Below, piece after piece: positions 1-64,000 of a DNA stretch of 64,000 bases; within the stretch, counting starts at the first letter, position 1; each line of letters begins with the position of its first letter. Below the pieces are notes generated by a model, which saw nothing but the letters and a program-made list of their open reading frames with translations, did no database searches and had not been told where the DNA came from. The DNA comes from Terriglobia bacterium. Its GTDB lineage: Bacteria > Acidobacteriota > Terriglobia > 20CM-2-55-15. The stretch lies in contig CBDAOY010000005.1 of the NCBI GenBank assembly GCA_965198225.1, forward strand, positions 847,065 to 911,064. The letters run 5' to 3'. The translations under genes and the position numbers were made by a program.

Positions 1-782
1 GGGACTTCCTCCGACTGGTCGACGTCGGCGGGGAGGTTCGGATGGTCGCGCCGAACACGGGCCGGGACCACACGGCACAGATGCGGCGTTTTGCCCGGGC
101 GCGCGTGCGGACGCTGTCGCAGGAAAGTCTGTCCGGGTACATCTTCAAGCGCAGTTCGCCGTCCTGCGGCGTCGAGCGGGTCAAGGTCTACAGAGACGGA
201 ATCCCAGGCGGAAGGGGCCGCGGCCTGTTCGCCTCGGCGTTGATCGAGGCGAGCCCCACCCTGCCGGTGGAAGAAGAGGGGCGGTTGAACGACCCCCGGC
301 TGCGGGAGAACTTCGTGTCCCGCGTCTTCGCGCACCATCGCTGGCACGAGTTGGGTCGAAAAACCCGCAAGGCAATGATGGAATACCACGCCGCACACAA
401 ATTCGTGTTGATGTCGCACAGCCAGCAGGGCATGCGGCGGCTGGGTGCGATGCTGGGCGGGGCAAAGGAGTATCCCGGAACGCGGGAGCTGACGGACGCC
501 TACTGGGCGGAGTTCTCCGAGATCATGAAGCGAACGCCCTCACGCCGCAATCACACGAACGTGCTGCAGCATATCGCCGGGTTCGTTTCCGACAGGATCG
601 ACGCCGAGGATCGTGCGGAACTGCAGCAGGCGATCGAGCACTACCGACTGGAGCTGACGCCCTTGATCGTCCCCGTGACCCTGTTGCGTCACTACGTGCG
701 GCGGCTGCGGATCGGGTACCTGCAGGGCCAGGTCTATCTCGATCCGCACCCGGATGAACTGATGTTGTTGAACCAGCTGTGA
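1..782 (+). CDS. DUF523/DUF1722 (YbgA-like, 2-thiouracil desulfurase family) protein, 5' part probably outside the window
   Basis: Motifs KRSSPSCG, GLFA, PVEEEGRL..RENF, HAAHKFVLMSHS, NVLQHIAGF and terminal YLxP.P.ELML. The frame is open from the window edge. Confidence 0.85.
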   Translation, partial: DFLRLVDVGGEVRMVAPNTGRDHTAQMRRFARARVRTLSQESLSGYIFKRSSPSCGVERVKVYRDGIPGGRGRGLFASALIEASPTLPVEEEGRLNDPRLRENFVSRVFAHHRWHELGRKTRKAMMEYHAAHKFVLMSHSQQGMRRLGAMLGGAKEYPGTRELTDAYWAEFSEIMKRTPSRRNHTNVLQHIAGFVSDRIDAEDRAELQQAIEHYRLELTPLIVPVTLLRHYVRRLRIGYLQGQVYLDPHPDELMLLNQL

Positions 783-1267
783 GCCTCGTCAGGAAGATAC
801 TCGCGGGCATTCTTATCTTCACCGTGATCGGCTACGGCGGCGTCCTCGTCGTTGTCGTGTCTTCACCTGAACCGCCATCGGGTTCCCACGACGGGCTGCT
901 CCCGTGCCCGGAAAGTCCGAACTGCGTGTCGAGTCGCGCCTCAGCCGACGATTCGACCCATTTCATCGAGCCTTTCCGATTCCAGGGACTTACCGAAGAG
1001 GCCTGGACGGCTTTGAAGTCGGGCGTGTCGTCGCTGCCGCGAAGCACGATCGTGGGCGAGTCTTCGGGTTACCTGCACTTCGAGGTAAGAACGTTCATTT
1101 TCCGATTTATCGATGATGTCGAGTTCCTGCTCGTTGCCGACGAACAGACCATCCATATGCGGTCTGCCTCGAGGCTGGGCTATGGTGACCTGGGGGTGAA
1201 CCGAAAGCGTGTGGAAACGATCAGGCAGATGCTGGATCAGACCCGGACGTTCCGACGCCAACCGTGA
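779..1267 (+). CDS. DUF1499 domain protein
   Basis: PCPESPNCVSS, F.FIDDVEF, RSASRLGYGDLGVNRKRVE; GTGA overlap with the upstream gene. Confidence 0.85.
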   Translation: MSLVRKILAGILIFTVIGYGGVLVVVVSSPEPPSGSHDGLLPCPESPNCVSSRASADDSTHFIEPFRFQGLTEEAWTALKSGVSSLPRSTIVGESSGYLHFEVRTFIFRFIDDVEFLLVADEQTIHMRSASRLGYGDLGVNRKRVETIRQMLDQTRTFRRQP

Positions 1268-1782
1268 AGACATTCGAATTCCGCAACGAGATCTGGATTC
1301 CACGAACATCGAACGAAATCTTTGGCTTCTTTTCCGACGCCGGCAATCTGGACTATCTGACCCCGGAGTGGCTGCACTTCCGAATCCTGACACCACGCCC
1401 GATCGCCATGGCGGAAGGCACGGAGATCGACTACTACCTGCGGCTTCGCGGGCTGCCTCTCCGCTGGCGGAGCCGGATAACAACGTGGGATCCCCCGAAT
1501 CTCTTCGTCGACGAACAGGTCCGCGGTCCCTATAGAAGTTGGATCCATGAACACCACTTCCGACCGACCGACGGCGGCACCATGGTCGAAGATCACGTCC
1601 GTTACGCCGTCTGGGGAGGCGTCGTCGCAAATCGACTTCTGGTCGCACGCGACTTGGCGCGCATCTTTGCATACCGTAGCCGGCGGCTGGCCGAGCACTT
1701 CCCTCCAAATGACGACGCGGCTTCGACTCGACTTACGGCTGCTCACTCACAAGCCCTTGATTCCAGCAGGCAACGTGACTAG
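1264..1782 (+). CDS. SRPBCC family protein
   Basis: FFSDAGNL..LTP, WRSRIT.W.PP..FVDEQVRGPY..W.HEH.F. Confidence 0.85.
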   Translation: MKTFEFRNEIWIPRTSNEIFGFFSDAGNLDYLTPEWLHFRILTPRPIAMAEGTEIDYYLRLRGLPLRWRSRITTWDPPNLFVDEQVRGPYRSWIHEHHFRPTDGGTMVEDHVRYAVWGGVVANRLLVARDLARIFAYRSRRLAEHFPPNDDAASTRLTAAHSQALDSSRQRD

Positions 1783-1818
1783 TATTCACACTTCATTCCA
1801 GAGGTTCGACCGTAGCCC

Positions 1819-2121
1819 ATGCATCTGACGCCAAGAGAAATCGAGAAGCTGATGATCTTTACCGCCGGGGAAGTCGCACGCAAACGCCGCGGCCGCGGGC
1901 TGAAGCTCAACTACCCGGAGGCGGTGGCGCTGATCACGTCGGAAGTCCTGGAAGAGATCCGCAACGGGAAGACCGTTGCGGAGTTGATGGAGTTCGGAAG
2001 GACGATCCTGAAGGCCGATGAAGTGATGGAAGGCGTGCCCGAGATGATCCCCGAGATCCAGATCGAAGGAACGTTTCCGGACGGCACGAAGCTGGTTACG
2101 ATTCACCACCCGATCACTTAG
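1819..2121 (+). CDS. ureA: urease subunit gamma
   Basis: [37 protein letters not shown]. Confidence 0.98.
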
Positions 2122-2131
2122 AGAATCCCCG

Positions 2132-2500
2132 ATGATTCCAGGCGAATACCAACTCCGGGACGAAGCGATCGAGGCGAATGCGGGCCGGGATACCGTCCGG
2201 TTGGAGGTTTCCAACCTTGGCGACCGACCCGTCCAGGTTGGCTCCCACTGCCATTTCTTCGAGTCCAACCGGTGGCTCGCGTTCGATCGCGAGAGAGCCT
2301 ACGGGATGCGCTTGAACATTCCCGCCGGAACTGCGGTTCGCTTCGAGCCGGGCGACACGCGGGAGGTCGATCTTGTTGCGCTGGCCGGCGACCGTGTCGT
2401 GCACGGGATCAACGGGTTGGTGAACGGCAAGCTGGATGATGCCGAGGTGAAGGCCCGTGCTCTTGCCGCTGCTGCTGCCTTCGAGAGGAAACCGGAATGA
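2132..2500 (+). CDS. ureB: urease subunit beta
   Basis: [38 protein letters not shown]. Confidence 0.98.
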
Positions 2501-4200
2501 AGATCGACCGGTCCAGTTACGGGGAACATTTCGGACCCACCACGGGCGATCGGGTGCGGCTCGGGGATACCGACCTGTTCATCGAGGTCGAATCGGACCA
2601 CAGCGTCTACGGTGAGGAGGTCAAGTTCGGCGGAGGCAAGGTCATCCGCGACGGCATGGGGCAATCCGCGTCAGCGTCCCGCGAAGCCGGCTCTCCCGAC
2701 CTCGTGATCACCAACGCGCTCGTCATCGATCATACGGGTATCTTCAAAGCCGACATCGCCGTTCGCGACGGCAGGATCTCCGCAATCGGCAAGGCCGGGA
2801 ACCCCGACATCATGGATGGCGTTACCGAAGGGATGGCGATCAGCGCATCCACGGAGATTCTCGCGGGCGAGGGACGCATCGTCACGGCCGGCGGTATCGA
2901 CGCCCACATCCATTTCATATCGCCGAATCAGATTCCGGAGGCATTCTATTCCGGCGTCACGACCCTGATCGGCGGTGGCACCGGGCCCGCGACGGGGACG
3001 AACGCGACGACCTGCACGCCCGGCCCGTGGAACATCCGACGCATGTACGAGGCGTCTGAGGCATTCCCGCTGAATTTTGGCTTTCTCGGGAAGGGGAACT
3101 CTTCGCTGCCAGGAGCTCTGGAAGAACAGATCCGAGCCGGCGCTCTCGGCCTGAAGCTCCATGAAGACTGGGGAACGACGCCGGCGGCGATTGATCAATG
3201 TCTGACAGTCGCCGACCGGTTCGACGTCCAGGTCGCGATCCACACCGATACGCTCAACGAAGCCGGGTTTGTAGAGGACACGATCGCTGCGTTCAAGGGA
3301 AGAACGATCCACACCTACCACACCGAGGGCGCCGGGGGCGGCCATGCTCCCGACATCATCCGCCTCTGCGGCGAATCGAACGTCCTGCCCTCCTCGACCA
3401 ATCCCACGATGCCCTTCACGCGGAACACGATGGACGAGCACCTGGACATGCTGATGGTGTGCCACCATCTGTCGGCATCCATCCCTGAAGACGTCGCGTT
3501 TGCCGACTCGCGGATTCGAGCCGAAACGATCGCGGCCGAGGACATCCTGCACGACATGGGTGCTTTCAGCATCATGGCCTCCGACTCCCAGGCCATGGGC
3601 CGGATCGGTGAAGTCATCTGCCGGACCTGGCAGACAGCCGACAAGATGAAGAAGCAGCGCGGACGTGTCGACGAAACCGGTGACAATGACAACGTCCGGG
3701 CCAAGCGCTACGTGTCGAAGTACACGATCAACCCGGCGATCGCACACGGCATTGCCGGAACGGTGGGATCGGTCGAGGTCGGGAAGATGGCGGACCTGGT
3801 TCTGTGGAAACCGGCCTTCTTCGGCGTGAAGCCGGAGGTCATCGTGAAGGGTGGGTTCATCGCGGGGGCTGCCATGGGTGATGGGAACGCGTCGATCCCC
3901 ACGCCGCAGCCCTACGTCTACCGGCCGATGTTCGGCCATCATGGCCAGGCGCTCGATTCGACTTCCGTGCACTTTGTTTCGCAGGCCGGGGTGGAGACCA
4001 ACGGGCTCGACGGACTGCGCCGCAGACTCGACCCCGTCCGCGGCTGCCGTACACTCGGCAAGAAAGATCTCAAGTGGAACGATGCGACACCCAATATCGA
4101 AGTCAACCCGGAGACCTACGAAGTGCGCGCCGACGGTGAGCTGCTGACCTGCGACCCGGCCGAAATACTTCCCCTGGCGCAACGTTACTTCCTTTTCTGA
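2497..4200 (+). CDS. ureC: urease subunit alpha
   Basis: [13 protein letters not shown], Ni ligands [31 protein letters not shown], terminal [10 protein letters not shown]. Confidence 0.99.
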
Positions 4201-4201
4201 C

Positions 4202-4654
4202 ATGACGGTGGTCGAACACGTGGCACGGGAGTACGCGCTTCAGGGAGAGCCGTCCGGTTATCGGCGGACCACGATGACGCTCCCACTTGAAGAGCGTCAG
4301 AAGACACACGGTCGACGGCGGTCCGACGACGGGATCGAATTCGCGATCTCACTCGAGCCGGGCCTGACACTCGGGGACGGGGACTGTCTGCTTCTCGAAG
4401 ACGAGCGGGTCGCTGTCGTCGTCCGGGAGGCCGCCGAAGCGGTGTATGTCGTCCGTCCGCGGTCCGCACGGGAGTGGGCGTATTTCGCGTACCAGATCGG
4501 CAACCGGCATCAGAAACTCATGATCAGCGAGAAGGAACTGGTGTGTTTGCAGGACCCGGCCGTCCGGAGCCTTTTCGAACAGTTGCATGTGGAGTACGTC
4601 GAGGACAGCAGACCCTTCACCCCGGCTACAGTAGCGGGCCATCATAGCCACTGA
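4202..4654 (+). CDS. ureE: urease accessory Ni chaperone UreE
   Basis: AYQIGNRH motif, His-rich C-terminus (HHSH), position after ureC. Confidence 0.92.
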   Translation: MTVVEHVAREYALQGEPSGYRRTTMTLPLEERQKTHGRRRSDDGIEFAISLEPGLTLGDGDCLLLEDERVAVVVREAAEAVYVVRPRSAREWAYFAYQIGNRHQKLMISEKELVCLQDPAVRSLFEQLHVEYVEDSRPFTPATVAGHHSH

Positions 4655-4672
4655 ACGGAACGCACCGCGAAG

Positions 4673-4741
4673 TGTAAGTGCGCTCTATGAGCGCACAGAA
4701 GTCTCGAGTTTGAAGATGTGCGGTCATAGACCGCACCTACA
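4673..4741. repeat. GTAG-type REP inverted doublet
   Basis: TGTAAGTGCGCTCTATGAGCGCAC facing GTGCGGTCATAGACCGCACCTACA, between ureE and ureF. Confidence 0.85.
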
Positions 4742-4761
4742 CCGTTCTGGAGAAAACGCCG

Positions 4762-5448
4762 TTGGACTCAACTCAATTCCTCCAGATCCTCCAGCTTAGC
4801 GACGGCCTTTTCCCGATAGGGGCGTTCGCGTTTTCCGACGGACTGGAGACAGCTGCCCAGCGTGATGAAGTCGTGGATGCGGACGATGTTCGTGTCTGGC
4901 TCGAACATTATGTCCGTGACGTTTTCGGAAATTCGGAAGGACCCGCGCTCGTACAATCCATGGCCGCTTTTCCGGAGGACTGGAAGCGGCTCGAGCGGCT
5001 GGACCGCGAACTGACCGCGCTGAGACCTTCATCAGAGACGCGTGCGAGCAGCCGATCGCTGGGCCTTCGTCTGTTGAAAACGTGCGTCGAGCTCCATCCC
5101 GGTCGGGGTCTGGAAGACCTGCTGGAGCGAATCGGGTCCGGGCAGTGCCATGGAAACGTGGCTCTCGTGCACGGCGCCGTGTTCCGCGCGTTGGGGTTCG
5201 ACGAAAAGGAAGCGCTCCTCGCGTTTGCGTACTCCCGTCTGTCGGGAACTGCGTCGGCGGCATTGAGGCTTGCCCCGGTCGGGCAGCAGGAGATACAGGG
5301 GGTTCTCAGCAACGTTCTTGGGCGCGTCCCGGACGTCGTGGACCAGATCCTGCGAAACCCCTTGAGATGCATGACGTCGTTCGTTCCCGTGATGGACGTT
5401 GCCCAGATGGAACACCGACATCTCTACAGCCGCCTGTTCCGGTCTTGA
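4762..5448 (+). CDS. ureF: urease accessory protein UreF
   Basis: LQLSDGLFPIGAFAFSDGLE and terminal H..LYSRLFRS; TTG start after GGAG. Confidence 0.95.
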   Translation: MDSTQFLQILQLSDGLFPIGAFAFSDGLETAAQRDEVVDADDVRVWLEHYVRDVFGNSEGPALVQSMAAFPEDWKRLERLDRELTALRPSSETRASSRSLGLRLLKTCVELHPGRGLEDLLERIGSGQCHGNVALVHGAVFRALGFDEKEALLAFAYSRLSGTASAALRLAPVGQQEIQGVLSNVLGRVPDVVDQILRNPLRCMTSFVPVMDVAQMEHRHLYSRLFRS

Positions 5449-5469
5449 GTTTGGGAGAGACACCCCCGT

Positions 5470-6336
5470 ATGGATATCACCGTCCTCGTCAACCAGATCT
5501 TCTTCCCCTTCTGCATCATCACCATCATGTTCGCTCTCGGAACGACGCTCGAGGGCGCAGACTTCAAGCGGGTGGCGTTCAAGCCGAAGCCCGTGGTCCT
5601 GGGTCTCGTCGGGCAAATGATCCTGATGCCAGCGACGGCGTTCTTGTTTACCGTTTTCGTCCCGATGGACCCGGCGGTCGCGATCGGTCTGATCATTCTT
5701 TCGGCCTGCCCCGGTGGCGTGACGTCCAACGCGATCGTCTTCGTTGCCCGCGCCGACCTTGCCCTGTCGGTGACGCTGACAGCGCTGTCGAGCAGCCTCA
5801 CGACCGTCACCGTTCCGTTGATCGTGTCTGCGGGCCTGCGGCTTCATGCCGGCGGCGGACAGGAATTCTCGATGCCGGTGCTGGACACGATGATCCGGCT
5901 GTTCCTGTTCACGATACTGCCCATGTCGATCGGAATGTCTTTCAAGCGGTGGGCTCCTGCCATCGAAGCCGCATGGCGCAAATCGCTGCGCCTGTTCACC
6001 CTGCTCGTGATGATCGCGATGGTCTCGGTGGGAACTTTCACGTCGGTGGATTTCCTGGCGAGCAACCTTTTCGGCATGGTTCTCGCGACGCTCGGACTCG
6101 TAGTCATGACGATGTCGTTAGGCTACCTGCTGGCCCGGATCTTCCGTCTGGACAAACAACAGGGAGTCACGATCTCGGTGGAAGTTGGGGTGCAAAACGT
6201 GGCAGTAGCGCTCGTCGTTGCCATGACGATCCTCGATCGCCGCGAACTGGCCGTGACGCCGGGGATCTACGGTGTAATCATGTATGTGGTAGTTACGATC
6301 TTCCTGGTGTCGATGCGGAGGAGAAAACGCCTATAA
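5470..6336 (+). CDS. bile acid:sodium symporter (BASS) family transporter
   Basis: MFALGTTL, ACPGGVTSN, ADLALSV.LT, TISVEVGVQN; multiple TM segments. Confidence 0.9.
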   Translation: MDITVLVNQIFFPFCIITIMFALGTTLEGADFKRVAFKPKPVVLGLVGQMILMPATAFLFTVFVPMDPAVAIGLIILSACPGGVTSNAIVFVARADLALSVTLTALSSSLTTVTVPLIVSAGLRLHAGGGQEFSMPVLDTMIRLFLFTILPMSIGMSFKRWAPAIEAAWRKSLRLFTLLVMIAMVSVGTFTSVDFLASNLFGMVLATLGLVVMTMSLGYLLARIFRLDKQQGVTISVEVGVQNVAVALVVAMTILDRRELAVTPGIYGVIMYVVVTIFLVSMRRRKRL

Positions 6337-6390
6337 CAGGCCACTACCAGTGTGTAGGGACCGCTCGCCTGCAACCGGAGAAACAATGCA

Positions 6391-7029
6391 ATGAGAAAGC
6401 CCGTGCGTATCGGAATCGGAGGACCTGTTGGTTCGGGAAAAACCGCTCTTGTGGACTGTCTCTGCAAGAACATGCGCGACGACTACCGTCTAGGGGTCGT
6501 GACGAACGACATCTTCACCCGCGAAGACATGGAGTTCCTTGTCCGGAGTGAGGCTCTGCCGCCAGACCGGCTGATGGCGGTCGAGACCGGCGGTTGTCCG
6601 CACACGGCGATCCGTGAGGACGCGTCGCTGAACTTCGAGGCGATCGAGAAGATGGTTGCCCGGTTTCCGGACCTGGAGATTCTCTTCCTGGAGAGTGGGG
6701 GAGACAACCTTGCTGCCAGCTTCTCACCGGAGCTGGTCGATGCCTCGATATACGTCATCGACGTGTCGGGCGGCGACAAGATCCCACGGAAGGGCGGCCC
6801 GGGCATCACGCGCTCCGACCTCCTGGTCATCAACAAAACCGACCTCGCACCGCATGTCGGCGCAGATCTGGGGGTCATGGACCGTGATTCCCGAAGGATG
6901 CGCGGGGACCGGCCGTTCGTGTTCACAAACTTGAAGATGCAGGAAGGCGTCGACGGCGTCGCGTCCTGGATCCGTCGCGAGCTCCTTTTTGAAGATGTCG
7001 AGCTTTCCTCTTCCGTCTCCCGAGCCTGA
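6391..7029 (+). CDS. ureG: urease accessory GTPase UreG
   Basis: [28 protein letters not shown]. Confidence 0.98.
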
Positions 7030-7867
7030 GGGGCGGGTCAACCCTCTACCTGTCCGAGACGTCGGGCGGTCCGGCCGTCTCGACATGCGCTTCAGCGTCC
7101 GACGTGGCCGGACGGTCCTGGGCCGTCTGTATCACGAATCCCCGTTCAAGGTGACCCGGGCGCACTATTCTCCCGCCTCCTCCCTGGCTCGCGTGATCGT
7201 GATGCACTCGAGCCCCGGCCTATTCGGAGGCGATCGGCTGGAGGCGCGGATTCACGTCGAGGCCGGCGCCCGGGCCCTCGTGACCTCGCAGTCGGCGATG
7301 AAGATCCACCCTTCCGGTATCGCGCCGGCGTGCCAGTCGCTTCGAATCGCAGTCGAGACCGGCGGCGAGCTGCACTACTACGTCGACCCGGTCATCCCAT
7401 TTGCCGACAGCCGCCTCCGGCAGGACATCCGGGTTGAACTGGGAACCGGTGCCCGTTTCTACTATTGGGATGGACTGATGGCCGGCCGCGTCCGAAGAGG
7501 CGAGAGCTGGCGCTTCGCCGAACTACGCTCGGAGACCTCGGTCTTTGTAGATGCCGAACTCGCCTACCTGGACCGGTTTGAGCTGCGAGGATCCGACGAG
7601 TCTCCCACGGGGCGATGGGCGATGGACCAGCACGGGTACATGGCGACCGCGGTCGCTTACGCTCCATCTATCGACGAGGAAAGACTCGCATCCATCCGTT
7701 CCGACATCGTCTCGTCGGACGATTGCTTCGCCTGCGGCCTCGACGTTCCTTTCGAACGACTAATGATCGGCCGTTTCCTGGCAGACAACGGAGCAACCTT
7801 CAGAAAGGCCAGGGAACGCTACGAGCTTACGATTTCCCGACATCTAGTAGCCGAGCCAGATTGTTAA
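6989..7867 (+). CDS. ureD: urease accessory protein UreD/UreH
   Basis: [33 protein letters not shown]; the exact start is uncertain. Confidence 0.9.
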
Positions 7868-7868
7868 G

Positions 7869-7935
7869 TGTCGGTGCGCTCTATGAGCGCACGTCCTCGC
7901 AATGAGACAATGTGCGGTCATAGACCGCACCTACA
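7869..7935. repeat. GTAG-type REP inverted doublet
   Basis: GTGCGCTCTATGAGCGCAC facing GTGCGGTCATAGACCGCACCTACA. Confidence 0.85.
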
Positions 7936-7950
7936 CGAGTAGCGATTCCC

Positions 7951-9138
7951 ATGCTCTGTCCCGTAGACCATCACGACTTGACCGACCATGGTTCCGGCCC
8001 TCTGTGCGTTGGTTCTTGTTCCGAATGCAACGGCCTCTGGATCAGTCACACCAGTCTCGTAGCCTTCAAGAGTCTCGAACGACTTGTTGACGACCCGGAC
8101 TTCCGGGAGTCTCTCCTCGCGGTCAATCGGTCGCCGGACACTTCATCAAATGAGCGATCTTCCGAGTCGCTTCGGTGCCCGTCCTGTTCCGTGCCGCTGG
8201 AGGAACGCGAGACCGGTGCTGTGGTGGTCGACGTCTGTCTCAGGTGCGGTGGGATGTGGCTCGAAGCCCGCGAGTTGGATAACCTCCTGGGTCCCTACGC
8301 AGGCGACGGAACTCCGCCAGGCGAGCCGGAGACAGATGTCCATGCTCCCGAGGAGCCTGCCGAGCGGTTCGATCGACTTTCCTTCGACACCCCGTTCAGC
8401 CACCGGTTTGCACTGCCTTCGGCGTTCGTCATCGCAATCGTCATCAACGCCACTCCGTTCGTCTTCTTCTTCGTTCCGCTTCACGTGTGGACCCATGAAT
8501 TCGGCCACGCGACCGTCGCCTGGCTTAGCGGGCGTCGAGCGCTGCCGTTGCCTTTCGGGTGGACCAGTGTTCAGTTTGATCGATCGACGATCGTCTACAT
8601 CGCGCTGGCTTTCCTGCTCGCCGTTTTGTTCCACACCGCCTGGCGGGAACGACTCCGTTGGGCCATGGGGCTCGCGGGCGCGTTCCTGCTGTTGCAGTTC
8701 TACATGACCTGGATGGTCTCGCCGTTGACGATCGAATTGTGGATCACCTTCGGCGGTATCGGCGGGGAGTTCTACCTCAGCGCGTTTCTTATGGCCGCCT
8801 TCTATTTCCCGATGCCGGATCGGTGGCGCTGGGACTTCTGGCGTTACCCCGTACTCGTCATCGCCGCGAGCACGTTCTGGGACAGTTTCATCCAGTGGCA
8901 TCGCATTCGAGCGGGCGAAGCGCAGATTCCTTGGGGATCGATCTTCGGGGAAGGGGATGCAGGCGGAGACATGAACACCCTGGCCTTCCAGTACGGGTGG
9001 GGAAGCGAGCGTATCATCGATACGTACAATCGACTCGGTGAGTTCTGTCTCGTGGTCCTGATCTCCGTGTACGTGGCGTTCTTCCTGAAGAACCGGGCAA
9101 GGACAGGGACCAGTTCTGGGAATCGCAAGACGGGGTAA
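7951..9138 (+). CDS. double zinc-ribbon (zf-TFIIB-like) membrane protein with an M50-like HExxH domain
   Basis: CP..H..CSECNGLW and CPSC..DVCLRCGGMWLE..EL; HEFGH followed by several TM helices and a GDM motif. Confidence 0.7.
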   Translation: MLCPVDHHDLTDHGSGPLCVGSCSECNGLWISHTSLVAFKSLERLVDDPDFRESLLAVNRSPDTSSNERSSESLRCPSCSVPLEERETGAVVVDVCLRCGGMWLEARELDNLLGPYAGDGTPPGEPETDVHAPEEPAERFDRLSFDTPFSHRFALPSAFVIAIVINATPFVFFFVPLHVWTHEFGHATVAWLSGRRALPLPFGWTSVQFDRSTIVYIALAFLLAVLFHTAWRERLRWAMGLAGAFLLLQFYMTWMVSPLTIELWITFGGIGGEFYLSAFLMAAFYFPMPDRWRWDFWRYPVLVIAASTFWDSFIQWHRIRAGEAQIPWGSIFGEGDAGGDMNTLAFQYGWGSERIIDTYNRLGEFCLVVLISVYVAFFLKNRARTGTSSGNRKTG

Positions 9139-9172
9139 GAGCTTTTGTGATCAACAGATAGAGAAAAACCGC

Positions 9173-9201
9173 TTGACCGTCCTCGGGGCGACACTTATAA
9201 C
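9173..9201 (+). promoter_or_regulatory. sigma70-type promoter of the porin-urt operon
   Basis: TTGACC (9173-9178), 17-bp spacer, TATAAC (9196-9201), directly upstream of the structured leader. Confidence 0.65.
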
Positions 9202-9213
9202 TCTTACATCCCA

Positions 9214-9281
9214 GCACAACGGCGTGCGGCGGGTGCGACACTGAAGTCTTCGGCCGATCAGTCGGTCCGAGGACTTTTTTT
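9214..9281 (+). promoter_or_regulatory. ANTAR-type dual hairpin plus overlapping intrinsic terminator, unit 1
   Basis: GCAC-AACGGC-GTGC (9214-9227) and GAC-ACTGAA-GTC (9237-9248), both with AxxGxx hexaloops. The second overlaps terminator AAGTCTTCGG..CCGAGGACTT followed by a T-run (9244-9281). Confidence 0.8.
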
Positions 9282-9287
9282 GTACGC

Positions 9288-9362
9288 GACACCGAAGTCT
9301 TCCATTGGACATCGACGTCCTGGCGTGAGCGGAAAGCTCTCACTCAGGGCGTTTTTTCTTTT
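9288..9362 (+). promoter_or_regulatory. ANTAR-type dual hairpin plus overlapping intrinsic terminator, unit 2
   Basis: GAC-ACCGAA-GTC (9288-9299) and GGAC-ATCGAC-GTCC (9307-9320). The second overlaps terminator GACGTCCTG..GTGAG..CTCAC..CAGGGCGTT followed by a T-run. Confidence 0.8.
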
Positions 9363-9387
9363 CTGGTGAAAGTCTGGAGGACATGAG

Positions 9388-10455
9388 TTGATGAAACGAA
9401 TTCTGTTGAGACGACTGATCTTCTGCGCGCTGCTCGCGACAAGGCTGGGCCTTGGCGCGACGACGGTGAACGGACAGGCTAAGATCGAACTCGACGATGG
9501 GCGTTGGGTCAGTGTAGGCGGAGGTATCCGCGCCACGTTCCGGGCGGCCGAGCAGCCCGGCGGTTCTTACACGAACGAGGTCGACCTCGATAACGCCCGG
9601 CTCTACTTCAACGCACAGGCTCACGAGTCCTTCCTCGTCGAGTTGAACACCGAGTACGTGCAGTCGACGTCAGATATCAAGGTGCTGGATGCCGTGGCGA
9701 AGTTCGGGCCCAAAGAGTACTTCAACGTGTGGGCAGGCCGACATCTGCCGCCATCGGACCGGGCCAATCTGGACGGACCGTTTTTCCTGTCGGCCTACGA
9801 GTACCCGGGCCTCGTGTCCCGCTATCCGGCGATTTTTGCGGGCCGTGACGACGGGGTTTCCGTTTCGGGACAGGTCGATGGCGGAGTCTTCAAGTATGCA
9901 TTCGGTGTGTACAAAGGGATTCCAGCGATCGTCGGCCAGGACGACAGCTCGCTTTACGCCGGACGCTTTACATACAACTTCCTGGATCCGGAGCCCGGTT
10001 ACTACACCAGCAGCAGCTACTATGGGGCAAAGGACGTCCTGGCTGTCGCGTTCGCGGTCCAGTTTCAGAACGAAGCCATCGACGGGCCAACGGCTGCTTT
10101 CGAGAACTTCCGTGGCTATAACTTCGACGTCCTTTTCGAGAAGAAGATGCCCAACGACGGCGTGATCAGCCTCGAAGGCGCCTACTACGACTACGATCTC
10201 GGCGCCGCGGCCGGCGGGGGTGACGCCTATCTGGCTCAGGCAGGCTACCTGCTTCCGCCGAAGGTAGGGCCCGGTCAGTTTCAACCCATGATTCGCTTCC
10301 AGGAATTCGAAGGTGATTCCATGTTCGATGCCGGAGTCAACTACGTTATCCGTGGGCATAGCGCCCGTCTGTCGCTGATGTATTCCAGGAGCGACCTCAA
10401 AGCCGATGGCGGTCAACGAAATCGCTTTATCCTGGGCACTCAATTCCAGTTCTGA
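9388..10455 (+). CDS. outer-membrane porin (FmdC-like short-chain amide/urea porin; OprO/P-like)
   Basis: Signal peptide, ARLYF, N.WAGR.LPPSDRANLDGPF, GRDDG, beta-strand pattern and terminal Q.QF; sits before urtA. Confidence 0.8.
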   Translation: MMKRILLRRLIFCALLATRLGLGATTVNGQAKIELDDGRWVSVGGGIRATFRAAEQPGGSYTNEVDLDNARLYFNAQAHESFLVELNTEYVQSTSDIKVLDAVAKFGPKEYFNVWAGRHLPPSDRANLDGPFFLSAYEYPGLVSRYPAIFAGRDDGVSVSGQVDGGVFKYAFGVYKGIPAIVGQDDSSLYAGRFTYNFLDPEPGYYTSSSYYGAKDVLAVAFAVQFQNEAIDGPTAAFENFRGYNFDVLFEKKMPNDGVISLEGAYYDYDLGAAAGGGDAYLAQAGYLLPPKVGPGQFQPMIRFQEFEGDSMFDAGVNYVIRGHSARLSLMYSRSDLKADGGQRNRFILGTQFQF

Positions 10456-10491
10456 TACTTCCCGAACAGCTTTTATAGGAGAAAAAACGAA

Positions 10492-11754
10492 ATGTTCAGT
10501 CGCACTCTCAAAGGAAACCGCCGTCCGCGGTCGGTCGGCGCTTTCGTCGCCCTTATGGCGCTCGCGCTCATGACGGTTTCGGCATGTACCACGCGGGTCG
10601 AGCCGGTCAAGGTCGGTGTTCTGCACTCCTTGACCGGAACCATGGCAATCTCGGAAACGTCACTGCGCGACGTCGTCCAGATGGCCATCGATGAAATCAA
10701 CGCCGAAGGCGGCGTCCTGGGTCGGCCGATCGAGTCCGTCGTCGTCGACCCGGCCTCCAACTGGGACCTCTTTGCCGAGAAGGCTCGCGAACTGCTCGTC
10801 CAGGACGAGGTGGCCGCGATCTTCGGCTGCTGGACGTCGGTCAGCCGGAAATCCGTCCTGCCGGTCTTCGAGTCCTACAATGGCCTGCTGTTCTACCCCG
10901 TTCAGTACGAAGGCGAAGAGCAGAGCCCCAATATCTTCTACACGGGCGCAACTCCGAACCAGCAGTTGATCCCGGCGGCCCAGTACCTGATGGGCCCCGA
11001 AGGTGGGGAGAAGAAGAAATTCTACCTGCTCGGCACCGACTACGTGTTCCCGCGGACGGCTAACAAGATCCTCAAGGCCTTCCTGCTCGCCGAGGGCGTT
11101 CCCGAGGAGAACATCATCGAGGAGTACACCCCGTTCAGTCACGCCGACTACCAGACGATCGTCGGAAAGATCAAGGACTTCAGCCAGGACGGGGATGCGG
11201 CCGTGCTTTCGACGATCAACGGCGACAGCAACGTTCCCTTTTACAAGGAATTCGCCAACCAGGGGCTGACCTCGGCCGACATTCCGATCATGGCCTTCTC
11301 GGTCGCGGAAGACGAACTGCGTTCGATGGAAACCGAGCACCTCGTGGGGCACCTGGCGGCTTGGAACTACTTCCAGTCGATCGATATCCCGTCCAACAAC
11401 GCTTTCGTCGAGTCCTTCAAGGCGTATGCCGAGGCGAAGGGACTGCCCGGTGGCCGATCCCGTGTGACCGACGATCCGATCGAAGCGGCCTACTTCGGGG
11501 TGTACGTCTGGAAAGCTGCGGTCGAACGAGCCAACTCCTTCGAGGTGGACGCGGTGCGCGAAGAGGTCCTCGGGCTGGAGTTCGACGCCCCGGGCGGCCC
11601 GAAGAGGATGCACGCGGAGAACCACCATACGTACAAGCCTGTGTATATCGGCGAGATCCTGGCCGACGGCCAGTTCGACGTCATCTGGGAGACCCCCGGG
11701 CTCGTCGAGCCTGAGGCGTTCAGCCGGTATCTCCAGCAGGCCAGCAACCAGTAG
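10492..11754 (+). CDS. urtA: urea ABC transporter substrate-binding lipoprotein
   Basis: KVGVLHSLTGTMAISE, FGCWTSVSRKSVLPVFE, YPVQYEGEE, DYVFPRTAN. Confidence 0.96.
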   Translation: MFSRTLKGNRRPRSVGAFVALMALALMTVSACTTRVEPVKVGVLHSLTGTMAISETSLRDVVQMAIDEINAEGGVLGRPIESVVVDPASNWDLFAEKARELLVQDEVAAIFGCWTSVSRKSVLPVFESYNGLLFYPVQYEGEEQSPNIFYTGATPNQQLIPAAQYLMGPEGGEKKKFYLLGTDYVFPRTANKILKAFLLAEGVPEENIIEEYTPFSHADYQTIVGKIKDFSQDGDAAVLSTINGDSNVPFYKEFANQGLTSADIPIMAFSVAEDELRSMETEHLVGHLAAWNYFQSIDIPSNNAFVESFKAYAEAKGLPGGRSRVTDDPIEAAYFGVYVWKAAVERANSFEVDAVREEVLGLEFDAPGGPKRMHAENHHTYKPVYIGEILADGQFDVIWETPGLVEPEAFSRYLQQASNQ

Positions 11755-11764
11755 GCGCGCTGGC

Positions 11765-13438
11765 GTGAAGAGGGCGTTCCTTCCCGCTCTGATCTCTGTT
11801 TCCCTCCTGTGGGTGACCTGCGCCGAGACCCTGGCGCAGGTGCCCGCGGTGAGCGCGGACATGCGGAACGCCCTATTGAACGTGATCAGCGCTGACCCCG
11901 AAGCGCGGCAGAGCGCCATCGGCGAGATTGCCGCCTCGAAGGAGGCGGTCCTGGTCCCGGCGCTCGAGGCTTACAGCGCCGGCCTGCTCGAACAGCGGGC
12001 GGACGGTCTTTTCGTCATCTACCGGAGCCGTGTCGAGGTCCTCGGCGAAACCCTCTATCCTCTCGTCGACGCCTTCACGCTCGAACCCATAATCGCGCCG
12101 GATGGAGACCCCGCTTATGCGGGGCGACTCTCCGGCGATATGTTGCGGGCGGACGCTTCGGCCCGACGGCTGCTGGGACCCCTGATCTCGGAGCTGTCGA
12201 TCTACCATCCCGATCCAGACCGGCGCAGCGCGGCCATCGTCGATGCCGCGACCCGGAGCGATCCTGAACTGCTCGACGAACTGAAGTCGCAGCTCGAGGC
12301 CGACGATGGCGGGCCCTTCACGAGGGTGCTGAGTGAATCGATCGCAAGGATAGGCCTGGTTCACGGGGATGCCTCGGCCCGGGCGACCGCGGTCGAAACA
12401 CTCGCCGAGCTGGGTTCGAGCCGTGGCGTGGGAGAACTGCGGCGCAGCCTGGAGGCCGCCGAAACCGATGGAGACGCCGCTTTTGCGGCGCGCGTTGAAG
12501 CGGCGCTCGGGGAGATCGAATCCTACCAGCAGAAGGTCCGACTGGCACACCACACCTTCGCCGGACTCTCGCTGGGCAGCATTCTGATCCTTCTGGCGCT
12601 GGGGCTGTCGATCATCTTCGGGCTGATGCGCGTGATCAACCTCGCCCACGGCGAGTTCATGATGGTGGGCGCCTACACGACCTATGTCGTCAGCGAGATC
12701 TTCAAGGGATGGCTGCCGCCGGGCGCTTTTGACTACTACTTCCTCGTCGCCCTCCCGCTGGCGTTCCTGGTGGCGGGTTTCGTCGGCCTGCTTTGTGAGG
12801 TGTTCGTCATCCAGCATTTGTACGGGCGGCCGATGGAGACGCTGCTGGCGACCTGGGGTATCAGCCTGTTGTTGATCCAGAGCGTGCGGGTCATTTTCGG
12901 GGACACAACGTCGCTCACACCTCCGGGATGGCTCCAGGGCGGGTGGGAGGTGGCGCCCGACCTGGTGTTTCCGCTCAACCGGGTGTTCATCATCGTCTTC
13001 TGTGGCGGCGCGATCGCGGCCGTGTACTTTCTCGTTCTGCGCACGAAGTTCGGCCTGTTGCTCCGGGCGACGACACAGGATCGTGAGATCGCCTCCACAC
13101 TGGGAGTCCGCACGCGCAGGATCGACGCGCTGACATTCAGCTTCGGTGCCGGCCTGGCCGGGCTGGCCGGGACGGCCGTGCCGCTGTTCGACAAACTCAA
13201 CCCGAACCTGGGGCAGAGCTACATCGTCGACAGTTTCATGGTGGTCGTCGTCGGGGGAGTTGGAAAGCTGGCGGGGGTCATCAGCGCCGGCGCCGGCCTC
13301 GGCTTCCTGACGAAGTACATCGAACCGTGGCTCGAGGCGGTGTACGGGAAACTGGCGGTGCTCGGCCTGATCATCCTGTTCCTCCAATGGCGTCCCTCGG
13401 GGCTCTTCCCGCCCAGAGGGCGTATCGCCGAAGACTAG
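11765..13438 (+). CDS. urtB: urea ABC transporter permease
   Basis: N-terminal periplasmic helical domain, then LGLSIIFGLMRVINLAHGEFMM, TLLATWGISL, IVDSFMVVV.GGVG. Confidence 0.95.
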   Translation: MKRAFLPALISVSLLWVTCAETLAQVPAVSADMRNALLNVISADPEARQSAIGEIAASKEAVLVPALEAYSAGLLEQRADGLFVIYRSRVEVLGETLYPLVDAFTLEPIIAPDGDPAYAGRLSGDMLRADASARRLLGPLISELSIYHPDPDRRSAAIVDAATRSDPELLDELKSQLEADDGGPFTRVLSESIARIGLVHGDASARATAVETLAELGSSRGVGELRRSLEAAETDGDAAFAARVEAALGEIESYQQKVRLAHHTFAGLSLGSILILLALGLSIIFGLMRVINLAHGEFMMVGAYTTYVVSEIFKGWLPPGAFDYYFLVALPLAFLVAGFVGLLCEVFVIQHLYGRPMETLLATWGISLLLIQSVRVIFGDTTSLTPPGWLQGGWEVAPDLVFPLNRVFIIVFCGGAIAAVYFLVLRTKFGLLLRATTQDREIASTLGVRTRRIDALTFSFGAGLAGLAGTAVPLFDKLNPNLGQSYIVDSFMVVVVGGVGKLAGVISAGAGLGFLTKYIEPWLEAVYGKLAVLGLIILFLQWRPSGLFPPRGRIAED

Positions 13439-13440
13439 CC

Positions 13441-14928
13441 ATGCAGCTGCCGCAGCGTCTGAAGTTCGAATTTCCCTCCGTTCGGTCCCCCTACCCCGAG
13501 GTTCAGCGGTTTCGGGAGCGGGCCGTCGTCGCGCTCCTGGTGTTTGCCTTTCTCGTCGTGCCGGCGATGAACCTGGCCGGAGTGATCGAGCCGCATGACC
13601 TCAACCGTATCGGGCGCTATCTCTGTTTTGCGATAGCGGCGCTCGGGCTCGATTTGATTTGGGGGTTTACCGGCACGCTGTCGCTCTGCCACGCCCTTTT
13701 CTTCTGCATCGGCGGTTACGCGATGGCCATGCACCTGAGCCTGCCGGCGGGTGGCGGGGACGTCCGCCCGGAATACAACAACATCCCGCAGTTCTTCTTC
13801 TTCAACAACGTCGACACGCTACCCGCGTGGTGGGAGCCGTTCTCGTCGCTGCCGTTGACCGTGATCGCCGCCCTGGTGCTACCCGCCGCCCTCGCCCTGG
13901 CCCTGGGGTTTTTCATTTTCAGGAATCGCGTCCGTGGCGTCTACTTTGCGATCATCACGCAGGCGCTGGCCTGGGGCGCGTTCCTGGCCTTTTCACGGAA
14001 CGAAATGCTGCTCGGGGGGACGAACGGCCTCACGAATTTCTACAAGCCACTCAACACCGAGAACACGTGGATCCTCGGCCTGTACCTGCTGGCGGCGACG
14101 ACCCTGGGCCTGGCGTTCTGGGCCTGCAGCCACATCACGCGCTCGCGCCTGGGCCGCGTTCTCATTGCTGTTCGGGACAACGAGACGCGTCTGTATTTCA
14201 CGGGCTACCGAGCCGACCTCTACAAGGTCTTCGCCTTTTCAACGGCGGCGTTGATCGGAGGGCTCGCCGGCTTGCTCTACGTGCCGCAGAACGGGATCAT
14301 CACCCCGAACGTCATGCGCGTGGAGGATTCGATCTGGATGGTCATCTGGGTGGCGGTCGGCGGTAGGGGTAAGTTGTGGGGCGCGGTGTTCGGTGCGCTG
14401 CTGGTGAACTTTACCTACTCGGCATTGACGAGCGACATGCCCAGGGCGTGGCCCTTCATCCAGGGTGCGCTGTTTCTTGCGGTCCTGTTCTTCCCGAACG
14501 GGATCGCAGGTTTGTGGGAGCGTCTGGAGAGCGAAGTCCGATCCGGAGACAGCATCCGGCGCCTCCTGCTCGCTCTCGTGTTCGTCGAACTCTTCCTCAT
14601 CGTCGACAAACTCGGGTACCTGCCTGGTGCCGGCGCCAACCTTCTGGTGGCCGGAATAGAAGTGCAGTATCTGGTCATGCTCGCCGGAGCGGCGCTCATC
14701 TGTTGGACGCGCGTCGCGCACACGGCCATACCTCTAACGGCGCTGGTCTGGTTCATCTTGACCGAAGCGCTCGGCATCATGCCCGGCTCGTTCGACATCG
14801 TGAAGTACGCCATCCTGCTCGGTTCAGGGACGCTGTACGCGTACCTGCGCTGGTCGGAGTCGCCGAGACCGGGTGCCGATAGACCGGCGTTCGCATCCAG
14901 GGTGCTGATGGCGGTGGGACTGAAATGA
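13441..14928 (+). CDS. urtC: urea ABC transporter permease with a C-terminal TM extension
   Basis: GRYLCFAI.ALGLDL.WG..G.LSL, RGVYFAIITQA, GGTNGLT, WVAVGGRG; ATG at 13441. Confidence 0.93.
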   Translation: MQLPQRLKFEFPSVRSPYPEVQRFRERAVVALLVFAFLVVPAMNLAGVIEPHDLNRIGRYLCFAIAALGLDLIWGFTGTLSLCHALFFCIGGYAMAMHLSLPAGGGDVRPEYNNIPQFFFFNNVDTLPAWWEPFSSLPLTVIAALVLPAALALALGFFIFRNRVRGVYFAIITQALAWGAFLAFSRNEMLLGGTNGLTNFYKPLNTENTWILGLYLLAATTLGLAFWACSHITRSRLGRVLIAVRDNETRLYFTGYRADLYKVFAFSTAALIGGLAGLLYVPQNGIITPNVMRVEDSIWMVIWVAVGGRGKLWGAVFGALLVNFTYSALTSDMPRAWPFIQGALFLAVLFFPNGIAGLWERLESEVRSGDSIRRLLLALVFVELFLIVDKLGYLPGAGANLLVAGIEVQYLVMLAGAALICWTRVAHTAIPLTALVWFILTEALGIMPGSFDIVKYAILLGSGTLYAYLRWSESPRPGADRPAFASRVLMAVGLK

Positions 14929-15704
14929 TGAGTAGAACACAGGAAACATCGACGACGGAACCGGCGGGTAATGGCACGCTGCTGCGGCTAGAGGGAGCCT
15001 CCGTCGTGTTCGACGGGTTCAAAGCCCTGGACGTCGGGAAGTTCGATGTTGAGAGCAACGAACTGCGGGTCGTCATCGGTCCGAACGGGGCGGGCAAGAC
15101 GACGCTGTGCGACGTGATCAGCGGGAAGACGCGCCTGTCGAGCGGAAGCGTGATGTTCGATGGCAGTGACATCACGCGCTGCAGCGAATTCGAGATTGCC
15201 CGCAAGGGGGTGGGACGAAAGTTCCAGACGCCGATGGGCTTCGGCAGCTTGACGGTGTACGAGAACGTCGAGCTGGCGCTGCCCGACTCTCACGGTGTGC
15301 TGGAGAACATGTGGAGCCGTCCTTCGCCGAAGGTCAAGGATGAGATCTTCGAGGTGCTGGAAGCGGTCGGTCTGGCTTATTCGTCACGCGTCAAGGCCCA
15401 CAACCTGAGTCACGGCCAACGGCAGTCGCTGGAGATCGCGATGCTCCTGATCGCCAAGCCGAAGCTCCTGCTCGTCGACGAGCCCGCCGCCGGCCTCAGC
15501 GATGCGGAGGCGTTCGGAACCGCCGAGCTGCTGCTCCGCCTCAAAGGACGACATACGATGATCGTGATCGAGCACGACATGGATTTCGTACGGCATCTGG
15601 ACTCCCGCGTGACCGTGCTCAACGAAGGAAGGGTCCTGGCCGAGGGACCGATGCAGGAAGTGCAGACGAACCCGCTCGTAATCGAGGCATACCTGGGACG
15701 CTGA
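14925..15704 (+). CDS. urtD: urea ABC transporter ATP-binding protein
   Basis: FDGFKAL, GPNGAGKT, GRKFQTP, LSHGQRQ, DEPAAG. Confidence 0.95.
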   Translation: MMSRTQETSTTEPAGNGTLLRLEGASVVFDGFKALDVGKFDVESNELRVVIGPNGAGKTTLCDVISGKTRLSSGSVMFDGSDITRCSEFEIARKGVGRKFQTPMGFGSLTVYENVELALPDSHGVLENMWSRPSPKVKDEIFEVLEAVGLAYSSRVKAHNLSHGQRQSLEIAMLLIAKPKLLLVDEPAAGLSDAEAFGTAELLLRLKGRHTMIVIEHDMDFVRHLDSRVTVLNEGRVLAEGPMQEVQTNPLVIEAYLGR

Positions 15705-15710
15705 TAGACG

Positions 15711-16406
15711 ATGCTTCAGATTCAGAACCTGTCGTTTTCATACGGCGCCGCACTGGTGTTCGACGAGATCGACATGAGCATGCCCGAAGGGAAGGTGACC
15801 TGCATCATCGGTCGCAACGGAGTCGGGAAAACGACCCTTCTGATGAACGTCATGGGTGTCCTTCGACCGACGACGGGTTCCATCCTTCTGGGGGACACCG
15901 ACATGACGCAAATGGCGCCGGAAGCGCGTGCCCGGGCCGGCTTGGGGCTGGTGCCGCAGGGTCGACGCATCTTCGGGCGACTGACGGTCGAAGAAAACCT
16001 CAGGATCGGTCTCGAGGCGCGAGGCGATGGCATTACCGAGGTTCCCGAAGAAGTGTACGACCTGTTTCCGGTCCTCAAGACCATGTCGAACCGGATGGGT
16101 GGAGATCTGTCCGGAGGGCAGCAACAGCAGCTCGCGATCGCGCGAGCCCTGATCGGTCGTCCCAAGGTACTGATGCTCGACGAGCCGACCGAAGGGATCC
16201 AACCAAACATCATCCAGGAGATTGGCCGGGTCCTGCACCGGCTCGTCGATGAGCTGAAGATCACGGTCGTGATGGTGGAGCAGTACCTGGCCTTCGTCCA
16301 GGACGTCGGTCACCGCTTCTACCTCATGGATCGCCGTCGGGTCGTTGCCGAGGGGCCTACCGCCGACCTTACTTCGGATCTGATACACAGGCATCTGCAG
16401 GTGTAG
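15711..16406 (+). CDS. urtE: urea ABC transporter ATP-binding protein
   Basis: GRNGVGKT, LSGGQQQQLAI, DEPTEGIQP, VEQYL. Confidence 0.95.
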   Translation: MLQIQNLSFSYGAALVFDEIDMSMPEGKVTCIIGRNGVGKTTLLMNVMGVLRPTTGSILLGDTDMTQMAPEARARAGLGLVPQGRRIFGRLTVEENLRIGLEARGDGITEVPEEVYDLFPVLKTMSNRMGGDLSGGQQQQLAIARALIGRPKVLMLDEPTEGIQPNIIQEIGRVLHRLVDELKITVVMVEQYLAFVQDVGHRFYLMDRRRVVAEGPTADLTSDLIHRHLQV

Positions 16407-16444
16407 GGGAGGGGGGAGGGGAACGTAGGCCGTAGGCCGACTCA

Positions 16445-16810
16445 ATTTGAGATTTCGAATTTCCAATCTCGAATTTCCAATGTGGAATGTTCGTTAGCCA
16501 ACCTGCAATGACCGCGCACGAATCCGTCTTAGATGCATTGCAGATTTTCTGTCGGAAAATCCGCATTGGAAATTTCATCATTGGAAAATGGAAATTGGAG
16601 ATTGAGTGTAGGTGCGGTCTATGACCGCACACGGCTGCTGCCAAGACTCCCCTCCTTGGATAGATAAGGAGGGGTGGATGCGCCGCCAGGCGCAGACGGG
16701 GTGGTTCGAATTCACCGGGTGGATGCGCCGCCAGGTGCAGACGGGGCAGTTGAATTTCTGATCAACACCACCCCGGCGCTTCGCGCCACCCCTCCTCAGC
16801 TGAGGAGGGG
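16445..16810. repeat. composite intergenic repeat: heptad repeats, GTAG REP and CCCCTCCT..AGGAGGGG palindromic repeats
   Basis: ATTTCGA/ATTTCCA heptads and their inverse, REP at 16606-16631, and CCCCTCCT..AGGAGGGG with GGATGCGCC..CAGACGGGG units. Confidence 0.8.
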
Positions 16811-16827
16811 TGCTTTGGGGGATCGGG

Positions 16828-18687
16828 CTACGTGATTTGGATCACGACCTCGCTCTCCCGTTCTTGAAACAGCACCTCGACCAGGCTCGCCCGGCGGTCC
16901 AGGACGGCGCGTTGGTTGATGTAGCCCTTGTCGGTGATTTCGCCGGCGTCGATCGAGGGTGGCTCTTCCAGGACCAGTGCCCGCGTGGCGTAGGTCGAAC
17001 TGCCGGAACCTTGCGCACGCAGCGATTCCATTCCATCCCGGATTCGTTCCCGAACGCGTTCGTCTGCCAGCACTACAGCGAGGGAAGCTTCGTCGTCGAG
17101 TTCGGGGCACAGGCCGCGGCATCCCGACAGGTTCGGCATGATCAAGAAGCCGATTTCGTCGCGGTCGTGGCCCGCGATGACGATGTCCTGTGCGACCGGG
17201 CTCAGAGCCGAAATCGCACGCACGCGAAGCGCGCCGGTGTGGACCCATGTGCCGGTCGTCAGTTTGAACTCTTCGGCCAGGCGGCCAGCGAACTCGATGC
17301 CTTTCGATGAGTCATCGGTGTCCGCGAAACGGCCGGCGTCGCCGATCTTGTAGAAGCCCTCGTCGTCGAACGCCGCATCGGTGAGGTCGTCCCTCCGCCA
17401 GTACCCGGGTGTGACGTTCGGGCCCCGTACGAGCAACTCGTACTTTTCGCCATCGCCGGTGGGAACCATCTTGACCTCACATCCCGGAACCGGAAGCCCG
17501 ATCACACTCGGTCGAACGGGCTCAAAGTGCGCCGAGGTCACCAGCGGCGCGGTCTCGGTCGATCCCCAGGATGAAGTCAGCCGCACGCGCCTACCCAGTT
17601 GGGCGATCGAAAGACGGTCGAGGCGCTCATAGAGGCTTGCCGGAAGCGCGGCTGCAGCGTACAGGATCAGCTTCAAACGTTCGAAGAAACTGCTTCGCAA
17701 AGCCGCGTCGGATTCCAGGTGGGGCATCAGGAGGTCGTATCCGCGGGGCGCGTTGAGGTAGATGGTAGGCGAGATCTCGCTGAGATTACGGACGGTCTTC
17801 GCGATCAGTCCCGGCGCCGGCTTGCCGTCATCGATGTAGAGCTGCCCGCCTTGCGCCATCACGAGGTTGAAGTTGTGGTTGCCGCCGAAAGTGTGGTTCC
17901 AGGGGAGCCAGTCGACCAGAACCGGCGGCTCTTGGGTCACGAAGGGCCAGCAGACGGCCAGCATCGCCTGGTTCGAACAGAGCATGCGCTGCGTGTTGAT
18001 CACGGCCTTGGGTTGGCCGGTGGAACCGGAGGTGAGCAGGAACTTCGCGATCGTGTCGCCGTTCACAGTCGCGAAGGCCGCGTCGACCGCCCCCTGAGGG
18101 GAGTCTTCGAGAAGCCCTTCGAAAGGCATAGACGGCCTCCGGACGCCTTCCGGGTTGCCTGAAACGACCAGCTCGAATTCGCGTTCACCCAGCGCGTCGA
18201 TTGCATGCGCAAACCGGTTTGCATCATGGACGAAGACCAAGCCGGGCTGCAGCAGGTCGAAGACTGTCCGCAGTTTGCCGAAGTCTTTCGACATGAGCGA
18301 GTAGGCGGGCGAGACCGGCGCGACCGGCACGCCGATGTGCATCGCGGCCAGGGCGACGAGACCGTGCTCGATGGAGTTATCCGACAGGACCACGACCGGA
18401 CGATCCGCCGAGAGATCTCTTTTCAGGAGATTGGCGGCAATCGCCCGCACTTGGCTCCTGGCATCGGCCCAGGCCAGGGTCCGCCAACTCCCCGCTTCAC
18501 GCTGTGCAAGGAACGTTGCATCCGCTTTCTCCTGCGCCCACCGTTCCAGGTACTCGCCCAGGCATCGCGGGTAGGACGGAAGGGCCACCGGCGACCGGGC
18601 GACGAGGGAGCCGTCGTCCTTGGCTTCGAGATCGACTCTGGCGGGGAGAAATTCGACCGGCACGAACGGGGCGTTGTCTTCTGACAT
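16828..18687 (-). CDS. feruloyl-CoA synthetase-like acyl-CoA ligase
   Basis: LTSGSTGQPK, DWLPWNHTFGGNHN, YIDDGKP, WGSTETAP, GEITDKGYINQRAVL. Confidence 0.9.
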   Translation of the reverse strand: MSEDNAPFVPVEFLPARVDLEAKDDGSLVARSPVALPSYPRCLGEYLERWAQEKADATFLAQREAGSWRTLAWADARSQVRAIAANLLKRDLSADRPVVVLSDNSIEHGLVALAAMHIGVPVAPVSPAYSLMSKDFGKLRTVFDLLQPGLVFVHDANRFAHAIDALGEREFELVVSGNPEGVRRPSMPFEGLLEDSPQGAVDAAFATVNGDTIAKFLLTSGSTGQPKAVINTQRMLCSNQAMLAVCWPFVTQEPPVLVDWLPWNHTFGGNHNFNLVMAQGGQLYIDDGKPAPGLIAKTVRNLSEISPTIYLNAPRGYDLLMPHLESDAALRSSFFERLKLILYAAAALPASLYERLDRLSIAQLGRRVRLTSSWGSTETAPLVTSAHFEPVRPSVIGLPVPGCEVKMVPTGDGEKYELLVRGPNVTPGYWRRDDLTDAAFDDEGFYKIGDAGRFADTDDSSKGIEFAGRLAEEFKLTTGTWVHTGALRVRAISALSPVAQDIVIAGHDRDEIGFLIMPNLSGCRGLCPELDDEASLAVVLADERVRERIRDGMESLRAQGSGSSTYATRALVLEEPPSIDAGEITDKGYINQRAVLDRRASLVEVLFQERESEVVIQIT

Positions 18688-18744
18688 AGCGGTTGATTCA
18701 GACCCAGGGTTTCAACGGGGTAGAATACCCTATTCGGGCTAGGG

Positions 18745-18896
18745 TGTAGGTGCGGTCTATGACTGTCCATGACCGCACACGTTTCGATTGGTGAGACTTT
18801 TGTGCGCTCATAGAGCGCACCTACACCCCAGCGAAAGATACGCGGTGGGTGAATGTAGTGTCACGCAACTGTAGGTGCGGTCTATGACCGCACACA
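18745..18896. repeat. GTAG-type REP cluster (3 units)
   Basis: TGTAGGTGCGGTCTATGAC.. units; the first carries a small internal duplication. Confidence 0.85.
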
Positions 18897-18928
18897 TTTC
18901 GGACCGAAACGATGTGCGAAGTCCAACC

Positions 18929-19486
18929 GTGCCGGTATACATTCTTGCCGGAGGCCGGAGCCGGCGCTACGGAAGCGACAAGGCCCGGCTCGTCATCGAG
19001 GGGCAGCCCCTCCTGGTTCGGGTCGCGCGCGAGTTGGCCGACCTGGCGTCGTCCATGACCGTCGTCGCGAGGTCGGCCGGGGACTATGATGACCTGGGGT
19101 TGAGGACCATCCGTGACTCGATACCCGACAAGGGACCGATGGGAGGGCTCCTTGCGGCCTTCGAGGATGCCGGTCCGGCCGAGTGGCTCTTTCTTACCGC
19201 CTGCGACTGGGTCGGAATCCGCGTCGGGTGGGCTCGCAAACTGGTCGACGCGCGGAGGGAAGATGTCCGGGCTGTCGTCTATCGTTCCGACCGTTATCAT
19301 CCGCTCTTCGGCCTGTATCATACGGCCGCACAGGACGACGTCCTGCGTCATATCCATGACGACGATCTGAAGATGCAACACCTGCTCGACCGATTGCCCA
19401 CTCGATCGATGCCGGTTCCCGATGACTGGGACGAGTTGATCAACCTGAACCGCCCGGCGGAGAAAAACGGCCATGGCGAAGCCTAG
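18929..19486 (+). CDS. mobA: molybdenum cofactor guanylyltransferase
   Basis: ILAGGRSRRYGSDKA, GPMGGL, ACD, PLFGLY, NLNRP. GTG start chosen downstream of the REP. Confidence 0.85.
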   Translation: MPVYILAGGRSRRYGSDKARLVIEGQPLLVRVARELADLASSMTVVARSAGDYDDLGLRTIRDSIPDKGPMGGLLAAFEDAGPAEWLFLTACDWVGIRVGWARKLVDARREDVRAVVYRSDRYHPLFGLYHTAAQDDVLRHIHDDDLKMQHLLDRLPTRSMPVPDDWDELINLNRPAEKNGHGEA

Positions 19487-21653
19487 AATATCCTCCGGCG
19501 GAGGTTGGGCCGCGATCGACTACGCCATCCGGAAGGGCCTGGAGACGGGCGGCCTGTTCAAGTTCTACCGGCGTATGCGCACGCGTAACACCTGCAAGAC
19601 CTGTGCGCTCGGGATGGGTGGTCGGAGTGGCGGGATGGTGAACGAGTCGGGTGGGTTCCCGGAGGTGTGCAAGAAGTCTCTGCAGGCTCAGGCCGGCGAC
19701 ATGCAGGGGCCGATTACGGAGAGTCTGCTTCATGCCTACCCCTTTGCCCACCTGAAAACTCTCACTTCCGCTGAGCTCGACCGCCTGGGCCGAATCGCCT
19801 TTCCCATGATCGCCGAAGACGGCGACGCGCATTACCGGCGTATCAGCTGGGATGCCGCGTTGGACTTTGCGGCCGAGGCGTTTCGCGACGCATCACCCGA
19901 GGAGGTGTTCTTCTATTCCTCAGGCCGTTCGAGCAATGAGGCGGCCTTCCTGATGCAGGTCGTGGCACGCGCCTACGGCACGCCGAACATAAACAACTGC
20001 TCCTGCTACTGTCACAACGCCTCCGGAGTCGGCCTTTCTCGAGTCTACGGTTCGGGGACGGCGTCGGTCGTACTCGAAGACCTGGAAAAGGCGGATCTGG
20101 CATTGATCGCGGGCGCAAACCCGGCCAGCAATCACCCCAGGCTGATCAGCCAGCTGGTCCGACTGCGCCGGCGCGGCGGATGTGTGATCGTCGTCAACCC
20201 GCTTCGCGAGCTGGGGTTGACCCGTTTCCGCGTGCCGTCGGATTGGCGGAGCATGCTGTTCGGGTCGACGGTTTCGGATCTGTACCTGCAGCCCCACGTG
20301 GGTTCCGACGTCGCGCTTTTCAAAGCCCTGCTGAAGGGGATCCTCGAGCGCGGCGGGGTGGACGAGGACTACGTGCGTCACTACACGGGCGGATGGGACG
20401 CGGTAAAAGCTGACATCGAAGCGGAGTCCTGGGACGACCTGCTGTCTTCCTGCGGAGTCGGATCTGATCAGGTCGCGTCCGCCACCGAGATGCTCATCCG
20501 AGCCAGGCGCGGCGTTTTCTGCTGGGCGATGGGACTGACCCATCACGAGCACGGCGTCGACAACGTCCTTGCCCTGTCCAACATGGCCCTGGCCCGTGGC
20601 TGGCTGGGCCGGCCCGGAACCGGTCTGCTCCCGATTCGCGGCCACTCGAACGTCCAGGGCGTGGGTTCGGTCGGGGTCACCCCTGTACTGAAGAAGGCGT
20701 TCGCCGAGAGGCTCGAGAGACTTTACGGCATCGAACAGCGCGAAGGCGTCGGCATGGACACGTTCCGTTCCATGGAAGCGGCATCCGAAGGCCGAATCCG
20801 GGCGGCTTTCCTGCTCGGCGGGAACCTGTTTGCGAGCAACCCGGACCGTGACTGGGCTTCCGCGAGTCTGCGGAAGATTCCCACTTCCATCCATGTGTCG
20901 ACAAAGCTCAACGAAGGCCACGTCCACGGCCGTGGGAGCCGCACGATGATCCTGCCGGCGCTTGCGCGTGATGAGGAGTTGCAGGCGACGACACAGGAGT
21001 CGATGTTCAACTTTGTGCGCCTGTCGGCCGGTGGTGTTCAGGCCGCGGGAAGCGAGATGCGCTCCGAGGTCGAAATCATCGCATCCCTGGCGGAGCGTAT
21101 TCTCCCGGAAGACCGGTTCGATTGGACCTCGTTGCGCTCGCATCGCGAACTGCGTACAGCCATCTCGGCGACCGTTCCCGGCTACGAAGCGATCGGCGAG
21201 ATCGACGGACGGGGCGGTGAATTCCAGATCAACGGCCGAACCTTCCACGAACCGACATTTTCGACTCCCGACGGCAAAGCCCATTTTCACGTGACACCGT
21301 TGCCGGATTTCAGTGCAGCTGAGGGCGAGTTCCGCTTGATGACACTGCGTTCGGAGGGGCAGTTCAACACCGTTGTCTACGAGGAAGAGGACCTGTACCG
21401 CGGAAATACGCGCCGCGACGTGGTCATGATGGCCGAGGCGGACGCGGGCCGGATGAACCTGGCCGAGGGCGATCGTGTGGCAGTCGTTACCGGAACAGGT
21501 CGTCTCGAAGTCGTGGTCGCAATCGTCGACATCCGGGCCGGCAACCTTGCCATGTACTACCCCGAAGCCAATGTGCTCGTGCCAAGGCGCGTCGACAAGC
21601 TTTCTGGAACACCTGCCTTCAAGTCGGTCCGGGCTCGAATCGAGCGATGTTAG
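19473..21653 (+). CDS. FdhF/YdeP family molybdopterin oxidoreductase
   Basis: GGGW, CKTCALGMGG, EVCKK, YSSGRSSNE, NNCS..CH, PIRGHSNVQG, TLRSEGQFNT. Confidence 0.92.
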   Translation: MAKPRISSGGGWAAIDYAIRKGLETGGLFKFYRRMRTRNTCKTCALGMGGRSGGMVNESGGFPEVCKKSLQAQAGDMQGPITESLLHAYPFAHLKTLTSAELDRLGRIAFPMIAEDGDAHYRRISWDAALDFAAEAFRDASPEEVFFYSSGRSSNEAAFLMQVVARAYGTPNINNCSCYCHNASGVGLSRVYGSGTASVVLEDLEKADLALIAGANPASNHPRLISQLVRLRRRGGCVIVVNPLRELGLTRFRVPSDWRSMLFGSTVSDLYLQPHVGSDVALFKALLKGILERGGVDEDYVRHYTGGWDAVKADIEAESWDDLLSSCGVGSDQVASATEMLIRARRGVFCWAMGLTHHEHGVDNVLALSNMALARGWLGRPGTGLLPIRGHSNVQGVGSVGVTPVLKKAFAERLERLYGIEQREGVGMDTFRSMEAASEGRIRAAFLLGGNLFASNPDRDWASASLRKIPTSIHVSTKLNEGHVHGRGSRTMILPALARDEELQATTQESMFNFVRLSAGGVQAAGSEMRSEVEIIASLAERILPEDRFDWTSLRSHRELRTAISATVPGYEAIGEIDGRGGEFQINGRTFHEPTFSTPDGKAHFHVTPLPDFSAAEGEFRLMTLRSEGQFNTVVYEEEDLYRGNTRRDVVMMAEADAGRMNLAEGDRVAVVTGTGRLEVVVAIVDIRAGNLAMYYPEANVLVPRRVDKLSGTPAFKSVRARIERC

Positions 21654-21656
21654 CTG

Positions 21657-21925
21657 TGTAGGTGCGGTCTATGACCGCACATTCTTCGAACCGAAACACG
21701 TGCGCTCATACAAGCTGTGAACGAATGCCATTTGTTTGAGAATCGGGTGGCGGGGCTTTTCATGAAGAACCTGCGATCCTCAAGTGTAGGTGCGCTCTAT
21801 GAGCGCACAAATGCCCGCGGGACCACAAGTTGTGCGGTCATAGACCGCACCTACACTTGAAAAGCCCCGCCACCCGTTTTTCCGTTCCCATAATTCGTTC
21901 ACAGCTTCATAGAGCGCACCTACAC
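21657..21925. repeat. nested REP / MITE-like / REP structure
   Basis: REP doublet whose right unit is split by a 198-bp element (21711-21908), which itself contains a REP doublet. Confidence 0.8.
21711..21908. mobile_element. MITE-like element
   Basis: TIRs AAGCTGTGAACGAAT / ATTCGTTCACAGCTT, inner IRs CGGGTGGCGGGGCTTTTCA / TGAAAAGCCCCGCCACCCG, flanking ATA (or CATA) duplication. Confidence 0.7.
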
Positions 21926-21953
21926 CTGATCCAAGAGCTTTGCTTGCATCCGG

Positions 21954-22558
21954 CTAGCGTGGTGGATCTCGAAGCTCTGTGATTTGACGCGCCCTGGTTT
22001 CGAGCGCGACGGATCTTTCCTGGACCTCTTGAAGCAAGATGAAGGCGTCCCGGTAGTTTCCGCCTTCGAAAGTTTCCCGAGCCAGGGTGAGCGTCGCGAA
22101 GATGCCGGCGAGTTCATCGTCGAGTGTCTGTAGATCCCGTCTCGTCACCGGGCCGGCCCGCGCCCTCTCAAGGGTCTCGACGGCGACTTGAAACAGGCGC
22201 TCGGCTTCGGGCACCGCGTTCTGGGCCTGCCGAAATACACGGTCCCTGTTCTCCATGGCGAGCACCGCGGCTTGACCGGCCTGCTCGTACGCTCGTACGC
22301 CAGGTCGAGGAGATCGACCGCAGCTCTGTAGTCCCGACGCCAGGGCGGCTCGGCTTCCTGTTCCTCGATCGCCATCGCTCCACTTTCGAGATTCATCAAG
22401 GCGAAGTCGTATTCGTCGGCAGCGTAGATGTCCGCTTCGGCATCCAACGCCTGGGCCAGGGCCTCTTCGACCTGTTGTAGCTCCAATACCGGCTTTTCAG
22501 CGCATCCCGCCAGCAGGCAGAGTCCAAAGACCAGGATTGGTTTGCGACCACTTCTCAT
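21954..22558 (-). pseudogene. helical lipoprotein (DUF4398-like), frameshifted
   Basis: Lipobox LLAGC. Removing one copy of the tandem GCTCGTAC (22283-22298) joins the two ORFs as LAYEQAGQAAVLAMENR. Confidence 0.7.
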
Positions 22559-22657
22559 GTCGCTTCCTCTATATGGCGAACGCTCCTCCGGAGTCAACCT
22601 ATCTGGAACGGTAGCGAGGAGAGGCGGTGGCCCGGGAAAAGGGTGGGTGGCGGTCTT

Positions 22658-23572
22658 CTACGCCCGCTTCAAGACGACGAGGCTCACGTCGTCCGACGGT
22701 TTGCCGAAGCTCATCATGTCTTCCGTGATCGCATCGTAGATTTGGCGGGCCGATCGATCCTTAGCGTCGCGAAGGGTCCGCTCGAGATGATGGGGGAAGT
22801 AGCCTTCCGTACCGTTGGTATGTTCAGCCAGACCGTCTGTGTAAAGCAGCAGGATGTCGCCCTCTCCCATCAGTTTCCACTCGTTGAGCTGATACTGGTC
22901 CTTGAAACCGAGAACGCTCCCCCTCGTCCCACTATCGATCAACCCCTGAGACGGGAGCGTTCCGATGGGTGGAAACGTCACGGCCAGGTCCTCATGAACT
23001 TCCATAAACCGGTCCTGCTCGCTCGAGAACACGACAGGGTGCGGATGGGCCGCGGTCAGAAATCGGAAGGTGAAGTCTTCGGAAATCTCGCCGTAGATCA
23101 TCGTGACGAACTTTCTCACGCTGGAGGAATCGTAGAATCTCGTGTTCAGGTTCTCGAAGAGGTGCTTCGTGATGTGACCGAACATGTCGAGCTCATAGAT
23201 CGCACCCAACAGGAAGGCCTGGTGCATCATGGCCGCCAGAAGCGCGTCGGTGGCCCTGTGGCCGGCGACGTCGATGAGTGCGATCCCGGCCATCCTGCGG
23301 CAGCGTTCGAGGTGTGCCACGACGTCGCTTCTTCCGTCTGCCGCAGCCTGCCGGATGCGGGCTTCCATGTCGTAGCGCTGTTTGAAATCGACGTAAATGA
23401 TGTGGTCGCCACCGACCACTCCATTCAGAGGGATCGTGTCGCCGAAGACGTCGATTCCGGCCAGCCTCGGAATCTCACCCGGCAGCGGCGTGATGTTTCC
23501 GGCGATGTCCTGGAAATTATCCAGCTCGCTTCGAAGCTGGTGGAGGGAAGTCTTGCTGTCGGATTCGGACAT
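22658..23572 (-). CDS. PP2C/SpoIIE family phosphatase
   Basis: VGGD, DVAGH, AAHPHP, LYTDGL, DDVSLVV. Confidence 0.9.
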   Translation of the reverse strand: MSESDSKTSLHQLRSELDNFQDIAGNITPLPGEIPRLAGIDVFGDTIPLNGVVGGDHIIYVDFKQRYDMEARIRQAAADGRSDVVAHLERCRRMAGIALIDVAGHRATDALLAAMMHQAFLLGAIYELDMFGHITKHLFENLNTRFYDSSSVRKFVTMIYGEISEDFTFRFLTAAHPHPVVFSSEQDRFMEVHEDLAVTFPPIGTLPSQGLIDSGTRGSVLGFKDQYQLNEWKLMGEGDILLLYTDGLAEHTNGTEGYFPHHLERTLRDAKDRSARQIYDAITEDMMSFGKPSDDVSLVVLKRA

Positions 23573-23605
23573 AGCGTGTGAGATGCCGTGCAGGCCTGGG
23601 AGGCG

Positions 23606-23989
23606 TCAGTGTCGACCCTCGTGCGTCCACCGGGGGTCCTCAAAGCGCTGTATTTCGATCAGATATCCGTTGGGGTCCCGAAGGAGGCAGTGGTAGATCC
23701 GGTACTCCGCGTTATGGGACGGGGGCTTTTCGAATTCGACGCCCTGCTCCCGGATTTGCTCGTACCAGCCGTCCACGTCGTCGGTGACGAGCGTTATGAA
23801 GATGCCGTCCGGGTCTCGAACCTCGTCGCGCCGGCAGAACCCGATGAACGCGTTGCCGTTCGTGGAGTAGATCCGACACGATCCCTGGTCCAGCGCCAAC
23901 GGCAGGGCCAGGACGTTCTCGTAAAACGCGGCCGTCCGGGCAAGATCCGTCGTCGGGAAGAAGGTGATCTGGGACTGAATATCCCTCAT
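23606..23989 (-). CDS. VOC/glyoxalase family protein
   Basis: DL..TAAFYE.VL, RDPNGYLIEIQ. Confidence 0.88.
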   Translation of the reverse strand: MRDIQSQITFFPTTDLARTAAFYENVLALPLALDQGSCRIYSTNGNAFIGFCRRDEVRDPDGIFITLVTDDVDGWYEQIREQGVEFEKPPSHNAEYRIYHCLLRDPNGYLIEIQRFEDPRWTHEGRH

Positions 23990-24849
23990 CCGCCCGGAGG
24001 AACCTCGCCTTTGAATTCCAGGGTGATATCGACGATCGCAATTTCGACGCGTCGGTTCTTCGCGCGAGCCGCCGAGGTGGTTTCGGCAACCCGGGGGCTG
24101 GATTTGCCGTATCCCTTCGCGCTGATGATCGTTGGATCGATGCCCGCTTCGATCAGGTAGTCCGTGACGGCACGCGCGCGCTGCTCAGACAGATCCAGGT
24201 TGTAGACGTCCGAGCCTACATCATCGGTGTGGCCGTAGACGTAGATCGAATGGCCGGGTGACGTCAACAGGATGCCCGCGATGCGACTGAGTAACTCGCG
24301 GTTCTGCGGCCGCAGTTCGGCCCGATCGAAATCGAACTCGACGGCGTCGCTTCCCAGGTTCATCACCAGCCCCAGCGCCGTCCGCCTGGTCTCTGCGACC
24401 TCACTCAAAGCTTCATACAGACGGTCCAGTTCTCGCTGACGTTCCTCCCGGATCGTGGCTGCTTCCTGGCGCGCCAGTTCGGCATCCCGGTTTGCAGATT
24501 CGGCTTCGTCGCGGGCCGCGGCCGCTTCGTCCTCCGCCTCCCTACGGGCCCCGGCGGCTTCGTCCGCCCGGCGGGCGGACGCGCCGGCCCGCTCCAGTGC
24601 CGCCGAAGCGGCGGCGGCGGAATCCTGCGCCATCCCGGCAGCCGTCCTGCTCTCGAGCGCAACCGATTCGACGTGTTGGTTCAATGCCGCCATCTGCCGG
24701 CGCAATCCCCGTAACTCGTTGAGGGTCAGTGCGCCAGCTCCGATCGCAATTGTCGCCAGGGCGATGGCGAGGACGGTCCACCGTCGCGACGAAGCGGGAG
24801 CGGGACCCGGCGGTGGGCTGGGTTCGTTCGGCATCGGTGTTTTCTCCAC
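23986..24849 (-). CDS. OmpA family peptidoglycan-binding protein (TM, coiled coil, OmpA domain)
   Basis: FDFDRAEL, GHTDDVGSD.YNLDLSEQRA, GYGK, NRRVEI. Confidence 0.92.
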   Translation of the reverse strand: MEKTPMPNEPSPPPGPAPASSRRWTVLAIALATIAIGAGALTLNELRGLRRQMAALNQHVESVALESRTAAGMAQDSAAAASAALERAGASARRADEAAGARREAEDEAAAARDEAESANRDAELARQEAATIREERQRELDRLYEALSEVAETRRTALGLVMNLGSDAVEFDFDRAELRPQNRELLSRIAGILLTSPGHSIYVYGHTDDVGSDVYNLDLSEQRARAVTDYLIEAGIDPTIISAKGYGKSSPRVAETTSAARAKNRRVEIAIVDITLEFKGEVPPGG

Positions 24850-25019
24850 TAGTTCATTCTACCGAAAAAATATTCGAAATTTTCGGTTAGGCGATCAGCC
24901 GTCGGCTACCAGCTCAATCGGTTGGGACTATCGCCCCGTTTTCGAAACGAGATCGAGCGGGCGCCGACCGGCCAGGCCACTAGTTGACTCCCCGACGATG
25001 GCATGCCATCGTCGGGGCG

Positions 25020-26383
25020 ATGTCGATCGAGGTCAAACTGGACAGGGACCGAATGGAAGCGGTTGTCGAGGTGCAGCGACAGGAGGAAGAATCGATCGGT
25101 CTCGAGCTGATCAAACAGCTGCTGGACGAACCTGCCTGGACGAAGCCGGAGTCTGCCACGGCATCGATGAAGCCCTCTGCACCGAGTTCATCGACTCCGT
25201 CAGCAAGGCGCCGCCGGGTGGAAGGATTCGCCAGGCTGTCGCCCGGGGCACGGCCCCTGTAAAAGGAGATGACGGCAGCATCGAGATGACGGTCGAAACC
25301 GGGCGGGAAGAGGTCGGTGTCGCGCGGGAGTCGGGCAGCATCGACTTCCATGAACGCGGTTCATTCACGCCTATCGAAAAAGAGCAGTTGATCGCTCGTG
25401 TCGTCCCACCAACGGAGGGGACGCCTGGAAAGAACGTTCGAGGGGAGGAACTCCACGCGGAGCCCGGAACGAAGGCGAGCCTCAATACCGGATCCGGCAC
25501 GGCCATGGCAGCGGGAGGCACCGAACTGCGCGCAACTCGAGCAGGTGACCTGCGCTTTGTGGGAGATCGGATCGAAGTTTCGGAACTCATCCGAGTCTTG
25601 GGAAACCTCGATTACAAGATGGGGAGCATCGAATGTCAGGGCTCGGTAACCGTGGAAGGGGACGTCTTGCCCGGGTTCCACATACGGGCCGAGGGGGACG
25701 TGACGATCGGAGGTATCGTGGACTCCGCCGAAGTCAAAGCCGCCGGTAGCGTGACGGTCCGTCAGGGTGTCGTCCGTGGTAGCCGGATTTCGGCCGGAGG
25801 AGAACTAAGAGTTGGCTATGTAAGCGGATCCTACCTGGAGAGTGATGCCAAGGTCACGATCCAGAAGGAGGCGATGCACAGTACCGTGGTTTCCGGGGAT
25901 TCAATCGCGGTCCCAGGCTCCGGCCGTGCGGTCGGGGGCAGCCTGCAGGCAAAGAAAGGAATCGAGATCGGTGTTGCCGGACACGAAAACGGTGTTGCGA
26001 CTGTCCTGGCCGCCGGGGTGACCCCTCTGAAGGAATTGGAGGAAGCGAAACTCAAGGCTCGGATGAAGCGGACAGCAGCCGTCAAGGTCCAGATCGAGAA
26101 GATCAAGGATCTCGCCAAGCCGGATCAGCATGACCGCCTGGATCAGTTGGCTTCGAGCCACGAAACTACGGAGGAAAAGAGCGCTGAGGCATTGGCCGAA
26201 CTGGAAAAAAAGGAAAGCGATGGGCTGTCAGAGTGCCGGATAACCGTGAGCCGGGCCGTCCATTCGGGCGTGCGCGTTCGAATCGGTCCCGGCGAGCTGG
26301 CAATCGTAGAAGACCATCGAAGTGCGAAGTTTCAATATTACAAGGACGCGAGTGAGGTGATCGGAGTTTATTCGGGAGGCTAG
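25020..26383 (+). pseudogene. FapA/DUF342 family protein, frameshifted near 25130
   Basis: G..P.KGDDG, GTPGKNVRGE, G.LDYKMGSI...G.V.V.GDV..GF.I.A.GD. The N-terminus (MSIEVKLDRDRMEA) is in another frame and is rejoined by deleting 14 nt. Confidence 0.75.
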
Positions 26384-26385
26384 CA

Positions 26386-26754
26386 ATGACTGTTCGTGAT
26401 GCCATGAGCACCCAGGTGATTACCGTTCGAGAATCAGACTCGGCCTTGGATGGCTTGAAGCTACTCGTTACAAAAGGCATCAGCGGCGCCCCTGTCGTTG
26501 ATGAAGAATCTCGCATGGTCGGAGTCGTGACCGAATTCGACCTGCTGCTTGCGCTCGATCACGTCGGCGAACAAGTGCCGATCGCAAGGATCATGACCGA
26601 GGACGCGTCTTCGGTGAGTCCCGATACCAGCCTCGACGAGGCTCGGGAACTGATGATCGGTCACAATTGGCGCCGGCTGCCCGTCGTCGAGGACGACAAG
26701 ATCGTGGGTGTTCTGTCGCGCAGGGACATCCTTCGGGTGCGTTTCGGGCTCTGA
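26386..26754 (+). CDS. CBS domain pair protein
   Basis: V.DAMS, ISGAPVVD, GVVTEFDLL, RRLPVV, GVLSRRDIL. Confidence 0.93.
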   Translation: MTVRDAMSTQVITVRESDSALDGLKLLVTKGISGAPVVDEESRMVGVVTEFDLLLALDHVGEQVPIARIMTEDASSVSPDTSLDEARELMIGHNWRRLPVVEDDKIVGVLSRRDILRVRFGL

Positions 26755-26759
26755 CCTGA

Positions 26760-27034
26760 CCAGTGGCCTGTAACAGTGCTATCGGCACCATCGCCGATGG
26801 GTCTTGCGGGCGAGGTCGAGGAGGGAGACGGAAAGCGATGCTCTTTCATCGGTGACGGCTTCCGACAAAGAGATCGCCCGCAACCCCCATCGGCCCGAAG
26901 GGTTCGGCCCAACGGCGCCGTCTTCGGTGTTGTAACGCCCTCGCAATGAAACAGCATTGGCTCGAGCGTCACTCCTAGAATCCGACGCCGTTCCGCCGAA
27001 CGCTGGTACCGATAGCACTGTTACAGGCCACTAG
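26760..27034. mobile_element. MITE-like element A
   Basis: About 33-bp TIRs AGTGGCCTGTAACAGTGCTATCGG(C/T)ACCA; bounded by CCAG and CTAG; long internal hairpins; non-coding. Confidence 0.8.
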
Positions 27035-27202
27035 CCCGGATTATTCCTGGTTGTCGTCGCGAAGCGGTGGAGACGCCGTAGAGACAAGGCGCGCGAGGCC
27101 GGCGTGTCTGGATCCAATGCCGAGGCCGACCCGTTAGCCGAACGCCTTATCTGCGAGTGTATCCGCCGCTGCAGTAGACAATTCATGAATAATCCGGGCT
27201 AG
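27031..27202. mobile_element. MITE-like element B
   Basis: Perfect TIRs CTAGCCCGGATTATTC / GAATAATCCGGGCTAG; non-coding. Confidence 0.8.
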
Positions 27203-28739
27203 GAGTCTGCGCGGCAGAAGGACCGGAATTGGGCGGATAAAGATCGAAGATATGTCATGGCACGAACCTATCGGACTTATAGCCCAGAACAAACACTGCT
27301 GATGCCACCGTCGTTGAGAGATTGGTTGGCCGAAGATCACCTGTCGTACTTCATATCGGACGCGGTGGACGCGATGGATTTGAGCGCGTTCGAACAGCGG
27401 TATGGAACCGAGGGTCCGGGCAATCAGGCGTTTGATCCGCGGATGATGGTGAAGGTGCTGATTTATGGGTACGCGACCGGAGTGTTCTCGTCCAGGAAGA
27501 TCGCGGCGAAGTTGACCGACGACGTAGCGTTCCGGATGTTGGGAGCGGAGAACTTTCCGGCGCACCGAACGATCTCGGATTTTCGCAAACTGCATCTTGA
27601 GGAGTTCGGAAACCTGTTTGTGCAAGTGGTGATGATGGCGCGGGAAGCGGGACTGGTGAAGATGGGAACCGTGGCGGTGGACGGGACCAAGATGCGGGCG
27701 AATGCAAGCAAACGCAAAGCGATGAGCTACGAACGCATGAAAAAGCAGGAGACCGAATTGGGTGAACAGATTCGGGATCTGTTGAACCGGGCCGAGGCGA
27801 CCGATGAGGACGAAGACGAGCGATACGGCAAGGACCGGCGCGGAGACGAACTGCCCGACGGGTTGGCCACGCGCAAGAAGCGCCTGGCCACGATACAGGC
27901 GGCCATGAAGCGGCTCGAAGAACGTCAGATGGCCGCGGACAAGGAAGCGGGACGGAACACCAAAGATCACAAACCCGGATGCGGAAAGAAGCCATTCAAA
28001 CGTCCCATGGGGGAACCTAAACCCACGGCCCAGGACAACTTCACCGACCCGGAAAGCCGGATGATGAAGACCTCCACCGAAGGGTTCCAGCAATGCTACA
28101 ACGCGCAAGCGGTGGTGGATTCCCAGGCCCGGATCATCGTGGCAACAACGGTGACTGACAATGCATCGGATGTGGGGCAGTTGGAACCCACGCTGGATGC
28201 GTTGAGCGACAATCTGGGGGAGCGTCCCGACCGCGTGCTGGCCGATGCGGGATATCGATCCGAGTCAAATCTGGGGATGTTGGAACAACGTCAGATTGAC
28301 GGGTATGTTGCGATGGGTCGCGAGAAGGATCTCGCCCGTGCCCCACTCCCACCCAAAGACACCGCTGTTGGTCGGATGATGAGAAAGATGAAAACCAAGC
28401 GTGGGCGTGACCGCTACCGGGCCCGAAAGCACATTGGTGAGCCGCCCTTCGGGTGGATCAAGTCGGTGCTCGGATTCCGACAGTTCAGTCTACGCGGTTT
28501 GGACAAAGTGACCGGGGAGTGGAATCTGGTCACTCTGGCGGTGAACTTACGACGGATGAACGGGAAGATCGAATGGGCATAATCCGGAAAACCGCAACCC
28601 GGCAGACCCGATACACGGCCAATTACGGGTGTCCGTACAACTCTGAACTCGTCGTATCGGAAGAATCGGTCGATTCTCCTCCGAAGACCCTCTCAAATCC
28701 CAATCAGTCCGAGTTCTTTGCGCTCTGCCGCGCAGACTC
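27203..28739 (+). mobile_element. IS1182-family insertion sequence
   Basis: Perfect 16-bp TIR GAGTCTGCGCGGCAGA, CTAG target duplication (27199-27202 and 28740-28743), transposase inside. Confidence 0.92.
27257..28582 (+). CDS. IS1182 family transposase
   Basis: FDPRMMVKVLIYGY..G..SSRKI, P.HRTISDFR, VDGTK.RANAS, N.TDPESR.M, YNAQ, ADAGY, EPPFG.IK. Confidence 0.93.
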   Translation: MARTYRTYSPEQTLLMPPSLRDWLAEDHLSYFISDAVDAMDLSAFEQRYGTEGPGNQAFDPRMMVKVLIYGYATGVFSSRKIAAKLTDDVAFRMLGAENFPAHRTISDFRKLHLEEFGNLFVQVVMMAREAGLVKMGTVAVDGTKMRANASKRKAMSYERMKKQETELGEQIRDLLNRAEATDEDEDERYGKDRRGDELPDGLATRKKRLATIQAAMKRLEERQMAADKEAGRNTKDHKPGCGKKPFKRPMGEPKPTAQDNFTDPESRMMKTSTEGFQQCYNAQAVVDSQARIIVATTVTDNASDVGQLEPTLDALSDNLGERPDRVLADAGYRSESNLGMLEQRQIDGYVAMGREKDLARAPLPPKDTAVGRMMRKMKTKRGRDRYRARKHIGEPPFGWIKSVLGFRQFSLRGLDKVTGEWNLVTLAVNLRRMNGKIEWA

Positions 28740-28758
28740 CTAGCTTCGCTGTCGGGGC

Positions 28759-29424
28759 CTACCCCTCTCGGGAGCCCGTCGCGGATGCTGCGTTTTCGTC
28801 GAATTTCACGTTCCAATGGGCGCCGTTGCAGAACGGCTTGTTCTTGCTCGCCCCGCACCGGCACAGCGTCAGATGGTCGGTCGTCGCACCCTCGCCCAGC
28901 TCGACGCCGACAAGAGCGGCACCCCCCGTCACGACGTAGGGACCGTTCGGCACGAACGCGATACCGGGATCGCCACCATGGTCCCGGTGCTCTTCACCCT
29001 CGGTGGAGTAACTCAGCGCGCCTGAGGGACATCCGCGTATCGTCAGTATGATTTCATCGACGGGAGCTCCCTCCGGATCGACCCAGGGCTCTGTGCCCAG
29101 GCGGAAGACGGTCCCTAGACCCTCGGTGCATTTTGCCGCGTGCGCGCACACGCCGCGGTTGTCGTGAATCGTGATCCCCTTGCCCTCATAGTTGTCCCGC
29201 CTGTCGGCCATCCGGTCGGGTTCCTTGGCACTCGAGAATCCCACTCGCTTGTGGGAGCCATCGCAGAATGGCTTGTTGCCCGACGCGCCGCACCGGCACA
29301 GGGCAGCCCGATCGCCCAGTTCATGCACCTTGCCGTCGGAGAAACTTCGCAAGCTGCCGGCTCCTTCCACGATGTATGGTCCGTTCTCGGTCGGTTGAAT
29401 TCTCCTGCGATTCTCATTGCTCAT
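28759..29424 (-). CDS. CDGSH iron-sulfur protein with a central divergent 4Fe-4S domain
   Basis: LCRCGASGNKPFCDGSH, CAHAAKC..CPSGAL, second LCRCGASKNKPFCNGAH. Confidence 0.9.
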   Translation of the reverse strand: MSNENRRRIQPTENGPYIVEGAGSLRSFSDGKVHELGDRAALCRCGASGNKPFCDGSHKRVGFSSAKEPDRMADRRDNYEGKGITIHDNRGVCAHAAKCTEGLGTVFRLGTEPWVDPEGAPVDEIILTIRGCPSGALSYSTEGEEHRDHGGDPGIAFVPNGPYVVTGGAALVGVELGEGATTDHLTLCRCGASKNKPFCNGAHWNVKFDENAASATGSREG

Positions 29425-29575
29425 TCGGAACTCCTTGACGCCATCTTCCTGGCACGTTTAATTGCAGCGCATATTGTATTTCGAGTGACGGCCAAACGTC
29501 ACCCGGCCTCGGCCGGCGTGCTCGATTGCGCCCCGACCGTCAGAGGCTGTATCCTGATGCGGCCGGAAGGATAAC

Positions 29576-30595
29576 ATGCAGCATGAAGAACGCTTGTCCG
29601 CCGATGCCGGGTTGAAGCGATTCGTACGGTATGCGGTTGCGCTGCCCGTCGCGATGTTCGTCTTTGCTGGGACTGCGCACGCACAGCGGGCGTATGTCTC
29701 CAACGAACGTGACGGTACGATCACGATCATCGACACGTCGACCGATTCGGTCGTGGACTCGATCTTTGTGGGCTCTCGCCCTCGGGGGATTCAGTTGTTG
29801 CCCAGCAGACGGGGGCTCTACGTCGCGCTCTCCCGACCGCCGGATGACCTTATCTCACCTTTCGAGGAGAAACTCGCCATCATCGCGCTCAGCTCGTACA
29901 AAGTTCTGCGTCTGCTCGACGTGGGGTCGGAACCCGTGAATTTCTCTTTCCTGGGAATCAGCGAATACGCCATTGTGGCGAACGGTAATGCCGAGACGGC
30001 CTCGGTCGTGGACGTCGCGGGCCTTCGTGTCCTCACGAAGGTGACGGTCGGAGCCCAACCCGAGGCGGTCGCGACATCACCGGACGGCCGCTGGACGTAC
30101 GTGGCCTCGGAGGTTGCGAATCAGGTGACCGTCATCGACAGTCAGGCGCTTCACGATACCCGGTCGTTCGATACCGGGCCCCGACCCAAGGGTATTGCAT
30201 TCTCGCCGGATGGAGCGCGGGCGTATGTCACTTCGGCGGATGGCGCGAGCGTTGCGATCATCGACGCCCGTCGCCATGAGCCTGTCGGTTCGATCGAGCT
30301 CCGGGAGGGTTCCCGACCCAACGGCATCGTGCTGTCAGCCGACGGCAGCCGAGCCTACGTGTCGAATGGTCTCGGAGCGGATGTCGCCGTGCTCGACCTG
30401 CAGACCGGGGAGGCGATCAGCTACATCCCTGCCGGGGAACGGGTCTGGGGCATTGCCCTGACCCCAGACGGCCGAAAGCTCTACGCGGCGGACAGTCTGG
30501 GTAACGAGATCGCGGTCATCGATACCGAAACGCTGGAGGTTGTCCGAACAATAGCGACAGGAGACGGCCCCTGGGGCATCGTCATCGGTCCTTGA
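29576..30595 (+). CDS. YVTN-type beta-propeller protein, probably secreted
   Basis: Repeated AYVSN..TI..ID, G..P.GIA.SPDG..YV units. Confidence 0.88.
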   Translation: MQHEERLSADAGLKRFVRYAVALPVAMFVFAGTAHAQRAYVSNERDGTITIIDTSTDSVVDSIFVGSRPRGIQLLPSRRGLYVALSRPPDDLISPFEEKLAIIALSSYKVLRLLDVGSEPVNFSFLGISEYAIVANGNAETASVVDVAGLRVLTKVTVGAQPEAVATSPDGRWTYVASEVANQVTVIDSQALHDTRSFDTGPRPKGIAFSPDGARAYVTSADGASVAIIDARRHEPVGSIELREGSRPNGIVLSADGSRAYVSNGLGADVAVLDLQTGEAISYIPAGERVWGIALTPDGRKLYAADSLGNEIAVIDTETLEVVRTIATGDGPWGIVIGP

Positions 30596-31177
30596 ATGCC
30601 GGCCGAACTCACTTCCCGCCAGCGAAGGCTATGGCTGAGTGCGGTGATTGTGGTCCTCCTCGTTCTGACCGCCCTCCAGCTTAATAGCCAGGGTCGTCTG
30701 TGGCTGTGCTCCTGCGGCGAGTTGTACCTCTGGGCAGGCGACATCAACAGCGCGCACAATTCGCAGCATCTCCTCGATCCCTACAGTTTCACCCACCTGC
30801 TTCATGGCCTGGCGTTCTTCTGGCTCCTGACGTTGGCGGCGGGGCGACTCTCTTCGGAACTGCACGTCGGTCTGACCGTTCTGATGGAGTCTGTCTGGGA
30901 GGTCGTCGAAAACTCCCGCTTCATCATCGACCGCTACCGTGAGGCGACGATAGCGCTCGGCTATGAAGGAGACACTATCGTGAACTCCATGGCGGACATT
31001 GCGATCTGTACGGGGGGCTTCGTGCTGGGCGTCTACCTGGGTCTACGCCGTTCTATCGTGCTGTTTGCGGCGACCGAGGTCGTGCTGGCGTTCTGGATCC
31101 GAGACGGTCTGTTGCTGAACATTGTGATGTTGATCTACCCGTTCGAGGCGATCAAATCCTGGCAGATGGGGCTTTAG
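30596..31177 (+). CDS. DUF2585 (UPF0314) membrane protein
   Basis: GRLWLCSCG, NSQHLLDPYSFTH..HG, WEVVENS.FII.RYR, Y.GD.IVNS, IRD.L.LN. Confidence 0.9.
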   Translation: MPAELTSRQRRLWLSAVIVVLLVLTALQLNSQGRLWLCSCGELYLWAGDINSAHNSQHLLDPYSFTHLLHGLAFFWLLTLAAGRLSSELHVGLTVLMESVWEVVENSRFIIDRYREATIALGYEGDTIVNSMADIAICTGGFVLGVYLGLRRSIVLFAATEVVLAFWIRDGLLLNIVMLIYPFEAIKSWQMGL

Positions 31178-32767
31178 CGGAGTCTCGTCCCTCCCCGAGG
31201 ACAGATGGGGAGCTTCGACACCTGCCGAGCCTTCTTCGTGCGGCCCGCCCTTCGATTTCAGACTCAAACGCAGCCCTTCCACGATCAGCCCGAAGATGTT
31301 CGGCGAGTGCTGCAGGAGCAGAGAAAACCATTGCGACTTCCGCATCTGTGGGAAATAGATTCCCCGAAACGCGAGGGAGGCGCAGAACAGGGTCGCTCGC
31401 TCGACGAACGGACGATGGGCGATTTTCCGGAGTCCCGCCGTGATGCCGGAGCGGGAATAGGATCGTCGCCAGGCTCCGCGCACCTCGGTCTCGGCCTGGG
31501 GGATCGTGAGGTTCCGGGGTGTGAAAGCCATCCTGAACGGGCGGAAGTCGAGCCAATGTGTCGGGCGCGTCAAGCGGCCTTCATCGGCCAATCGATCATA
31601 GAGCGGTGTGGCCGGGTACGGGGTGAGCAGGCCGTAGACGGGCAGACCGGGGGGCCAGCTCTCAATCTGTTCCACCGTCCGATCTGCGACACCAGGCGTA
31701 TCGCCGTCCATTCCGAATATGAAGGAGGTGATCGCATACACACCGCGATCGGCCAGACGGTTCAGAATCCCTCCGTATTCCGCCGGTTTGTTGAAACCCT
31801 TGCTGACCTCCTTCAGGCTGGCGGGGTCGATCGACTCCATTCCGATGAAGACCCAGCGTCCGCCGCTATCGGCGATCAAATCCAGCAGTTCCTCGTCGCG
31901 CAGGAGGTTGATGCTGATCTGCGCGACCCAGGGGATGACTGCATCCCTCGCGATGATTTCACGAAGCAGCGACTTGGTTCGCTTCACGTTGATCGCGAAG
32001 TTGTCGTCGATGAAGAAAGCCGCGATCTTGCCGGGGTCTCGGTCTGCGCGTTCTTTCAGCAGCAACAGCTCTTCGACGACACTTTCGTTGGAGCGGAAGC
32101 GGATGGAATCGCCGAAGAACCCGGTCACGGTGCAAAAATCACATCCATAGGGGCATCCCCTGCCCGACTCGATCGGAACGACGTGCAGGGTCTTCCACGA
32201 CCACCCAAGCTTCCGCAGCACAAACCGCACAGCCGAGGGAATCGGCCGCAGCAAGTTGAATTGCTCAAGGTCGAGTGTGTCCCAGGGAATTCTCGGATAC
32301 TCAGCCAGGTCCGGCTTGATCTCGGTTCCCGAAGCATCGACCGGGGCGTAGATCTCCTGCAGTTGTCCCCGGGCGGCATCCTCGACGATCCTGGGCCAGG
32401 TTTGATCGGCCTCTCCCAGCGCAACGGCGTCCGCGTGTCTCGGCTCACCGCTCCGGCCCAGAGGTTCGTCCGGTACTTCGGTCACGTGGGGACCGCCGAA
32501 CACCACCTTGGCTCCCGCCGCGCGTATGGCGTCCGCTGCCCGGTATGCGCGTGCCGCCATACGGGTCATCGCACCGATCCCGACCAGCTCGATTTCGTTG
32601 GTCCGGACGTAGGAGGCCAGCTCGGACTCCGACATCGGCCGGGCGTTACCGTCGATGAGAAACACACGGTGTTCCGCGGGCGTCAGAGACTTCAGCAGGA
32701 ACATCCATAGATGCGGCATGAAGTTCCGAGTGACCCCGTTGTCGGGGTTATATAGAAGGATGTTCAT
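31043..32767 (-). CDS. B12-binding-domain radical SAM protein
   Basis: GGPHVT, GEAD, RGCPYGCDFC (CxxxCxxC), FIDDN, IGMES, FIFGMDGD, TPYPATPLY. Confidence 0.9.
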   Translation of the reverse strand: MNILLYNPDNGVTRNFMPHLWMFLLKSLTPAEHRVFLIDGNARPMSESELASYVRTNEIELVGIGAMTRMAARAYRAADAIRAAGAKVVFGGPHVTEVPDEPLGRSGEPRHADAVALGEADQTWPRIVEDAARGQLQEIYAPVDASGTEIKPDLAEYPRIPWDTLDLEQFNLLRPIPSAVRFVLRKLGWSWKTLHVVPIESGRGCPYGCDFCTVTGFFGDSIRFRSNESVVEELLLLKERADRDPGKIAAFFIDDNFAINVKRTKSLLREIIARDAVIPWVAQISINLLRDEELLDLIADSGGRWVFIGMESIDPASLKEVSKGFNKPAEYGGILNRLADRGVYAITSFIFGMDGDTPGVADRTVEQIESWPPGLPVYGLLTPYPATPLYDRLADEGRLTRPTHWLDFRPFRMAFTPRNLTIPQAETEVRGAWRRSYSRSGITAGLRKIAHRPFVERATLFCASLAFRGIYFPQMRKSQWFSLLLQHSPNIFGLIVEGLRLSLKSKGGPHEEGSAGVEAPHLSSGRDETPLKPHLPGFDRLERVDQHHNVQQQTVSDPERQHDLGRRKQHDRTA

Positions 32768-33188
32768 AGGGGCCGATGCTGAGGATTCAGGTCCGAGGGA
32801 TGGTGCGTCCCTTTAGCGCGTCCTGCCTCAAAGGCGCGTTCGTGCAAACAAACCCGAAGGGAGTGTACGACCATGTGGTTGAGAAGTAAATAGAGATCGG
32901 GGTAGTGCAACAGAAAACTGTAGCACTACCGAGCTCGGATAGGCGAACGGGCCGGCGAGCCTGTTTCGAAGGGAAGTGGCTTCACAGGGCGTTCGGTTTG
33001 TTGGCGGCCAGGAGCCCCACTTCCAGGCTGTGCGCCTGGTCATTCCACGTTGACCGGGTAGGACGCCGGGCATAGAATCGGGAAACGCTCAACGAAAGGT
33101 TCTGAATGCGATCTTGATCCAGGCAGCGACGTAGGGTTGCCACCGTGGAGCAACCAGTACGTCCGGCGAAGGTTCAATAGGAGACGCA

Positions 33189-34166
33189 ATGGCACAAGAT
33201 AAGGAGTTCTCCGAATCCAAACTCAAGGAACAGAAAGCACCTGGCGCGGCCCAACCTCAAAAACCGCGGCCGACGATGACGCGGCGCGACTTTCTGAAAA
33301 AGGGCAATACCGGCGCCGTCGCGGTCGGTGTCATGAGCGGCGCCGGCTTCGCCGCCCTGGTTCCCGAACCGGCGACAGCGACCCAATCCACCCCGGCCGA
33401 TCCTGTAACGAGTCGCCGAGTGACGCTCGACATCGATGGAAAAGAACACGATGTCACGGTCGATGTGCGGGAGAGCTTGTGGGAGACCATGAATTACCAG
33501 TTGGGCCTGTCCAACTGCAACCTGGGCTGCGACCGTGCCCAGTGTGGCGCGTGCACCGTGGTCATGGATGGCCGGGCGGTCAACGGGTGTGCTCTCCTGA
33601 CGGCGCGTTGCGGCCGCGGCCAGGAAATCGTGACCGTGGCCAGTCTCGCGGATGGGCCCGGCGTCGAAGGGCTGCATCCGCTTCAGCGCGCTTTCTGGTT
33701 CGAGGGGGGGTTCCAGTGCGGCATCTGCACGCGCGGTTTCATCATGGCCTCCCACGCCCTGCTCGAGGACAACCCGAACCCGACGACGGCAGAAATCAAA
33801 GAAGCGCTCGCGGGCAACATCTGCCGCTGCGGCGAATACCCCAAGATACTGAACGCGGTGAGGAAAGCGGCAGCCGAATTACGGGGCGAGCAGATCACAT
33901 ACGCCGCGCCGTTGATTTCGGGCGAGGAGCCCGCGCCCACCGAGGTCGCCGGAGGAAGAACCTCCAGGCAGTTCTCGTTCGCAACAGCGCTGGGCACGAT
34001 CGAGGATTATGACGAACTGGCTGCCGAGCTGGCTCTGAGGCCCGGCATCCTGGACGTGTCGGGGACCGAACGCACGATCACGCCCACCTGGGACCCCGCC
34101 AGGCTCGATGAAGCCAGGGTCCGACAGATCCTTGAGGAATTGGGCCACGCCGTGAGGCCGGACTAA
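33189..34166 (+). CDS. xanthine-oxidase-family 2x[2Fe-2S] subunit with Tat signal and C-terminal extension
   Basis: TRRDFLK, GCDRAQCGACTV, FQCGICTRGF, GNICRCGEY. Confidence 0.92.
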   Translation: MAQDKEFSESKLKEQKAPGAAQPQKPRPTMTRRDFLKKGNTGAVAVGVMSGAGFAALVPEPATATQSTPADPVTSRRVTLDIDGKEHDVTVDVRESLWETMNYQLGLSNCNLGCDRAQCGACTVVMDGRAVNGCALLTARCGRGQEIVTVASLADGPGVEGLHPLQRAFWFEGGFQCGICTRGFIMASHALLEDNPNPTTAEIKEALAGNICRCGEYPKILNAVRKAAAELRGEQITYAAPLISGEEPAPTEVAGGRTSRQFSFATALGTIEDYDELAAELALRPGILDVSGTERTITPTWDPARLDEARVRQILEELGHAVRPD

Positions 34167-34178
34167 GGAGGAAACGAC

Positions 34179-36668
34179 ATGGAGCAAAAAGTTGACGCCC
34201 TGCGAGTCGTTCAAGACCCCGCCTACGCGGCCCGGCTGACGGACGCCGAATGGCGGACCCTTGCCGACGACCCCGAATGGAACGAGCTCGTCGGAGAATA
34301 CGCCGAGATGGTCGAACCTGTGATGGAGCTCTATGCTTCGAACCTGGGTGTGCCGGCGCCTCGTGCCGTCGCTCCGGGCCCGCCGCCTCAACAAGAGCCG
34401 GAACGGTTCGAGGTCATCGGCAAGCCGATTCCTCGCCTGCACGGTCTGGGCGTGGTCACAAACCTCGGCCAATACGTCCAGAACATGCGGATGAACGGAA
34501 TGCTCTTTACCCGGACCCTTCGAAGCCCGTATCCCCATGCGCGGATCACGAGCGTCCGGACGGAGAGGGCGGAGCGGATGCCCGGCGTGGTGGCCGTGCT
34601 GCACCGCGGCAACCTTCCGGCCGAGTACCGGGATGTGCGATTGGGAAGCGGCCCCCCGAACCGCTACCTGTTCAACGAGGAGGTGTTTCAGGTCGGGGCG
34701 CCGGTGGCGGTCGTGGCGGCCGAAAGCGAACACATCGCCGATGAGGCCGTCCGCGAGATCGACGTCGACTACCAGACCCTTCCGGCCACCCTGGGCATGA
34801 TGGAAGGAGCCGGGCCGTTCGCCCTCAAGCAATGGGACAACACGGAAGACGGGACGATTATCTCTGTGACACCGCCCCTGGTCCGGGGTGAACCGGACGG
34901 TGCGCGCGCCGACACCACGATCGATGAGGTCCTGACCAAATCCACGGAACAGCACCTGGCGCTGGAGCTGACCAACTCCCTGATGTACTGGGATCAGGAT
35001 CGTCTGGTCGTGTATTACACGAACCAGCACGCGCACGGCACCCGGGCCGGTCTTTCGCAGGCGCTCAAGATTCCGGCGAACCGCATCCGTGTGATCCAGC
35101 CCGGCTACATGGGATCGGGGTACGGCTATCGGTCGCGCAACGACGTGGCCGAGGTGCACGCGGCCATCCTGGCTCGGATGACCGGGCGTCCCATCAAGAC
35201 GATGTACACCCGGGAGGAAGACTTCATCACGCGCACACACCGGCCGCAATTCCGTAACGAAATGAGGCTCGGCGTCAACCGCGAAGGAAAGATTCAATTC
35301 GGTCAATTCCGGGTGTTTGCCAATGTCGGCGCCCAGCGTGGGGGCGGTGCCAATGGGGCGTGGTATCCGATGCAGCACCTCTATTCGATCCCGAACCTGA
35401 AGCTCGAGGCGACCGACATTTTCACAAACAGCTACCGGTCCGGACCCTACCGTTGCGTGAGCCATCCGAACGGGACCTTCGCCCTCGAGATGATGGTCGA
35501 GAGGGCGGCTGACGCTATCGGTATGGATCCAGTGGAGCTTCGGCTCCAGAACCTCAACGAGGAAGGGAACCTCGATACGGGCAGGCCGTTCAGCAACCCC
35601 GGCATCCGGGACTGCATCAACGCCGCAGCCGACCGCATCGACTGGGCGCAGACCTGGCACGCTCCCCGCGCCAGGGAGCTGCGGCCCGGCGTCTACCATG
35701 GCATCGGCCTCTCGGCCCACGCCTGCAGCCATGGCGGCGGAACAAACCCGGCAACCGGTCAGGTGATCGTCAACACAGACGGGAGCGTGCAGTGCGTTTC
35801 CGGCTCCACAGAAATCGGACCGGGACAGCGGACACAGATGGCCATGATTGCCGCCGAGGCGCTCGGCGTGCCCCTGGAAACGGTCAGCATTGCTCCGTAT
35901 GTGGACACCGACAACACGACCGATACGGGAAGCACGAGCGGCAGCCGGCAGACCAATACCGGCGGTCGCGGTATGTACGAAGCGGCCGTCGATGCCAAGA
36001 ACCAGATTCTGAGATACGCCGCCGAAAGACTCATCAGGGACGCGAGCCGGCGCAACGAGCAGCTCCAGATCACCCCGGAGGAGTTGGACATCGAGAACGG
36101 CGAGGTCTTTGTGAAGGCGGATCCATCGACCAGGCTCCCGATGGGAGTCGTGGTGCAGTCGGCCGGTTTCTCCATCCTCGGCCGGGCAATCTACAGGCAG
36201 GACACCGACTGGCAGCGAACGGCCTGGGCGTCGCATGCCGCTGAAGTCGAAGTCGACACCGGTACCGGAACGGTCACCGTCACGAGGTATGTGGCAGCCC
36301 ACGACGTTGGACGGGCGATCAACCCGTTCGCGCTGGAACAACAGATCGAGGGCGGCGTCGTCATGGCGCTCGGCGCCGTGCTGAACGAAGAACTGCTGGT
36401 CGACTCCGGGACGGGCTTGCCGCTGAATGCGAACATGCTGGACTATCGGGCGCCCAGCATCCTGGACGTGCCCGACGAGATTGAAGTCGTCCTGATCGAG
36501 AAGCCCAAGGCATACGGAGTTTTCGGTGCGCACGGGATCGGCGAACCGCCGATGTCTCCCCCCGCGCCGGCAGTGGCGGCGGCCGTCCACAACGCTGTCG
36601 GAGTGTGGATGGACGACATGCCGATAACACGGGAAAAGTTGTTCGCCCAACTCAGGAACGTGAGGTAA
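34179..36668 (+). CDS. xanthine dehydrogenase family molybdopterin-binding subunit
   Basis: LRSPYPHARI, GSGYG, TEIGPG, GSTSGSR, HDVGRAINP, QIEGG, GIGEPP. Confidence 0.93.
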   Translation: MEQKVDALRVVQDPAYAARLTDAEWRTLADDPEWNELVGEYAEMVEPVMELYASNLGVPAPRAVAPGPPPQQEPERFEVIGKPIPRLHGLGVVTNLGQYVQNMRMNGMLFTRTLRSPYPHARITSVRTERAERMPGVVAVLHRGNLPAEYRDVRLGSGPPNRYLFNEEVFQVGAPVAVVAAESEHIADEAVREIDVDYQTLPATLGMMEGAGPFALKQWDNTEDGTIISVTPPLVRGEPDGARADTTIDEVLTKSTEQHLALELTNSLMYWDQDRLVVYYTNQHAHGTRAGLSQALKIPANRIRVIQPGYMGSGYGYRSRNDVAEVHAAILARMTGRPIKTMYTREEDFITRTHRPQFRNEMRLGVNREGKIQFGQFRVFANVGAQRGGGANGAWYPMQHLYSIPNLKLEATDIFTNSYRSGPYRCVSHPNGTFALEMMVERAADAIGMDPVELRLQNLNEEGNLDTGRPFSNPGIRDCINAAADRIDWAQTWHAPRARELRPGVYHGIGLSAHACSHGGGTNPATGQVIVNTDGSVQCVSGSTEIGPGQRTQMAMIAAEALGVPLETVSIAPYVDTDNTTDTGSTSGSRQTNTGGRGMYEAAVDAKNQILRYAAERLIRDASRRNEQLQITPEELDIENGEVFVKADPSTRLPMGVVVQSAGFSILGRAIYRQDTDWQRTAWASHAAEVEVDTGTGTVTVTRYVAAHDVGRAINPFALEQQIEGGVVMALGAVLNEELLVDSGTGLPLNANMLDYRAPSILDVPDEIEVVLIEKPKAYGVFGAHGIGEPPMSPPAPAVAAAVHNAVGVWMDDMPITREKLFAQLRNVR

Positions 36669-36673
36669 CCGAG

Positions 36674-37666
36674 ATGAAGAGCTTTGAACTCCACGAACCC
36701 ACGACAGTTCGCGAAGCGGTCGAAACGCTAGACAGGCTCGGTTCCAAGGCCAAAGTCCTTGCGGGCGGAAGCGATCTTGTTTCCGGCGTGATGAAGGACT
36801 GGGTGGAAGGCGACGGCATGCCCCTGCCCGAGGCGCTGGTCGACCTGACGACCATCCCTCAACTCGAAGGCATAACCCTCGACGAGAGCGGTGCCACGAT
36901 CGGGGCCAACACGACCCTGACCACCATCGTCGAATCCGAGGCGCTCGTCGAACGGTTCCCGCTGCTCACCGAAGCTGCTGCCAGCGTGGCTTCGAAGCTG
37001 ATACGCAATTTCGCCACGCTGGGCGGCAACATCAACCAGCGGCCGCGCTGCTGGTTCTTCAGGGGGAAGGATTTCGATTGCTTGAAGAAAGGCGGCGACT
37101 TCTGCTTCTCCGTCGGCGGCGACAATCGTTACCATGCCATCATCGGTAGCGATCAGTGCTACATCGTCCATCCGTCCGATACGGCCACGGCCCTGCTCGC
37201 TTTGAATGCCCAAGCGAGAATTGCCGGACCCGACGGTGAACGGATAGTCCCCTTCGACGACTACTTCATCAGTCCGAGCCAAGACATCCTGCGCGAAAAC
37301 ATCCTCCAGGACAACGAATTGCTGATGGAGGTGTTCCTACCCACTCCTGCCCAAGGTACGAAGCAAGCCTGGATGAAACTGAAGAACCGCCAGGTCTATG
37401 ACTTTGCCCTCGTCTCGGTCGCCGCGGCATTCACGGCGGACAACGACACCTGGAACGAGGGTCGCATCGTGCTGGGCGGTGTGGCGCCGGTCCCGTACCG
37501 GGCCACGGTGATCGAAGACCAGCTTCGGGGCACAAACGCCAGGAGCGGCGCCAGGCAGGCCGCCGCCTTGATCCGCACCGTCGCGCGCCCGATGAGCATG
37601 AACGCCTACAAGGTGGACATCGCCCAGAACATGGTGGAGCGAACCATCCTGCAGGGGCTCGGATAG
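36674..37666 (+). CDS. xanthine dehydrogenase family FAD-binding subunit (with Cys-rich 4Fe-4S insert)
   Basis: LAGGSDL, IRNFATLGGNI.QRPRCW.FR..C.KKGG..C..C...HPSD, DFALVS, GGVAPVP. Confidence 0.93.
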   Translation: MKSFELHEPTTVREAVETLDRLGSKAKVLAGGSDLVSGVMKDWVEGDGMPLPEALVDLTTIPQLEGITLDESGATIGANTTLTTIVESEALVERFPLLTEAAASVASKLIRNFATLGGNINQRPRCWFFRGKDFDCLKKGGDFCFSVGGDNRYHAIIGSDQCYIVHPSDTATALLALNAQARIAGPDGERIVPFDDYFISPSQDILRENILQDNELLMEVFLPTPAQGTKQAWMKLKNRQVYDFALVSVAAAFTADNDTWNEGRIVLGGVAPVPYRATVIEDQLRGTNARSGARQAAALIRTVARPMSMNAYKVDIAQNMVERTILQGLG

Positions 37667-37669
37667 GAC

Positions 37670-38243
37670 AACCACCCCGTCTGCACCTTCGGTGCATCCA
37701 CCCCTCCTTATTCTAAGGAGGGGAGCCCGGGGTGGCGCGAAGCGCCGGGATGGTGTTGACCAAGAAAACCATCCCCGTCTGTCTGAGGCGTATCTAGACT
37801 AAGAAAACCATTCCCGTCTGCACCTGTCGCCCAGAACCCGGTGTAGGTGCGGTCTATGACCGCACAACTCGTGGCACCGCGTGCCGTCCACTCGGGGGTC
37901 CGTGCACCGTGCGGTCATAGACCGCACCTACACCGACCTACGTTTCCACTCTAATCGGGAAGTGACGAAACTTCGGAATCGGGTGTAGGTGTGCTTCGTG
38001 AGCGCAGGTTGCACTCCCCTCCTCAGATGAGGAGGGGTGGCGCGAAGCGCCGGGGTGGTGTTGACCAAGAAAACCATCCCGTCTGTCTGAGGCGTATCTA
38101 GTCCAAGAAAACCATCCCCGTCTGCACCTGTCGCCCAGAACCCGGTGTAGGTGCGGTCTATGACCGCACAACTCGTGGCACCGCGTGCTGTCCACTCGGG
38201 GGTCCGTGCACCGTGCGGTCATAGACCGCACCTACACCGACCT
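37670..38243. repeat. composite REP region with a ~210-bp direct duplication
   Basis: 37731-37939 is nearly identical to 38036-38243; contains GTAG REP doublets and CCCCTCCT..AGGAGGGG palindromes. Confidence 0.88.
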
Positions 38244-38254
38244 GCGGCACCCGG

Positions 38255-39115
38255 CTAGTCAGGCTCCGGTTTCTGGACTGCGCTCGTGCGGTCGGGCCGG
38301 GGAAGACTCGTCACGGCCTGTATGCAGTTGAGCGCCGAGCCGTGGATCACGTCGTTGCTCGCGATGTAGCCCCCGTCGGAGTAGAGCCAGGTGAGACCAT
38401 CGGCGTCGGTCAGTATTCCACCGGCACGCTCGAGGATCAGGCTGGCCGCCGCAACGTCCCATATCGTCAAATCCAGATGCCAGTAAGCGTGCAGTCGGCC
38501 GGCGGCAACGTTGCAGAGTCCCAGCGCCGGCGAACCCATCAGGGTGCACTGGTTGACCTGGTCGGCCATCAGTCCCAGGATCAGCCTGGTCTGTTCACGA
38601 CTCTCACCACCCTGAGGCCAGTCTGTTCCGACGATTGCGCTCTCCCAGGCTTCGGTGCCTTCCAATATCTGCTGAACGACAATCTTTTTGTCGTTGAGGA
38701 TCGCCGGGGTTTCGGTCGTCGCCTCAAACAGCTCGTCCCGACAAGGATCGTAAACGACACCGACGTGGATGGCGCCCTCGGACCGTAGAGCCACCGAAAC
38801 TCCAAAGTAAGGGATGCCCTGGACAAAGTTCAGGCTGCCGCAGATCGGGTCCACGATCCAGAGTTGGGGAGCGTCCACGGGCATGGGCGCGTCCTCCGGC
38901 CCTTCTCTGGCCAGGATCCCGGCCTCAGGAAATTCCGTCAGAATGACCGAGACGATCGCTTCCTGAACTTCCAGGGAAGCCTCGGATGCCACGTCCCGCA
39001 GGCCCTTCCATTTCAGATAGCCCGGTTCGCCAAGGCGGGCCCGAGCCAATTCGCCGCCCTTACGTGCCGCGCGTATCGCAACCTCGAGAGCCTGGTTGGT
39101 GTCGGGTGTTTCCAC
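38255..39115 (-). CDS. inositol monophosphatase family protein
   Basis: WIVDPICGSLNF, GVVYDP, GS.ALGLC.VAAGR, WDVAAA.LI. Confidence 0.88.
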   Translation of the reverse strand: METPDTNQALEVAIRAARKGGELARARLGEPGYLKWKGLRDVASEASLEVQEAIVSVILTEFPEAGILAREGPEDAPMPVDAPQLWIVDPICGSLNFVQGIPYFGVSVALRSEGAIHVGVVYDPCRDELFEATTETPAILNDKKIVVQQILEGTEAWESAIVGTDWPQGGESREQTRLILGLMADQVNQCTLMGSPALGLCNVAAGRLHAYWHLDLTIWDVAAASLILERAGGILTDADGLTWLYSDGGYIASNDVIHGSALNCIQAVTSLPRPDRTSAVQKPEPD

Positions 39116-39221
39116 GGTTTACAGTATATATTGAGCTTTTCATCACACCGAAAAGTGGTCGCAGACCTTCGGTTCTTGGCCAGCGAGAAGGGGCGGACCC
39201 TCTGATAGTGAGAAGACGCGA

Positions 39222-39806
39222 GTGACGAAGCCTGCATCGGCGGAAGTAACCAAGCTGCTGTTGGCCTGGGGTGACGGGGACAAGGACGCCCTCGGGCGGC
39301 TGATGCCTCTCGTCGAACGGGAGCTACACCGACTGGCTCATATGTATATGGTCGGGGAGCGTCAGGGGCACACGCTGCAGACTTCGGCGCTGGTCAACGA
39401 AGCCTACTTGAAACTCGTCGATGTCCGGCGCGTCGAATGGCAGAACCGGGCGCATTTCTTCGGGGTGTCCGCCCAGCTGATGCGGCGGATTCTCGTCGAT
39501 TTCGCCCGGCGACGACGATATCAGAAACGTGGCGGGGGCGTGCCGCCCGTCACACTGAACGAGGAGTTGGTCGGGGCCCCGGATCAACCCCAGGACCTGA
39601 TCGCGATCGATGATGCCTTGAACGCCCTGGCCGAGGTCGATCCGAGGAAAGTACGCATTGTCGAGTTGCGGTTCTTCTCCGGCCTGAGCGTGCGGGAGAC
39701 AGCCGAGGCGCTGAAGGTCTCCGAGGACACGGTCTTCCGCGACTGGAGGTTGGCCAAGGCCTGGTTGAAGCGCCATTTGAAACAGCAACAGAGCGCCGAG
39801 GACTGA
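39222..39806 (+). CDS. ECF sigma factor of the Ser/Thr-kinase-associated type
   Basis: VT.LL.AW..GD..A, HTLQTSALVNEAYL, NRAHFF, MRRILVD.AR, KRGG, VELRFF.GL, RDWRLAKAWL. Confidence 0.92.
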   Translation: MTKPASAEVTKLLLAWGDGDKDALGRLMPLVERELHRLAHMYMVGERQGHTLQTSALVNEAYLKLVDVRRVEWQNRAHFFGVSAQLMRRILVDFARRRRYQKRGGGVPPVTLNEELVGAPDQPQDLIAIDDALNALAEVDPRKVRIVELRFFSGLSVRETAEALKVSEDTVFRDWRLAKAWLKRHLKQQQSAED

Positions 39807-39816
39807 CCGACCCCGC

Positions 39817-39958
39817 CGGTCATCGCTGCGCGGTTTGAGCCGGCAGCGCCGCGCGTATCAAGTCCGCCTCTTCGGGCGTGAAGAGAAGACTCTCCCGGAA
39901 CGCCTTTTCCCAGCTCTTCAGATCCGTCCGCGCCTTCATGAATCCCTGTGGTGTTGTG
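39817..39958 (-). pseudogene. duplicated 3' end of the 40557-41204 gene
   Basis: About 140 bp highly similar to 40557-40695, including identical TCCGCCTCTTCGGGCGTGAAGAGAAGACTCTCCCGGAACGCCTTTTCCCAGCTCTTCAGATCCGT. Confidence 0.85.
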
Positions 39959-40040
39959 CGAGCTTGACTGTCCGGATCCCCGTTCCCGGGAGCGGATTAG
40001 GGAAGGGAAGTGGTAAAATTGCCCTCGAAGTCGATGAATC

Positions 40041-40232
40041 ATGTCTGAGGCAACACCCATCAAAGAAGAAGCCCGCCGACTCGTTGACGAGCTACCGGAA
40101 AACGCCACCTGGACGGATTTCGCGCGGCTGGTCATCGAGCGGCAGCGTGTCAAAGACGGAATCGCTGATCTGGACGCCGGCATTACGTGGAGCAGCGACG
40201 AGATTCGAGAGAAGCTCAGTATCCCCAAGTGA
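40041..40232 (+). CDS. putative antitoxin
   Basis: 63 aa, KEEARRLVDELPENATW.D..GIAD.DAG; GTGA overlap with the toxin gene. Confidence 0.8.
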   Translation: MSEATPIKEEARRLVDELPENATWTDFARLVIERQRVKDGIADLDAGITWSSDEIREKLSIPK

Positions 40233-40516
40233 AAGTCGTCTGGTCCGATCGGGCGCTTCGATCCCTGGCCGATATCCACTCTCACATTTCAGCCGATTCT
40301 TTGGACGCTGCGAACCGGACCGTCGATGCCATCTTGAAGCGTGGGGACCGGCTGGCTCAATTTCCACATCTCGGTCGTGTCGTCGAGCGTTACGCCCAGC
40401 CCGACATCCGTGAGTTGGTCGAGAGTCCGTACCGCATCGTGTATCGAGTACGCTCTGAATCGGTTGAAGTGATCGATGTCTTTCACTCGGCGCAACTCCC
40501 TCCTTGGGAACGCTGA
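40229..40516 (+). CDS. RelE/ParE family toxin
   Basis: V.WSDRA..L..I..HI..DS, L..FP..GR.V, RE....YRIVYR, V.VI.VFH. Confidence 0.9.
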   Translation: MKVVWSDRALRSLADIHSHISADSLDAANRTVDAILKRGDRLAQFPHLGRVVERYAQPDIRELVESPYRIVYRVRSESVEVIDVFHSAQLPPWER

Positions 40517-40556
40517 AGTATGAATACAAGGGGACCAGGACTGACTCCCCTGCCGT

Positions 40557-41204
40557 TCACTGCTGCGCGGTCTGTCCGAACAGCGCCGCGCGGATCAACT
40601 CCGCCTCTTCGGGCGTGAAGAGAAGACTCTCCCGGAACGCCTTTTCCCAGCTCTTCAGATCCGTGCGCGCCTTCATGATCCCCTTGGTGTTGTGGGCGCC
40701 GTGCGGAAGCATCAGATGTCCGGCCTCGTGTGCGATGACATGGCCGAGGACGAGCCCCCGGGCGGTTTTCAAGTTCGGAACGTGCGTCTTGCGGAGCACC
40801 TGGTCGGCCTGATCGTTGACGCGGCGAGAGAAAACATACGCCCGGCGAGCGCCCCGGCCGTCGTTGCCGACGGCGAAACCGGTGCAGGCGCTTGCCTGTT
40901 CGAACGGGCCGGCAAGGTGTGGAGGCAGAAGCACGATGGTCAGCTCGATCGCATTCCCCTCGGACATTCCTTCGTCACCGTCCATCCGCCAGACGATCTG
41001 AATTCCGATGTTCCGGTAGATCCGTTCGACGTGATCTCTTGCCGGGGTGAGGACTTTGTTCGGTATTCCAGCTTTGTTCACGACGTTCAGGATCAGTATT
41101 CGGACCGCATCGTTCGGCTCGGCGAAGGCCGTTGATCGAAGCAAACAGGCGTTCAAAGTCCAAACCAGAATCAAAGTGAAAAGACCGTGTCCCAATCGTG
41201 TCAT
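40557..41204 (-). CDS. secreted protein with a zincin-like HExGH motif
   Basis: Signal peptide, LGHVIAHEAGHLML..GAH...GIM (Met-turn-like). Confidence 0.7.
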   Translation of the reverse strand: MTRLGHGLFTLILVWTLNACLLRSTAFAEPNDAVRILILNVVNKAGIPNKVLTPARDHVERIYRNIGIQIVWRMDGDEGMSEGNAIELTIVLLPPHLAGPFEQASACTGFAVGNDGRGARRAYVFSRRVNDQADQVLRKTHVPNLKTARGLVLGHVIAHEAGHLMLPHGAHNTKGIMKARTDLKSWEKAFRESLLFTPEEAELIRAALFGQTAQQ

Positions 41205-41471
41205 CGCTGCCTCCCGGTGTCTCAGCGCGTTGTGCGCTCACCGGGAAAGCGAGAACCGAATGGGAAAACTTGAACGTTCCAGGAAATTTCTTGTTGGTAC
41301 CGATCTCGCGTCTGCCGGCCAGAACGCCCGAGAACACGCACGTCGACGGTCAAAGCTCAGCGTTCAAAGGGTTTAAGGGTGTCTGTCAGGAGTTCTAGGG
41401 GTGCTATACTGGTCCCACATTCAAACCGCATTCACACCACGGGATTGGTCGAACAGGGCGAGGATCACACG

Positions 41472-41747
41472 ATGGCGGACAGGTGGCGCCAGGTCGAGGA
41501 ACTCTTTCACCGCGCGCTGGAGCGCGAGGAGCCGGATCGGTCTGCGTTTCTGGACGAGGCTTGCGCCGGCGACGAGGCCCTGCGCCGGGACGTCGAATCA
41601 CTGCTCGTTGAGGAGGCCGAGTCCGGCTTCATGGAAACACCGGCGATGGAAGGCGAGGCGCGGGAACTGGCCCAGGAGAACCGGCCGGGTCTGGAAGGAC
41701 GCAGAATCGGGACCTTCGAAATCCTCTCGCTGCTGGGCCGGGGCGGG
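41472..41747 (+). pseudogene. N-terminal fragment of a Ser/Thr protein kinase
   Basis: DRWRQVEELFHRALE..R.AFLDEAC.GD..LR..VESLL, then G.FEILSLLGRGG; breaks inside the P-loop. Confidence 0.85.
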
Positions 41748-42362
41748 CAAAGGACCTTTCCGAGCGTCCAGTTCGAGCGGTATGCGGACGATGCCATCGT
41801 CCATTGCAGGAGCGAACGGCAGGCGCGAGCAGTATTGGAGGCCATTCGGGGTCGGTTCGAGCAGTGCGGTTTGGAGCTTCATCCTGTGAAGACCCGTATC
41901 GTTTACTGCAAGGACGACGACCGGCCTGGGGACTACGAACACGTCAAGTTCGACTTCCTCGGGTACACCTTCCAACCTCGGCGGGCGAAGAATCGCTGTT
42001 GGAAATTCTTCGTGAGCTTCCTACCGGCGATCAGCGCCAAGGCCGCCAAGAAGATCCGGGCCACCATCCGCGAATGGCGGATGGCGTCCACCAGGAACAA
42101 CCAGCGTCTGGAGGACTTGGCACGGCTCATCAACCCGTCGGTACGTGGCTGGATGAACTACTACGGACGGTTCTACCGGTCGAAGTGTGTTCAGGTCCTT
42201 CGCCATCTCAACGAGGCCCTCGCGGCATGGGCGCGATGGAAATACAAGCGGTTTCGGCGACGTGAGCGTGCGTCGATGCACTGGCTGGGGCGCATCGCGC
42301 GACGGGACAGGCAGCTGTTTGTCCTGTGGCAACTCGGCATCGTACCCGAGGCTGGAGAGTAG
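41748..42362 (+). pseudogene. C-terminal fragment of a group II intron RT/maturase (class D-like)
   Basis: FERYADD, LELHPVKTRIVYCKD, FDFLGY, INP.VRGW.NYYG; fused in frame to the kinase fragment. Confidence 0.9.
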
Positions 42363-42436
42363 GAGCCGGATGAGGCGAGAGTTTCACGTCCGGTTCTGGG
42401 AGGGCCCGGGGGGGAAGTTCCCCCGGGCTACTCGAC
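42362..42436 (+). ncRNA. group II intron domains V-VI (3' end of intron 1)
   Basis: GAGCCGGATGAGGCGAGAGTTTCACGTCCGGTTC, then a DVI hairpin ending CTACTCGAC. Confidence 0.92.
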
Positions 42437-42891
42437 GTGTGCCACGAGCACTGACGGGCGCAAGTCGGGTCAGTGCGCAACTGTTTCACTGATGAGGGAG
42501 GGCCCCTCGGAGCCGGCGTGCAGGAGCCGGCTTCAAACCACCTTCGGTGGCTGTGGTTAAAAGCCATGGTCGTGAGCGCAGAAGGAAAAGGCCCGGGAAG
42601 AACCGGGTCAGGTGGCTGGCAAGAAGAGGACCGCAAGGGAATCACTGATGACGTGTCGAAAGCGTAGGGACGATGTCAAAACCGTGGGGAGTCATTACCG
42701 CGGGATCAGTTCAGACGAGAATCTGCTTACGGGCTGAGCGGCATCCGGCATAAAGGTGGCCTGAGCTTGCCGAGAGGCGGTGAAACGGAACGTGGGAACC
42801 TGAGATTCCGATGCTAACGGAGACGCCACAAGTGGAAGAACCACGAGGGCCAGAGTACGAAAGCGGAGTCTCAGGGGCGGAATGGCCCGTA
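42437..42891 (+). ncRNA. group II intron 5' part (DI, DII, start of DIII; class D-like)
   Basis: Starts GTGTG directly after the previous intron end; contains GGAACGTGGGAACC and ends GGGGCGGAATGGCCCGTA(GT) at the DIII base. Confidence 0.8.
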
Positions 42892-43799
42892 GTGCGTGCC
42901 TGGCAGCACGCGTTTCCGGCGGGTTAAAGTCCCGCTCGGCCCGAGGCCACGGGTCGATATCCAACAAGTGGGGGTAATGCCTCACTGGCCGGAGTGTAGG
43001 CAGGTATGGCAGATGCCTAAACGGGCACGAAGGCGAAAGCCGGATACGGCCAAGGCAAAGCTGGAGCCAGCTACGGAAACTTTGGAGGGCAGGGCGCCCA
43101 CCGCGAGGTGGGGTCTGAAGGGCATGAGGAGAACCACCGGGTCGTAATCGACGGGAGCCATCCCGAGGATGAACCGGTCGGCCAAAGATGGGGAATGGTC
43201 GAGCCCGCACTATTGGGGCGAAGGCGCATTGGTTCCACCCCATCGCACCAAGGTGTGTGCGGGCGACACGGTGGAGAAGAGACGCGAGTGACCCAGGGAG
43301 GCCTGGTATCGTCCGAGCGGAAGGTAAGGTCGAGATGATGTGGCACCCGCAGACGAAAGGGCGGGCAACCGAGAAGACAAACATCGACCTAGAGCCCTGC
43401 GCGGTAGGTGCGGATATAAGCGAGAGCGAAATTCCGGCCGACGCGGTGTCAGGAATCGGATCGGGGAATAGTACTCAGGAACGAGACGGCAAACATAAGG
43501 TCTCGGATCGTTGCTTCGAGCAGCGGCGCTGGCGGGTCCAAAAGGCCCGTTGGAGGGGGAAGTCCCCGTACTCAGTCGTGAATGTGCGAGCGATGGGAAA
43601 CGCGGAGATATCGTGGAATTGGATAGTTCCCTTAGCGAAAGACCCAAACGCGGTACGAACGAAGCCGCCACCTGCCGCCACACAGCGAATTCCGAACGAG
43701 GAGCAACTGAGGAAAGCGGCTTGCGGGAAAACCGCACGAGCCGTTTGATTGAGCGGACGGTGGAAGGGCGGAGATCGGCCCGACCACTTTCGACTCTAC
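42892..43799 (+). ncRNA. apparently complete ORF-less group II intron (~0.9 kb)
   Basis: 5' GTGCG (or GCGTG at 42894), own DIII (GGATCGGGGAATAGTACTC..GGGGGAAGTCCCCG), short DIV, DV GAAAGCGGCTTGCGGGAAAACCGCACGAGCCGTTTG (43712-43747), DVI ending CGACTCTAC. Confidence 0.78.
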
Positions 43800-45335
43800 A
43801 CTCCGAGGTCGGGAGAGCCGATCACATGGGGAAGCGGCCAGCAGAAGTGGACTCGTTCTTGGGAAACATGAGCTCCATGCAACGGGAGGATACGGTCCTC
43901 TATGCAACGAGAGGAACAACCAGTCATGGAAACGAAACTGGAACGAATAGCGGCGAAAGCTCGGAGTGAGCCAAAGCTCCGGTTCACGTCACTGGCGCAT
44001 CATGTCACCCGAGAGCGTGTGTGGAAGAACCTGTGTCAAGTGCCCCGCAACACGGCTCCCGGATGTGATGGTCAGAGGGTACCGGAGGCGAAGGAGGAAT
44101 TCGGAGTCTGGGTGGAGCCAATGCTCCAGTCTGTTCACCAGAAGGGATATCGCGCTCCGCCGATTCGGCGGGTGTATATCCCCAAGCCCGGCAAGCAGGA
44201 GAAACGTCCCCTGGGCGTGCCCTGTGTTCAAGATCGGGCCCTTCAGCGCAGCGTGGCCGAGGTATTGGTCGCCATCTACGAGCAGGACTTCTTGCCCTGT
44301 TCCTTTGGTGGCCGGCCTGGGCTGGGCGCCCACAATGCACTGGCAACCCTCCATGAGGTGATTTCCGGATGCAAGGTGAGTTGGGTGTTGGAGGCGGACT
44401 TGAAGAACTTTTTCGGGAGTTTAGACCATGGATGGCTACTCCGCTTTGTGGAGCATCGAGTCGGAGATCCGCGGATCATCAGTCTGATACGACGATGGTT
44501 AAAGGCGGGCGTTTTCGAAGACGGGGAATTGCATTCGAACGAAGAGGGAACCCCGCAAGGTGGGTCGATCAGCGTTCTGCTGAGCAATCTGTACCTGCAT
44601 TATGTGCTTGACCTGTGGTTTGACCGGATGGTCCGGCCACGCCTGAAGGGTGAAGCGTATCTGGTGCGGTACATCGACGACTTTGTCGTGTGTTTCCAAT
44701 ATCGGGACGATGCGCTTCGTTTCCAGAACGTTCTGCGCAAGCGACTGGGAAAGTTTGGACTGGTTCCGGAGCCGACCAAGACGAAGCTCGTCGAATTCGG
44801 CCGCTATGCCCAGCGCGATGTCGTCCGGCGCGGGAGAAAACGTCCAGAGACGATCTATTTTCTGGGCATGACCCTGTACTGTACGCGTAATCGCAAAGGC
44901 AATTTTAGAGTGGGACTGCGAACAGAGAAGTCTCGACTTCGACGCAGTCTGGCTCATCTACGCGGCGTGATGAGGCGAATGCGTCACTTGCCGGTCCGGG
45001 AGCAAGTGCACAATCTGAACCGAGTCTTGCGCGGGCACTACGCCTACTATGGCATTGCCGGGAACCTCCGGGCTCTGCAGCACGTCGCTCGGGCCGTGGA
45101 ACGTTACTGGCGCCAAATGCTCAGCAGTCGTAGTCGTGCAGGCTTCGTCCGGTGGGAAGTATTCAACCGGATTCAGCTGCACTTTCCGTTACAGCGTCCC
45201 AAGTTGGCTCTCCGCTATCGGGAGTTCCAGTCTCTCGCTGTGCTGTAAATCCAATTCTGAAGAGCGCAGTGCGGGAAATCCGCACGCTGCGTTCTGTGGG
45301 AGCCGGAGGCGGGCAACTGCCTCCGGCCACCCGGT
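43800..45335 (+). mobile_element. group II intron 3' part (rest of DIII, DIV with RT, DV, DVI)
   Basis: DIII remainder CTCCGAGGTCGGGAGAGCCGATCACATGGGGAAG; DV AGAGCGCAGTGCGGGAAATCCGCACGCTGCGTTCT; DVI ending CCACCCGGT. Confidence 0.85.
43926..45248 (+). CDS. ltrA: group II intron reverse transcriptase/maturase without an endonuclease domain
   Basis: RFTSLAHH, APG.DG, RRVYIPK..RPLG.P, ADLKNFF, GTPQGG, RYIDD, FLG, LRGHYAYYG. The ORF is intact. Confidence 0.95.
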   Translation: METKLERIAAKARSEPKLRFTSLAHHVTRERVWKNLCQVPRNTAPGCDGQRVPEAKEEFGVWVEPMLQSVHQKGYRAPPIRRVYIPKPGKQEKRPLGVPCVQDRALQRSVAEVLVAIYEQDFLPCSFGGRPGLGAHNALATLHEVISGCKVSWVLEADLKNFFGSLDHGWLLRFVEHRVGDPRIISLIRRWLKAGVFEDGELHSNEEGTPQGGSISVLLSNLYLHYVLDLWFDRMVRPRLKGEAYLVRYIDDFVVCFQYRDDALRFQNVLRKRLGKFGLVPEPTKTKLVEFGRYAQRDVVRRGRKRPETIYFLGMTLYCTRNRKGNFRVGLRTEKSRLRRSLAHLRGVMRRMRHLPVREQVHNLNRVLRGHYAYYGIAGNLRALQHVARAVERYWRQMLSSRSRAGFVRWEVFNRIQLHFPLQRPKLALRYREFQSLAVL

Positions 45336-45444
45336 GCGACTGGAAACGAAGCCACGGCGAGGAGTGAGGCACCGGAATCGGCGAAAGCCACCGGCAACAG
45401 CTACCCCCTTTGCCTACCGCCACCGCGCCAGTCGTCGACTCTAC
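45336..45444 (+). ncRNA. second, extended group II intron domain VI
   Basis: CGACTGG..CCAGTCG stem with a large insert, ending CGACTCTAC (bulged A plus AC end). Confidence 0.7.
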
Positions 45445-45604
45445 ACGAATGTGGGCGCTACCCTAAACTGGCGCAGAAGAGCTTCGGATTCTGGAACAAC
45501 GACGCGGATGCCGTCTACGATCAGTTATAGGGGGGGGGGAGGAGACGTCGTTCTCGTTTCCGTTTTACCGACCTTACCTCCACGAAGCGCCGGTCAGCAC
45601 TCTC

Positions 45605-46324
45605 CTAATCCATCCATGCTGTGAACCTTTCTCGTTTTGGCGGATCGCTCATCCATGAAGTGTCAGGCAGCGGCAGGTCCTGGGCTTCTTTCACCGTCAG
45701 CCAGCCGCCTGGCAGGGGCATCGTGTGCCTGTAGTCGCGGCGCGTGATCCACGCGAGTTCCTTGAGGTCCTCGCACAATACGGCCAGTTCGGCCGTCACC
45801 ATCGTGTCCTGGGTCACGTAGGCCAGGACGTCATCGTACCGCCCCTCGGCCCATGCGGCCGGCGCTTCTGCTCCGCTCATCTCGGCGAGCTTGCCCGCGA
45901 TCTCCATCCCTTCGGCGGCTTTCTGAAGGCTGATCGGATGGCCGAGAACGCAGAGCGCGTGAAACAACATATCGACGTGGTTCATGGCCAGCTCGACGCA
46001 TTCGGCCCGCCTGCCGGATTCCTCGGCAACGATGTCGAAATCGAACCCCGCGCCGTTCCAGGTGACGAGCGTATAGCCGTCGTCGACATAACGCTCAAGG
46101 TCGTCGATCATGCCTCCGGCTTCCGTTTCCGACATCCGCGGCGCGGGATCGCCGCTCGATGTCCAACCGTGCCACGCGAGGGTCTCGCCCGTATCGCTGA
46201 GAGATGCGGCAGCGCAACTGATCCCTAGCGGCCGATATGCGAGGATCTCCGATGCGCCTTCGGGCAATACCTGGGCCGTTTCGATGTCGAAGGCGATGTA
46301 ACGGGTGGGAAAGAGGTTGGGCAT
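45605..46324 (-). CDS. RNase H-like / DEDD 3'-5' exonuclease domain protein
   Basis: AFDIET, VTWNG.GFDF, H.D, SL...A, Y..QD. Confidence 0.8.
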   Translation of the reverse strand: MPNLFPTRYIAFDIETAQVLPEGASEILAYRPLGISCAAASLSDTGETLAWHGWTSSGDPAPRMSETEAGGMIDDLERYVDDGYTLVTWNGAGFDFDIVAEESGRRAECVELAMNHVDMLFHALCVLGHPISLQKAAEGMEIAGKLAEMSGAEAPAAWAEGRYDDVLAYVTQDTMVTAELAVLCEDLKELAWITRRDYRHTMPLPGGWLTVKEAQDLPLPDTSWMSDPPKRERFTAWMD

Positions 46325-46476
46325 GGTGTGGGAGTAATTCTCATCGAGGCGGGGTTCATGCCAGGTCCCGGGGCATTCCCTTACACCGCCGACACGCAGA
46401 TCCTGTATTGTATTCGGCGGCAACGGCCACCAGCAGAATCTGCAATCGTGAACATGAAGACCTGCAAGAAGAGTCG

Positions 46477-47274
46477 ATGCGCTTAGCCTCCTGGAACGTG
46501 AACGGCATCCGGGCCGCGATCAAGAAAGGCTTCGCCGCCGCGCTCGAGGGTATGGCCGTGGACGTTCTCTGCCTGCAGGAAACCAAGGCCCAGAACGCAC
46601 AGGTGCTCGAGGCCCTGGCCGGCATCGGTGGCTATCGGATCTACACGAATTCGGCGGAAAAGAAAGGCTATGCCGGTACTGCGATCCTCACGCGCCGCGA
46701 ACCGCTCTCGATCCGCAAGGACATGGGCGTGGCAGTCCACGACCGGGAGGGGCGCGTCCTGGCCGTCGAGATGGATTCCTATTTTCTCGTCACGACTTAC
46801 ACGCCCAATTCGGGCGAGGGGCTGCGGCGGCTGGAATACCGCCAGCAGTGGGATGCGGACTTTCTAAAGTACGTGAAGAAACTGGAAAAAGAGAAGCCCG
46901 TGGTCCTCTGCGGTGACCTGAACGTAGCCCATACTGAGATGGATATCGCCCGTCCCCAGGCGAATTACAACAAGAGCCCCGGCTATACGCAGGCCGAGAT
47001 CGACGGCATGAACTGCCTGATCGACTCCGGACTGGTCGATACCTTCCGGCACAAGAACCCAGACCAGGTCAAGTACAGCTGGTGGAGCTTCCGCGCCGGC
47101 GCCCGGGCGCGAAACGTGGGTTGGAGAATCGACTACTTTCTGGTGTCGGAGGCCCTGCGCGACCAGATCGCCCACGCCGATATTCTGAATGAGGTTGAGG
47201 GCTCGGATCACTGTCCGGTGGTGCTGGAGTTGGGGAGTGGGAAGAAAGCGGCGGGGAAGGGGAAGAAGGGGTGA
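46477..47274 (+). CDS. xth: exodeoxyribonuclease III
   Basis: SWNVNGIRA, LQETK, KGYAG, EGR, Y.PN, GDLNVAH, GWRIDYF, SDHCP. Confidence 0.96.
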   Translation: MRLASWNVNGIRAAIKKGFAAALEGMAVDVLCLQETKAQNAQVLEALAGIGGYRIYTNSAEKKGYAGTAILTRREPLSIRKDMGVAVHDREGRVLAVEMDSYFLVTTYTPNSGEGLRRLEYRQQWDADFLKYVKKLEKEKPVVLCGDLNVAHTEMDIARPQANYNKSPGYTQAEIDGMNCLIDSGLVDTFRHKNPDQVKYSWWSFRAGARARNVGWRIDYFLVSEALRDQIAHADILNEVEGSDHCPVVLELGSGKKAAGKGKKG

Positions 47275-47301
47275 CAAGAAAGTCCAGATCCCGATAGCCG
47301 A

Positions 47302-48288
47302 ATGAGCACAGACAGCTTTGTAGCCATTGACGTCGAGACCGCCAATGCGGACCTTGCCAGTATCTGCCAGATCGGCCTGGTGACGTTTGCCGACGGACAG
47401 ATCGTGTCCGGGTGGCAGTCGCTGATCGACCCGGAAGACGAGTTCAACGAGATCAATATCTCAATTCATGGCATCGACGAATCCTCTGTTCAAGGCGCTC
47501 CGCACTTCAACGACCTTGCTGTCCATATTGGCAAGACACTCGAAGGTCAGGTTGTTGCGAGCCATACCTCTTTCGATCGTGTGGCCCTCCACCGTGTTCA
47601 TACGAAGTACGCGCTTCCGATGGTCGAGTGCCGGTGGCTGGATACAGCTCGGGTCGTTCGCAGGGCTTGGACACAATTTGCGAAGCGTGGGTACGGGCTT
47701 GCCCAAGTCTCTGAGTTCTGTGGCATTCAGTTTCAACACCACAGTGCTGTCGAGGACGCCCGAGCGGCCGGAGAAATCCTGGTCCGGGCGATCTCGGAGA
47801 CCGGTCTCGGGCTCCATGATTGGCTGGTGCGGATCCAGCAACCCATTGACTCCTACGGGGAGGCGCATGCCCGGGCTGGCAATCCAGACGGTGAGCTGTT
47901 CGGTGAAGAGGTCGTATTTACTGGAGCCCTTTCAATGTCCAGGCGCGAAGCTACTGATTTGGCCGCGACAGCGGGTTGTGCTGTACCGGGTTCCGTTCGG
48001 AAGACCACAACGCTTCTGGTCGTCGGCGATCAGGACATAAGGAAGCTTGGCGGTAAGACGAAGAGTTCGAAGCACCGAAAAGCGGAGCAACTGATCTCGG
48101 AAGGACAGCCGATTCGAGTTCTGACTGAATCGGACTTTAGATCCCTGGTAGAGAGTCAGGCAAGCTCTTTTTCCAAAGCCAGCCAGCAGTCTTCGACCGA
48201 CCTCGGCAACTTCATTGCTTCTGCTATTCGAGAACAATGTTCGAGGAATATGGTCTCGACATCGCTCTTCAAGTCCCTGCTTCTTTGA
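47302..48288 (+). CDS. DnaQ-like exonuclease fused to a BRCT domain
   Basis: AIDVETAN, SICQIG, HH.A.EDA, then VVFTGAL..SR..A..G..V.K.T..LVVG..KS.K..KA. Confidence 0.9.
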   Translation: MSTDSFVAIDVETANADLASICQIGLVTFADGQIVSGWQSLIDPEDEFNEINISIHGIDESSVQGAPHFNDLAVHIGKTLEGQVVASHTSFDRVALHRVHTKYALPMVECRWLDTARVVRRAWTQFAKRGYGLAQVSEFCGIQFQHHSAVEDARAAGEILVRAISETGLGLHDWLVRIQQPIDSYGEAHARAGNPDGELFGEEVVFTGALSMSRREATDLAATAGCAVPGSVRKTTTLLVVGDQDIRKLGGKTKSSKHRKAEQLISEGQPIRVLTESDFRSLVESQASSFSKASQQSSTDLGNFIASAIREQCSRNMVSTSLFKSLLL

Positions 48289-48622
48289 GATTTTATGGAT
48301 TCGATCAACGATGCCCGGAGCCAGGAAAGCGCTGTGCTCCGGATCGAATGCCGGGAAACGACTCATTAGATCCGGGTCACTCATTCCTCCCACGTTGTTA
48401 GGCCCGTTCAGATCGAGATAGCAGACTTCAAGATAGGTTCGAAGGGCTGCGTCGAGTTTCATTCGACGCCGCAGAATTTCTCCGGTTTGGAACTTGGCGT
48501 TCCGATACAGGCCCCAGTCTCCTTCGCCTGCGTGCGTCAGTAGAGCTTCGTTTGCAAGGCTCCAATTGATGTCATCCTCGGACGGCTCTCGTCCTCCGAA
48601 TCTCTTTCTGAGGCGAGTCGGA
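48230..48622 (-). pseudogene. fragment of a hypothetical protein
   Basis: Protein-like stretch (WGLYRNAKFQ..YLEVCYLDLNGPNN..FLAPGI) with no clear start, cut by the IS21-like remnant and overlapping the DnaQ 3' end. Confidence 0.45.
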
Positions 48623-48913
48623 ATGAAAACGGAACGGAACAAGACAAACCAGTGGCCTGTGGAAAATGACGCCTATGGGAATCCACAAAAAACGTGGATT
48701 CCCACAGCCTTGGAAAAGCCTGCGACTTTCCCACATTTACACACAGGCCCGGCGACCAACAACAACGTTATGAAAGGATTCAAACAAGAATCGTGGACTT
48801 CGGGAGGTCTAAACTGAGATCCTAAACTTCGCTTCGCTCCGGCGGGTGATCACAATCACCGGAATCCGTGATCAGGATCCCGGAACTGCTGATCACGTTC
48901 AGCGGAATACACA
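48623..48913 (+). mobile_element. IS21-family right-end remnant
   Basis: Palindromic GCCTGTGGAAA..TTTCCCACA..ACAGGC block, three TGATCA(C/G)..CGGAA direct repeats, terminal GGAATACACA. Confidence 0.65.
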
Positions 48914-49067
48914 GCAAACAATCCGCCAACAAATTCATGCTTGCCGGCATCCTTAACTACCAGATGCATGCGGCACAGGTATGGGATAACGCTCAGCAGT
49001 TTGCAGAAGAAACCCTCAAAAATCCAGGTGATCTTTGGACTGCCATCATAAAGATTCGCAAGTGGAA

Positions 49068-50472
49068 CCCAGGTTCAAGGGGTCGTCGCAACACTACTCT
49101 CGGGGTAAGCGTCGGTAGGCGTCAAGGACTTCAGTAGGTGTCTTCCATCCGAGAGTCTTGCGGGGGCGACTGTTCAGAGCAGAGGCGACAGCCTCGAGGT
49201 CGTCGCGGGAGTGCCTCGACAGGTCGGTGCCCTTCGGGAAGTACTGGCGCAGCAAACCGTTGGTGTTCTCGTTCGTGCCGCGCTGCCACGGACTATGGGG
49301 GTCGCAGAAGAAGATCCCCAGGCCGGTGTGGACGCGAAGTTGGGTGTGTTGCGCCATCTCGGCACCCTGGTCCCAGGTCAGTGTTCGGCGAAGCTGTTCT
49401 GGGAGCTTAGTGATCGATGACACGATGGCGTCTCGGACAGCTTTGGCGCCGTGCCCGGCCATACGGGGCAGGTGTAGCAGGATCGTGAACCGGGTCGTGC
49501 GCTCGACCAGGGTTCCGATAGCGGAGCTGCCCAGCCCGAGGATCAAGTCTCCTTCCCAGTGCCCGGGTACCGCCCGATCTTCTGCTTCTGCCGGCCGCTC
49601 ACGGATCATGATCTCGGGGCTGACGAACTTCTGGCCGCGGCCCCGGGTACGCGCCCTTGGAACTCGAAGCGCTCGCCCAGTGCGCAGACACGCGACCAGT
49701 TCCCGCCGCAGTGCCCCGCCGCCTTGCACGTAGAGCGCCTGGTAGATGGCCTCGTGGGAGATCCGCATCGAATGATCCTCGGGGAAATCGACCCGGAGCC
49801 TGCGAGTAATCTGCTCCGGACTCCACGAACTCGCCCAGCGTCGCGTCTGCCGGTGCCCGTGCCGCCGGCCGATCCAGCGCACATCTGGTCCAGGCACACT
49901 GATCCCGTCAGCGGCGGTGATGACGCCTGCGAGTCGGTCTTGCACATATTGGCGCAGTTTGTTGTTCGCGGCCAGCTTCGCGACTTTCGGCCCAGTGGCG
50001 CGCCGGTCGGCGTGCCACTGGGCCGTTGTGGCTCGATACTGCAGGTCGCCACTGCGGGTCGCAGCGTTCCGACGCAGTTCCCGCGAGATCGTTGATGGAC
50101 ATCGGCCGATCCGACGCGCGATCTCACGAATCCCGAAGCCCTGAACGTGTAAGATCGCGATCTCTTCTCGTTCGGCAAACGACAGATAGCGCCCCGAAAG
50201 CGAGGCCATATTGCTTGACGGCATGCCGCCATTCTCGCGGAACCACCTCGTTCCGACCGCCGGCGACACGCCGGCCACCACCCCCGCTTCCTCACTCGAC
50301 AACCTGCGGGCAATCGCCTCCCAGAATCGCTGCCGATGCTCACGCCGCCCCACCGGCGGACGACCCGGCGACGGCATCGGAAGACGTCCAGCTCGATCAC
50401 TTCGTCGACGCTTGCTCGTTCCCATCGCAACTCCTCACTTTCGAGATGTTGCGACGACCGATTGAATTCACC
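49068..50472 (-). mobile_element. IS30-family insertion sequence
   Basis: Imperfect TIRs TTCAA..GGTCGTCGCAACA at both ends; GAA(C) target duplication. Confidence 0.9.
49094..50425 (-). CDS. IS30 family transposase
   Basis: LS..EREEI, STISRELRRN, WSPEQI, ISHEAIY, PGHWEGDL, TWDQG.EM, PWQRGTNENTNGLLRQY.PK. Confidence 0.96.
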   Translation of the reverse strand: MGTSKRRRSDRAGRLPMPSPGRPPVGRREHRQRFWEAIARRLSSEEAGVVAGVSPAVGTRWFRENGGMPSSNMASLSGRYLSFAEREEIAILHVQGFGIREIARRIGRCPSTISRELRRNAATRSGDLQYRATTAQWHADRRATGPKVAKLAANNKLRQYVQDRLAGVITAADGISVPGPDVRWIGRRHGHRQTRRWASSWSPEQITRRLRVDFPEDHSMRISHEAIYQALYVQGGGALRRELVACLRTGRALRVPRARTRGRGQKFVSPEIMIRERPAEAEDRAVPGHWEGDLILGLGSSAIGTLVERTTRFTILLHLPRMAGHGAKAVRDAIVSSITKLPEQLRRTLTWDQGAEMAQHTQLRVHTGLGIFFCDPHSPWQRGTNENTNGLLRQYFPKGTDLSRHSRDDLEAVASALNSRPRKTLGWKTPTEVLDAYRRLPRE

Positions 50473-51133
50473 GAACACCCCGACAGTCTTCCGCCGTTAT
50501 CACTTGCACCGCTTCCCGGCGGCGCACCAACGCGTCCGGCGAATCGGCAAGGCAATCGTCGAGCACTACAAAGGCGACGCCAGCGTGATCTGGAAGGACC
50601 AGACACCGAACGAGGTCCTGAGCCGCTTGAATGGGATGAGGGTCGGCCAGAAAATCTCGCGGATGATCATCGGCGTACTGTCTGACACTAAACAAATATC
50701 TGGAGTCGGCGAACTAGCGCCTGACATTCACGTCCGGAGAGTGCTGGGCCGTGTCTTCACCGGCGATGTCGTCTCTGCGGATGAAGCGATTCGTATTGCG
50801 GAAGAAATGGAGCCCGATAAATCCTGGATGCTTGACCAGCCACTGTATTCTCTCGGAAAATTTATCTGCAAGCGAACGAATCCGAAATGCGCAGACTGTT
50901 ATCTCTGCAACAAGTGCAACTACTACACGGCGAACGCCTGAATGGTGGGAGGCACTTGAAACGCGCTTTACAGAGTGGAGAGGGATTATGGACTGGCCGA
51001 GGTCGCGTTCGGGTCTACAGTGCCAGGTTTCTGGGGAAAAACCGTGTCAGGCCTGCGGCGCAGATCAACGCTCTCAGCGCAGACCGCGCATCTGTTGTAC
51101 TGTGTAGCAAATCTGACTTTGGGGTCCAGCAAC

Positions 51134-51568
51134 GTGAGCGACTACACCAAATCGCCGCCAGTAGATGTGAACCAAGAGGCGGTGAACCAGGACTACGAAG
51201 CGGCGTACTCTGAGGAGGCGTTCTGGAAGAAGATCGCGGCGGCGGCAATCCGAGCGGGAAGGGAAATTCTGCTCATGGTATTAACGTTGTACTACTGCCT
51301 CCAAGATCCTGACACGCCGCCCAAGGCGAAGGCAATCATCGTGGCGGCACTTGGCTACTTCATTGTGCCCTTAGACGCCATTATAGACTTCGTGCCAGGT
51401 GGTTACGCGGACGATCTTGGGGTACTGGCGATGGCATTCGCCATCGTACTCATTCATATAAAAGCGGAGCATCGGCAGCGGGCGAATGAGAAGCTCGCGC
51501 TGTTGCTTGGGGAAGGCGGCTCAGATCGAAGCGAAAAACGCTCCGCCACTCCGGGCAGTAACGACTGA
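51134..51568 (+). CDS. DUF1232 (YkvA) family protein
   Basis: YSEEAFWKK, TP.KAKA.I..ALGYFIVPLDAI.DF..GYADD. Confidence 0.9.
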   Translation: MSDYTKSPPVDVNQEAVNQDYEAAYSEEAFWKKIAAAAIRAGREILLMVLTLYYCLQDPDTPPKAKAIIVAALGYFIVPLDAIIDFVPGGYADDLGVLAMAFAIVLIHIKAEHRQRANEKLALLLGEGGSDRSEKRSATPGSND

Positions 51569-51672
51569 GGCACTGTGTAGACGACCAACTCAACAACCTA
51601 AACAAACAGCCCGACTAATTCAGCATTCAGCATCACCTCGTTTGGCAGTTAATTGACAAGGAGTGAAGCGTT

Positions 51673-53508
51673 TTGGACACCAGCATTCTGAGTCCCAAGG
51701 CATTGTTCCAGAAAGATATTCGATACACCATTCCGGCATTCCAACGGCGCTATGTATGGACGCAAGACGACCAATGGGAACCTCTCTGGGAGGATGTGAG
51801 GAACACTGCCGACGACTATGTGGAAAAGCTTGATCTTTCGAACGGCGACGGAGTCAAGGCTGAGCAGGAGACCGTTCGCCATTTCTTGGGCGCCGTAGTC
51901 GTTCAGCAAGTGCATACGGCAACCAGAGACGTGGAGCGACGCGAAGTCATAGACGGCCAGCAGAGACTCACGACACTGCAGCTCTTGCTGGATGCGGTTC
52001 AGTATGTCTGTGAAGACAATGGAATAAAGGGTGTGGCGACGCGTCTTTCCAAGCTAGTGATCAACGACGAGAATCTCGTTGGAAATGAAGACGAGATATT
52101 CAAGTTGTGGCCAACAAGCAATGACAGGGAAGCGTTCAAGCACGCCATGCACAACGGCTTGGCAGCAGACGACTACGAGTACTCTCTGATCGTACAGGCA
52201 CATGAGTACTTCCAATTGCAGGCAAGGCACTGGCTCGGCTCGAACACCGGGTCGTTTCAGGTTCGTGCAGAAGCGCTTGAGACGGCAACAACCGGGATGC
52301 TCCAGATGGTGGTGATAGATTTGGGGCCCGATGATGATCCTCACGTTATTTTCGAAACGCTGAATGCGCGTGGAACACCTCTTCTGGAATCCGACCTCAT
52401 CAAGAACTACGCGCTATCCAAGACCAGCCAGGGTGACATCTGGGGCGACCTTGACAACAATTGGTGGCGGCAAGAATTCCGCCAGGGGCGTCTGCTCAGA
52501 CCACGCATTGATGCACTTTTGGACTACTGGCTTGAAATGCGCATATCGGACGACGTTTCTGCCGGTAAGGTCTTCAACGTGTTCAGGAAGGTTGCGGCTG
52601 ACCGTCCGATCGAAGAGGTCATCTCGGAAGTCAACCTCTTCTGGACGATCTGTCGAACTATCGCCGTTATGAGGAAGGCCCGCGACGATCTGTCGAACTA
52701 TCGCCGTTATGAGGAAGGCCCGCGAGAGCACGCTGAAAATGTGTTCCACTATCGTGCCGGCATCATGCAGATGGGTGCTTTTACTCCAGCCCTGTTGGCC
52801 ATCCTGCGCAAGCCGGTCAAAGCGCGAGGCGGTGCTCTACAAGCTCTGGAGAGTTTCCTTGTTCGGCGGATGGTGTGCCGGGATACCACCAAGGACTATA
52901 ACAGGCTGGCGCTTGAGCTCGTCCGTGAACTTGATCGATGCGAGCCTGAAGATGCTGACAGGGTAGTGGCCAAGTTCCTGAGCGGTCAGACAGCCGATTC
53001 CAGGAGATGGCCGACTAACGACGACCTGGAACGCGACCTCAGTACTTTGCCGCTATATCGTCTGCTGACGAGGGGCAGATTGAGATTGCTCCTTGAGGGA
53101 ATCGAGGAGCAGTACCGCAAGATGTCCCTAGCCGAAGAGAACGCGGTTCCTCCAAGACTGACGATTGAGCATGTGCTCCCGCAGAGTTGGGAAGCGCACT
53201 GGCCCCTGCCAACCAACCTTGATGAAGACGAAGCACGGCAAAATCGGAATCTGCTGCTTCATACGATCGGCAACCTGACGCTGGTCACAAGACCTTTGAA
53301 CTCGGTGCAATCCCATCATTCCTGGGAACGTAAGCGGGAAACCCTCGAAGAACACAGCGTCCTGTTCCTGAATCACTTTCTCCTGGCCGAAGCCAGAGGT
53401 GTCCCATGGGACGAGCAGATGATTCTCGCTCGCAGCAAGCGGATGGCCGCCCTGGTATGCGATGTCTGGCCGGGGCCGGATTCGCCCGTTTGGCAGGATG
53501 TCGAGTAG
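51673..53508 (+). CDS. DUF262-DUF1524 protein (GmrSD/SspE-like nuclease)
   Basis: IP.FQRRYVW, HFLG, IDGQQRLTT, FETLNARG, TIEHVLPQ, HTIGNLTL..LN. Confidence 0.92.
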   Translation: MDTSILSPKALFQKDIRYTIPAFQRRYVWTQDDQWEPLWEDVRNTADDYVEKLDLSNGDGVKAEQETVRHFLGAVVVQQVHTATRDVERREVIDGQQRLTTLQLLLDAVQYVCEDNGIKGVATRLSKLVINDENLVGNEDEIFKLWPTSNDREAFKHAMHNGLAADDYEYSLIVQAHEYFQLQARHWLGSNTGSFQVRAEALETATTGMLQMVVIDLGPDDDPHVIFETLNARGTPLLESDLIKNYALSKTSQGDIWGDLDNNWWRQEFRQGRLLRPRIDALLDYWLEMRISDDVSAGKVFNVFRKVAADRPIEEVISEVNLFWTICRTIAVMRKARDDLSNYRRYEEGPREHAENVFHYRAGIMQMGAFTPALLAILRKPVKARGGALQALESFLVRRMVCRDTTKDYNRLALELVRELDRCEPEDADRVVAKFLSGQTADSRRWPTNDDLERDLSTLPLYRLLTRGRLRLLLEGIEEQYRKMSLAEENAVPPRLTIEHVLPQSWEAHWPLPTNLDEDEARQNRNLLLHTIGNLTLVTRPLNSVQSHHSWERKRETLEEHSVLFLNHFLLAEARGVPWDEQMILARSKRMAALVCDVWPGPDSPVWQDVE

Positions 53509-53519
53509 TTGCCGGCGCC

Positions 53520-53868
53520 AAGGTCGCGCGCAAACATTGGACCATGCTGAATGGGTAGCAGGTTTTTCGCAATGCCTTCGGCTATCTGGCTCGACGGGCC
53601 GACAACATTGTATCCACCAGCTGCGGTGGCTCTATGAGCGCCGCGATCTCCCCGAAGCCCGCCGCGACCTGTGAGGTTGCCGGGCTGAAGAAATGGCAGC
53701 GCAAGTATCCCTAGCTTGTGGCTGGGCGAGTCCAACATCCAGGAAACACTTAGCTTTTACTGGCTTCTGCGCCAACACGACAAGCACATGAAGCCGACCA
53801 ACATGCTGGAGAGACTCAACGAGGAGTTTAAACGTCGGACCCGCGTCGTGCGGATCTTTCCGAACTCG
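53520..53868 (+). pseudogene. degenerate IS256 transposase fragment
   Basis: LRWLYERRDL.EARRDL and ETLSFY..HMK.TNMLERLNEEFKRRTRVVRIFPN, in shifted frames. Confidence 0.85.
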
Positions 53869-54093
53869 GAGAATAAGGTGGCGACCCCGCCGCAGGGCGA
53901 TCTCGGTCGGCCTCGAGAAAGCAGGCATCGCGAATCAGACGGGGGCGAGAAACGTCGGGGTCGGAGACCGGCATGGTTCTGTCAGGAACAAACGAACGTC
54001 TTGACCGAACAGTTCAGTAGTATGGAACGTGACGCATTCCATGTTTCGTATCTGTCAGATAAAATACGAGAAGCCGTATTCTATAGTCAGCCC

Positions 54094-54306
54094 GTGAAAA
54101 CCGTTGCCTATTTGAGGGTCTCGACCGCGCAGCAGGACCTGCGCAGCCAGCGCCTCGCCATTCTCGAGTACGCACGCAAACACGACTTCCGCATCGACGA
54201 TTTCATCGAGGCGACCGCCTCTGGACAGCCTTCTGAAAGGCGCCGGCGGCTCGACGAGCTGATGAACGCCCTCCAGCGCGGCGACCGTTTGTGCATTTCG
54301 CGGTAA
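54094..54306 (+). pseudogene. serine recombinase (resolvase) N-terminal fragment
   Basis: AYLRVST..QD..SQ, SG, L..GD.L, then a premature end. Confidence 0.85.
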
Positions 54307-54339
54307 CCCCAACCGTACCTAAGCGCAGGGAGGCGTATC

Positions 54340-55230
54340 ATGGCGGAAGAAACCGGCAAACTCGTAATCGTCGCGGAACGCGGCGGCTCTGTTGCCGAGA
54401 TCTCGGCGTTTCTCTCGGATCTTGAGAATGCCTACTTGGCGCTCTACACATTAGATCTACTGTTGCTTCCGGCTGGACGGTGGCCTCTCCCGTACCCATT
54501 TCCGCCTTTCAGCTCACCGCAATTTGTTCCATTGACAACTGATGCGCTTCCACCAAATGCGAGACTCACGCTTGAACGAGTCCGCATTGAGTCACCGGGC
54601 ATTTGGGAGTTTTTGGGCTCCCTGAACCCATTGCAGCAAATCCGAGAGTACCTGAAGGATCGACACAGCCGCCGACAGGATCGGGGCGTTGCCTTGTTGA
54701 CTGGACTGAGGCGGGGTGAGCTGTTTGCGCTGCGCTGGAAGTCGTTCGACGAGGACTCATGCTGCATCACGGTCTCGGAAGCGGTCTACGAAGGCCGGTT
54801 TGGATTGCCGAAGACAGAAGCGGGAAAGAGAAGGATTCCACTATCGGAGTTCGGCTGCAACCTCCTTCATGAGTGGAAATCCATGGCCAGGGAGACCAAT
54901 CCTGATGGTCTGGTTTTCTGCACACGCTCCGGCAAGCCGATTTCGCCTAACAACGTTTTGCGCACCTGGGTATTCCCAGCATGTGAGGCAGTGAATCTGC
55001 CGCACGCCACGTGGCTCACGTTCCGCAGGACTTACTGCTCCTGGGCTCACGACAAGAATGTTCCAGCAAAGGTCGTCGCGGAGCTGATGGGCCACTCCAA
55101 TGTCAGCACCACCCTCAACGTGTACACGCAGGTCCTGCACGACTCGGTACGTGTTGCTGCAGACCGCATCGGCGAGGAATTGTTCAGTATTGTTCAGTCG
55201 GGCGAGGGGACGAGCGAGCTAATACACTGA
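54340..55230 (+). pseudogene. chimera: unknown N-terminus fused to a tyrosine integrase catalytic domain
   Basis: From ~54685: TGLRRGEL.ALRW, PKT, TFRRT, LMGH, T..VY. No integrase N-terminal domains; ends 8 bp from the tRNA 3' end. Confidence 0.8.
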
Positions 55231-55237
55231 AAATAAA

Positions 55238-55311
<74 letters not shown>

Positions 55312-55522
55312 TCATTGGCACGTGGGTGCACTGACGGTCGTGCGCCGCGTATGCGGAACTGACAACTACCCTAGCAAAGGCACATATAAAGTTCAATTGA
55401 CGTATGCCGCCGCCGGAAGCGAGTGGTTTGCCAAGACTGCCGCCGGCCGTGGCCCTCGCCACTCTCCCGGAGTGGGCGCGTCCTCGAAAGGTTGCTATAC
55501 TGCCCGGTCCTTAGGAGGAGAT

Positions 55523-56812
55523 GTGCCACCACGCAACGCCGCGGCGGTGATCCTGTACCGCGAAAGTCCGGAGCTGGAGGTCTATTGGGTTCGGCGGTCC
55601 CGAACAATGATGTTCTTGGGCGGCTATTATGCCTTTCCCGGTGGCCAGTGCGAGCCGGGAGAGGAGATGACGGCCTGCGCGGCGCGGGAACTCGACGAAG
55701 AACTCGGTGTTCGGGTCGAGGAGGCCGCACTGAGTCCGGTCGGCCGCTGGGTGACACCCGCCTTCGCTCCGCGCCGTTTCGATACGTGCTTCTTCCTTGC
55801 GCAATGTCAGGAGGGGCAGAATCCCACCCCGAACACTCCTGAACTCGACCATGGCGAATGGGTCCGGCCCGGTGATGCCGTCGCGCTGTGGGAAGAAGGC
55901 TCCATTATGATGGCGCCGCCCATCCGACATGCCCTGGAGGCCCTGTCGTCGGGACTCGACGATATTGAATCTCGAATCACCCAGGATCCCAGGGCTCGAG
56001 GCGGGGAAATAAGTGCGATCGAGATGCGGAAGGGCATCGTCCTCGTTCCGGTACGGACACCCACCCTGCCGCCGGCCACCCATACGAACTGTTACCTCGT
56101 CGGTGGCGACGAGCTGATCGTTATCGATCCGGCTTCGCCTTACCCGGAAGAGCAGGCGATCCTGGATTCCGTCCTCGAGGACATGGTTGCGGAGGGTCGC
56201 AAGATCCGGGAGATCTGGCTGACCCACCGTCACAGCGATCACATCAGCGGTGCCAACCATCTGCGTGATCGATGGAAGATCCCCATCGCGGCGCATGAAG
56301 TCACCGCGGACGAGATTCGAGGGATCGTCGAAGTGGATCGGTTTCTCGTCGATGGGGAACGGGTGGAACTGGCCGGCGACCCGGGCTGGACGTTGAAAGT
56401 CCTGCATACGCCAGGGCACGCCCGCGGCCACGTTTGTGTTCTCGAGGAAAAGCGTCGGTCCGTGATCACCGGCGACCTGATGGCGGGCATCGGGACCATT
56501 CTCATCGACCCGCCGGAAGGACACATGGCGACCTACCTCGCATCGCTGCGGCAAGTAGAAGCGCTCAACCCGGAAGCGCTGTTCTTCGCCCATGGCCCGG
56601 CGTCGGCCACGGCGCCCGAGAAGCTCCGCGAATACATCGATCATCGTATGGAGCGTGAGGCCAACATCCTCAAAGCCTGGGAGCGGGGAACCCGGACGGC
56701 CGACGAAATCGTTCCGGAGATTTACACCGACGTCCATCCGAAGATGTGGAGCCTGGCCGAGCGGTCGGTGACGGCACATCTGGAGAAATTGAGGGAAGAG
56801 GGAAGGATCTAG
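55523..56812 (+). CDS. NUDIX plus metallo-beta-lactamase-fold fusion protein
   Basis: FPGG..CAARELDEELG, W.TP..RRFDT.FF; TLPPATHTN, THRHSDH, TPGHARGH, GD; GGAGG RBS. Confidence 0.88.
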   Translation: MPPRNAAAVILYRESPELEVYWVRRSRTMMFLGGYYAFPGGQCEPGEEMTACAARELDEELGVRVEEAALSPVGRWVTPAFAPRRFDTCFFLAQCQEGQNPTPNTPELDHGEWVRPGDAVALWEEGSIMMAPPIRHALEALSSGLDDIESRITQDPRARGGEISAIEMRKGIVLVPVRTPTLPPATHTNCYLVGGDELIVIDPASPYPEEQAILDSVLEDMVAEGRKIREIWLTHRHSDHISGANHLRDRWKIPIAAHEVTADEIRGIVEVDRFLVDGERVELAGDPGWTLKVLHTPGHARGHVCVLEEKRRSVITGDLMAGIGTILIDPPEGHMATYLASLRQVEALNPEALFFAHGPASATAPEKLREYIDHRMEREANILKAWERGTRTADEIVPEIYTDVHPKMWSLAERSVTAHLEKLREEGRI

Positions 56813-56872
56813 AAGACGTAGGCCGTTGTGCGTGGGCCGTTGGCGGCTGCGCCGCGGGGAAAGTGGGGCCCA

Positions 56873-57082
56873 TCACGTGTTCACTTCCCGGCCGTTCGGA
56901 GTGAATATCGTTTCGATCGACTGCTCGAAGACATCGGCGATGCGGAAAGCGAGGGGCAGGCTCGGGTCGTATCGACCGGTCTCGATCGCATTGACGGTCT
57001 GCCGTGATACTTCGAGTTGGACCGCCAGGTCTGCCTGAGTCCAGTCACGCTCGGCGCGCAACACCTTGATCCGGTTTTTCAT
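56873..57082 (-). CDS. XRE-family HTH regulator
   Basis: MKNRIKVLRAERDWTQADLA..VSRQTVNAIE.G.YDPSL.LAF. Confidence 0.92.
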   Translation of the reverse strand: MKNRIKVLRAERDWTQADLAVQLEVSRQTVNAIETGRYDPSLPLAFRIADVFEQSIETIFTPNGREVNT

Positions 57083-57507
57083 CGGTATCGCCGCCATCCA
57101 AGAGTCACACCGAGGGAATAGGACACCGCCATGAACATCAACGCATCGGTAGGGCTGCCTTCGTAGAAGCCGGCCTCGTTGGCCAGTTCGAGGCCGATGA
57201 TCGCCATCACCCCGACACCGAATGCGAAGGCAAGCGCGTCCAACTGCACCTTGCGCTGCAGCTCTTCGACCTCCCGCAGGAACGTCATGAAGGCGCGGAC
57301 TGCCACAACCCCGAGAAGGTTCGGAGCCAGGGCGGCGACCAGCGTGGCCGCGCTTCCGGGCACCAGCACCCGGTCTATGAGGAGGCTTGCCCCCACCCAG
57401 GCCGCCATCCACGCGAACAGCCAGGCCAGCAGGATCCTCTGGTTGCGTCGGTCCCGCTCGGAGAGCCCGACGTCGCACGTAAACCTTTCCCACCACGTCT
57501 TTTCCAT
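57079..57507 (-). CDS. 4-TM membrane protein coupled to the XRE regulator
   Basis: TM helices, EELQRKVQLDALAF, terminal RRYR; ATGA overlap. Confidence 0.8.
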   Translation of the reverse strand: MEKTWWERFTCDVGLSERDRRNQRILLAWLFAWMAAWVGASLLIDRVLVPGSAATLVAALAPNLLGVVAVRAFMTFLREVEELQRKVQLDALAFAFGVGVMAIIGLELANEAGFYEGSPTDALMFMAVSYSLGVTLGWRRYR

Positions 57508-57509
57508 GA

Positions 57510-57593
57510 TTTAAGCCTCCTTGACAAAATATCAATGTCACTTTACATTTTGTAGTGTAAATAACCCTCGACTATATGTCAAGCAAGCTTTAC
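57510..57593. promoter_or_regulatory. four imperfect palindromic operator boxes
   Basis: Consensus GT(A/C)AAG-N4-CTT(T/G)AC at 57510, 57531, 57557 and 57578 in an AT-rich promoter. Confidence 0.65.
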
Positions 57594-57726
57594 TAGCTGG
57601 ATGATCCGTGAGGAGAGGTAATGTGAGGTGGACAGGCGCCTGGCCCTGTCCCCGGGGTGTCTGTTAGCGGAACCGTCGGAACCGAGACTCCTCTTCCCGG
57701 CGGCGCAGCCGCCAACGGACAACGGC

Positions 57727-57990
57727 CTACGGACGCGAAGCGTCCTCCCTCAGCTCCACCCCCGTCGAGCCCCGGTCCGGAAGATCGTGGAACTCGACTA
57801 CGTCGGCGTGCTTTCTAAGAATGGAGTGTACGATCTCGCGCTGCACGCCGATTCCTCTTCCATGGATGATCCGCACCTGGGTCAGTCCCTTCTGTAGCGC
57901 CTGGTAGAGGTACTCCTCGACGACGATCGCAACTTCTTTTGGCTGGAAAGTATGCAGGTCGATCGTGTCTTCGATTGGAATCTCGTGCAC
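57727..57990 (-). CDS. stand-alone Smr domain protein
   Basis: IDLHTF, RIIHGRG.G, G.T.V.L. Confidence 0.88.
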   Translation of the reverse strand: MHEIPIEDTIDLHTFQPKEVAIVVEEYLYQALQKGLTQVRIIHGRGIGVQREIVHSILRKHADVVEFHDLPDRGSTGVELREDASRP

Positions 57991-57999
57991 CGACCCATC

Positions 58000-58221
58000 T
58001 TATTCGATTTTTTCCTCTTCGGCAGGGCGCTCGATCAGGTCTCCGGGCTGGCAGTCCAACTCCCGGCACAGGGCCTCCAGCGTCGAGAAGCGGATTGCCT
58101 TGGCCTTGTTCGTCTTCAGGATGGACAGGTTCGCGATCGTTATCCCGACGCGCTCGGCCAGCTCCGTTAGAGTTACCCGTTTTTCGAGTAACAGGCGATC
58201 CAGGTTGATCTTGATGGACAT
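58000..58221 (-). CDS. YozG-like HTH regulator
   Basis: GITIANLSILKTNKAKAIRFSTL..LC..L.CQPGDL. Confidence 0.92.
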   Translation of the reverse strand: MSIKINLDRLLLEKRVTLTELAERVGITIANLSILKTNKAKAIRFSTLEALCRELDCQPGDLIERPAEEEKIE

Positions 58222-58230
58222 CGTCCCGCC

Positions 58231-58890
58231 TCACACGGTCAGTGACTGATCCTGTTCGAGCTGACTGCCCAAGCGGAAGACTTCAGAGATCACGATTACC
58301 GTGAACCCGACGATAATCGTCACGCCCTGGATCTCGAACGAAGTGCCGAAATTCAAGCCATCGGACGAGAAGTGTGTCATGACGTAGTAGTGTTCCAGCC
58401 CGACGACGAACGACTTCAGCACTTCTCCCGCGATGATGGCGATACCGATCCATCGGATTCGGCCGGCGTTCGCCCCAACGAACGGAGTTCCGGCCTTGAG
58501 CGTCGCGAACACGGCACGAAGCTGGTAGAGGACCCACATAATGATCACGAGACCCAGCGCCGCGACCATCATGTTCAATTGGTAGAACCAGCCGGGCGGC
58601 ACTTCGAAACTCAGTTCGGAGAGCGCCTGACCCATCTCGGCCGTTTCGATACCGAGCGCGTCGGCCCGTATTTCGTAACTGCCTTCCTCGAGCTCAAAAA
58701 CGACGGGAACCGTCATCGTTGCCCAGACGCGGTCGATCGACGGTGCAGACGGGTTCAGCGACGGACTCGTGAATGCCCCGGCGACCATCAGCAACCCGAC
58801 CAGGGCGAGTCCGGCAAACGACAGATACCACAGTACGTCCATGATGATCTTCAGCACCGAGGCAATCGATGTTTTCCCCATGACCTCCAT
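58231..58890 (-). CDS. DUF2975 membrane protein
   Basis: G.PF...NA.RIR.IG, ISEVFR.G..L..DQ.LTV; paired with a YozG-like HTH. Confidence 0.88.
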   Translation of the reverse strand: MEVMGKTSIASVLKIIMDVLWYLSFAGLALVGLLMVAGAFTSPSLNPSAPSIDRVWATMTVPVVFELEEGSYEIRADALGIETAEMGQALSELSFEVPPGWFYQLNMMVAALGLVIIMWVLYQLRAVFATLKAGTPFVGANAGRIRWIGIAIIAGEVLKSFVVGLEHYYVMTHFSSDGLNFGTSFEIQGVTIIVGFTVIVISEVFRLGSQLEQDQSLTV

Positions 58891-58906
58891 AAAGATCAAC
58901 CTCCTT

Positions 58907-58967
58907 TTATTGATAAACAATAAATATTTATCGATAAACAGTCAATATATTTATTGAAAAACAATAA
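58907..58967. promoter_or_regulatory. three palindromic operator boxes TTATTG-N5-CAATAA
   Basis: Boxes at 58907-58923 and 58951-58967 have perfect arms; 58928-58944 is degenerate. Confidence 0.7.
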
Positions 58968-59059
58968 AAGTAAGGATTGCACGCTACCTGTATGAACGGC
59001 TGTTTTCGTTCGGGTCCGTGCCAATTTTCGGGGCGCTCGTGTAAGATCACAGGGTTGCG

Positions 59060-60340
59060 ATGAAGTATTTCGTCAGAACCTACGGCTGCCAGATGAATGT
59101 CGCGGACTCGGATGAGATGGGCCGTCATCTCGCCCGACGAGGCTGCGAGCCCACCGCGGACCCGGACGAGGCGTCCGTCTATTTGATGAACACCTGCACG
59201 GTCCGACAGCATGCAGAAGACCGCGCGCTCTCCGAGATCGGCCGGCTTCGCCGCTGGAAGGCAAAGCAGCCGAACCGGAAGGTCGTCATCACCGGATGTG
59301 CGGCCGAGCGGACCAAGGAGTTCCTGGAGACGCGCTTCCCGCACATCGATCTCGTCGTCGGTGCGCGCTCGATCGAAGAGTTCGGCCCGATCGTGGACGG
59401 CTTGCTGGAGGGTCGGGAAACCGACGAGAGTCTGGAATACGCACTCGGCACCTCAGACGGCCAGGTCTCCAGGTTCGTGACCATCATGAGGGGATGCAAC
59501 TACTCCTGCACGTACTGCATCGTTCCCTACGTTCGGGGGCGCGAAAGCTACCAGCCGATGAATGAGGTCGTCGAGGAAGTCCGTGAGCGTGTCGGCGAAG
59601 GCGCCCGCGACATCACCCTGCTCGGTCAGACCGTAAACTCCTACCACCGCGACGGGTCGAAGGGACGCGATACGGATTTCTCCGACCTGCTCGAAGCCGT
59701 CGCCCGGGTCGACGGGGTCGAACGTGTCCGTTTCATCAGCCCTCATCCCTACTACATGACCGTGCGGGTCATCGAAGCGATGGCCGGCGTGCCGGAGGTC
59801 TGCGAAGGGCTCCACCTGCCCGTTCAATCGGGTTCGAATTCGATCCTCAAGTCCATGCTGCGCAACTACACGCGCGAGCACTACCTCGAGTTGGTCGGCA
59901 GACTGCGTTCGGCGATGCCCGGCATCGCGATCGCAACCGACGTGATCGTGGGTTTCCCCGGCGAGACGGAAGAAGACTTTCGCCGGACGCTGTCTCTGAT
60001 CGAAGAGGTCGGGTTCGACTGGGGGTTTGTCTTCAAGTACTCTCCGAGACAGGGAACTCCTGCCGCGGATCTGCCTTGCTTTCCGACCGAACTGATCGAG
60101 GAGCGACACCGGGAGTGTCTGGAACTGGTGGAGCGGATCGGTCTGGAGAAGCGGCGTGGCCTGATCGGTTCAACTCAAGAAGTTCTGGTCGAAAAAGACA
60201 ACTTCGGCCGCACGCGCGGCAACTACAAGATGCAGGTGGATCGGCCAGTTCGCCCCGGCAGAACCGTCCGTGCCCTCGTCACGAACGCCGAACGCGTGAC
60301 GCTGGAAGGAGCCGTGGTTAGCGAAGAAGTGCCCGCGTAA
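59060..60340 (+). CDS. miaB: tRNA-i6A37 methylthiotransferase
   Basis: TYGCQMN..DS, NTC.VR, GC, RGCNYSCTYCIVPYVRG, HLPVQSGS, IVGFPGET, YSPR.GT. Confidence 0.93.
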   Translation: MKYFVRTYGCQMNVADSDEMGRHLARRGCEPTADPDEASVYLMNTCTVRQHAEDRALSEIGRLRRWKAKQPNRKVVITGCAAERTKEFLETRFPHIDLVVGARSIEEFGPIVDGLLEGRETDESLEYALGTSDGQVSRFVTIMRGCNYSCTYCIVPYVRGRESYQPMNEVVEEVRERVGEGARDITLLGQTVNSYHRDGSKGRDTDFSDLLEAVARVDGVERVRFISPHPYYMTVRVIEAMAGVPEVCEGLHLPVQSGSNSILKSMLRNYTREHYLELVGRLRSAMPGIAIATDVIVGFPGETEEDFRRTLSLIEEVGFDWGFVFKYSPRQGTPAADLPCFPTELIEERHRECLELVERIGLEKRRGLIGSTQEVLVEKDNFGRTRGNYKMQVDRPVRPGRTVRALVTNAERVTLEGAVVSEEVPA

Positions 60341-60383
60341 CGTTTCCGAACCCCTGCGTAAGCAAACACCCGCGACTTTTCTG

Positions 60384-60451
60384 TGTAGGTGCGGTCTATG
60401 ACCGCACATTTGTCAAACCGAAAGGTCGTGCGGTCATAGACCGCACCTACA
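60384..60451. repeat. GTAG-type REP inverted doublet
   Basis: TGTAGGTGCGGTCTATGACCGCAC and its inverse, between convergent genes. Confidence 0.9.
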
Positions 60452-60453
60452 AA

Positions 60454-61368
60454 TCAAATCTCAATTTCCTGAAGATCCCGCGCGGCCTTGATGTTCTCGT
60501 AAACCGGCCGTGCGGCGTCGGCGATTCGCTTCACATCACGATGATCGTAACGACTGCTGAAGTGCGTCGCGATGAGCAGCTCAGTACCGGCTTCCGCCGC
60601 GACGCGGGCGGCGTCTTCCATCGTGGAGTGCTTTCGATCTTTGGCCATGTCGATGCCGTCAGGTCCGAACGTGGTTTCATGGACAAGGGCCGTGCAATTC
60701 TCGGCAAGCGCTATGGACCGCTTGGAAAACTCGGTGTCGAGGCAGTACGCGACCGACTTGCCCGGTCGAGGAGCACCGAGTACTTCGCTCGGTTGGATCG
60801 TGCGTCCGTCGGGCAGCGCGATCGGTTCACCGTTCTGCAGCCGACCGAAGAGAGGACCGGGGGGAATTTCCAACTCCTGGGCCTTCTCCAGGTTGAATAC
60901 GCCGGGCCGATCTTTCTCCTGGAACCGCCAGCCCAGGCAGAAGATAGAGTGATCCAGCGGCATCGCATCGACGAAGAATTCCCGTTCGTCCAGGACCCGA
61001 CCCTCAAAGCCCCTTGGGAATTCCCGAACCTCGATCGGATAGGTGAAACGCAGGTTGTTCGTACGGAACGAGGCATGAAGGAAGCGGAGCAGACCCTCCG
61101 GACCGAACACGCGGATGGGGGTTTCGCGGTTGTCCAGGTGAAGCGTGCTCAACAGGCCGTTGATCCCGTAAAGATGATCCCCGTGGAGATGTCCGATGAA
61201 GATGGAGTGGATCTTGCTTCGCCGGATGCCGGCACGCATCAACTGGATCTGTGTCCCTTCCCCGCAATCGAAAAGGAAAACATCTCCTTCACGAATCAAG
61301 GCAGTCGAAGACAGGCCCCGGTACAGCGTTGGAGTCGCAGAACTCGTCCCGAGCAGGATGATCTTCAT
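60454..61368 (-). CDS. rnz: ribonuclease Z
   Basis: LGTSS..P, FDCGEGTQ, HLHGDH, exosite IPPGP, HST, THFSSRY. Confidence 0.95.
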   Translation of the reverse strand: MKIILLGTSSATPTLYRGLSSTALIREGDVFLFDCGEGTQIQLMRAGIRRSKIHSIFIGHLHGDHLYGINGLLSTLHLDNRETPIRVFGPEGLLRFLHASFRTNNLRFTYPIEVREFPRGFEGRVLDEREFFVDAMPLDHSIFCLGWRFQEKDRPGVFNLEKAQELEIPPGPLFGRLQNGEPIALPDGRTIQPSEVLGAPRPGKSVAYCLDTEFSKRSIALAENCTALVHETTFGPDGIDMAKDRKHSTMEDAARVAAEAGTELLIATHFSSRYDHRDVKRIADAARPVYENIKAARDLQEIEI

Positions 61369-61384
61369 TGGAGGAGTGAGAGGA

Positions 61385-61636
61385 CTAATCGTTCGACTTC
61401 TTCTTGGGAGGTTTGGGCATATAGGCGTTCTCGACCCATTTCTTACGATACTGCTTGTACTCCCGCTGCAGGACGTCGTGTTTGGCCGAAGTACCCGTCA
61501 GTGTCGGAAGCGATGCGACACGTTCGACCTCCTTCGAACCGCAGTCAGGGCAGATCAGTTCGGGTTCCTTCGAGGGCATGACCAGTTTCTCGAAGACCTG
61601 GCCACACGCGCCGCATCGGTAGTCGTAGATCGGCAT
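61385..61636 (-). CDS. FmdB family zinc ribbon protein
   Basis: MPIYDYRCGACG..FE..CPDCGS. Confidence 0.88.
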   Translation of the reverse strand: MPIYDYRCGACGQVFEKLVMPSKEPELICPDCGSKEVERVASLPTLTGTSAKHDVLQREYKQYRKKWVENAYMPKPPKKKSND

Positions 61637-61743
61637 CGGTTGAAACCCTCCTGTGGCCCGAATTCCGCCTGACAATGGGTTCTTGTTTCCAGCCCAACCG
61701 TAAATTCTTAGATTAACACGCCCGTATATTCGGGACCACGCTA

Positions 61744-61777
61744 CTAGTCGCCTGTAACAGCTGTTACAGGTCACTGG
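61744..61777. repeat. collapsed ends of MITE-like element A
   Basis: CTAGTCGCCTGTAACAG joined to CTGTTACAGGTCACTGG, matching both TIRs of 26760-27034. Confidence 0.6.
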
Positions 61778-62670
61778 CGCTGGAGCATTGCCCGCATGAC
61801 GTATCCGGCGATCTTGGGGTTTTCGCCGAGCCGTCGAACTGAGTACGGGTACCAGTCCCTGCCGAACGGGATGTAGACACGAATGCGATGTCCCGCGTCC
61901 CGGACGACGTCGCGAAGCCGTGGTTCGACTCCGAGCAGCATCTGGAATTCGTAGGCAGACGGCGGAAGCCCGAGCCGGTCGACCAGCTGGGACGCTTCCC
62001 ACACGAGCAACTCATCGTGTGTCGCAAAGGCGACGTAGGCTCCCTTCCGCAGAAGAGTCTCGGCGAGGTGCATGTAGTTCTGGTTGATGATCCGGGGCTC
62101 CTTGTAGGCGATCTTGTGCGGTTCGACGTAGACTCCTTTCACGATCCGCACGTTCGGCGGGATGTCCGCGATTGCGGCAGCATCGTCCTTGGTGCGGCGC
62201 AGGTAGGCCTGCAGCACGATTCCGGTGTTGTCGAAGTCTGACCGCAGCGACCGGTAGAGCTCTAGCGTGTCGGTCGTACAGGTCGAGTTCTCCATCTCGA
62301 TACGGACGAAGTTGTTGTGTCCGCCTGCCTTTTCGATCAGCCATCGCAGCAGGTCGCGGCATGCGTTCTTATCCAATCTCAGACCGAACTGAGTCGGCTT
62401 GAGCGAGACGTTGGTTTCGAGGCCGAGCCGCTGGATCTCCTCCAGCAGGAAGCCGTACGTGTTGGCGGCCTCCCGAGCCTGAGCCATGCTGGGGACGTCT
62501 TCTCCGAGCATATCCAGCGTCGTCAGGAAGCCCTGGCCGCCGAGCTCCGTAGCGGCAGCGAGCGCTTCTTCCGGCGTTTCACCCGCGATGTAACGCCTCG
62601 CGACCATCCCAACGACGGTCTTGGGGACAAAGGGAAGGGTGGAGACAACCAGACGATCAAACAAGCTCAT
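61771..62670 (-). CDS. monofunctional proline dehydrogenase
   Basis: RYIAGET, D.LGE, SLKPTQ.GL, LQAYL.RT, R.VKG.Y.E, ATHD, EFQML.G, Y.PFG..W.PY..RRL.E.P. Confidence 0.93.
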   Translation of the reverse strand: MSLFDRLVVSTLPFVPKTVVGMVARRYIAGETPEEALAAATELGGQGFLTTLDMLGEDVPSMAQAREAANTYGFLLEEIQRLGLETNVSLKPTQFGLRLDKNACRDLLRWLIEKAGGHNNFVRIEMENSTCTTDTLELYRSLRSDFDNTGIVLQAYLRRTKDDAAAIADIPPNVRIVKGVYVEPHKIAYKEPRIINQNYMHLAETLLRKGAYVAFATHDELLVWEASQLVDRLGLPPSAYEFQMLLGVEPRLRDVVRDAGHRIRVYIPFGRDWYPYSVRRLGENPKIAGYVMRAMLQRQ

Positions 62671-62696
62671 GCTCTACTCATTTTGCCCTACCGAGG

Positions 62697-62845
62697 GTAT
62701 AGGGGCGCTCTATGAGCGCCCCTATTTCGGTTCGAAGAGTGTGCGGTCATAGACCGCACCTACACCTCCGTTTGCACACGGGCGTCTCCAAGATGCCCTT
62801 CCCTCGAACTGTTTTGACAGGGATGGTCATAGACCGCACCTACAC
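62697..62845. repeat. GTAG-type REP cluster
   Basis: ATAGGGGCGCTCTATGAGCGCCCCTAT, GTGCGGTCATAGACCGCACCTACA and a partial copy. Confidence 0.85.
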
Positions 62846-62922
62846 CAGGAAGCGGGATTGCCGCTCAACTTAGGACCTGCCGAGAGGTCAGGGAGACGAG
62901 GTTAAGGAGGGCACTGGGTCAA

Positions 62923-64000
62923 CTAGTTGCCCGATCGGGTCGACGACGCGTTGACCAGCGGCATCCCACCGTATTCCGCGAGAAGTCCTTTCAGGAACCT
63001 GTCCTGGAACTTCCGGTACTGCAAAACCGGGCCGTGTGTGTTGAAGATCGCGAACAACATCGGGCCGTGATCTTTCGTGTAGAGGATGCCGGCGAGAGTG
63101 CTGATGCCTTCGTCGGTGGCCACCAGCGTGCCCGTCTTTGCGACAACCGCCCCTCGGTGGGCACGCGCGCTGAATCGCAGACGGAGTGTGCCGCGGTCGA
63201 TGCCGGCGACGGGCATTACGTCTTCGGGAGACATCTGGTTCTTTTCCAGCCACCGCACCATTTTCCGGAGCATCATGACCGTTCCGGTCGGTGTGATCCT
63301 GTTGCTCCTAAGTCCCGATGCACGCACGACGCGTACCTGGTTGGCCGGGATGCCGACTTCCGTTTCCAGATACCGCTCTACTGCGCGAGGTCCTCCCAGG
63401 GATACACCAAGCCGATCGGCGATCGTGTTGTTGCTGCGGGCGTTCTGGTAGAACAGGATCTCCCGCAGTGGCTCTGAAAACCTCTGAGCCATCAGTGTGC
63501 CCCGACGCTCCCCGAACCCGACCTCGGTCGGGACTCTCAACCCGATGCGACGAAGCGTTCGAGACAGGTGGCGCGTGACCCACTTCTTCGAGTACAGGTT
63601 TCCGACCGTGAAAGGTCCGGCGATCAGGAGCCGGCCTTCGACGCGTCGCAGTCCCTTGCGGGTGAGCTGTCGCGCCAGCCGCACCAGATCCGTCGTGCCC
63701 ATTTCCGGGTCCCCGTCGCTTTCGAGGATGAGATCACCATCGAGAACCCCTTTTTCGTCGATCGTGCCATTGACATAAAAGGAAGTTTCGAACCGGTGTT
63801 TCGGACCGAAACGTTCCAGCGCTGCGAGGGTCGTCCCGATCTTGATGACGGAAGCGGGGTTGAAGACCCGGTCGCCGTGATGGTCGGCGTAGATCAGGGA
63901 ACCGTCCAGGGATTCGACCCGGATGCCCTGGTCCCACAAGTCCACCCCTCGGGTGGAGAGTTCCTTCAGGTAGGCGACCTCGGCGTCGGCTTCGACTCGG
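62923..64000 (-). CDS. dacB: D-Ala-D-Ala carboxypeptidase/endopeptidase (PBP4, S13), 5' end outside the window
   Basis: PASVIK (SxxK), GDP, SNN (SxN), SGL, GTL..R, AKTGTL. Confidence 0.88.
   Translation of the reverse strand, partial: RVEADAEVAYLKELSTRGVDLWDQGIRVESLDGSLIYADHHGDRVFNPASVIKIGTTLAALERFGPKHRFETSFYVNGTIDEKGVLDGDLILESDGDPEMGTTDLVRLARQLTRKGLRRVEGRLLIAGPFTVGNLYSKKWVTRHLSRTLRRIGLRVPTEVGFGERRGTLMAQRFSEPLREILFYQNARSNNTIADRLGVSLGGPRAVERYLETEVGIPANQVRVVRASGLRSNRITPTGTVMMLRKMVRWLEKNQMSPEDVMPVAGIDRGTLRLRFSARAHRGAVVAKTGTLVATDEGISTLAGILYTKDHGPMLFAIFNTHGPVLQYRKFQDRFLKGLLAEYGGMPLVNASSTRSGN

What the first reader, a model, noticed from the sequence alone, without database searches (positions are those of the whole stretch)
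42892..43799. ORF-less group II intron that appears to target domain III of other introns
Seen: a ~0.9-kb ribozyme with 5' consensus, DIII, tiny DIV, DV and DVI but no RT. Its left flank is the start of a DIII (GGAATGGCCCGTAGT) and its right flank is the rest of a DIII (ACTCCGAGGTCGGGAGAGCCGATC..GGGGAAG), so it interrupts the conserved GTAGTA motif. Rejoining GTAGT|A would require a non-canonical GCGTG start at 42894. The flanks seem to come from different intron classes and their basal stem pairs imperfectly. Inference: a non-autonomous hyperparasite homing to a conserved ribozyme motif and borrowing RT in trans. Recombination between its copies would shuffle 5' ribozymes and RTs across intron classes.
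Basis: partly seen in the sequence, partly recalled or inferred. Interest (0 to 1): 0.72.

Follow-up and report, generated by a model that had tools for sequence, protein, structure and literature searches.

The report
Intron that invades other introns' core
A 906-base self-splicing intron that has lost its own enzyme gene has copied itself into one conserved spot in the RNA core of many other introns, and of itself, and its relatives in many environmental bacteria do the same.

Summary
Window 42894-43799 (906 nt, GCGUG...CUAC) is an ORF-less group II intron.

- **Boundaries:** uninterrupted paralogs of three hosts fix them to the base, at TAGT|A. The non-canonical GCGUG start is therefore real.
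- **Origin:** it is a precise ORF deletion of a 2.15-kb sibling intron. Two copies of that sibling in the same genome keep an intact RT/maturase. Seventeen copies share the same deletion scar.
- **Targets in this genome:** 18 of 20 5' junctions lie at the same point of domain III. The hosts are seven other group II intron types from three Rfam D1D4 families, plus the element itself, which forms nested arrays.
- **Exceptions:** one copy sits antisense in a MASE9 gene and one junction is aberrant.
- **Recognition:** EBS1 (43209-43214) pairs with the RUAGU exon end. Covariation across relatives supports this.
- **Wider family:** in a metagenome scan, 40 of 118 family members end on TAGT. Of 29 such loci tested, 25 lie 90-282 nt downstream of a D1D4 hit, from four D1D4 families.
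- **The window copy is a recombinant:** host X 5' half, host Y 3' half, crossover inside the element at 43008-43045.

This is a new variant of known intron-in-intron homing. My literature searches found no report of domain III as a homing site. Supply of RT in trans is inferred, not shown.

The parts
41379..42436 (+). 3' part of upstream intron A. It holds an RT/maturase ORF (41379-42362) and DV-DVI (42361-42436). Its last base abuts the first base of host intron X.
   Evidence: Pfam GIIM and partial RVT_1. Rfam RF00029 at 59.2 bits.
42437..42893 (+). 5' half of host intron X: it starts GUGUG and runs through DI and DII to the 5' strand of DIII. It ends in the target motif CGGA (42878-42881), N8 (42882-42889), TAGT (42890-42893).
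   Evidence: Rfam group-II-D1D4-2 at 42494-42613, 106.6 bits. The same 5' half in G020 continues, after the element, into a different (native X) 3' half.
42894..43799 (+). The ORF-less group II intron ('el'), GCGUG...CUAC, 906 nt.
   Evidence: Thirty-six BLAST places in its own genome. Boundaries fixed by empty sites. MFE z-score -4.4.
43008..43045 (+). Crossover interval inside the element. To its left the copy carries the variants of the copies resident in X, Z2 and similar hosts. To its right it carries those of the Y-resident copies.
   Evidence: Difference lists against the G020 X-X copy (first difference at 43045) and against Y-Y copies (last difference at 43008, apart from a private variant at 43770-43772). 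Informative-site table.
43209..43214 (+). EBS1 (ACUAUU) in a hairpin loop. It pairs with the last 5-6 nt of the 5' exon, (R)RUAGU.
   Evidence: In relatives with other exon ends the same loop changes to match: GAGAUG with CAUCUC, ACCAUG with CAUGGU, GCUUCG with CGAAGC, ACUUCC with GGAAGU, CCAAAG with CUUUGG. The column scan maps el positions 316-321 to exon positions -1 to -6.
43457..43473 (+). The element's own DIII target: CGGA (43457-43460), N8, TAGT (43469-43472), then A (43473). It is unoccupied in this copy. Four other copies in this genome and one in G020 carry a second copy here.
   Evidence: BLAST places 1-581 | full copy | 582-908. Junction sequences. Fourteen unoccupied self sites.
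43689..43696 (+). Scar of the RT-ORF deletion in DIV. Eight bases stand where the ORF-bearing sibling has about 1250 nt.
   Evidence: Comparison with C6:343788-345943. The 25-nt stretch across the scar occurs 17 times, exactly, in the genome.
43714..43746 (+). Domain V, with an AGC triad, a two-base bulge and a GAAA-type loop.
   Evidence: MFE structure. Covariation in 17 relatives, for example pair 22-42 as UA, CG and AU. A sibling copy scores 33.4 bits on RF00029, below the 40-bit cut-off. The window copy gave no hit at E<=1.
43750..43799 (+). Domain VI with a bulged branch-site A at 43793. The intron ends in UAC.
   Evidence: MFE. The bulged A is unpaired and invariant in 17 of 17 aligned relatives.
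43800..45335 (+). 3' half of host intron Y: the 3' strand of DIII, DIV with the RT/maturase ORF (43926-45248), then DV-DVI (45260-45335).
   Evidence: Pfam RVT_1 and GIIM. TIGR04416 at 317 bits. RF00029 at 47.1 bits. The RT is 100% identical to six other Y RTs.
45336..45444 (+). 3' tail (part of DVI) of a third intron, V, into whose DVI intron Y is inserted.
   Evidence: Uninterrupted V copies read ...GATGAGCG|GCGACTGG... at C5:743295-743470 and C6:5935-6135. BLAST 100% to those tails.

Best explanation
Window 42894-43799 is a non-autonomous (ORF-less) group II intron. It arose once, by precise loss of the RT ORF from a 2.15-kb sibling intron ('P') that is still present with an intact RT/maturase. 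The ORF-less form then multiplied by retrohoming.

Homing site. The site is the J2/3-DIII region of other group II introns. The intron's EBS1 loop (ACUAUU or ACUAUG) pairs with the exon end RUAGU. The base after the insertion point is always A. A C-R-G-A motif lies 8 nt further upstream (positions -16 to -13); how it is read is unknown.

Why many hosts are hit. This stretch belongs to the conserved ribozyme core, so introns of several structural types are hit, and so is the element's own DIII. The result is arrays nested up to four deep (V > Y > el > el).

Inferred life cycle. The element is transcribed inside its host intron. It splices out as a lariat with the help of P's maturase supplied in trans, which restores the host's DIII. 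It then reverse-splices into new DIII-coding DNA. The RT has no endonuclease domain, so priming would come from replication.

Recombination. Homologous recombination between copies deletes parts of nested arrays and joins halves of unrelated host introns. The window copy is such a recombinant (X 5' half, Y 3' half).

Shown: boundaries, copy census, target motif, host identity, EBS1 pairing, single origin of the deletion, recombinant nature.

Inferred: present-day splicing, RT in trans, the DNA (not RNA) target, the priming mode.
For: Boundaries and targets:
- Exact boundaries come from empty sites.
- Twenty 5' junctions were examined. Eighteen end in TAGT, 19 have C-R-G-[AC] at -16 to -13, and 18 lie in intron DIII contexts.
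- All 21 of 21 3' junctions are followed by A.

Hosts:
- All 7 other-intron host types have an Rfam group-II-D1D4 hit just upstream: X and Z6 in D1D4-2, Z1 and Z3 in D1D4-3, Y, Z2 and Z5 in D1D4-6.
- Among sites matching C[AG]G[AC]-N8-TAGT plus A, 18 of 39 intron sites are occupied against 1 of 40 non-intron sites (Fisher p = 3e-6). Copies are not independent events.

Ribozyme and parent:
- EBS1-IBS1 covariation across relatives.
- DV and DVI covariation.
- The parent's RT has RVT_1 and GIIM and scores 390 bits on TIGR04416 against a cut-off of 300. It is 415 aa with no endonuclease domain found. Its best solved relatives are endonuclease-less IIC RTs.
- Seventeen exact copies of the scar. Thirteen full copies are 97.8-100% identical.

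Spread beyond this genome:
- The same element at 99% identity in G020, a genome of another genus, again in X, Y and itself.
- Family-wide: 40 of 118 metagenome flanks end in TAGT. Of 29 such loci, 25 have a D1D4 hit 90-282 nt upstream, at a distance specific to each family.

Recombination and RNA:
- Recombinant window copy.
- In one RNA-library run, a contig joins the Y 5' flank directly to 43800. Another contig stops exactly at 42893.
Against: - No direct evidence of splicing or mobility. The RNA-library contigs cannot tell spliced RNA from DNA of a strain with an empty site, and such a site exists in G021.
- Rfam does not recognise the window copy's DV-DVI at E<=1. The D1D4-3 match inside it is weak (24.5 bits, E 0.075).
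- The 5' end GCGUG departs from GUGYG.
- No EBS2 partner was found.
- All 6 Y copies that keep their DIII are occupied and have identical flanks. Part of the copy number may therefore come from spread or duplication of whole composites. Two loci are an inverted segmental duplication.
- The family is not restricted to introns. Here it also sits in a MASE9 gene. In a related MAG, two of three copies sit in open reading frames and the third in an unidentified site with no other RT nearby.
Confidence: 0.8

Rival explanations
1. Safe-haven survivorship rather than specialisation. On this view the intron recognises only a short motif (about CRGA-N8-RUAGU|A) wherever it occurs. DIII of other introns dominates the census because insertions there are harmless and the sites are multi-copy, while insertions in genes are purged.
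For: - The same intron type sits in open reading frames at GTAGT|A sites in a related MAG, two of them with a C-N-G-A motif at -16 to -13.
- It also sits antisense in a MASE9 gene here.
- Other subfamilies of the lineage, with other EBS1 loops, have non-TAGT targets and still show a C-N-G-A-like motif at -16 to -13 (31 of 78) or -15 to -12 (41 of 78). The distal motif is therefore a family trait, not a DIII-specific one.
Against: - Thirty-nine non-intron sites with the full motif are unoccupied in this genome, against 1 occupied.
- DIII insertion recurs in four host D1D4 families and in at least 34 distinct metagenome flanks. This suggests more than passive filtering.
- The two views are not exclusive.
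Confidence: 0.25
2. RNA-level hitch-hiking. On this view the element reverse-splices into the exposed DIII loop of host intron RNA. It is then copied into DNA when the host intron itself retrohomes using the host's RT, so it needs no RT of its own family.
For: - All 6 of 6 Y copies with a DIII are occupied and have 100% identical flanks.
- Seven Y RTs are 100% identical, so Y was recently active while carrying the element.
- The target lies in a loop or internal loop of the folded host DIII.
Against: - The copy antisense in the MASE9 gene and the copies in open reading frames in a related MAG are not explained by invasion of intron RNA.
- A host ribozyme with 906 nt in DIII would have to stay active.
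- The conserved distal C-R-G-A motif at a fixed spacing also occurs at non-intron sites. This fits recognition of a DNA target.
Confidence: 0.1
3. A dead relic. On this view one or a few old insertions were amplified only by duplication of host introns and segments and by gene conversion, with no mobility of the ORF-less form itself.
For: - Two loci are an inverted segmental duplication.
- Many copies are truncated or rearranged.
- Recombination between copies is frequent.
Against: - The identical scar is found in copies that lie in eight different intron contexts (seven other host types and the element itself) and in one gene.
- Filled and empty paralogs of Z3 differ only by the exact insert.
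- There is self-nesting with exact junctions.
- 99% identical copies occur in a genome of another genus.
Confidence: 0.07
4. Assembly artefact: a collapsed or mis-joined repeat.
For: The element is a high-copy repeat and some junctions are odd. One example is the 5' junction at C5:3833, near a contig end.
Against: - The same junctions recur on five contigs of this assembly, in G020, and in independent metagenome contigs.
- Contigs of four public runs cover the element and its junctions.
Confidence: 0.02

Closest known systems
Thermosynechococcus elongatus TeI3 (F3) ORF-less introns inserted in TeI4 (F1) introns (PMC2882425; I read passages found by term search)
   Same: These are ORF-less derivatives of an ORF-bearing sibling with a shared deletion. 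They are mobilised by the sibling's RT in trans. [quoted passage not shown]
   Different: [quoted passage not shown] Here it lies in the J2/3-DIII ribozyme core, in hosts of three (genome) to four (metagenomes) different Rfam D1D4 families, and in the element itself. Mobility was shown experimentally there and is not shown here.
Methanosarcina acetivorans nested group II introns (Dai & Zimmerly 2003; known to me only through the passages of the review PMC4424553; the original is not held)
   Same: Repeated site-specific homing into other group II introns, arrays nested several levels deep, both ORF-less and ORF-bearing forms, and deletion of copies by homologous recombination.
   Different: By that paper's title and the review, the homing sites there are in related intron ORFs. 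Here the site is in a ribozyme domain and crosses intron types.
Trichodesmium erythraeum Tery_4732 twintron (PMC4649490; passages read)
   Same: A bacterial group II intron sits inside a ribozyme domain of another, and sequential splicing was demonstrated there.
   Different: It is a single locus. The inner intron carries its own ORF and sits in domain I. It is not a multi-copy homing lineage.
Porphyridium purpureum mat1f twintrons (PMC4476101; passages read) and Euglena plastid twintrons (review passages in PMC4424553)
   Same: One inner intron is found in more than one outer intron. Inner-before-outer splicing logic applies.
   Different: These are organellar. The Porphyridium site is in DIV. 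No conserved cross-class core motif is described as the homing site.
Endonuclease-less bacterial group II introns (class C/IIC RTs such as GsI-IIC RT 6ar1 and the RT of 7uim)
   Same: The sibling's RT is closest to these among solved structures (E 7e-65 and 3e-63). It also lacks an endonuclease domain. Target recognition uses a short EBS1 pairing plus an upstream element rather than a clear EBS2.
   Different: The ribozyme without its ORF is about 900 nt, much larger than what I recall for IIC ribozymes (recalled, not tested). The upstream element here is a fixed-distance C-R-G-A motif, not a terminator hairpin. Class membership was not determined.

Membership tests
Group II intron ribozyme | Domain V: a 34-nt hairpin with the AGC catalytic triad and a 2-nt bulge | tested here: met
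   43714-43746 folds this way. Covariation in 17 relatives. Rfam RF00029, however, gives only 33.4 bits (cut-off 40) on a sibling copy and nothing for the window copy at E<=1.
Group II intron ribozyme | Domain VI with a bulged branch-site A 7-8 nt from the 3' end, and a 3' end of AY | tested here: met
   The bulged A is at 43793 and the intron ends UAC. The A is invariant and unpaired in 17 of 17 relatives.
Group II intron ribozyme | 5' end GUGYG | tested here: not met
   The start is GCGUG, fixed by empty sites. In the metagenome family 67 of 122 members start GCGUG and 55 start GUGUG. This is therefore a lineage variant at position 2.
Group II intron ribozyme | EBS1-IBS1 pairing between a DI loop and the 5' exon end | tested here: met
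   ACUAUU at 43209-43214 against (R)RUAGU. The loop covaries with the exon end across subfamilies.
Group II intron ribozyme | Match to a curated model of the DI-DIV region | tested here: inconclusive
   D1D4-3 at 24.5 bits, E 0.075, below the 32-bit cut-off. A 77%-identical relative (L033) reaches 32.4 bits.
Mobile group II intron (retroelement) | An intron-encoded RT/maturase in DIV | tested here: not met
   No ORF remains in the window copy, only an 8-nt scar. It is present and intact in two sibling copies, with RVT_1 and GIIM and TIGR04416 at 390 bits.
Twintron | One group II intron lies inside another, in the same orientation, with exact intron ends | tested here: met
   Host 5' halves carry Rfam D1D4 hits, and host RT and DV lie downstream. 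Empty host paralogs exist.
Non-autonomous ORF-less derivative mobilised in trans (TeI3-like) | A shared deletion break-point, an autonomous sibling in the same genome, and multiple insertions at matching sites | tested here: met
   Seventeen exact scars. Two intact siblings whose ribozyme part is about 97% identical. Nine different target contexts.
Non-autonomous ORF-less derivative mobilised in trans (TeI3-like) | Splicing and retrohoming that depend on the sibling's RT | not testable with these tools
   This needs splicing and mobility assays.
Class C (IIC) group II introns | A small ribozyme that inserts after a terminator-like hairpin, with an endonuclease-less RT | tested here: inconclusive
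   The RT is endonuclease-less and closest to IIC RTs among solved structures. No hairpin requirement was seen, and the target is a C-R-G-A-N8-RUAGU motif. No phylogeny against class references was run.

The most novel reading that the evidence does not exclude
A widespread bacterial lineage of group II introns lives as dedicated parasites of other group II introns. It uses the conserved J2/3-DIII core of the host ribozyme as its homing site, and so can cross between at least four structural types of host.

On this reading its members, including RT-less minimal forms, hold host introns hostage. The host cannot fold until the inner intron has spliced. Recombination between inner copies swaps ribozyme 5' halves and RT-bearing 3' halves between unrelated introns, which would make this a natural engine of modular intron evolution.
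Probability: 0.45. Interest if true: 0.8.

Novelty: new variant of a known kind. Interest (0 to 1): 0.7.

Why it matters
Introns that home into other introns, and ORF-less introns mobilised in trans, are known. In the cases I could read, the site lies in the host's ORF or DIV (T. elongatus, Porphyridium, and M. acetivorans via a review) or is a single case in domain I (Trichodesmium).

A homing site in the conserved catalytic-core region (J2/3-DIII) differs in two ways:

- **Host range.** It gives the parasite a host range across intron classes.
- **Host dependence.** It makes host splicing depend on prior removal of the parasite.

It also offers testable material:

- a defined 13-nt target rule with a fixed-spacing distal motif whose reader (RNA or protein) is unknown;
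- a natural U2-to-C variant of the 5' splice-site consensus;
- documented chimeras between unrelated introns, formed by recombination inside the parasite.

Pipelines that catalogue bacterial group II introns set nested introns aside (PMC4028801 and PMC8919778, passages read). A lineage like this could therefore have been overlooked.

Tried and rejected
- **Canonical GUGCG start at 42892.** Rejected. Removing 42892-43799 would leave sites lacking the GT that every empty site has.
- **Search for EBS2.** I scanned every intron column against exon positions -1 to -22 for complementarity. Only the EBS1 columns stood out. The rest was noise, because G pairs with both C and U. The distal C-R-G-A motif is nearly invariant, so covariation cannot show how it is read.
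- **Rfam on the window copy.** It found no DV at E<=1. I relied on folding and family covariation instead.
- **Exact 18-mer scan of genome contigs**. Of 91 stretches, only 5 were true relatives by BLAST. The rest were chance matches in GC-rich genomes.
- **Fisher test.** It used a miscount (16 self sites). The listing has 14, and one search gives the corrected test.
- **RNA-library contigs**. They cover the element, but they are contigs. They show neither expression level, nor strand, nor ends. The Y5'|Y3' joined contig may be spliced RNA, or DNA or RNA of a strain with an empty site.
- **RT class.** I did not determine the intron's class (D, E, F and so on), because no class reference set was on hand.
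- **Not attempted.** I did not run complex prediction or structure prediction, since no claim here rests on them.
- **Papers not held.** Dai & Zimmerly 2003 and Simon et al. 2008 are not held. What I say of M. acetivorans comes from a review.
- **Supplements.** Those of PMC2882425, PMC4649490 and PMC4476101 (structure figures and insertion-site tables), and the bacterial group II intron database, may hold DIII insertions that I could not see.
- **Literature claim.** 'No report of DIII homing found' rests on searches only.
Full report
**What is there.** The window holds a dense group II intron region.
- Rfam finds DV-DVI at 42361-42436 and at 45260-45335, and a group-II-D1D4-2 match at 42494-42613.
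BLAST of 42892-43799 against the window's own genome (G000, 6.4 Mb, 9 contigs) gives 36 places and 34 HSPs in my own run.
- I read these as about 16 complete or nearly complete ORF-less copies, 5 fragments and 3 longer copies.

**Boundaries.**
- Of the twenty 5' junctions, 18 end in TAGT directly before GCGTG. All 21 of 21 3' junctions read ...CTCTAC followed by A.
- Host Z3 has seven uninterrupted paralogs, 100% identical over the 152 nt upstream, that run ...CATAGT|AGCCC.
- A related genome (G021) has an uninterrupted host Y, GATAGT|ACTC. The element's own internal site reads AATAGT|ACTC.
- Only the insert GCGTG...CTAC (42894-43799, 906 nt) fits all three.
- In a metagenome sample of the family, 67 of 122 members start GCGUG and 55 start GUGUG. 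The U2-to-C start is a lineage trait.

**It is a group II ribozyme.**
- The minimum-energy fold (z = -4.4 against 20 shuffles) contains a textbook DV at 43714-43746, with the AGC triad, a 2-nt bulge and a GAAA-type loop. It also contains a DVI with a bulged A at 43793, seven bases from the end.
- In an alignment of the last 95 nt of 17 family members, 10 of 28 predicted pairs show compensatory changes, and the bulged A is invariant.
- Curated models are lukewarm. RF00029 scores 33.4 bits on a sibling copy (cut-off 40) and gives nothing for the window copy at E<=1. D1D4-3 scores 24.5 bits.

**ORF-less derivative of a resident parent.**
- Three places carry about 1250 extra nt between element positions 797 and 800.
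- Two of them (C6:343788-345943 and C5:501714-503867) hold an open 415-aa RT/maturase. It has RVT_1 and GIIM and scores 390 bits on TIGR04416. No endonuclease domain was found. Its best solved relatives are endonuclease-less IIC RTs.
- In the element, the ORF from its start region to just past its stop is replaced by 8 nt (43689-43696), and no RT remnant is left.
- The 25-nt stretch across this scar occurs 17 times, exactly, in the genome. I read this as one deletion followed by spread of the ORF-less form. Thirteen full copies are 97.8-100% identical.

**Where the copies sit.** The twenty 5' flanks fall into ten types.
- Nineteen of 20 have C-R-G-[A/C] at -16 to -13, then eight variable bases, then the exon end. 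That end is TAGT in 18 and TAAT in one.
- Seven types are 5' halves of other group II introns with an Rfam D1D4 hit just upstream. X and Z6 fall in D1D4-2. Z1 and Z3 fall in D1D4-3. Y, Z2 and Z5 fall in D1D4-6.
- An eighth type is the element itself. Four copies here and one in G020 carry a full copy at position 581|582 of another copy.
- The degenerate third ORF-bearing copy abuts the 3' half of yet another intron type, V.
- The eight variable bases are the 5' strand of the DIII stem, and they pair with the 3' flank. The conserved C-R-G-A is the J2/3 end. This naming of domains rests on my knowledge of group II structure, not on a tool.
- Two junctions are not in introns. One copy lies antisense in a gene with a MASE9 domain, at a site that still fits the motif. 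One junction (C5:3833) joins the exact intron 5' end to unrelated sequence, and I cannot explain it.
- Genome-wide, 60 unoccupied and 19 occupied sites fit C[AG]G[AC]-N8-TAGT plus A. Of the intron sites, 18 of 39 are occupied, against 1 of 40 elsewhere (p = 3e-6). Copies are not independent events.

**How the site is read.**
- The loop at 43209-43214 (ACUAUU, or ACUAUG in the parent and in one subtype) is complementary to RUAGU.
- In relatives with other exon ends the same loop changes to match. The perfect 5-nt complement is present in 37 of 69 loops that I could extract, and most of the rest pair through G-U.
- A column scan maps element positions 316-321 to exon positions -1 to -6.
- I found no EBS2 partner.
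- The distal C-N-G-A motif also appears in subfamilies with quite different, apparently non-intron targets. It also appears at two of the three sites of a related MAG. It is therefore probably a requirement of the family's RNP and not only a conserved feature of the hosts. Its reader is unknown.

**The habit is widespread.**
- Among 40 relatives, G020 (same family, other genus) carries the element at 99% identity in hosts X, Y and itself. The three same-genus genomes G001-G003 carry no copy (G002 gave only two 42-nt matches).
- A cyanobacterial MAG holds a 5' fragment in a matching site of an X-like host.
- Of 118 matches with enough flank, 40 (34 distinct flanks) end in TAGT.
- I tested 29 such loci with Rfam. 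Twenty-five have a group-II-D1D4 hit on the same strand, at a distance specific to each family: D1D4-6 at 131-143 nt, D1D4-3 at 90-96, D1D4-2 at 263-282 and D1D4-4 at 245-273.
- Several contigs show the inner RT followed within a few hundred bases by a second, distant RT, as expected for insertion just upstream of the host's DIV.
- Short ORF-less inner copies (765-787 nt) occur there too.

**Against strict specialisation.**
- In another MAG, 92-95% identical ORF-bearing copies sit at GTAGT|A sites. One is in a response-regulator frame, one is in a second long frame, and one is in a site with no other RT nearby.
- The target rule is therefore a short sequence that intron cores happen to satisfy, or that the lineage evolved to match. 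My data cannot separate preference from survivorship.

**The window copy is a recombinant.**
- Its 5' flank is host X. In G020 the same flank continues, after the element, into a different (native X) 3' half.
- Its 3' flank, RT and DV-DVI are host Y, followed by the 109-nt tail of intron V (45336-45444).
- Y is itself inserted into V's DVI. This gives nesting of V > Y > element > element elsewhere in the genome.
- Inside the element, the window copy carries the variants of the X/Z2-type copies up to 43008. From 43045 on it carries those of the Y-resident copies.
- The arrays '1-581 + full copy' and 'full copy + 582-908' are what deletion by recombination between nested copies would give.
- The chimeric DIII stem is predicted to form about as well as the native one. 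Whether the chimeric ribozyme works was not tested.

**RNA.**
- Contigs of three metatranscriptome runs and one other run cover the element.
- One RNA-library contig joins the Y 5' flank (...GCTGATAGT) directly to 43800. Another stops exactly at 42893.
- These fit excision at the predicted junctions. They could equally come from a strain with empty sites, so I count them as weak support only.

**Comparison and novelty.** The closest known cases are:
- the T. elongatus ORF-less TeI3 introns, which home between the start codons of the TeI4 RT ORF and are mobilised in trans (PMC2882425, passages);
- the nested M. acetivorans introns, which home into intron ORFs and lose copies by recombination (review PMC4424553, passages; the original is not held);
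- the Trichodesmium twintron, with its inner intron in domain I (PMC4649490);
- the Porphyridium twintron, with its site in DIV (PMC4476101).

Three full-text searches found no report of DIII as a homing site. Two cataloguing pipelines state that they drop nested introns. I rate this a new variant of a known kind. Paywalled papers, supplements and the intron database could not be checked.

Noticed in passing
window 45260-45444; G000 C5:743295-743470 and C6:5935-6135: Intron Y (5' end UUGCG, 3' end ...CCCGGU) is itself inserted in domain VI of a third intron type, V, between GATGAGCG and GCGACTGG. Two V copies are uninterrupted there. This is a second intron-into-intron homing system, and it gives four levels of nesting.
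   Followed up: partly
window 42436|42437; also G000 C4:~150281 and G020 (L044): The last base of intron A (DVI, ...CUACUCGAC) abuts the first base (GUGUG) of intron X, with no exon between. The same tandem arrangement is present in three loci of two genomes.
   Followed up: no
metagenome loci L142-L261: Other subfamilies of the same lineage have different targets with matching EBS1 loops. One is a conserved coding-looking site ending ...GAGTACGCGAAGC. Others end ...GTCCGACCCAAACATCTC...CAGATAGAACCATGGT and ...GGAAGT. Most still show a C-N-G-A-like motif about 13-16 nt upstream.
   Followed up: partly
G000 C6:296603, C8:79172, C5:569943: Three relatives of host Z2 (86-88% identical) read TACT instead of TAGT at the target and are unoccupied. 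They may be resistant variants.
   Followed up: no
G000 C4:~105750 (upstream of the RT at C4:105911-107179): An intron whose DIII reads CGGA-N7-TAGTA, with spacing 7 instead of 8, is unoccupied.
   Followed up: no
G000 C5:3833-4942: The exact 5' end of a copy is joined to sequence that is 99% identical to part of a methyltransferase-like gene elsewhere (C8:20138). Its 3' side continues into positions 582-786 of another copy. It lies near a contig end and remains unexplained.
   Followed up: partly
G020 against G000: The element and its hosts X and Y are 99-100% identical between genomes placed in different genera. The three same-genus genomes searched hold no copy of the element (one gave only 42-nt matches). 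This suggests recent horizontal transfer of the nested introns.
   Followed up: no
G000 C5:815631-817043: A 1412-bp insertion sequence with several copies in the genome lies next to a Y copy that lost part of its 5' half and the whole element by deletion.
   Followed up: partly
window 38013-38089: A repeat of about 60-75 bp has about 19 further copies (84-98% identical) scattered over the genome.
   Followed up: no
window 2643-2941 (-): An Rfam match to 5_ureB_sRNA (85.2 bits, full length) in a genome where that family is unexpected. I did not examine it.
   Followed up: no
window 45531-45541: A run of eleven G just downstream of the intron cluster.
   Followed up: no
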